A DNA stretch of 25,689 nt from Acidimicrobiia bacterium (GTDB lineage Bacteria > Actinomycetota > Acidimicrobiia > Spongiisociales > Spongiisociaceae). Position numbers and translations under genes: made by a program. Below the pieces are notes generated by a model. It saw only the letters and a program-made list of their open reading frames with translations. It made no database searches and was not told where the DNA came from. Of the stretch, positions 1 to 25,689 are shown piece by piece. The stretch's first letter is position 1. Each line of letters begins with the position of its first letter. The stretch spans positions 1 to 25,689 of the forward strand of contig JBFGLM010000056.1 of assembly GCA_041576165.1 (NCBI GenBank), read 5' to 3'.

Positions 1-141
1 CGAGATGGTGATGCCGGGGGATAACACCGAGATGGGGGTGGTGTTGGGGGCGCCGATCGCGATGGATGAGGGTCTCCGTTTCGCCATCCGGGAGGGTGGC
101 CGCACCGTAGGCGCCGGCACCGTCATCACAATCACCACGTA
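1..141 (+). repeat. Terminal direct repeat, left copy (identical to 25549-25689)
   Basis: Base-for-base identity of the first and last 141 nt. Confidence 0.97.
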
Positions 142-142
142 A
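1..142 (+). CDS. tuf: Elongation factor Tu, 3' end (partial)
   Basis: Frame from base 2 reads [46 protein letters not shown] with TAA at 140-142, the EF-Tu C-terminus. Confidence 0.97.
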
Positions 143-255
143 TGACCTAGGGGACGGTCCGGCGACTCAAATCCGCCGGACGGTCGCCGGGTCTCAGTCA
201 CCAGGCTCAGGCGATTGGAAGACCGCGACTGGAAGACGGGAGACCGGAGAAACTC

Positions 256-435
256 ATGGCCAAAAAAGGCAATCGAATCAAGATAACTCTTGAGTGCACG
301 GAAGCGCGGGCCGAGGGCAAACCGCCCTCGCGCTACGTCACGACCAAGAATCGAAACAACACGACGGGTCGCTTGGAGCTCAAGAAATACAATCCGTTCC
401 TTCGCCGCCACACGCTGCATCGCGAGACCCGCTGA
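256..435 (+). CDS. rpmG: 50S ribosomal protein L33, zinc-free type (59 aa; not in the ORF track)
   Basis: [59 protein letters not shown]; GGAGA RBS; usual position between tuf and secE. Confidence 0.96.
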
Positions 436-466
436 TTCGTAGATCCGCCGCCCGGGACAGGGTTCG

Positions 467-931
467 GTGACTGGTCGCTGGGGAGTGCGGGCGAAGCGTG
501 CCTGGTGCCCGGCGTGCGATGACGGTTGGGTGGGCCACTTCGTCACCGGTGACGGGAAGACCACGTTGTTCGTGTGCGCGGCGTGCGAGGCCAGCTGGCG
601 GTCGTCAGACAGATTCGACCCCCGTGAGTCCCGGCCGCTGGCGCGGGTGCTCACCGACCTCGGCCTGCCCCCCGAGCGGGAGACTGTGACCGACGTGTCT
701 CCTGATGTGTGGTTCGCCGATCTCGGTTACACACTGACCGTCACGAGTGACGCCGACGGCGTGTTTTGGGCAACGCTCGGATCAGCCAACAACCCGGACT
801 TCTCGATTCGGGAGTACGGTCGCGGGTCGTCGGCCGAGGAGGCCACCCAGTCTGCCCGCCGGCGGTGGCAGACCGAGGAGATCGGCTCTCCCACCGCCCA
901 CCGGCGCCGGCGTCGCCCGCTCCCGCCGTGA
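467..931 (+). CDS. Hypothetical protein with N-terminal zinc ribbon (CPAC...CAAC)
   Basis: Two CxxC pairs followed by EASW; globular-looking C-terminal half; fills the rpmG-dehydratase gap. Start uncertain. Confidence 0.65.
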   Translation: MTGRWGVRAKRAWCPACDDGWVGHFVTGDGKTTLFVCAACEASWRSSDRFDPRESRPLARVLTDLGLPPERETVTDVSPDVWFADLGYTLTVTSDADGVFWATLGSANNPDFSIREYGRGSSAEEATQSARRRWQTEEIGSPTAHRRRRRPLPP

Positions 932-1021
932 CTCCCGCCCCAGCCGAGCCTGCTCAGGTCGCCGTGCCCGCCGCAGTAGCAGGGCATCTGGCGGGACTAA
1001 CGTCCCGCCCGGAGGTTACGG

Positions 1022-1861
1022 GTGCTGGATGAGGTGGTAGGCCGGAGGTATGGACCGATTGAGGTGTCACTGTCCGCCGCCAAGGTCGCCGAATATGTTG
1101 CAGCCACGACCGACGATGCAGAGCGCTGGACGCAACATGCCCCTCCGGCGTACGCCGGCGCGCTTCTCTTCTACGTTGCACCGGCTTTTCTCGACGACCC
1201 GGACGTGGCGCCCCATGCGAGCATGGTCATCCACGGTGAGCAGACATTCGAGTGGCATCAACCTTTCACCATCGGCATTGATCTGCAGCTGAGCGGCGTA
1301 CTCGAGCGGGTGCGTGAGCGGGGCGGCGTGGCCTTCGCCAACTTCGCGCTCACCGCACAATGTGAGCGCGGGCCGGTGCTCACCGCCCAGTCGACGTTTC
1401 TCATGTCGGGGGGCGCGGCGCCCGGTGGAGACACGCACGAACGGGACGAGCCTGCCCCGCACGAACGTGATACATGCGAGATCCCCCATGTGCTGGCCGA
1501 TCCCCCGGATTCCATCCCGGTGCTGCACAAGTCGGCCAGCCGAGCCGATCTGGTGCGCTACGCCGGCGCCAGCGGTGACTTCAATCCGGTACACTGGGAC
1601 CATTCGGTGGCGGCGGGGGCCGGCGTAGGGGGAGTGGTCGTGCACGGTCTGCTGGCTTCCGCCTGGGCGACCCAGGCCGCTGCCCGCCTGATCGAGGGCA
1701 TCCATCCGCTGCAAGCTGCTCGCGTCAGGTTTCGCGCGCCGCTGTTTCCGGCCACCGGCGCCGCGGTCGCCTGCACGCGACGGGAACGCGGGCTGACTGT
1801 GGTCGTAGGCTCCAGCGGCGCCGAGCACGTCGTGGCCCACATCGAATTGAACCGGGAGTAA
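1022..1861 (+). CDS. Double hotdog MaoC-family dehydratase (HadA-like plus HadB-like fusion)
   Basis: N-half has VIHGEQTFEWHQP; C-half has the hydratase-2 motif DLVRYAGASGDFNPVHWD...VVHGLL; GGAGG RBS; same position as mycobacterial hadAB between rpmG and tRNA-Trp. Confidence 0.9.
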   Translation: MLDEVVGRRYGPIEVSLSAAKVAEYVAATTDDAERWTQHAPPAYAGALLFYVAPAFLDDPDVAPHASMVIHGEQTFEWHQPFTIGIDLQLSGVLERVRERGGVAFANFALTAQCERGPVLTAQSTFLMSGGAAPGGDTHERDEPAPHERDTCEIPHVLADPPDSIPVLHKSASRADLVRYAGASGDFNPVHWDHSVAAGAGVGGVVVHGLLASAWATQAAARLIEGIHPLQAARVRFRAPLFPATGAAVACTRRERGLTVVVGSSGAEHVVAHIELNRE

Positions 1862-1865
1862 CCCG

Positions 1866-2432
1866 ATGATCCGTGAGCGGGTCGAACCCCTGGACGAACA
1901 CCTTCTCATCGAGAAGGCCCGCGGGGGTGACCGAGACGCATTCGGCGTCCTGGTCGACCGGCACCAACACGAGGTATTCACATTGGCAACACGGCTCGTC
2001 GGGGATACGACCAATGCGGCCGACGTCACCCAGGAAGCCTTTGTGCGCGCCTTTCGCGGCATCGGCGCATTTCGTGGTCAAGCGGCGTTCTCGACCTGGT
2101 TGCACCGGATAACGGTGAACGCGGCGTGGACGCATTTGGCCCGATCGAAACGCCGCAGCGCCGGCCGCCTGGAGGAGGCATCGGAATCTCCCGACCCGGC
2201 TATCACAGCTGATCCAGAACGGGCGGCCGAAAACGTCTATCTGCGCGGTCGGCTGGCGGCGGCCGTTGCGACGCTGCCCGCTAATCAGAGGGCCGTCGTT
2301 GTGTTGAAGGACATCTACGGCTGGACCCACGCCGAGATCGCCCACGAACTCGATATCAGCGTTGCCGCAACCAAGGTGCGACTCCATCGTGCGCACCAGC
2401 GGCTCCGGACCATACTGAAAGGTGACCTGTGA
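1866..2432 (+). CDS. ECF RNA polymerase sigma factor
   Basis: Region 2 GDRDAF...AADVTQEAFVRAF...FSTWLHRITVN; region 4 LPANQRAVVVLKDIYGWTHAEIAHELDISVAATKVRLHRA. Confidence 0.95.
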   Translation: MIRERVEPLDEHLLIEKARGGDRDAFGVLVDRHQHEVFTLATRLVGDTTNAADVTQEAFVRAFRGIGAFRGQAAFSTWLHRITVNAAWTHLARSKRRSAGRLEEASESPDPAITADPERAAENVYLRGRLAAAVATLPANQRAVVVLKDIYGWTHAEIAHELDISVAATKVRLHRAHQRLRTILKGDL

Positions 2433-2809
2433 CCGAACTGACCACCGACCTCACAGACGCCTTGCGGGGCGTCCGTTGCCGGCTCATTGGCATATGGGCC
2501 GTGTCGCCGGCGGTGTCCACTCCGCGTTTGGCCGAGCGCCATGTCGAACGCTGTCTGGCGTGCCAGGCCCAAGTGGTTCGCGAGCGGTCGATCGTGCGGG
2601 CGCTGGGCGAGCTCCGTCACCAGCTCGAAGTGGCGCCGCCCGATCTGGTGCCGTCGGTTCGGCAGGCGATCGCAGCGGAGCCCTCTGACCCGCCACCGGC
2701 GTCGAAGCCACTCTCCTGGCGCCAGCGGGCGGTGGCCCTATCGGCCCTCTCGGCGTTGGCCGTGGCGTCGATTGCCGCGCTACGCCGGTTGCGCACCGCG
2801 GCGGCGTGA
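2429..2809 (+). CDS. Zinc-binding anti-sigma factor (ZAS) with C-terminal membrane helix
   Basis: HxxxCxxC (HVERCLAC) with an upstream Cys; GTGA start/stop overlap with the sigma gene; hydrophobic AVALSALSALAVASIAAL followed by basic residues. Confidence 0.82.
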   Translation: MTELTTDLTDALRGVRCRLIGIWAVSPAVSTPRLAERHVERCLACQAQVVRERSIVRALGELRHQLEVAPPDLVPSVRQAIAAEPSDPPPASKPLSWRQRAVALSALSALAVASIAALRRLRTAAA

Positions 2810-2879
2810 TCAGATCCGCCGGTAGTCAGGCAAGGTACCCGGCGTTGCCCTGAATCCGGCCGCACACCGATTGGTCAGG

Positions 2880-2909
2880 TTTACACTGGTAATGACCAGT
2901 TCGTATACT
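2880..2909 (+). promoter_or_regulatory. sigmaA-type promoter for tRNA-Trp/secE/nusG
   Basis: TTTACA (2880-2885), 18-nt spacer, TATACT (2904-2909), 17 nt upstream of the tRNA. Confidence 0.7.
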
Positions 2910-2926
2910 CCATGCGTTCCGAACCC

Positions 2927-3000
2927 AGGGGTGTAGCTCGAACTGGTAGAGCGCCGGTCTCCAAAACCGGAGGTTGAGGGTTCGAGTCCCTCCGCCCCTG
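2927..3000 (+). tRNA. trnW: tRNA-Trp(CCA)
   Basis: Acceptor AGGGGTG/CGCCCCT, anticodon arm CCGGT-CTCCAAA-ACCGG (CCA at 2961-2963), T-arm GAGGG-TTCGAGT-CCCTC; 3' CCA not encoded; directly before secE. Confidence 0.98.
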
Positions 3001-3030
3001 CAATCGTCCGGCCCAACCCCGGAAGGCATC

Positions 3031-3369
3031 ATGAACAGAGAGATGCGCCGCTTGTCAGAACGCGAGGAGCGGCGGAGCAAGAAACAACAGCGAGGCGGCG
3101 GCCGCGGCCGTCCGCCCGGCGGACGCGGTAGCGGTGGCGCGAGCGGCGGCGGTAAACCTGCCGAGAAGGCTGGGCTGTGGACCCGGCTCACCCAATTCCT
3201 GCGCGAGGTGCGCACAGAGCTCGAACGTGTGTCGTGGCCAACGCGCCAGCAGATGGTTGCATTCACCACCGTCACGATCATCACGACGACCGCCCTGACG
3301 CTCGTGATCTTCGTGATGGATTACCTCTTCCGCCGCGGAGTGCTGGCGCTGATCCGAGCTCTGACTTGA
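3031..3369 (+). CDS. secE: Preprotein translocase subunit SecE
   Basis: QFLREVRTELERVSWPT motif plus one TM helix; ATG at 3031 (the track start lies inside the tRNA); basic Gly-rich N-terminus. Confidence 0.95.
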   Translation: MNREMRRLSEREERRSKKQQRGGGRGRPPGGRGSGGASGGGKPAEKAGLWTRLTQFLREVRTELERVSWPTRQQMVAFTTVTIITTTALTLVIFVMDYLFRRGVLALIRALT

Positions 3370-3370
3370 G

Positions 3371-4429
3371 ATGACCGAAACGACCGAAATGGCAGATGTG
3401 ACGTCGATTCCCGACGACGACGAGCCGGAGGCCGAGCAGGCGGAGACAGCAGCCGCTCCAGCCCCTGATGCCCAACCGGAATCGGACACCGACGATGCGC
3501 GTCCGGTGGAGTCCGGCGCGGTCGAGGAGCCGGTAGACGTAGACGCCACCCCCGAAGATGAGGCGGCCGGGGCCGACGATCATCCGGGCGGGCCGTACGC
3601 CTACACGACGGGCGACGAGGACTTGGACAAGGACAATCCATTCGCTGCTGCACTGCGCGCAGCAGAGCTGGCCGCAGCTGAACGGGAAGCCGGGGCGGGC
3701 CTAGAAGAAACCACCGATGAGGCGGAGGCGGCGGTCGAGGCGTTACTCGGCGCGCCGGCCCCGGAGGTCGAGGCCGAGCCAGAAGCGCCCGAAGAAGAAG
3801 CGGAAACTGAGGATGAGGCGGCCGCAGAGGAAGAGGCGGCCGCAGAGGAAGAGGCGGCCGCAGAGGAAGAGGAAGAGCCGGTCAGCCCTTATGACATGCC
3901 CGGTGACTGGTACGTCGTGCACTCATATTCCGGGTACGAGAACAAGGTCAAGGCCAACCTCATGACCCGGACCCAATCCATGCACATGGAGGACCGGATC
4001 TTCGAGGTGGTCATCCCGATGGAGAAGGTCGTCGAGATCAAGAACGGGCAGCGGGTCGAGGTGCCCAAGAAGATGTTCCCCGGCTACATCCTGGTGCGGA
4101 TGTACCTGGACGACGACTCGTGGTACACCGTCCGCAACACGCCGGGCGTGACCGGATTCGTCGGTGGCGCGAACAAGCCGACGCCGTTGTCTCGACGGGA
4201 GGTCGAGCGCTTTCTCGGGACGCCCAAGGCGGAGGAGAAGAAGGCGCCTCGGTTCAAGCCGGCCTGGGAGATCGGCGAGACTGTGCGGGTGGTCGCCGGA
4301 CCGTTTGCAGATTTCAACGGGGTCATCGAGGACATCAACGTCGATCAGCAGAAAGTGACGGTGTTGGTGAGCATCTTCGGCCGTGACACACCGATGGAGC
4401 TGAACTTCGAGGACATCCAGAAGCAGTAG
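3371..4429 (+). CDS. nusG: Transcription termination/antitermination factor NusG with long acidic N-terminal extension
   Basis: WYVVHSYSGYENKVK, FPGYILVRM, VRNTPGVTGFVG, KOW motif GPFADFNG, VSIFGRDTP. Confidence 0.97.
   Translation: MTETTEMADVTSIPDDDEPEAEQAETAAAPAPDAQPESDTDDARPVESGAVEEPVDVDATPEDEAAGADDHPGGPYAYTTGDEDLDKDNPFAAALRAAELAAAEREAGAGLEETTDEAEAAVEALLGAPAPEVEAEPEAPEEEAETEDEAAAEEEAAAEEEAAAEEEEEPVSPYDMPGDWYVVHSYSGYENKVKANLMTRTQSMHMEDRIFEVVIPMEKVVEIKNGQRVEVPKKMFPGYILVRMYLDDDSWYTVRNTPGVTGFVGGANKPTPLSRREVERFLGTPKAEEKKAPRFKPAWEIGETVRVVAGPFADFNGVIEDINVDQQKVTVLVSIFGRDTPMELNFEDIQKQ
3815..3868 (+). repeat. In-frame tandem repeat, 3 x 18 bp (EAAAEE)
   Basis: GAGGCGGCCGCAGAGGAA three times, exact. 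Confidence 0.92.
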
Positions 4430-4519
4430 CCGCCGGTCGACGCCGGCGATGGGCTGTGGCTGGTCGCGGCGGGCCGGGCGGACGAGCGCCAAACCGAGCA
4501 TCAACATCAAGGAATACGC

Positions 4520-4948
4520 ATGGGTAAGAAACAAGTCGCCGCGCTGTTGAAGTTGCAGATTGCAGCCGGACAAGCGAGTCCGGCGCCGCCCGTAGGGCCT
4601 GCCCTCGGCCAGCACGGTGTCAACATCATGGATTTCGTGAAGGCCTACAACGACGCAACGCAGAGCCAGGCCGGCACCATCGTGCCCGTCGAGATCACGA
4701 TCTACTCGGATCGCAGCTTCACGTTCGTCACCAAGACTCCACCCGCCGCGGTGCTGCTGCGACAGGCGGCCCGGCTCGAGAAGGGGTCGCCGGAGCCACA
4801 CAAGGAAAAGGTGGGTGCGGTGACGCGGGAGCAGGTTCGCGAGATCGCCGAAACCAAGATGCCCGACCTGAACGCGAACGACATCGACGCGGCCATGAAG
4901 ATCATCGAAGGCACGGCCCGCTCGATGGGTCTGCTCGTAGAAGGCTGA
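4520..4948 (+). CDS. rplK: 50S ribosomal protein L11
   Basis: [21 protein letters not shown]...GTARSMG. Confidence 0.99.
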
Positions 4949-5000
4949 AGACAATCCGGCGGCCCCGTCCGCCGGCCCACCATGGCGGCCTGCCGCCCTA

Positions 5001-5039
5001 CATGGGAGAGCCGGTGACATCCGGTTCGTTTGCACCACG
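5001..5039 (+). promoter_or_regulatory. Putative L1-binding autoregulatory mRNA structure
   Basis: TGGGAG-AGCCGG-loop-CCGGTTC-GTTTGC-ACCAC just before the rplA RBS (GGAGGTGA); resembles the GTGGGAG...ACCAC L1 operator found between rplK and rplA in Gram-positive bacteria. Confidence 0.7.
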
Positions 5040-5050
5040 GAGGTGACCAA

Positions 5051-5755
5051 ATGTCCAAGAAAGGCGCGCGGTACCGAGCTGCCGCTGAGAAATACGACCG
5101 TCATCGCGACTACACGATCGATGAAGCCATCGAGCTCCTGCGATCGCTGGCATTCGCCAAGTTCGACGAAACCGTCGAGGCCGCGTTTCGTCTGGGGATC
5201 GACGCGCGCAAAGCAGACCAGCTCGTCCGGGGAACGGTGGCGCTACCGAACGGCATCGGCAAATCGGTCCGGGTCGCGGTCTTCGCACAGGGTGAGAAGC
5301 TGAGCGAAGCGGAAAAGGCCGGAGCCGATGTCGCCGGCGGCAAGGAGCTGGCGGAGAAGATTGCCGGGGGTGGCGCGCTCGACTTTGACGTCGCTATCGC
5401 AACGCCCGACATGATGGCCGAGGTGGGCAAACTCGGTCGGGTGCTCGGCCCACGCGGTTTGATGCCCAACCCCAAGACCGGCACAGTGACCATGGACGTC
5501 GCCAGCGCCGTTGAGGAGTTCAAGGCCGGCAAGATCGAGTACCGCAACGACCGCCACGGCAACGTCCAGGCCCCAATCGGCAAGTCCTCATTCGACACCG
5601 ACAAGCTGGTTGAGAACTTCCAGGCGCTGGCTACGGAAATACTGCGGGCCCGTCCGGCCAGTGCCAAGGGCCGTTATCTGCGGAACGTATCCGTCTCATC
5701 CACCATGGGGCCGGGAATCTCGGTCGCGGTGTCCGACGTGGAGGCTCTCGTCTGA
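5051..5755 (+). CDS. rplA: 50S ribosomal protein L1
   Basis: [44 protein letters not shown]; ATG 5051 after GGAGGTGA. Confidence 0.99.
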
Positions 5756-5773
5756 GCCGGCCCGGGGCGCAAC

Positions 5774-5812
5774 GTGAAGGAACCCCCCACAGGTGATGGG
5801 GGGCTCCTTCGT
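5774..5812 (+). terminator. Hairpin after rplA, possible terminator
   Basis: GAAGGA-A-CCCCCCA/TGGGGGG-C-TCCTTC stem; no strong U-tract. Confidence 0.55.
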
Positions 5813-6186
5813 GACGGCGCTGAAGTGATGGCTTTGGGGGACCCGAGATTTCGGCTCTGCCAGTTCCGAGCCAGCCGGGCGTTTCGCAAGCGACCGCCAG
5901 GTTGTCGCTCGCTGAGAATCAGGCGCCATCGACAGCGGACCGCAGGGTAGGGGCTGCAATCTGCCGGATGGACACCTGTGCCCTAGCGTTGATCTCGTAC
6001 ATCCTTCGCCTGTGGACGCCCCTTCCGCCTCGCCGTCACGTAAGAGTCTCGCGCTCCCGGCCCTGGATGTCCACCAGTTTGTGCCTGCCATTTTGCCGGC
6101 TCCGGCCGCTCCCGGCCGCAGTTCGGCAGCGGGTCGTGGTCGGACGAGCACGCTCAGTGGAGGCGCCCGTGGTGGGTTGGCCCGAT

Positions 6187-6215
6187 TTCTCATTACGGGT
6201 CGAAGGCAATACGCT
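6187..6215 (+). promoter_or_regulatory. Possible sigmaA promoter for rplJL
   Basis: TTCTCA, 17-nt spacer, TACGCT, upstream of the L10 leader. Confidence 0.45.
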
Positions 6216-6251
6216 GCAAGGTACATCCAAGATCCGATCTGTTGATCGTGG

Positions 6252-6380
6252 CCGAAGACAGCCGGTGCCGGCGGAGTCAGATCCGTTCGGCGTAAGTGGT
6301 CGAGCACCCGCCCGCCGAGGTCGAATCCCCGAGGTTCGCTGTCGTAGGCAGCGGGCCTCTTTCTCGTTCGGGGGTTTTCC
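6252..6380 (+). promoter_or_regulatory. L10 ribosomal leader
   Basis: CCGAAGACAGCCGGT...CGTAAG...CCCGCCGAGGT core followed by a long hairpin ending TCGGGGTTTT, upstream of rplJ. Confidence 0.82.
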
Positions 6381-6421
6381 GGGGCGGGGGGATCGGAGTG
6401 GGATTGGAAGGAGTGCAGCAC

Positions 6422-7207
6422 ATGCCCCGACCTGAGAAGGTCCAGGCAGTTGAAGAAATCGCACAACGGTTCGAGGACGCCAACGCCGTCTTTTTGACCG
6501 AGTATCGAGGGTTGTCGGTGGCCGAACAGCAAGCGCTGCGGCGTGAGCTTCGCAGCGCCGGCGCCTCCTACAAGGTGTTGAAGATGTCTCTGGCGCGTCG
6601 GGCTGTGGCAGACCGTCCCGAGCAAGAACTGGCCAAATGGTTGTTGGGACCGACCGCAATCGCCTTCGTGGCGGGCGATCCGGTTCCTGCTGCGAAGGCG
6701 CTAGCTCAATTTGCGAACGACCATGGCGCGCTGGTTGTCAAGGCCGGAGCGCTGGCTGGGGAGGTTCTCCCCCCAGAGATGGTCGCCAAGCTCGCGACGA
6801 TCGAGCCCCGAGAGGTGCTCCTGGCCAAGATCGCCGGAGCCGCCAAAGCCCCATTGGCACAGCTGGCGGGGATGCTCGGTTCATTCACGCGTGATGCCGC
6901 GTCGGTGTTCGCTCAACTGCTCGAGAAAAAGGAACCCGAGGCCCCGGCCGAGGCGGCTCCCGAGGACGCGCCGGCCGCACCGGCCGATGACACAGACGCA
7001 GCGGGATCGGCCGAAGAGGCCGCTGCGGCCGTCGACGCAGAGGCCGTCGCCGAGCCCGAAAGCCCTGACAGCGCGGAGAGCCCGGCGAGCCCGGCGAGTT
7101 CGGAAAGCCCGGCCAGCCCAGAGACCCCAGACAGTCCTGACAGCCCTGAACCCGATGATGATGATGATGATGATGGCGACGGTGCCGCCGCCGCCGAGGA
7201 GGAATAA
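6422..7207 (+). CDS. rplJ: 50S ribosomal protein L10 with acidic low-complexity C-terminal extension
   Basis: [13 protein letters not shown]...LTEYRGLSV...GPTAIAF; GGAAGGAG RBS before ATG 6422. Confidence 0.97.
7051..7174 (+). repeat. Degenerate 9-bp (S-P-x) repeats followed by a (GAT)7 microsatellite in the rplJ tail
   Basis: AGCCCGGCG-like units; GAT x7 at 7154-7174. Confidence 0.8.
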
Positions 7208-7209
7208 CG

Positions 7210-7602
7210 ATGGCAAAGATGAAGACCGAGGAGCTCCTCGACATCTTCTCGGACATGACCGTCCTCGAACTCAAAGAGTTCCTTGATGCGTTCGAGGAGA
7301 AGTTCGATGTCACCGCGGCGGCGCCGATGGCCATGGCTGCAACGCCGGTCGGTGCCGACGGAGGCGGAGCCGCTGCGGCAGCCGAGGAAAAGGACGAGTT
7401 CGACGTCGTCCTCACCGCGGCCGGCGACAAGAAGATCCAGGTGATCAAGGAGGTCCGCGGCATCACCAGCCTCGGCCTGAAAGAGGCGAAGGACCTGGTT
7501 GACAACGCCCCCAATCCGGTGCTGGAGAGCGTCTCCAAGGAAGAGGCGGAAGCCGCCAAGGAGAAGATCGAAGCGGTCGGCGGATCGGTTGAGCTGCGCT
7601 GA
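7210..7602 (+). CDS. rplL: 50S ribosomal protein L7/L12
   Basis: [10 protein letters not shown]...[10 protein letters not shown]...[11 protein letters not shown]. Confidence 0.99.
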
Positions 7603-7619
7603 GCCAAATCACGAAGCGA

Positions 7620-7660
7620 ACACAAAGGGGCCGTTCCGTTGGGGCGGCTCCTTTTGTGTG
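7620..7660 (+). terminator. Intrinsic terminator after rplL
   Basis: AAAGGGGCCGTTCC-GTT-GGGGCGGCTCCTTTT hairpin with U-tract. Confidence 0.85.
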
Positions 7661-7706
7661 CCGTCGTGCAGACGGGCAACCGGGCACTGGCACCCCTTTG
7701 TCCCAG

Positions 7707-7752
7707 ATGAGTCAATCGACCCATGGACGGAACTAGGTGGCTCCGGCATAGT
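7707..7752 (+). promoter_or_regulatory. Cassette 1 operator-like box and promoter
   Basis: ATGAGTC-N4-GACCCAT (7707-7724); -35 TGGACG 7724-7729, 17 nt, -10 CATAGT 7747-7752. Confidence 0.7.
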
Positions 7753-7758
7753 GGCACG

Positions 7759-7835
7759 AGGAACGGAGGCGGTTCCGGGCTTCAGCCAGGAGAGTGCACC
7801 CAGCCAGGTTGCATTGGAGTCCGGGACCGCTTCAC
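7759..7835 (+). ncRNA. Putative small RNA, copy 1 (family not recognised)
   Basis: 18-bp basal stem 7766-7783/7816-7833 fully paired with G-U wobbles, 5' bulge AGCCAGGAG, upper stem capped by CAGCCAGG; own promoter. Confidence 0.68.
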
Positions 7836-7933
7836 AGGTCTCCGGGGTTCCGATGGCACTCAGCCCGACGTGGCGCTGGCCGCGGGTGGTGGGGCGGGCT
7901 GGGAGGCATCGCTTCCAGGGGCCGAGATGCTCA

Positions 7934-7979
7934 ATAAGCCGGGCGACCCATAGACGCAGGGTCGCAGGCCGGGCATAGT
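7934..7979 (+). promoter_or_regulatory. Cassette 2 operator-like box and promoter
   Basis: ATAAGCC-N4-GACCCAT (7934-7951); -35 TAGACG 7951-7956, 17 nt, -10 CATAGT 7974-7979. Confidence 0.7.
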
Positions 7980-7985
7980 GGCCGC

Positions 7986-8066
7986 CAGAACCGAAGGCGG
8001 TTCCGGACTCTCGCCAGGGGAGTGCATCTCAGCCAGGTGCACTGGAGTCCGGAACCGCTTTCTTCG
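7986..8066 (+). ncRNA. Putative small RNA, copy 2
   Basis: 19-bp basal stem 7993-8011/8044-8062, bulge CGCCAGGGG, upper stem 8021-8029/8035-8043, U-rich tail TTTCTT. Confidence 0.7.
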
Positions 8067-8087
8067 CGTCCGTCAGCGCCGCGATGA

Positions 8088-8133
8088 ATAAGCCGGGCGA
8101 CCCATGGACGCGTAACGATCGGACCGGCATAGT
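8088..8133 (+). promoter_or_regulatory. Cassette 3 operator-like box and promoter
   Basis: ATAAGCC-N4-GACCCAT (8088-8105); -35 TGGACG 8105-8110, 17 nt, -10 CATAGT 8128-8133. Confidence 0.7.
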
Positions 8134-8139
8134 GCGAAC

Positions 8140-8217
8140 ACGGAACCAGGCGGTTTCGGACTCTCAGCCAGGGGAGTGCATCAGCCAGGGTGCATTGGAG
8201 TCCGGAACCGCTTTTTC
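8140..8217 (+). ncRNA. Putative small RNA, copy 3
   Basis: 17-bp basal stem 8148-8164/8197-8213, bulge CAGCCAGGGG, upper stem 8175-8182/8189-8196 with AGCCAG loop, TTTTT tail. Confidence 0.7.
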
Positions 8218-8323
8218 CGCGTTTGGGTCGTTCATGTCGCCGTGGCTCGCCGCGCGCCACGGTCGGCATCCCGGGCCCGTGAGGCCTCGGGCTGGGCCTC
8301 GCACCGAGTCCTCAGATCTGCCC

Positions 8324-8353
8324 TTGACCTCGATCGCGAGTGCGTTGTATCGT
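8324..8353 (+). promoter_or_regulatory. Distal rpoBC promoter candidate
   Basis: TTGACC, 18-nt spacer, TATCGT. Confidence 0.6.
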
Positions 8354-8500
8354 CTTTTCCACAAGAGGCGGGTAACGCCCGCCGGTAATGACGTGTTGTA
8401 ACGGTGGCTGGCGACTCCGCAGCAGGCGACCTTCGGTTGCCGGGCAGGAGTTCGAGGCCCGCACGGCCGACGAACCGGCCGGACACATTAGTAGAACACG

Positions 8501-8538
8501 TTGTCCATTTAGGACAAGGTAGCCGCGTGTGCTATCTT
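8501..8538 (+). promoter_or_regulatory. Proximal rpoBC promoter candidate with a palindrome over the -35 region
   Basis: Extended -10 TG-C-TATCTT (8530-8538); TTGTCC-N5-GGACAA at 8501-8517. Confidence 0.5.
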
Positions 8539-8588
8539 GTCGTTTCGTCGTCTGCACGTTCCTAACCCTGGGCCCTTAGGAGGAATCG

Positions 8589-11500
8589 TTGGCTGTAGCC
8601 CGCGTCGCCGAGCGTCTGTCGTTCGCGAAAATCCCGGAAGTTCTCCCGCTCCCTGACCTACTTGCTGTTCAGCACGAATCGTTCCATTGGTTCCTCGAAG
8701 AGGGACTCGCCGACATCTTCGACCAGATTTCACCGATCGAGGATTTCTCCGGCAGCCTGGCGCTCGAACTGACCGATCACCGCTTCGGTGATCCGCTCCA
8801 GTCGATCGAAGAGTGCAAAGAACGAGACGCCAACTACTCGCGGCCGCTGTTCGTGACTGCGCGGTTCGTCAATCGCCAGACCGGGGAGATCAAAGAACAG
8901 CAAGTGTTCCTCGGGGACTTCCCGATGATGACCGGCAACGGCACCTTCATCATCAACGGTACCGAGCGCGTTGTCGTATCACAGCTGGTCCGCTCACCCG
9001 GTGTGTACTTCGATCAGACGCTCGACAAGACCTCGGATGTGGACATTTTCACGGCCAAGATCATTCCCGGCCGCGGCGCGTGGCTTGAGTTCGACACCGA
9101 CAAACGAGACACCATCGGCGTACGGGTCGACCGCAAGCGCCGCCAGTACGTATCGGCCTTCTTGCGAGCGTTGGACATCGCCGACAGCGACGAGGAGATC
9201 CTTGAACTCTTCGACGGTGCCGAGTCGATCCGGATGACGCTCGAGCGTGACACTGCGGTTGACAAAGATGAGGCCCTGCTCGACCTCTACCGCAAACTCC
9301 GACCGGGCGAGCCGACGACTGTGGAGTCGGCCCGGGGTCTCATTCAGACGCTGTTCAAGAACCCCAAGCGGTATGACCTCACCCGAGTCGGTCGGTACAA
9401 GCTCAATCAGAAGTTCGACCTGCCCGACGACTATCGGACGGACGACGGCTTGCTCAGCGAGGAGGACATCGTCGATGCAATTCGGTATCTCGTGCATCTG
9501 CATCAGGGTGAGCAGAAGTTCACCACAACGCGCGGCACGGAAATCGACGTCCGGACCGATGACATCGACCATTTCGGGAACCGCCGCATCCGGACTGTGG
9601 GCGAACTGATCCAGAATCAGGTGCGAGTCGGGTTGACCCGTCTCGAGCGGGTCGTCAAGGAACGGATGACCACCCAGGACCCCGAGTCGATCACGCCACA
9701 GAGTTTGATCAACATCCGCCCGGTGGTCGCCTCCATCAAAGAGTTCTTCGGCACGAGCCAGCTGAGCCAGTTCATGGACCAGCCGAACCCGCTCGCCGGG
9801 CTCACTCACCGGCGCCGGCTGTCGGCATTGGGTCCCGGGGGCCTCTCGCGGGAGCGGGCCGGTTTCGAGGTGCGAGACGTTCATCCCTCTCACTACGGCC
9901 GTATGTGCCCGATCGAGACTCCGGAGGGACCGAACATCGGTCTGATCGGGTCGCTCGCCACGTTCGCCCGGGTCAACCGCTACGGGTTCATCGAGACACC
10001 GTACCGCCGAGTGCAGGACGGCAAGGTCGGCAACAAAGTGGCCTATCTGACTGCAGCCGAGGAGGAGCGGTACGTCATCGCTCAGGCCAACGCGCCCCTC
10101 AGCGAGGACGGGAGCTTCGTCAACGACCGGGTGCTGGTCCGGCGGGCCGGTGGTGAGGTCGACTATGTGACGCCTGCAGAGGTCGATTACATGGACGTTT
10201 CCCCGAAGCAGCTGGTGTCGGTTTCGACCGCCCTGATCCCGTTCCTGGAGCATGACGACGCCAACCGAGCGCTCATGGGCTCCAACATGCAGCGTCAAGC
10301 GGTCCCGTTGTTGCGTTCGGACGCTCCCCTGGTCGGTACCGGCGTGGAGCGGCGGGCCGCACAGGACTCGGGTGACATGGTCATCAGCCCCGTGTCGGGC
10401 GAGGTGACCGAGGTCACCGGCGACCACATCGTCATCAAGGACAAGTCGAACACCAAGCACACCTTCGATCTGAAGAAGTTCGAGCGGTCCAACCAGGGGA
10501 CCTCGATCAATCAGAAACCGATCGTGGTTCCGGGCCAGAAGGTGAAGGAGGGTGAGGTCCTGGCGGATGGCCCCTCAACCGATCTCGGAGAGCTGGCGCT
10601 CGGCCGCAACCTGCTGGTGGCGTTCATGCCGTGGGAGGGCCACAACTTCGAGGATGCGATCATCCTCAGCGAGCGCCTCGTCAAAGATGACACGCTCACC
10701 TCGATCCATATCGAGGAGCACGAGATCGACGCCCGCGACACCAAATTGGGCGCGGAGGAGATCACCCGGGACATCCCCAATGTCGCCGAGGAGGTACTGC
10801 GCGACCTCGACGAGGACGGCATCATCCGGATCGGTGCCGAGGTCGGCCCCGGTGACTATCTCGTCGGGAAGGTCACGCCTAAGGGTGAGACCGAACTCAC
10901 CCCCGAAGAGCGTCTTCTGCGTGCGATCTTCGGTGAAAAGGCCCGCGAAGTCCGTGATACCTCGCTCAAGGTGCCGCACGGTGAGTCGGGCAAGGTCATA
11001 GACGTCAAGGTGTTCCGTCGGGAAGAGGGCTTCGACCTGCCCCCCGGGGTGAACGAGCTGGTCCGGGTGTACGTGGCGAGCCAGCGCAAGTTCTCAGAGG
11101 GCGACAAGCTCTCCGGACGCCACGGCAACAAGGGCGTGATCGCCAAGATCTTGCCCGAAGAGGACATGCCCTTCATGAAAGACGGTACGCCGGTCGACAT
11201 CATCCTGTCGCCGCTCGGTGTTCCGTCTCGCATGAACCTGGGCCAGGTGCTCGAGACGCACTTGGGCTGGGCGGCGGCGCAGGGATGGGAACCCTTCGAT
11301 GACCCGAGTCCGCTGCAAGGAGGGGCCGAGCCCTGGACCAAGGTGGCTACCCCGGTGTTCGACGGGGCTCAGGAGGACGAGATCTCTCAGGTCCTGGCCC
11401 GCACCCTGCCGAACCGGGATGACGAGAAGATGGTCGACGAGAACGGCAAGGCCGTGCTGATCGACGGCCGGACCGGGGTGCCGTTCGATACCCCGATCAC

Positions 11501-11951
11501 GGTGGGATACATCTACATCCTCAAACTGGTCCACCTCGTGGATGACAAGATCCACGCTCGTTCGACCGGACCGTACTCGATGATCACCCAGCAGCCGCTG
11601 GGCGGGAAGGCCCAGTTCGGCGGTCAGCGGTTCGGTGAGATGGAGGTGTGGGCCCTCGAGGCCTACGGCGCTGCGTATGCCCTACAGGAGCTCCTCACCA
11701 TCAAATCCGACGACGTCATGGGACGGGTCAAGGTCTACGAGGCGATCGTCAAGGGCGAGAACATCCCCGAACCCGGAATCCCGGAGTCTTTCAAGGTCCT
11801 GATCAAAGAGATGCAGAGCCTCTGCCTCAACGTCGAGATGCTCTCGGCTGGTGAGGAAGTGGAGCTGAAGGAGCTCGACGAGGACGTGTTCCGCACGGCC
11901 GAGTCGCTCGGGATTGATCTGTCGCGGCCGGAGCGTCGCGAGGACACCTGA
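8589..11951 (+). CDS. rpoB: DNA-directed RNA polymerase subunit beta
   Basis: [21 protein letters not shown], rifampicin-resistance region SQLSQFMDQ...[34 protein letters not shown]; TTG start after AGGAGG. Confidence 0.99.
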
Positions 11952-11996
11952 TCGAGTGCATCCGGCAACTCCACTTGAACACAGGAAAGGAGCAGC

Positions 11997-15908
<3,912 letters not shown>

Positions 15909-15924
15909 TCGGCGGCGTCCGAGG

Positions 15925-15964
15925 ACATGTGGAAGCCCCGGAGGTGATCCGGGGCTTCCGTGTT
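15925..15964 (+). terminator. Intrinsic terminator after rpoC
   Basis: Perfect stem GGAAGCCCCGGA-GGTGA-TCCGGGGCTTCC followed by GTGTT. Confidence 0.8.
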
Positions 15965-16034
15965 GACTACCCGCGACGCACGATGGAACGAATCCCTTCG
16001 GGATGCCGTCCAATTCCGCGTGACACGAGGCGCG

Positions 16035-16574
16035 GTGAGCGAACGACCTGAAGCCGAATTGGTTCGGCGGGCGGCAGCAGCGGATGTGGCCGCGTTCACC
16101 GAGCTCGTTCGACGCCACGATGGAGCGCAGCGAGCTTACGCCTACCGGTTCCTGGCGGGCGACTTCGCGCTGATGGATGACGCCCTGCAGGAGGCGTACA
16201 TCGAGGCGTTCCGCAACCTCGGGCGCTTCCGCGGCGAGTCGGCGTTCGCGACGTGGCATCGTGCACAACTGTTGCATCGACGCCCTCCGGCGCCGGTGGG
16301 AGGTGGCCGCACCGGACGTGAGTCCCACCCCGGGTGTCGATCATTTGGATTCTGTCGTGACCCGGGTGGCGGTGGCAGGCGCCCTCGACGGCCTGCCGGC
16401 GGTGCATCGAGGCGTTGTCCTGCTTATCGACGTGCTCGGACTCGCCTACCGCGAAGCGGCCGCGGTGCTGGGTATGCGGTCGGCACGGTCCGTTCCCGGC
16501 TCGCTCGGACCCGAGCTGTGTTGCGGGAAGCTCTGGGGGAGCTGCATGTATCAGCTCTGGAGCCACCTTGGTGA
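16035..16574 (+). pseudogene. ECF sigma factor with two frameshifts
   Basis: Region 2 (DDALQEAYIEAF...FRGESAFATW) is in one frame, IVHNCCIDALRRR...LAYREAAAVLG in a second, and AVGTVRSRLAR back in the first; shifts near 16256 and 16475. Confidence 0.85.
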
Positions 16575-16575
16575 T

Positions 16576-17220
16576 GAGCATCTGGTCTCACTGATCATGT
16601 CACTGCGGGGGGTAGAGGGGCTCAACGCCGGAGACGTTGATCTCCGCACGACTGCCGACACGCAGCGTATCGATGGTGGCCGGCCACCCTGGTCGGCTCC
16701 GCCGGTGGCGCCGGCCGAGCTGCCGGCCGTTTTCGCCGGCTCGACGGACCCGGCGCTCACCCTGGTGGGGATCGAAGACCTCGTTCCGGGCGCCACCATC
16801 CGGGCGGTCAACGGCTACTCGTGGGGGGCGGCGTGGGACGCACCGAACGGGTCCCGGTCCCGACGGGAGCAATCAGCCGTGCGAGGCTTGCGGCAGGGGT
16901 GTCATCGGCCTCGCGGGCTTCGCCCCGGACGTGGCCTCCGGCGCGACGCCGGACCAGACGCGACCGTGGCTGGCGGTCGTGGAGTGGTCCGATGGCTCCA
17001 TCGCCTACATCGGGTGGCGGTTTGTCGATCTGGCCCTCCCGCTCGACGCGGCGCGGGTCCCGGCCTCGGACACGGGCAAGCCGGTTGCCGACGGAGTGGA
17101 GGCGCGGATTGTGGTCGAGGGTGTGCCAGACGAAGTGATTGTGTGGAGTCACCTCGGTCTCGATCACCCTCTCTCGGTGATCGACAATCTCCGTTTGTGG
17201 ACTGATGAGGCATCGACCAG
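16576..17220 (+). pseudogene. Degraded gene remnant downstream of the ECF pseudogene (possible anti-sigma or secreted partner)
   Basis: Protein-like sequence switches frame near 16850 (GGTCCC duplication) and has no stop of its own before the cupin. Family not recognised. Confidence 0.4.
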
Positions 17221-17254
17221 GCGGGCCGGTGATGTGGGCTGGTACCTTCCCCGG

Positions 17255-17578
17255 ATGACCGATTGGCATCACACTGCGGCCGCCGCCGCCGCCCGGCCGC
17301 CCATACCTCCCAATCCTGCAGCACTGCTGCTGGCGCACGGCACGATGGAACTGGAGTGGTATGCGCCGCGCGGCGAAGATGCCCAGACGCCTCACGACCA
17401 AGACGAGCTCTATTTTGTGGTGACCGGATCCGGGCGGTTCGTTCGCGGCGAGGAAACAATCACCTTCGGACCAGGTGACGCGATATTCGTACCGGCTGGC
17501 GTGGAGCACCGGTTCGTCGATTTCAGCGATGATTTCGGAACCTGGGTCGTTTTCTGGGGACCCACCGGCGGGGAGTAG
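17255..17578 (+). CDS. Cupin domain protein (107 aa), probably leaderless
   Basis: QTPHDQDELYFVVTGSG and GPGDAIFVPAGVEHRF cupin motifs; TACCTT -10 six nt before ATG 17255. Confidence 0.88.
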   Translation: MTDWHHTAAAAAARPPIPPNPAALLLAHGTMELEWYAPRGEDAQTPHDQDELYFVVTGSGRFVRGEETITFGPGDAIFVPAGVEHRFVDFSDDFGTWVVFWGPTGGE

Positions 17579-17679
17579 GGACGAGCAGATCACAGCGTCG
17601 TCCTCGCGACCCGAGCGGCGTGCAACCTAGGCCCGAGAATTGAAGCGGGACCACGGTTGTGGCAACGTCACGAACTTCG

Positions 17680-18411
17680 ATGACCTTCGAACTCGCCGTC
17701 CAGATCGGCCTGATCATATCCGTTGCCTCAGTCGTCGCGACCGTGGCCGGTTTCGGGAATTCACTGGTCGCGATGCCGCTGTTGATCAGCTTCGTCGGGG
17801 TGCGCACTGCCGCGCCGCTCATGGCTCTGGCCGGCCTCCTCACGTGGGCGATCCGCTTCGTCGTTCTGCGACGCCAGGTGAGGTACGGGCTGATCCGCCA
17901 GGTGATCGCAGCCTCTTTGGTCACCATCCCAGTCGGAGTGGCGTTCGTGTCGTACGGTCCCGAAGTGTGGCTGCGAACCACCCTTGGGGTGATGACCGTG
18001 GCCTATGTCGTGTACCGCTGGGCCGGCCGCAAGGTCCCGAGTGTGGAAGCCCCCGCCTGGGGCCTCGGGGTCGGGGCCGTGGGCGGCGTATTGTCGGGTG
18101 CATTCAACACGGCCGGCCCCGTCATCGTCATGTACGGCGACGCCCGCCGCTGGGCGCCGGATGAGTTCCGAGCCAACCTGGCCCTCTACTTCTTCACCAA
18201 CCTGATCATGGTCAACGCCACCCATGCTGTGGCGGGCAATATCAGCGAGGTGGTGTGGGCCGGATTCCTCGTCAGCGTGCCGTTCGTGATCGGCGGCCTC
18301 TGGATCGGAACGCGGCTAGTGCGCCGGGTCAACCGAGACCGATTCTCTCAAATCGTGCTGATCCTCCTGCTGGCCCTGGGCCTTCGCCTCGCATTGTCAT
18401 GGCTGTTCTGA
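17680..18411 (+). CDS. Sulfite exporter TauE/SafE (TSUP) family membrane protein
   Basis: About 8 hydrophobic segments with AGFGNSLVAMPLL and GGVLSGAFNTAGP motifs; alternative GTG start at 17659. Confidence 0.9.
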   Translation: MTFELAVQIGLIISVASVVATVAGFGNSLVAMPLLISFVGVRTAAPLMALAGLLTWAIRFVVLRRQVRYGLIRQVIAASLVTIPVGVAFVSYGPEVWLRTTLGVMTVAYVVYRWAGRKVPSVEAPAWGLGVGAVGGVLSGAFNTAGPVIVMYGDARRWAPDEFRANLALYFFTNLIMVNATHAVAGNISEVVWAGFLVSVPFVIGGLWIGTRLVRRVNRDRFSQIVLILLLALGLRLALSWLF

Positions 18412-18605
18412 GTGTGACCTCAGCAGGGCAGGGCGGATCGGCGATCGCCGGTAATCGCTCGCGCGTCAGGCAGAGGTCCTCCGGGAGTTGGGGCGCTTCG
18501 AGTCCCACCCGGGTTGACCCGGTCGCGGCGAGCGCCACCACCAAGGGATCGTGTGCATCAGGTCCGGGGGTCGCATCGCCGACCCCCGAACCTGCGTAGA
18601 TTCGC

Positions 18606-19271
18606 TTAGGGGAGTAGCACCCGGTTGATGCCGTGAATGATGTCGTCACCGGCCGGGATATCGGCGAGTTTGCGGATCACGAGAATCTTGCGGCTGTCCT
18701 TGCCGCCGAGATTGAGGACGTCGTTGGTGTCGCGCAAGATCACGCGTCGCCCCTTCAGCCCTTCGACGGTCACCGTGCCGCCGTTCAGCATGGGCAGCGG
18801 GGTGGGATCGAGCGTTTTCGCGACGTCGAATGGAACGGCCCCCAGTTCATTGGAAACGTGGTACAGCAGGACCTCGTCGAGCAGCCCGCCGCCCCCGCCT
18901 CCGGTGGCGGCGATGATGAGCTCTGCTATCTCGGCCTCAGACGAGCGGTAGGCGGTTCGCTTGGCATCCCGCCATTTTGCCCCGCCGCTGCGCTCCAGCT
19001 CGAACACGAGGCGCCGGAATGCCCGGTCGGTCGGTGCGAACACAGTGACGGCCCCGAGAGCGTCAGCCTCGCCGGTCGCGCTCAGCGCGTCCGCCAGCCC
19101 GGCTTCCACGACGAGTGCTACGAGGATGTCGAAGTTGGGATTGGCCGAGGCCACGCCGGCAACGCTGGCGTCGTCAGATGCGTCGCCTTTACCGTGAGCC
19201 GACGCGGGTGACGCGACGACGGCCAGGAGCATCATCGCCACCAGTAGCGCGCCGATCGATCGCTTGATCAC
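18606..19271 (-). CDS. Secreted fasciclin (FAS1) domain protein
   Basis: Signal peptide ending SPASA; FAS1 motifs VTVFAPTDRAF, VLLYHV, IIHGINRVLLP; AAGGAGAG RBS before GTG at 19271. Confidence 0.92.
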   Translation of the reverse strand: MIKRSIGALLVAMMLLAVVASPASAHGKGDASDDASVAGVASANPNFDILVALVVEAGLADALSATGEADALGAVTVFAPTDRAFRRLVFELERSGGAKWRDAKRTAYRSSEAEIAELIIAATGGGGGGLLDEVLLYHVSNELGAVPFDVAKTLDPTPLPMLNGGTVTVEGLKGRRVILRDTNDVLNLGGKDSRKILVIRKLADIPAGDDIIHGINRVLLP

Positions 19272-19300
19272 AGAACTCTCCTTCGCTGAGACACGCTTGA

Positions 19301-19326
19301 TACGGGGCAGGTCCTTCCTCTGGATG
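19301..19326 (-). promoter_or_regulatory. ECF (SigK-like) promoter candidate for the fasciclin gene
   Basis: CATCC-N17-CGTA on the minus strand, about 30 nt upstream of the start. Confidence 0.5.
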
Positions 19327-19372
19327 AACCCTTCCACCAGGGCGTCCCGTCCTCGATTACCGTGCGAGCACA

Positions 19373-21190
19373 ATGGAAACACCGGTATTCGGGATCTCGG
19401 CCGTCGTGACGATCGCGGTGCTCGCCAGCTGGGCAGCCTCGCGGTTGAACATTCCCTCCATCGTCGTTCTCCTCTCGGGTGGCGTCGTTGTGGGTCCGGC
19501 ATTGCGTCTCATCGATCCCGACGCGCTGGCCGGGGACCTGTTGCTGCCCATGGTTTCCATATCGGTGGGGGTGATCCTGTTCGAGGGAGGACTGAGCCTG
19601 CGCCTGCACGAGATCAAAGGCAATCAACGGGTGGTGTGGATGCTGGTGACGATCGGTGTGATGGTCACATGGCTGCTCGGCGCCGTTGCCGCGAGGTTCT
19701 TCCTGGACCTCCCCCAAGATGTCTCTGTGCTGCTGGGAGCGATCCTCGTCGTATCGGGGCCCACTGTGATCGGGCCGATCCTCACGAGTGTCCGCCCCTC
19801 GAAGTCGGTGTCTTCGTTGCTGAAGTGGGAGAGCATTGTCATCGACCCGATCGGGGCAATGCTGGCGGTCGTGGCCTTCGAGCTGATATTGCTCGGCGCC
19901 GAGGAACCTTCCGGAGAGATACTGCGGGGCGCGCTTCGATTCATCGTCGGGGGCATTGTGGTAGGGCTGGTGGTGGCGTACCCCACGGCGTTGGCGATCC
20001 GCCGGCACTTGATACCGGAGCGGCTGCTGCCGTTGGTGGGGATCACGGCCGCGTTGGTGGCGTTCGCCGCGGCGGATCTGATTGCGACCGAGTCGGGGTT
20101 GCTGGCGACCACCGTCCTCGGCCTGGTGCTTGCCAACACCCGCCGTTTGCGGACTGAGCCGATCATCCAGTTCTCGGAGGTGTTGCAGACGCTACTGGTG
20201 GGTGTGCTGTTCATCTTGCTCAGCGCCCGGCTCACCCGCGACCAGCTATCGGCCATCTCGTTTGGTGTGCTGGGACTCGTGGCCGTATTCGTACTGTTGG
20301 CACGTCCTGTCGCGGTCGCCCTATCCACGTGGCGCTCCCAGCTGAGTGGTCGAGAGCGGATCTTCCTGGCGGGGGTGGCGCCCCGCGGGATCGTGGCCGC
20401 CGCAGTGGCGTCGGTTTTCGCCCTGGAACTGGAAGAGGCGGGGGTGGAAGGAGCCGACGCGCTCACCCCCATCACTTTCGCGGTGATCGTCGCCACGGTG
20501 CTCGTCTATGGATTCGGCGCGGGACCGCTGGCACGCCGGCTGGGACTGGCGAAGAAGACCAACGAGGGAGTGCTCATCGTGGGGGCGGGACCGGTTGAAC
20601 GTGAGATCGGGCGAGTGCTCGCGGAAACGGGGATACCGGTCTTGTTCGCCACCACCAACCGCAGTGACGAATACGCCGCCCGGATGGCCGGCCACGCGAC
20701 GTATTACGGCAACCTGCTCGACCATGAGATCCCGTGGGATCTCGACCTGGCCGGCATCGGGCGACTGCTGGCGCTCACGCCCAATGACGAGGTGAACACC
20801 CTGGCAGCTCGGCGTTTCGCCGAGCTGTTCACGGCGGCGGAGACGTTTCAGATTCCTGCCGAGTCGGCCGGCCCCGGCATCGGCCGTACGTCGGCGGACA
20901 TGGGTGGTCGAATCCTGTTCCATCCGGAACTGACCTACGCCGAACTTGCCGAGCGCCTCCGCCGTGACGTGCGGATTCGCAAGACGAACATCACAGAGGA
21001 GTACACCGGAGCCGACCTGGAGGCCGAGATCGCGCCCGCGGGCACGGTGCTCTTCATTGTTCGTGGCAATCAGCTGTTGATCCAATCCGCCAGCAGTCCC
21101 GGATCGCTGCTGGGGCGCTCCCAGGCCGGCGATGTCGTGCTCTGGATACCGGCCGCCGTGGTGCCCACCGAAGTGGAGGCGGCGGATTGA
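19373..21190 (+). CDS. Cation:proton antiporter (CPA1/NhaP-like) with C-terminal TrkA-N/RCK-like domain
   Basis: ILFEGGL, VVSGPTVIGP, WESIVIDPIGA, APRGIVAAAVAS; GVLIVGAG Rossmann-like start after the TM region. Confidence 0.93.
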   Translation: METPVFGISAVVTIAVLASWAASRLNIPSIVVLLSGGVVVGPALRLIDPDALAGDLLLPMVSISVGVILFEGGLSLRLHEIKGNQRVVWMLVTIGVMVTWLLGAVAARFFLDLPQDVSVLLGAILVVSGPTVIGPILTSVRPSKSVSSLLKWESIVIDPIGAMLAVVAFELILLGAEEPSGEILRGALRFIVGGIVVGLVVAYPTALAIRRHLIPERLLPLVGITAALVAFAAADLIATESGLLATTVLGLVLANTRRLRTEPIIQFSEVLQTLLVGVLFILLSARLTRDQLSAISFGVLGLVAVFVLLARPVAVALSTWRSQLSGRERIFLAGVAPRGIVAAAVASVFALELEEAGVEGADALTPITFAVIVATVLVYGFGAGPLARRLGLAKKTNEGVLIVGAGPVEREIGRVLAETGIPVLFATTNRSDEYAARMAGHATYYGNLLDHEIPWDLDLAGIGRLLALTPNDEVNTLAARRFAELFTAAETFQIPAESAGPGIGRTSADMGGRILFHPELTYAELAERLRRDVRIRKTNITEEYTGADLEAEIAPAGTVLFIVRGNQLLIQSASSPGSLLGRSQAGDVVLWIPAAVVPTEVEAAD

Positions 21191-21241
21191 GCGCGCCTGA
21201 CCTCGCATGCGAGGTGCACTTCCATCGCCCAGCCTCCCACT

Positions 21242-21270
21242 TTGATCTATGCCGCCGGGCTTCCTATACT
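21242..21270 (+). promoter_or_regulatory. sigmaA promoter of the str operon
   Basis: TTGATC, 17-nt spacer, TATACT. Confidence 0.8.
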
Positions 21271-21480
21271 TGCCGCCGTGCGTTTGCACTATCTCTACCC
21301 CTCTGCTTGATGGGAGCACCGGTCTGACCCAATCCGGTGACTGAGCGCCCGGAGGAGAGGTCTGACAAGAGGGTTGGCGATCCGCCACGGTTTCCTGTGT
21401 ACGGAGCGCCGATTTTCGCGTGTGAGAGCGGGTCCACCCGGGCGGGTTGCCGATTCGGGTGCAACCAACCGAGGAGTTCG

Positions 21481-21849
21481 ATGCCGACGATCCAGCAACT
21501 GGTTCGCCACGGTCGTAAACCGAAGGCGCGTAAGGAAAAGACCCCCGGCCTGGCCGGTTCCCCCCAGAGGCGGGGTGTCTGTACGCGCGTGTATACGGTT
21601 ACCCCCAAGAAGCCGAACTCCGCCCTCCGCAAGGTCTGCCGCGTGCGCCTGACCTCGGGTGTGGAGGTCACTGCGTACATCCCCGGCGAGGGTCACAACC
21701 TGCAGGAACACTCCATCGTGCTGGTCCGCGGTGGCCGTGTGAAAGACCTGCCTGGAGTTCGATACAAGGTCATTCGCGGCACGCTCGACGCCGCCGGGGT
21801 CGACGGCCGCAAACAGGCGCGTTCCCGCTACGGCGCCAAGAAGGGCTGA
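21481..21849 (+). CDS. rpsL: 30S ribosomal protein S12
   Basis: MPTIQQLVR...[10 protein letters not shown]...[12 protein letters not shown]; GAGGAG RBS before ATG 21481. Confidence 0.99.
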
Positions 21850-21851
21850 AA

Positions 21852-22319
21852 ATGCGGAGAGCACCTGCCGAAAAACGTCACGTAGAACCCGACCCCGTGT
21901 TCCGTAGTGTCCTGGTGGGCCAGGTCATCAACAAGGTTTTGCTCAAGGGCAAGAAGGAGCGGGCACGCCAGATCGTCTACAGCGCCCTCGAGGTCGTCGA
22001 GCGCCGGGCGGGTCGTGATCCGCTCGATGTGCTCAAGCGGGCCATCGACAATCTCCGGCCCCAGGTGGAAGTTCGCTCACGCCGGGTCGGTGGATCGTCC
22101 TATCAGGTACCGGTCGACGTGCGTCCCCGCCGGGCGAACACGCTGGCCGTGCGGTGGCTGGTCAACTACGCCCGCCAGCGCCGGGAGCGCACGATGTCCG
22201 AGCGCCTCGCCAATGAGATCCTCGACGCCTCCAACAACACCGGCCTCGCTATCAAACGCAAAGAAGATGTCCACAAGATGGCGGAGTCCAACAAAGCCTT
22301 CGCCCACTATCGCTGGTAG
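21852..22319 (+). CDS. rpsG: 30S ribosomal protein S7
   Basis: [15 protein letters not shown]...[15 protein letters not shown]. Confidence 0.99.
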
Positions 22320-22355
22320 CCACCGGGTCACCTGACAACTGCATAGTGACCAGGG

Positions 22356-24494
22356 ATGAGAACTGAGATGAGTAACCAAAACGACGCGCTAACACGTCTG
22401 CGGCAGTATCCGCTGAGCCGTACCCGCAACATCGGGATCATGGCGCACATCGACGCGGGTAAGACAACACTCACCGAACGTGTTCTCTACTACACGGGTC
22501 GCACCTACAAACTGGGCGAAGTGCATGAGGGCGCAGCCGTGATGGACTGGATGGCCCAGGAGCAGGAGCGAGGCATCACGATCACCTCGGCCGCCACCAC
22601 CTGCGAGTGGCACGAGCACTGGATCAACATCATTGACACCCCTGGTCACGTGGACTTCACCGTCGAGGTGGAGCGGTCGCTCCGAGTGCTCGACGGCGCC
22701 GTCGCCGTGTTCGATGCCGTGGCCGGGGTCGAACCGCAGTCAGAAACGGTGTGGCGGCAGGCCGACCGCTACCGGGTACCCCGGATTTGTTTCATCAACA
22801 AGATGGATCGGATAGGCGCGGACTTTTTTGCCGCCGTCGACTCAATTGTCGAGAGGCTGGAGGCCACGCCGCTGGTGATGCAAATCCCGATCGGGTCTGA
22901 GGCCGACTTCCTCGGTGTCATCGACCTGGTCGAGCTGAAGGCCCACATCTGGCGGGGCGACGACGGCCGCAGCTGGGAGACCGGCGACATCCCCGATGAG
23001 TACCGGAGCCAGGCGGACGAGTATCGGGGCCGGATGCTCGAACAGGTTGCCGAGGTCGACGAGAAGCTGCTCGAGAAGTATCTCGAAGATCTGGACATCT
23101 CGCCGAGCGAGATCAAGGCTGCGGTCCGTACGGGCACCCTAGAGCGGGTGTTCACTCCGGTCTTCCTCGGCTCTGCTTTCAAGAACAAGGGCGTACAGCC
23201 CCTGTTGGATGCTGTGGTCGACTACCTGCCGGCGCCTACCGACCTGCCGCCCGTGCGAGGCTTCAAGCCGGGCGACGAGGACATGACCGTCACTCGGGCA
23301 GCCGAGGACACCGAGCCGTTCTCGGCGCTGGCTTTCAAGATCATGAGCGATCCCCACGTGGGCAAGCTGACCTACTTCCGCGTGTACTCCGGGCATGCCG
23401 CCAAGGGCGAGTCGATCCTCAACACCACGAACGGGAAGAAGGAACGACTCGGCCGGTTGCTGCGGATGCACGCCAACCACCGCGAGGATCTGGACGACAT
23501 CTTCACCGGCGACATCGTCGCCGCCGTCGGACTGAAGTCCACCACGACCGGCGACACACTGTCTGCTCCCGGAAAGGACGCCGTCCAGCTCGAGTCGATG
23601 ACCTTCCCGGCGCCGGTCATCTCGGTTGCGATCGAGCCCAAGACCAAGGCGGATCAGGAGAAGCTGTCGGAGGCCCTCCAGCGCCTGGCCGAGGAGGATC
23701 CGACATTCCTGGTCCGGACCGACACCGAAACGGGTCAGACGATCATCGCCGGCATGGGCGAGTTGCACCTGGACATCCTCGTGGATCGCATGATGCGCGA
23801 GTTCAAGGTCGACGCCAATGTCGGACGGCCCCAGGTGGCATATCGGGAGACGATCCGCCAGCCGGTCCATGGGGTGGTGCTGCGCTACGTGAAGCAGACC
23901 GGCGGTAAGGGCCAGTACGCCCATATCGTCATCAACCTCGAGCCGACCGGGCCCGGAGGTGGGTACGAATTCGTTGATGAGATCAAAGGAGGCCGGGTAC
24001 CGCGGGAGTACATTCCGTCGGTTGATACCGGGATCGAGGACGCCATGGATCAGGGCGCCCTCGCCGGCTATCCGCTGGTCGATATCCGCGCCACACTGGT
24101 GGACGGCTCATCGCACGACGTTGATTCCTCTGAGATGGCGTTCCGAATCGCCGGATCCATGGCGCTGCAGGAGGCCGCCAAGAGAGCGGGTGTGAAGCTG
24201 CTCGAACCCATCATGGAAGTCGAGGTGGTCACCCCCGAGGATTACATGGGTGACGTCATCGGAGATCTGTCAGCTCGCCGGGGTCGGATCGGCGAGATGG
24301 CGCAGCGGGGGAATGCCCGGGTGGTGACCGCATTGGTCCCACTGTCGGAAATGTTCGGATATGTCACGGATCTACGGTCCAAGACGCAAGGCCGGGCGAC
24401 ATCCACGATGCAATTCCATTCTTATCAGGATGTTCCCGACAACATTGCAGAAGAAATCGTTGCCGCAGCTCGCGGCGAAGTCGTAGGAGGGTAA
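22356..24494 (+). CDS. fusA: Elongation factor G
   Basis: [43 protein letters not shown]; alternative ATG at 22368. Confidence 0.99.
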
Positions 24495-24499
24495 TTCCC

Positions 24500-25689
24500 A
24501 TGGCGAAGGCGAAGTTTGAGCGTTCGAAGCCGCATGTGAATGTGGGGACGATGGGTCATATTGATCATGGGAAGACGACGTTGACGGCGGCGATTACGAA
24601 GACGTTGTCGGAGCGTGTTGGTGGGCATAATGCGTTTACGGCGTTTGATGAGATTGATAAGGCGCCGGAGGAGCGTGAGCGGGGGATTACGATTTCGATT
24701 GCGCATGTGGAGTATGAGACGGAGAATCGTCATTATGCGCATGTGGATATGCCGGGGCATGCTGATTATATCAAGAATATGATTACGGGTGCGGCGCAGG
24801 TGGATGGCGCGATTTTGGTGGTGTCGGCGGCGGATGGGCCGATGCCGCAGACTCGGGAGCATGTGTTGTTGGCCCGGCAGGTGGGGGTGCCGTTCATTGT
24901 GGTGGCGTTGAACAAGGTTGACATGGTGGATGATGAGGAGCTCTTGGATTTGGTGGAGCTCGAGGTGCGGGATCTGCTGTCGGAGTATGAGTTCCCGGGG
25001 GATGATGTGCCGGTGGTGCGGGTGTCGGCGTTGCAGGCGTTGGAGGGGGATTCGGCGGCAGCTGATCAGGTGATGGAGTTGATGGCGGCGGTTGATTCCT
25101 ATGTGGAGGAGCCGGAGCTGGATACGGATAAGCCGTTTTTGATGCCGATTGAGGATGTGTTTTCGATCACTGGTCGGGGGACGGTGGTGACCGGGAAGGT
25201 GGAGCAGGGGGTGCTCACGGTCAACGAAGAGGTTGAGATTGTGGGGATTCGGGATACTCGCAAGACGGTGGCGACTGGGATTGAGATGTTCCGGAAGTTG
25301 TTGGATGAGGGCCGGGCCGGGGACAACGTTGGGGTGTTGTTGCGGGGGGTTGGTAAGGATGAGGTGGAGCGGGGTCAGGTGTTGGCTAAGCCGGGGTCGA
25401 TCACGCCGCATACTGAGTTCGAGGCGCAGGTGTATGTGTTGACCAAGGATGAGGGGGGTCGGCACAATCCGTTTTTCTCGGGGTATCAGCCCCAGTTTTA
25501 TTTCCGGACGACGGATGTGACGGGGACGATCACGTTGCCGTCGGGTACCGAGATGGTGATGCCGGGGGATAACACCGAGATGGGGGTGGTGTTGGGGGCG
25601 CCGATCGCGATGGATGAGGGTCTCCGTTTCGCCATCCGGGAGGGTGGCCGCACCGTAGGCGCCGGCACCGTCATCACAATCACCACGTA
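24500..25689 (+). CDS. tuf: Elongation factor Tu (396 aa; last base of the TAA stop lies outside the window)
   Basis: [33 protein letters not shown]...RGITI...[18 protein letters not shown]; AGGAGG RBS at the end of fusA. Confidence 0.99.
25549..25689 (+). repeat. Terminal direct repeat, right copy (identical to 1-141)
   Basis: Exact 141-nt match to the start of the window. Confidence 0.97.

Follow-up and report, generated by a model that had tools for sequence, protein, structure and literature searches.

Results

Three Cassettes Between rplL and rpoB

The window, that is, the whole stretch of 25,689 nucleotides of an Acidimicrobiia bacterium (genome G000) that was analysed, carries a 986-nt spacer between rplL and rpoB, in which three diverged cassettes lie on the + strand at approximately positions 7706–7840, 7933–8068, and 8087–8221 (Table 1). 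A 25-nt upstream block is found three times, once at the head of each cassette, and the predicted RNAs contain the members of a 74-nt repeat family (7759–7832, 7987–8060, and 8140–8213; ungapped identity of 100, 76, and 66%, respectively) with a spacing of 228 and 153 nt. The terminator-like hairpin of rplL gave a weak generic hairpin match of model R1 (15.8 bits). The original prediction had described three diverged cassettes after the rplL terminator, and the repeats, the promoter words, and the rods were all located where it had put them. Downstream of the array, rpoB keeps its own promoter-like site, and sequence inspection found the same words, TTGACC-18-TATCGT, also upstream of rpoB in a genome of the same family (G010) and in a metagenome contig (L113).

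Table 1. Positions of the array and its neighbours in the window.
Feature	Position	Strand	Evidence or details
rplL (ribosomal protein L7/L12), upstream neighbour	7210–7602	+	Pfam Ribosomal_L12 (E 3e-29), L12_N (E 3e-15)
Terminator-like hairpin of rplL with a T run after it, preceding the array	7624–7658	+	Sequence inspection
Cassette 1, promoter-like region	7706–7752	+	Upstream block 7706–7730; -35-like TGGACG 7724–7729; 17-nt spacer; -10-like CATAGT 7747–7752
Cassette 1, predicted RNA	7759–7840	+	Hairpin 7766–7833; unpaired bulge GCCAGGAG 7785–7792; weak U-tail
Cassette 2, promoter-like region	7933–7979	+	Upstream block 7933–7957; -35-like TAGACG 7951–7956; -10-like CATAGT 7974–7979
Cassette 2, predicted RNA	7986–8068	+	Hairpin 7994–8061; bulge GCCAGGGG 8013–8020; tail UUUCUU
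Cassette 3, promoter-like region	8087–8133	+	Upstream block 8087–8111; -35-like TGGACG 8105–8110; -10-like CATAGT 8128–8133
Cassette 3, predicted RNA	8140–8221	+	Hairpin 8147–8214; bulge GCCAGGGG 8167–8174; tail UUUUU
rpoB promoter-like site TTGACC-18-TATCGT, downstream of the array	8324–8353	+	Sole promoter-like site listed by the consensus scan
rpoB, downstream neighbour	8589–11951	+	Six RNA polymerase Rpb2 Pfam domains

Promoter-Like Words Precede Each Predicted RNA

A pattern search found TGGACG-17-CATAGT at cassettes 1 and 3 and TAGACG-17-CATAGT at cassette 2, so the proposed pair of -35 T(G/A)GACG and -10 CATAGT, 17 nt apart around a diverged spacer, is present at all three. Among six sequences from four genomes, the -35/-10 spacing was 17 nt in 6/6, A2 and T6 of the -10 were invariant, and the mean between-genome identities were 0.76 for the -35, 1.00 for a CCCA word, 0.56 for the -10, and 0.27 for the spacer. 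An invariant 17-nt spacing with invariant A2 and T6 and a spacer at random level fits a promoter better than an RNA motif. The hexamers show the 16–18 nt separation and the A2 and T6 of the -10 that define the sigma-70 type, the activity itself being a prediction. None of the three cassette promoters was listed by the consensus promoter scan, because they match the consensus at 8/12 positions and the scan threshold is 9. After inspection, a search of the promoter words at the right spacing for a regulon gave no site beyond the three cassettes; two look-alikes, at window position 2720 (- strand) and at C42:10503, were inspected and dismissed.

A Covarying Rod With an Invariant Bulge

Folding of the three copies recovered the rod of ~75–80 nt that had been described, measured here at ~78 nt, with a basal stem of 17–19 pairs, a 5′ bulge of 9–10 nt, and an upper stem of 5–9 pairs. 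The minimum free energies of copies 1, 2, and 3 were -45.3, -49.9, and -47.5 kcal/mol (z of -3.67, -4.51, and -5.22), and 1/200, 0/200, and 0/200 shuffles, respectively, folded as well. The unpaired GCCAGGRG bulge was invariant across the compared copies, and the apical loops were CAGCC, AGCCAG, CGGG, and AUAC. The U-tails predicted for copies 2 and 3 are there (UUUCUU and UUUUU), only UU follows copy 1, and the U runs of 3–5 after copies 2 and 3 and after those of G010 and L113 are partly paired with 5′ purines. The consensus scan, the loop limit of which (3–8) excludes bulged hairpins, listed no terminator at any of the three.

An alignment of five sequences (A8; the three copies of G000, G010, and L113) was used to evaluate pairing. 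In A8, which was fitted to the model so that pairing counts are inflated, 97.6% of 123 cells were paired and six pairs (eight cells) changed on both sides, the whole comparative set comprising four genomes and six sequences, three of them paralogues. Neither the paired percentage nor the covariation score was reached by any of the controls (0/500 shuffles), and slid controls were 26–48% paired. Among the 123 cells, 23 G-U vs. one A-C were counted on the proposed strand, and the stems covary, in line with the claim that the stem exchanges favour a + strand RNA. The given strand was more stable than its complement in 5/5 sequences. The opposite strand of copy 1 folded no better than shuffles (z of -0.13, 93/200), but those of copies 2 and 3 also folded well (z of -4.23 and -3.88), which counts against a small-RNA reading.

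The absence of a credible reading frame also held, as no ORF was common to the copies. In copy 2, neither strand has an ORF of at least 12 codons; elsewhere the ORFs agree in neither frame nor end, and the recurring peptides (..HSPG) are the translated bulge only.

Known Families and Further Copies in the Genome

Searched with Rfam 15 at the gathering cut-off, the whole window gave only a tRNA at 2927–3000, and positions 7550–8650 at E up to 10 gave five chance-level matches of 15–18 bits against cut-offs of 53–80; the Rfam check that had been proposed thus returned no family at gathering score. Neither the SRP RNA model (RF00169) nor the 6S RNA model (RF00013) matched the region, searched at E up to 10, or G000 as a whole, and the 6C RNA model (RF01066) likewise matched neither; the original prediction had not recognised the RNA as 6C, 6S, or SRP. 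Canonical SRP RNA was likewise not found in G010 and was present in 4/4 other genomes tried; its absence from G000 is attributed to an assembly gap, since G000 also lacks tadA, which adjoins the SRP RNA gene in genome G002. At C1:78787, a 17-nt word resembling SRP RNA was discarded, being in a coding region.

BLAST of the 5.1-Mb G000 assembly gave only the three local copies, the next best matches having E above 1, and the model search of the genome returned these and, besides them, only copy 2 on its reverse strand. Model R1 matched copy 1 with 93.4 bits (7762–7840), copy 2 with 98 bits (7990–8068), and copy 3 with 87.9 bits (8144–8221), and model R2 matched copy 1 with 85.8 bits at 7762–7840. 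No match was found in plasmids, phages, or viral contigs. Genome-wide copies of the REP or MITE kind had been named as a finding that would count against the small-RNA reading; as no other copy was found in the 5.1 Mb, the cassette is not a REP or MITE. In the papers on Acidimicrobiia and small RNAs found by a full-text search, titles and abstracts mention no such RNA; the motif lists of PMC5737381 may hold a related motif. Matching no Rfam family, the RNA seems somewhat more probably than otherwise to represent a family not yet described.

Distribution of the Cassette

Relatives of the cassette were few (G010, G095, and contig L113). In G010, a single copy precedes rpoB, oriented as in G000. 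L113, which is collinear with the window and has an RpoB N-terminus 86.5% identical, carries one copy in the same rplL–rpoB spacer (48.3 bits), inverted and converging on rplL, and its G-U bias follows the cassette, hence antisense to rplL and rpoB. In G095, a member of another family, one distant copy lies in a different intergenic region, not near rpoB, sharing with the cassettes GCCAGGGGAGUG, the block upstream, and a 17-nt gap between the -35 and a -10 of TATGGT. Inverted in L113 and away from rpoB in G095, the cassette does not behave as a part of the rplL–rpoB transcript would.

All 25 of the other family genomes with rplL and rpoB on one locus had cassette-free spacers of 308–520 nt. 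The spacers of other family members had no BLAST similarity to the array spacer at E 0.01, so the insertion point is not mappable to the base. BLAST of the genomes of 61 relatives gave three that matched, one of them, G043, through 38 nt of the spacer that separates cassettes 1 and 2.

With the hairpin-only pattern, 24 stretches were obtained from genome contigs, of which one was confirmed by the model (L065; counted as one with G010, since the score and the aligned letters are the same), and none from viral contigs. The exact hairpin-only pattern gave 47 stretches in metagenome contigs, with one confirmed (L113) and the other five model matches at E 0.17–0.7. Searching 150 genomes from the order with R2 and 150 from the class with R3 added only G095; apart from that copy, the family was not found in these samples, and its distribution gives no sign of long-term selection. 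Candidates rejected were L118 and L119 (coding-looking sequence without the upstream block), L125 (coding-looking), L131 (inside a response-regulator frame), L130 (a plain terminator resembling the basal stem), L139 (no bulge motif), and L132–L134 (on model alignments alone). Found in only four genomes or contigs, the family is best read as clade-restricted.

Discussion

A Candidate Small RNA Family

The cassettes are likely to be independently transcribed structured RNA genes, for which the promoter-like site that rpoB keeps downstream of the array also argues, and it is reasonably probable that the array consists of three tandem duplicates of one self-contained gene, the product of which is a small non-coding RNA of ~80–90 nt from an undescribed family. 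Each gene would have a housekeeping-sigma (sigma-70 type) promoter, in which 17 nt separate a -35 of T(G/A)GAC(G) from a -10 of CAnnnT, and the invariant CCCA and AAT-containing block ahead of the -35 may bind a regulator. Transcription would start ~7 nt past the -10 (near 7759, 7986–7987, and 8140, with the 5′ ends placed from the position of the -10), giving a transcript with a 5′ leader of 8–10 nt (..GAAC..) and then one long hairpin, the G+C-rich basal stem and U run of which probably also terminate it. The invariant purine-rich 5′ bulge GCCAGGRG between the two helices is the putative working surface, and the three copies would simply raise the dose.

What the bulge would contact is a guess, either a C/U-rich RNA or a reader of Shine-Dalgarno-like purine runs; that it acts in trans, pairing with the one or holding a protein of the other kind, is a tentative proposal. 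The complement of the bulge was not enriched in the genome; its 27 other sites, mostly in long open frames, compare with 41.6 on average for permuted words. A 6-nt match in the rpoB leader was considered as a target and rejected, since it is not conserved in G010. For base-pairing small RNAs, it is unusual to have the seed in an internal bulge held between long helices, and this was counted against the pairing.

Sibling small RNA genes with their own promoters and terminators are known as LhrC1-5 in Listeria, Qrr1-5 in Vibrio, and PrrF1/2 and RsmX/Y/Z in Pseudomonas. Similar to these, the array has several diverged copies, tandem as in some of them, each with its own predicted promoter and putative terminator hairpin, and a short conserved unpaired motif is shown on a stem-loop. 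In contrast, the array RNAs have no sequence or model similarity to any of them. LhrC has C/U-rich loops and the Rsm RNAs have many GGA loops, whereas the motif of the array is purine-rich and lies in an internal bulge. Qrr genes differ further by a sigma-54 (-24/-12) promoter and by Hfq dependence; the array words are of the -35/-10 type at 17-nt spacing, and Hfq (PF17209) was not found in the 96.5%-complete G000 assembly. The likeness to RsmXYZ/CsrB or Qrr that the original prediction had drawn thus stands for the gene organisation and fails for their defining features (many GGA, sigma-54, and Hfq). The conserved block is also a different word from the GacA/UvrY activating sequence of the CsrB and Rsm genes, in a comparison of the 22 nt upstream of CCCA.

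6C RNA (RF01066) resembles the array RNAs in its housekeeping-type promoter and in the conserved unpaired nucleotides on hairpins, and it is likewise relevant that no Hfq was found in G000. 6C RNA has two C-rich loops, unlike the array RNA with its one G-rich bulge. Like the array RNA, 6C is small and highly structured, and is actinobacterial (PMC5014011). With SRP RNA and 6S RNA, the array RNAs share a rod with an asymmetric internal loop and the recurring words CCAGG and CAGCC, but conservation of the second motif does not extend to G010, L113, or G095, and the apical loops are not GNRA as in SRP RNA. 6S RNA is ~180 nt long with a two-sided central bubble, unlike the ~80 nt and one-sided bulge of the array RNA.

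Cis-Acting Modules, CsrA Decoys, and Other Alternatives

It appears unlikely that the cassettes act in cis on rpoBC as promoter-plus-attenuator modules. In such a module, an extra rpoB promoter would make transcripts that mostly stop at the hairpin, and read-through, set by the levels of RNA polymerase or a Nus factor, would feed rpoBC. The rplL–rpoB spacer of E. coli holds a partial terminator and is under autogenous control. The cassettes of G000 and G010 lie directly upstream of rpoB in its orientation, in the same spacer as the E. coli site, and like intrinsic terminators their hairpins have a G+C-rich basal stem, with U's after copies 2 and 3 and those of G010 and L113; copy 1, having no U-tail, makes read-through plausible. 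However, unlike intrinsic terminators and the E. coli site, the array brings promoter-like regions of its own, and its rods have an upper helix and a conserved bulge; a plain attenuator needs no invariant unpaired bulge. The cassette also occurs inverted, pointing away from rpoB (L113), and outside the operon, not near rpoB (G095), 25/25 other family genomes with an assembled spacer manage without it, and a conserved promoter-like site and leader box that belong to rpoB itself follow the array in G000, G010, and L113.

Quite improbable is the proposal that the array RNAs are Shine-Dalgarno mimics titrating a reader of purine-rich ribosome-binding sites, most interestingly the FliW-type CsrA of the subclade, for which the bulge would make them decoys, as CsrB and RsmXYZ are in Proteobacteria. 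G000 encodes flgL–fliW–csrA; no major flagellin gene was found in it, only FlgL. CsrA was present in 4/29 family genomes (G000, G004, G005, and G010), which include both cassette carriers of the family (G000 and G010), and was not found in any of the 25 whose spacer is assembled and free of the cassette, but this co-occurrence probably reflects one clade, the RpoB N-terminus being 86.5–88% identical among carriers vs. 70–78% in the rest. Outside the family, the two part: CsrA was not found in the family of G095 (0/22 genomes), so that not every RNA-bearing genome has it, and the RNA was in 0/40 CsrA-carrying genomes of other families or genera. CsrB, RsmY, and RsmZ are likewise multicopy, with an unpaired Shine-Dalgarno-like purine motif on a hairpin, and GGA is in the bulge of 5/6 sequences here. 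Known sponges expose many GGA; in contrast, each array RNA exposes at most one, the bulge of G010 (GCCAGGGGGG) has none, and the second GCCAGG of the G000 copies is also without it. Moreover, the CsrA of G000 is FliW-linked, and FliW-type CsrA systems are described as operating with no antagonist small RNAs (PMC4894983; bioRxiv 10.1101/2020.07.02.184341).

We give very little credence to the hairpins being signals for the processing or stability of a long rplL–rpoB co-transcript, RNase III sites for example, with upstream words that are not promoters. The two helices do total ~26–28 pairs around an asymmetric internal loop, resembling the RNase III sites of phage T7, and the E. coli rplL–rpoB spacer is a precedent, being processed by RNase III. 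Against this, a strong terminator-like hairpin of rplL stands ahead of the array, the G-U-bearing strand in L113 is antisense to rplL and rpoB, the G095 copy is outside the operon, and the invariant 17-nt spacing, A2/T6, and random-level spacer suit a promoter. Scarcely credible at all is a strongly diverged SRP RNA or a repeat at the DNA level (REP/MITE-like, or a palindrome bound by a protein). The array is tandem and palindromic and its orientation differs between genomes, but there are three copies only, in one spacer, with none in plasmids, phages, or viral contigs, and G-U exceeds A-C by 23 to 1. RF00169 gave no match in G000 or G010, but an assembly gap, with tadA equally missing from G000, explains this; the region has no SRP match at E up to 10, no GNRA loop was seen in the sequences, and in G095 the element coexists with a normal SRP RNA.

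Implications for Acidimicrobiia

As a candidate family of independently transcribed small RNAs, the array has a small reach, known from four genomes or contigs, and it is a specialist lead unless the bulge proves to hold CsrA or the ribosome. If the decoy proposal were true, no earlier small RNA would be known to partner CsrA in Actinobacteria, or a FliW-linked CsrA anywhere, and the decoy dose could be linked to growth-rate control, the genes adjoining the ribosome and RNA-polymerase cluster. Acidimicrobiia are a widespread, mostly uncultured actinobacterial class, the regulatory RNAs of which are essentially uncharted. For this class, the array provides a clean candidate, with a conserved promoter-like region, a covarying rod, a strand signature, and an invariant unpaired motif in a genome in which no Hfq was found, and it offers a concrete RNA to seek in metatranscriptomes and an 8-nt surface to mutate.

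Cassette structure and genomic setting

The conserved cluster of the window runs in the order nusG-rplK-rplA-rplJ-rplL-rpoB-rpoC and, further on, rpsL-rpsG-fusA-tuf (Pfam), and its rplL–rpoB spacer measures 986 nt, compared with 308–520 nt in the 25 other family genomes in which both genes were recovered on one locus. The three + strand cassettes in this spacer were originally predicted, from the sequence alone, to be individually promoted small-RNA genes, and repeat finding, pattern matching and folding confirmed every detail of their description. They share 79% identity per column across 175 columns of a gapped alignment, and in each the predicted -35 and -10 words lie exactly 17 nt apart. 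Each promoter-like region is followed by a rod with a 17–19-pair basal stem, a 9–10 nt 5′ bulge, a 5–9-pair upper stem and a small loop (fold z-scores of -3.67, -4.51, and -5.22 for copies 1–3; 200 dinucleotide shuffles). As described, copies 2 and 3 end in a U run, which copy 1 lacks, and a credible ORF is missing: none common to the copies was found, copy 2 has none of at least 12 codons, and those of copies 1 and 3 differ in frame and end. Counting against the description, the generic consensus scan listed none of the three promoters (8/12 matches; threshold 9) and none of the three hairpins.

Features of the rplL–rpoB spacer (positions in the window)
Feature	Position	Remark
rplL end	7602	
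Terminator-like hairpin 3′ of rplL	7624-7658	
25-nt upstream block	7706-7730, 7933-7957, 8087-8111	repeat finder
T(G/A)GACG-17 nt-CATAGT	7724-7752, 7951-7979, 8105-8133	in each cassette
74-nt repeat family	7759-7832, 7987-8060, 8140-8213	repeat finder
rpoB own promoter-like site, TTGACC-18-TATCGT	8324-8353	3′ of array; conserved
rpoB start	8589	

Elsewhere in the window, the cluster has an ECF-type sigma factor gene on either side (1866-2432, before the tRNA and nusG; 15960-16574, directly after rpoC). The rplA–rplJ spacer (5756-6420) is long, about 600 nt, and holds a 14-bp hairpin at 5776-5810, with no Rfam L10-leader match; in the ORF at 6296-7207 the L10 domain begins near residue 43, and this L10 has a long C-terminal extension.

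Relatives of the cassette

A covariance model built from the three local copies (R1), as well as BLAST, recovered a single copy (36.1 bits) in the same-family genome G010, located ahead of rpoB and oriented as in the window; in G010 rplL is terminal on a separate contig, and the neighbour seen beside this copy is rpoB. A second strong terminator-like hairpin lies 5′ of this cassette (G010:C508; L012, - strand 1942-1640), and the roughly 200 nt before it, where the contig ends, show no obvious gene. With the contig breaking off there and rplL terminal on another, the G010 assembly may have been interrupted by additional cassettes.

For a wider scan a hairpin-only pattern was used, leaving the promoter as an independent test. 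Among species-representative genomes it gave 24 stretches, of which the only model-confirmed one duplicated G010, and among metagenome contigs 47 stretches, with one confirmed (L113). This contig is collinear with the window, and its cassette lies inside the rplL–rpoB spacer on the opposite strand, with the promoter-like end toward rpoB and the hairpin converging on rplL. Since the RpoB N-termini of L113 and G010 are 86.5% and 88% identical to that of the window, vs. 70–78% for other family members, the three carriers form, by this sequence measure, one subclade.

The second model, R2, gave three weak matches over 150 genomes of the order, two of which were rejected as coding-looking sequence without the upstream block. 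The third, in G095, a genome of another family, is judged from sequence to be a true distant relative, on the following grounds: its GCCAGGGGAGUG is preceded, at a distance of 100-odd nt, by AAATGGGTCCGGCGACCCATGG, after which come CCC, a spacer of 17 nt and TATGGT; this stretch has a 12-nt word in common with the upstream block of copy 3; and its hairpin 5′ arm and bulge show about 70% identity to the L113 ones, with compensating changes in its own 3′ arm. Located away from rpoB, the G095 copy is about 100 nt longer at its 5′ end. The fold of minimum energy (G095:C3; L117 1360-1560) pairs this extension with the hairpin 5′ arm, so that two mutually exclusive folds are possible; the same fold leaves GCCAGGGGA single-stranded ahead of a different terminator hairpin. 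A third model including this copy (R3) found nothing further over 150 genomes of the class.

A plain bidirectional terminator in another family (G331:C8; L130 1501-1545) has the stem words GGCGGUCCCGGAC / GUCCGGGACCGCU, nearly those of the RNA's basal stem, and the rod may derive from an ordinary terminator plus an inserted bulge and upper helix.

Conservation of promoter, pairing and strand

The promoter regions of six sequences from four genomes were compared. The hexamer distance was 17 in all six, and A2 and T6 of the -10 were invariant (CATAGT three times, CAATAT, CACACT, TATGGT). Mean between-genome identity reached 1.00 in the CCCA directly ahead of the -35, 0.76 in the -35 itself and 0.56 in the -10, compared with 0.27 in the spacer and 0.37 in the 16 nt that follow the -10. 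Four of the five rod-type copies have an A 7 nt past the -10, with a conserved GAAC after it. Such conservation is expected of a sigma-70-type promoter under selection, and from it we infer activity; the extra conserved block (AAT..N..CCCA) may be a putative regulator site.

In an alignment of five full-length sequences, which was made to the model so that counts are biased towards it, standard pairs filled 97.6% of 123 cells and both sides changed in 6 of 25 pairs (8 cells). None of 500 column shuffles reached the observed pairing or covariation score, and sliding the 3′ partners by 1–3 columns lowered pairing to 26–48%; covariation, for which the original prediction proposed a test, was present in this alignment. 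The prediction's G-U argument for a + strand RNA also held, with 23 G-U pairs vs. one A-C. The modelled strand exceeded its complement in stability by 6–16 kcal/mol in all five sequences, including L113, where it is antisense to rplL and rpoB, although the complements of copies 2 and 3 fold well too. Under the model, the pairing signal is that of an RNA transcribed in the direction of the cassette itself. The bulge GCCAGGRG is invariant and never paired. The apical loop of each of the three local copies shows GCCAGG a second time, a word not kept in G010, L113, or G095.

Probable self-contained genes and alternative readings

The cassettes are most plausibly self-contained small-RNA genes, duplicated in tandem in G000, the genome containing the window, because the promoter-like part, fold and strand bias are kept while orientation and location change, and because rpoB keeps its own promoter-like site and leader box downstream of the array. 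G010 and L113 share this conserved box (~8502-8552). Immediately 5′ of the rpoB Shine-Dalgarno, the window, G010, and L113 all have a small hairpin, constant in position and different in sequence. A promoter-plus-attenuator for rpoBC would be consistent with the arrangement in G000 and G010, but is inconsistent with L113 and G095. Strand and orientation contradict an RNase III or other processing signal inside a co-transcript.

A DNA palindrome or dispersed repeat is contradicted by the G-U bias and by copy number. BLAST of the 5.1-Mb, 161-contig assembly found three local copies only (next matches at E above 1), R1 matched, apart from these, solely the opposite strand of copy 2, and plasmid, phage and viral-contig collections gave no match. 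The cassette is therefore neither REP nor MITE, the genome-wide copies expected of such elements not being found, and these searches revealed no link to mobile elements.

Known RNAs and candidate partners

At gathering score, Rfam 15 matched only the tRNA in the whole window, and hence no family in the array; with E up to 10, the best scores in the region were 15–18 bits against cut-offs of 53–80, in line with the earlier failure to recognise 6C, 6S, or SRP RNA. No 6S, 6C, or Hfq was found in G000. RF00169 was found in neither G000 nor G010 but in all four others tried (G001, G002, G020, G095), and RF01854 was not found in G000. The array was rejected as SRP RNA, as the region gave no SRP-like score and G095 has both SRP RNA and the element. 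The SRP RNA gene of G002 (L127) is flanked by tRNA-Ser and tadA; since G000 (C94:1-4000, L129) keeps the tRNA-Ser while the downstream sequence differs and tadA was not found, its missing SRP RNA is probably due to an assembly gap or rearrangement.

Three consecutive genes of G000 (C82; L120 164-1740), a flgL-like gene, fliW and csrA, are arranged as in the Bacillus-type FliW-CsrA module; no major flagellin gene was found in this assembly. CsrA occurs in 48/401 genomes of the order and in 4/29 of the family. Both family cassette carriers are among these four, and no genome of the 25 with a cassette-free spacer is; the other two family positives were not scorable, rplL not being found in their assemblies. 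This co-occurrence is probably a single-clade coincidence, because the G010 bulge lacks GGA, CsrA was not found in the family of G095 (0/22 genomes), the RNA is missing from 40 genomes of other families or genera that do encode CsrA, and FliW-linked CsrA is described as working without sRNA antagonists (PMC4894983; bioRxiv 10.1101/2020.07.02.184341).

The bulge, never varying and never paired, would be the functional surface, with the RNA predicted to act in trans. Its complement was not enriched in the genome (27 sites elsewhere vs. a mean of 41.6 for permuted words), and no conserved base-pairing target emerged.

No Rfam family, nor any paper found in literature searches and judged by title and abstract, describes this RNA. 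In agreement with the multicopy family first proposed, the three local copies are read as tandem-duplicated siblings, each with its own promoter-like part; the RNA family is new, and its type, multicopy sibling sRNA genes, is a familiar one. With four carrier genomes or contigs known, it is a well-supported, modestly interesting candidate predicted from sequence.

Follow-up and report, generated by a model that had tools for sequence, protein, structure and literature searches.

What is encoded in the 986 nt that separate rplL (7210-7602) from the TTG start codon of rpoB (8589) in an uncultured marine Acidimicrobiia bacterium? The window, i.e. the whole stretch of 25,689 nt analysed here, belongs to a metagenome-assembled genome of 5.1 Mb (161 contigs, 96.5% complete, 7.5% contamination). 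Its rplL-rpoB spacer holds three direct repeats with a unit of ~135 nt, which have the anatomy of tandem paralogous genes for hairpin small RNAs. Every unit follows the same order: a box GACCCAT(G/A)GACG, the last six letters of which resemble a -35 hexamer (T[AG]GACG), a 17-nt spacer whose sequence varies from unit to unit, the -10-like CATAGT, ~7 nt, a long hairpin and finally a U-rich stretch. Each RNA would be an ~80-nt rod hairpin with a U-rich tail (Table 1). Between these units and rplL, a hairpin followed by a T run lies at ~7625-7660, 3' of the rplL stop codon, and is read as the rplL terminator.

Table 1. Predicted parts of the three small-RNA units in the rplL-rpoB spacer; coordinates count from the first letter of the window, and bit scores are those of the covariance model (CM) R1.
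Feature	Coordinates	Strand	Description
Promoter-like region, unit 1	7718..7752	+	box GACCCATGGACG 7718-7729 (-35-like TGGACG), 17-nt spacer, -10-like CATAGT 7747-7752
RNA 1 (putative ends)	7759..7840	+	rod hairpin 7766-7833, poor U tail CUUCACAGG; CM R1 87.1 bits
Motif 1, RNA 1	7783..7790	+	CAGCCAGG, continues AGAG; 5' bulge; mean P(unpaired) 0.95
Motif 2, RNA 1	7801..7808	+	CAGCCAGG; apical loop and 3' stem strand; P(unpaired) of GCCA ~1.0, of GG ~0
Promoter-like region, unit 2	7945..7979	+	GACCCATAGACG, 17 nt, CATAGT
RNA 2 (putative ends)	7987..8066	+	hairpin 7993-8060, then CUUUCUUC; CM 92.7 bits
Motif 1, RNA 2	8012..8018	+	CGCCAGG, continues GGAG; 5' bulge; mean P(unpaired) 0.79
Motif 2, RNA 2	8030..8037	+	CAGCCAGG; loop is CAGCC, AGG paired
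Promoter-like region, unit 3	8099..8133	+	GACCCATGGACG, 17 nt, CATAGT
RNA 3 (putative ends)	8140..8218	+	hairpin 8148-8212, then UUUUU; CM 79.7 bits
Motif 1, RNA 3	8165..8173	+	CAGCCAGGG, continues GAG; 5' bulge; mean P(unpaired) 0.70
Motif 2, RNA 3	8182..8190	+	CAGCCAGGG; apical loop AGCCAG

The arrangement of box and -10 element occurs three times in the 5.1 Mb of the genome, always within this spacer. A search of the same genome for further copies of the unit returned only the three adjacent ones, all other matches having E > 1; a repetitive or mobile element (REP, MITE) does not fit, as no dispersed copies turned up. The combination of T[AG]GACG, 17 nt and CATAGT or CAATAT is shared by the three units of the window, by a related Acidimicrobiia genome (G010) and by contig ends or joints from two sequencing runs (X5 and X10). 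A consensus promoter scan with a threshold of 9 out of 12 positions did not report the three promoter-like regions, and a terminator scan (loop of 3-8 nt, at least five T in eight) reported none on the + strand. The stems are strong in all three RNAs, while the U tails range from UUUUU in RNA 3 and UUUCUUC in RNA 2 to only UUC in RNA 1, a tail weak enough to make read-through towards rpoB possible. Promoter activity, transcription and the RNA ends are inferred, and so are the trans action of the RNAs and the kind of ligand considered below; among the 15 sequencing runs listed with the region there was no RNA run.

The sequence-only reading had drawn attention to a word, GCCAGG, that it counted twice in each RNA, six times in all and five times in the extended form CAGCCAGG. 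The count is confirmed: GCCAGG lies on the + strand at 7785, 7803, 8013, 8032, 8167 and 8184, and CAGCCAGG at 7783, 7801, 8030, 8165 and 8182 (one unrelated match lies at 14909), the exception being the bulge of copy 2, which reads CGCCAGG. In the bulge, the sequence runs on as GCCAGGAGAG in copy 1 and as GCCAGGGGAG in copies 2 and 3, and the two motifs are spaced 18, 19 and 17 nt from start to start in RNAs 1-3. Six occurrences of CAGCCAGG in the window compare with 1.04 expected, and none of 100 shuffles reached six. The six instances of GCCAGG are, however, two sites in three paralogues and not independent events. Shuffled 75-mers contain a repeated non-overlapping 6-mer in 33-38% of cases and a repeated 8-mer in 2-3%, and the two strands of the 5.1-Mb genome together contain 526 occurrences of CAGCCAGG. 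Both motif copies sit inside a larger internal direct repeat of ~17 nt, which reads CAGCCAGGG(GA)GUGCAU and then, in copy 3, CAGCCAGGGUGCAU. Since GUGCAU is self-complementary, a duplication of this kind would automatically create an apical stem and place the second motif in its loop.

How accessible are the two motifs in the folded RNA? All three RNAs are predicted to adopt the same shape, in which a basal stem of ~18-19 bp leads past a 9-10 nt bulge, confined to the 5' side, into an apical stem of 5-9 bp capped by a 5-6 nt loop, at fold energies of -41.7 kcal/mol (z = -4.0) for RNA 1, -49.3 kcal/mol (z = -5.2) for RNA 2 and -44.9 kcal/mol (z = -5.6) for RNA 3. In the partition function, motif 1 is predicted to be open, with a mean P(unpaired) of 0.70-0.95. 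Motif 2 lies only half in the loop: its GCCA is exposed and the one to three letters at its end, (A)GG, pair, giving a mean P(unpaired) of 0.49-0.69. The placement of the motif in the two least-paired parts of the rod, as first described, is thus borne out for the bulge copy, whereas the loop copy is partly paired in the apical stem.

Is this RNA found beyond the present genome? The sole full homologue found outside it lies in G010, likewise upstream of rpoB, as a single unit of like hairpin design, preceded by an identical -35 box, 17 nt of spacer and CAATAT. A DNA search of 40 relatives found G010 only, plus the rpoB leader of another relative, G004. R1, built from four sequences (the three window RNAs and G010), matched only the own genome (G000) and G010 among 29 genomes of the family. 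Among 151 genomes of the order, searched with stricter filters, it matched only the own genome, plus a 42-nt hairpin of 28 bits in G086 that we judged from its size and score to be a chance match. With the filters off, nothing below E = 0.1 appeared in the rpoB neighbourhoods of 26 family genomes or in those of five csrA-positive genomes of other families; the contig of G004 reaches only ~340 nt upstream of rpoB, and G005 lacks an rpoB contig. Of the 12 stretches returned by a pattern scan of 185,579 species genomes, only that of G010 was real, in a search that was not unbiased because the pattern contained the motif; a motif-free pattern in JGI metagenomes gave four stretches, none matching the model. 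A looser promoter-box pattern gave three extra matches in G004, G005 and G010, coding-like by eye and none preceding an RNA unit.

Comparison with known RNA families likewise yielded no relative. Rfam 15 applied to the whole window at gathering scores reported one tRNA and nothing else; within 7600-8600 at E <= 10 the best match reached 18.2 bits, to a microRNA model whose gathering score is 57 bits, and the G010 locus gave no match at E <= 0.01. 6C RNA was looked for with a weak control and not found. Keyword searches of the literature brought up nothing on an sRNA in the rplL-rpoB spacer, nor on sRNAs of Acidimicrobiia. Metagenomic runs (Logan contigs) extended the picture: X6 contains a related strain that spans 7600-8262 with 42 substitutions and five gaps, X5 contains a contig on which two hairpin copies are separated by 380 nt, as well as a promoter with the same boxes and another 17-nt spacer, and X10 contains two fragments carrying the same boxes. 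The copy number is therefore one in G010, at least two in an X5 contig and three here. Judged by these sequence searches, this candidate sRNA family is new and so far confined to two genera of uncultured Acidimicrobiia.

Do the units behave as genes? In the alignment of the four full sequences, three of which are paralogues, 95.1% of the cells pair, compared to 28-52% in controls slid by 1-3 columns. Both sides have changed in 5 of 26 pairs, four of them in the apical helix, against 0-3 in the slid controls. This comparative signal is thin, as only a single full homologue was found outside the own genome. A separate line of evidence comes from the X6 strain: chance would place 12.2 of its 36 listed substitutions in the RNA bodies (225 nt in all), whereas 3 are observed there (P = 4e-4); the total is 42, and the six others would raise P to 0.057 if all of them lay in RNA bodies. 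No listed substitution touches the promoter boxes (48 nt), and five lie in the promoter spacers (51 nt). Unit 1 has no listed box change and three spacer changes in its promoter-like region, 7971 is the only listed change within 7945-7979 and 8115 the only one within 8099-8133, both in the spacer. RNA 2 has no listed change and RNA 3 only 8147 C>G, in the 5' leader. These substitution counts show that RNA bodies and promoter boxes are under purifying selection and, taken with the covariation, indicate that the units behave as small genes under selection. An overlapping ORF (7723-7953) is argued to be non-coding by one-base deletions at 7801 and 7841 in X6.

Which of the two motif copies is constrained? 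In the bulge, all four full sequences (three paralogues and G010) share an unchanged GCCAGG with RGRG after it, while the letters 5' of GCCAGG differ (UUCA, CUCUC, CUCUCA, CACUC). The bulge GCCAGG is also intact in three X6 copies and in an X5 copy that is identical over 8148-8205. The X6 change 7791 A>G turns the copy-1 bulge into the GCCAGGGGAG form, and CAGCCAGGGGAG appears in a copy-2-like unit of a minor X6 contig and of an X10 fragment, i.e. CAGCCAGG at the site of 8012-8018. These readable homologues leave out the second X5 copy (five differences) and X10 record 3 (two differences), for which the places of the differences are not given.

The loop copy presents another picture. The word is present in the loops of copies 1-3, and in X6 copy 1 it becomes CUGCCAGG (7801 deleted, 7802 A>T). 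In G010, a compensated apical stem of 10 bp ends in CGGG as its loop, and the second GCCAGG, placed at the 3' junction, is mostly paired (mean P(unpaired) 0.32). X10 record 3, a mangrove metagenome contig, has another apical loop after GUGCA, without the motif. Based on the loops of G010 and of the mangrove contig, the two-site display is genus-specific. The bivalent site envisaged in the sequence-only reading hence survives in one half: the bulge is exposed, better kept than its flanks and constrained in sequence amid compensating stems, but conservation of the loop copy stops at the genus, and the two-site display is absent from G010 and from the mangrove contig. As far as the alignments go, GCCAGGRGRG in the bulge appears to be the conserved recognition element, and it is the bulge, not the loop, to which the target for mutations narrows.

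We propose that three tandem paralogous genes, each with its own housekeeping-type promoter, would encode an ~80-nt hairpin RNA, and that the long stem and U tract of each gene would double as its terminator. The functional determinant would be the purine-rich 5' bulge GCCAGGRGRG, exposed between two helices, and the apical-loop copy would be a genus-specific by-product of the ~17-nt internal duplication. Quite possibly, although we hold this view tentatively, the RNA acts in trans, its bulge docking and titrating a ligand that is most likely a protein, though not CsrA. The rigid rod, the position of the element in an internal bulge, the copy number of one to three and the finding of no complementary sites point in this direction. 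CsrA, the sole named ligand candidate, is a poor fit.

Base pairing is the most probable alternative. Most characterised bacterial sRNAs base-pair, tandem siblings with repeated seeds exist, and the general prior favours pairing; structured-loop seeds are in use in other Actinomycetota, in which Hfq is likewise not known. The bulge, and here also the loop, would be a seed for C/U-rich mRNA sites of the form CYCCCCUGGC, and the three copies would raise the dose. Indeed, 8-10 contiguous conserved nucleotides are predicted to be unpaired, and hfq (PF17209) was not found in the 96.5% complete genome. On the other hand, a seed enclosed in the internal bulge of a very stable rod would be limited in helix formation, and the genome offers no conspicuous partners: the longest perfect complements to bulge or loop measure 12-13 nt, 12-mer complements number 48-90 per RNA, near a rough estimate of a few tens for 5.1 Mb, and the complement CCCCTGGC is not enriched at gene starts, with 32 occurrences in all at 2256 starts and five in +0..+25. 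On this evidence we regard pairing as somewhat less likely than docking. Its specific variant, in which CAGCCAG would pair with UUGGCUG over the rpoB TTG start (8589-8595) and control rpoB translation, had been put forward from the sequence. The 7-nt match with one G-U is real, and in G010 the start region reads UUGGCAG and the second motif GUGCCAG, a single matching exchange of A and U that is synonymous in the codon. That second motif is mostly paired, however, and a single covarying wobble position would arise by accident in ~1 of 3 cases. Moreover, the duplexes between the exposed segments of RNAs 1-3 and the rpoB start reach -21.6, -20.5 and -25.9 kcal/mol (means -22.9 to -26.0 kcal/mol) and rank 1384, 2053 and 692 of 2273 start regions, which makes rpoB an ordinary partner and control of its translation very improbable. 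The gene starts in both pairing tests are crude ORF calls (2273 and 2256). Proximity to rpoB could also matter in cis. The three promoter-plus-terminator units might be tunable attenuators or RNase III-type processing hairpins that feed read-through transcripts into rpoBC. In E. coli, an attenuator and an RNase III site lie between rplL and rpoB, and the present units resemble them in lying in that spacer and in having a stable hairpin with U residues after it. The position directly upstream of rpoB in both the own genome and G010, the poor U tail of RNA 1 and the long perfect stems, which would be substrates of a double-strand RNase, are consistent with such a role. The present locus differs from the E. 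coli case in that three repeated units, each with a promoter-like box, and an invariant bulge are present. Between the units and its start, rpoB has conserved promoter-like sites of its own (TTGACC-18-TATCGT at 8324-8353 and a block near 8519-8545), the 5' leader of ~7-10 nt leaves no space for an alternative antiterminator fold, and an attenuator would not explain the invariant bulge sequence. A cis role is accordingly improbable in our assessment.

Among protein ligands, those of the ribosomal stalk were considered. The RNAs might mimic the stalk-base site of 23S rRNA (helices 42-44), to which L10 and L11 bind, and decoy L10(L12)n or L11, whose genes precede them. The stalk-base site of 23S rRNA from G019, used because the own rRNA genes are not assembled, reads ACAGCCAGGAGG and shares a 10-nt identity with the copy-1 bulge, and the rplJ leader (6234-6372) carries ACAGCCGG and matches the L10_leader model weakly, at 20.6 bits against a gathering score of 44 bits. 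However, the stalk-base window ranks only 7, 25, 28 and 52 of 120 windows of 23S rRNA for copies 1-3 and G010, respectively, which is chance level, and another 10-mer matches elsewhere in 23S rRNA. In the cited passages of PMC4538822, the L10 complex requires a kink-turn and an unpaired UAA in the hairpin; UAA is absent from all four RNAs, and L10_leader gave no match at E <= 10 in 7600-8600. The likeness to the L10 leader (RF00557) and to 23S helices 42-44, as presented in the same passages (PMC4538822), lies in the rplJ-rplL neighbourhood and the word CAGCC(A)GG; in contrast to the L10 leader, the RNAs have no kink-turn, UAA or model match and lie downstream of rplL with promoter-like boxes of their own. 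We rejected mimicry on the chance-level window ranks and the missing UAA, and its probability is negligible. More substantial is the case for a sponge of the FliW-type CsrA of this clade, in which CAGG(A/G)-type motifs would titrate the dimer at a spacing suited to bridging. The genome does encode csrA, which the sequence-only reading had named as a point to check: the gene lies at 10252-10494 of contig C82 (PF02599 match of 89.2 bits at 10255-10407) in an flgL-fliW-csrA cluster. In the family, csrA is found in 4 of 29 genomes (own, G004, G005 and G010), the subclade that holds the RNA (own and G010). Unpaired GGA is predicted in the bulge of all three window copies (mean P(unpaired) 0.47-0.99), the G010 RNA bears ACAGGAUC and CCAGGAUC, and the motif spacing of 17-19 nt falls inside the bridging range of the CsrA dimer, given in the cited passages of a 2020 review as 10-63 nt with an optimum of ~18 nt (PMC7652899). 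Against it, the loop motif reads GGU or GGG in place of GGA, GGA is missing from the G010 bulge, and the GGA triplets of the G010 RNA are paired (mean P(unpaired) 0.01-0.32). According to the same passages, ACA and GGA are 100% conserved in SELEX ligands of CsrA, and weak hairpins of at most 4 bp are preferred (PMC7652899), whereas the motif here has no ACA and thus departs from the ACA..GGA consensus. Flagellin leaders of the sister genomes G004 and G010 do bear textbook sites, a GAC-AGGGAC-GUC hairpin, whose loop is AGGGAC, and ACAAGGAGGU, with ACAAGGAGG lying over the ribosome-binding site; in the own assembly flagellin proper was not found, only flgL. Eleven csrA-positive genomes of other families in the order gave no match to the RNA model, nor did the rpoB neighbourhoods of five csrA-positive genomes of other families, and the co-occurrence of csrA and RNA amounts to a single phylogenetic event. 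The Csr/Rsm sponges (CsrB, CsrC, RsmX/Y/Z), as described in those passages, are likewise non-coding RNAs, at times with multiple gene copies, whose repeated purine motifs serve a dimeric protein (PMC7652899), and the present system also has csrA in the genome and a motif spacing within the bridging range. The present RNAs differ in having one unpaired GGA per RNA, very stable stems, no ACA..GGA and a bulge without GGA in G010, and csrA here is of the FliW-partnered type, unlike in the Csr/Rsm sponge systems. A CsrA sponge is therefore an improbable reading, and it is just as doubtful that the three RNAs act as sponges against a CsrA with FliW as partner in a bacterium of the actinomycete phylum. 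If true, a protein and sRNA antagonists would act on one CsrA, and GCCAGGRG would be a non-canonical CsrA site; the joint action of FliW and sRNAs on CsrA is called undetermined for any species in the cited part of the 2020 review (PMC7652899). Apart from these questions, a putative sigma-factor-like ORF lies downstream of csrA on contig C82.

The three units add to the Acidimicrobiia, a class abundant in marine and sediment samples, a candidate sRNA family with a clear gene anatomy and evidence of selection. The adjacency to rpoB, the variation in copy number and the co-occurrence with fliW-csrA lead to concrete hypotheses that can be tested in vitro without culture. In its organization, the locus resembles those of sibling sRNAs (LhrC1-5, PrrF1/2, AbcR1/2, OmrA/B): near-identical short genes stand head to tail in one spacer, each copy has a promoter and a terminator (both putative here), the motif is repeated within and between copies, and the copy number differs among relatives. 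These siblings have no sequence or Rfam kinship to the present RNAs, and they differ in the element that is conserved, which here is G-rich rather than C/U-rich and lies in the internal bulge of a rod rather than in a 5' tail or loop.

The conservation of two promoter-like sites in the related Acidimicrobiia genome G010, which carries one sRNA unit upstream of rpoB, and in G004, another csrA-positive relative, suggests that rpoB has its own putative promoters, downstream of the three tandem candidate sRNA units. The second of these sites resembles an extended -10 element, and the rpoB leader produced from these putative promoters would span at most about 240 nt. In the corresponding G010 spacer, a (GGCTGT)n run directly precedes the sRNA promoter, and two more boxes, ATCGGCTGTAGCTG and ATTGGTTGTAGCCG, lie downstream of the RNA and are similar to the TTGGCTGTAGCC that the window carries where rpoB begins.

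Coordinates of the features discussed
Feature	Location	Strand	Remark
Structured stretch	window 5849-5930	+	match to nhaA-II below threshold: 22.6 bits against a gathering score of 70.4
Candidate L10 leader	window 6234-6372	+	weak Rfam L10_leader model match, 20.6 bits (gathering 44)
rpoB promoter-like site TTGACC-18-TATCGT	window 8324-8353	+	conserved in G010 and G004
rpoB promoter-like block GTAGCCGCGTG(TG)CTATC(T/C)TGT	window about 8519-8545	+	conserved in G010 and G004
G010 rpoB-upstream spacer features	L012, about 1630-1595, 1395-1375, 1320-1300	minus	
flgL-fliW-csrA flagellar cluster	window's own genome (G000), contig C82:8755-11907 (L062)		

Upstream of rplJ (ATG at 6423), the candidate L10 leader contains the conserved letters CCGAAGACAGC..GCGUAAG..GCCGAGG as well as a terminator-like hairpin; it probably represents an L10 leader of a divergent actinomycete type, scoring below the curated threshold. 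The rplA-rplJ spacer is long (670 nt) and otherwise unannotated; the nhaA-II match of the structured stretch, located 3' of the rplA terminator, is probably due to chance.

Over its first 100 residues, RpoB shares 79-84% identity with three csrA-positive genomes of family f4, but only 66-77% with most genomes of f1, the family to which the window genome is assigned. The assignment of the genera g1, g5 and g6 to their family may be worth checking.

The search of the window's own genome assembly turned up no flagellin gene proper; one is present in G004 and G010, with a leader bearing canonical CsrA sites. A sigma-factor-like ORF adjoins the flgL-fliW-csrA cluster on C82.
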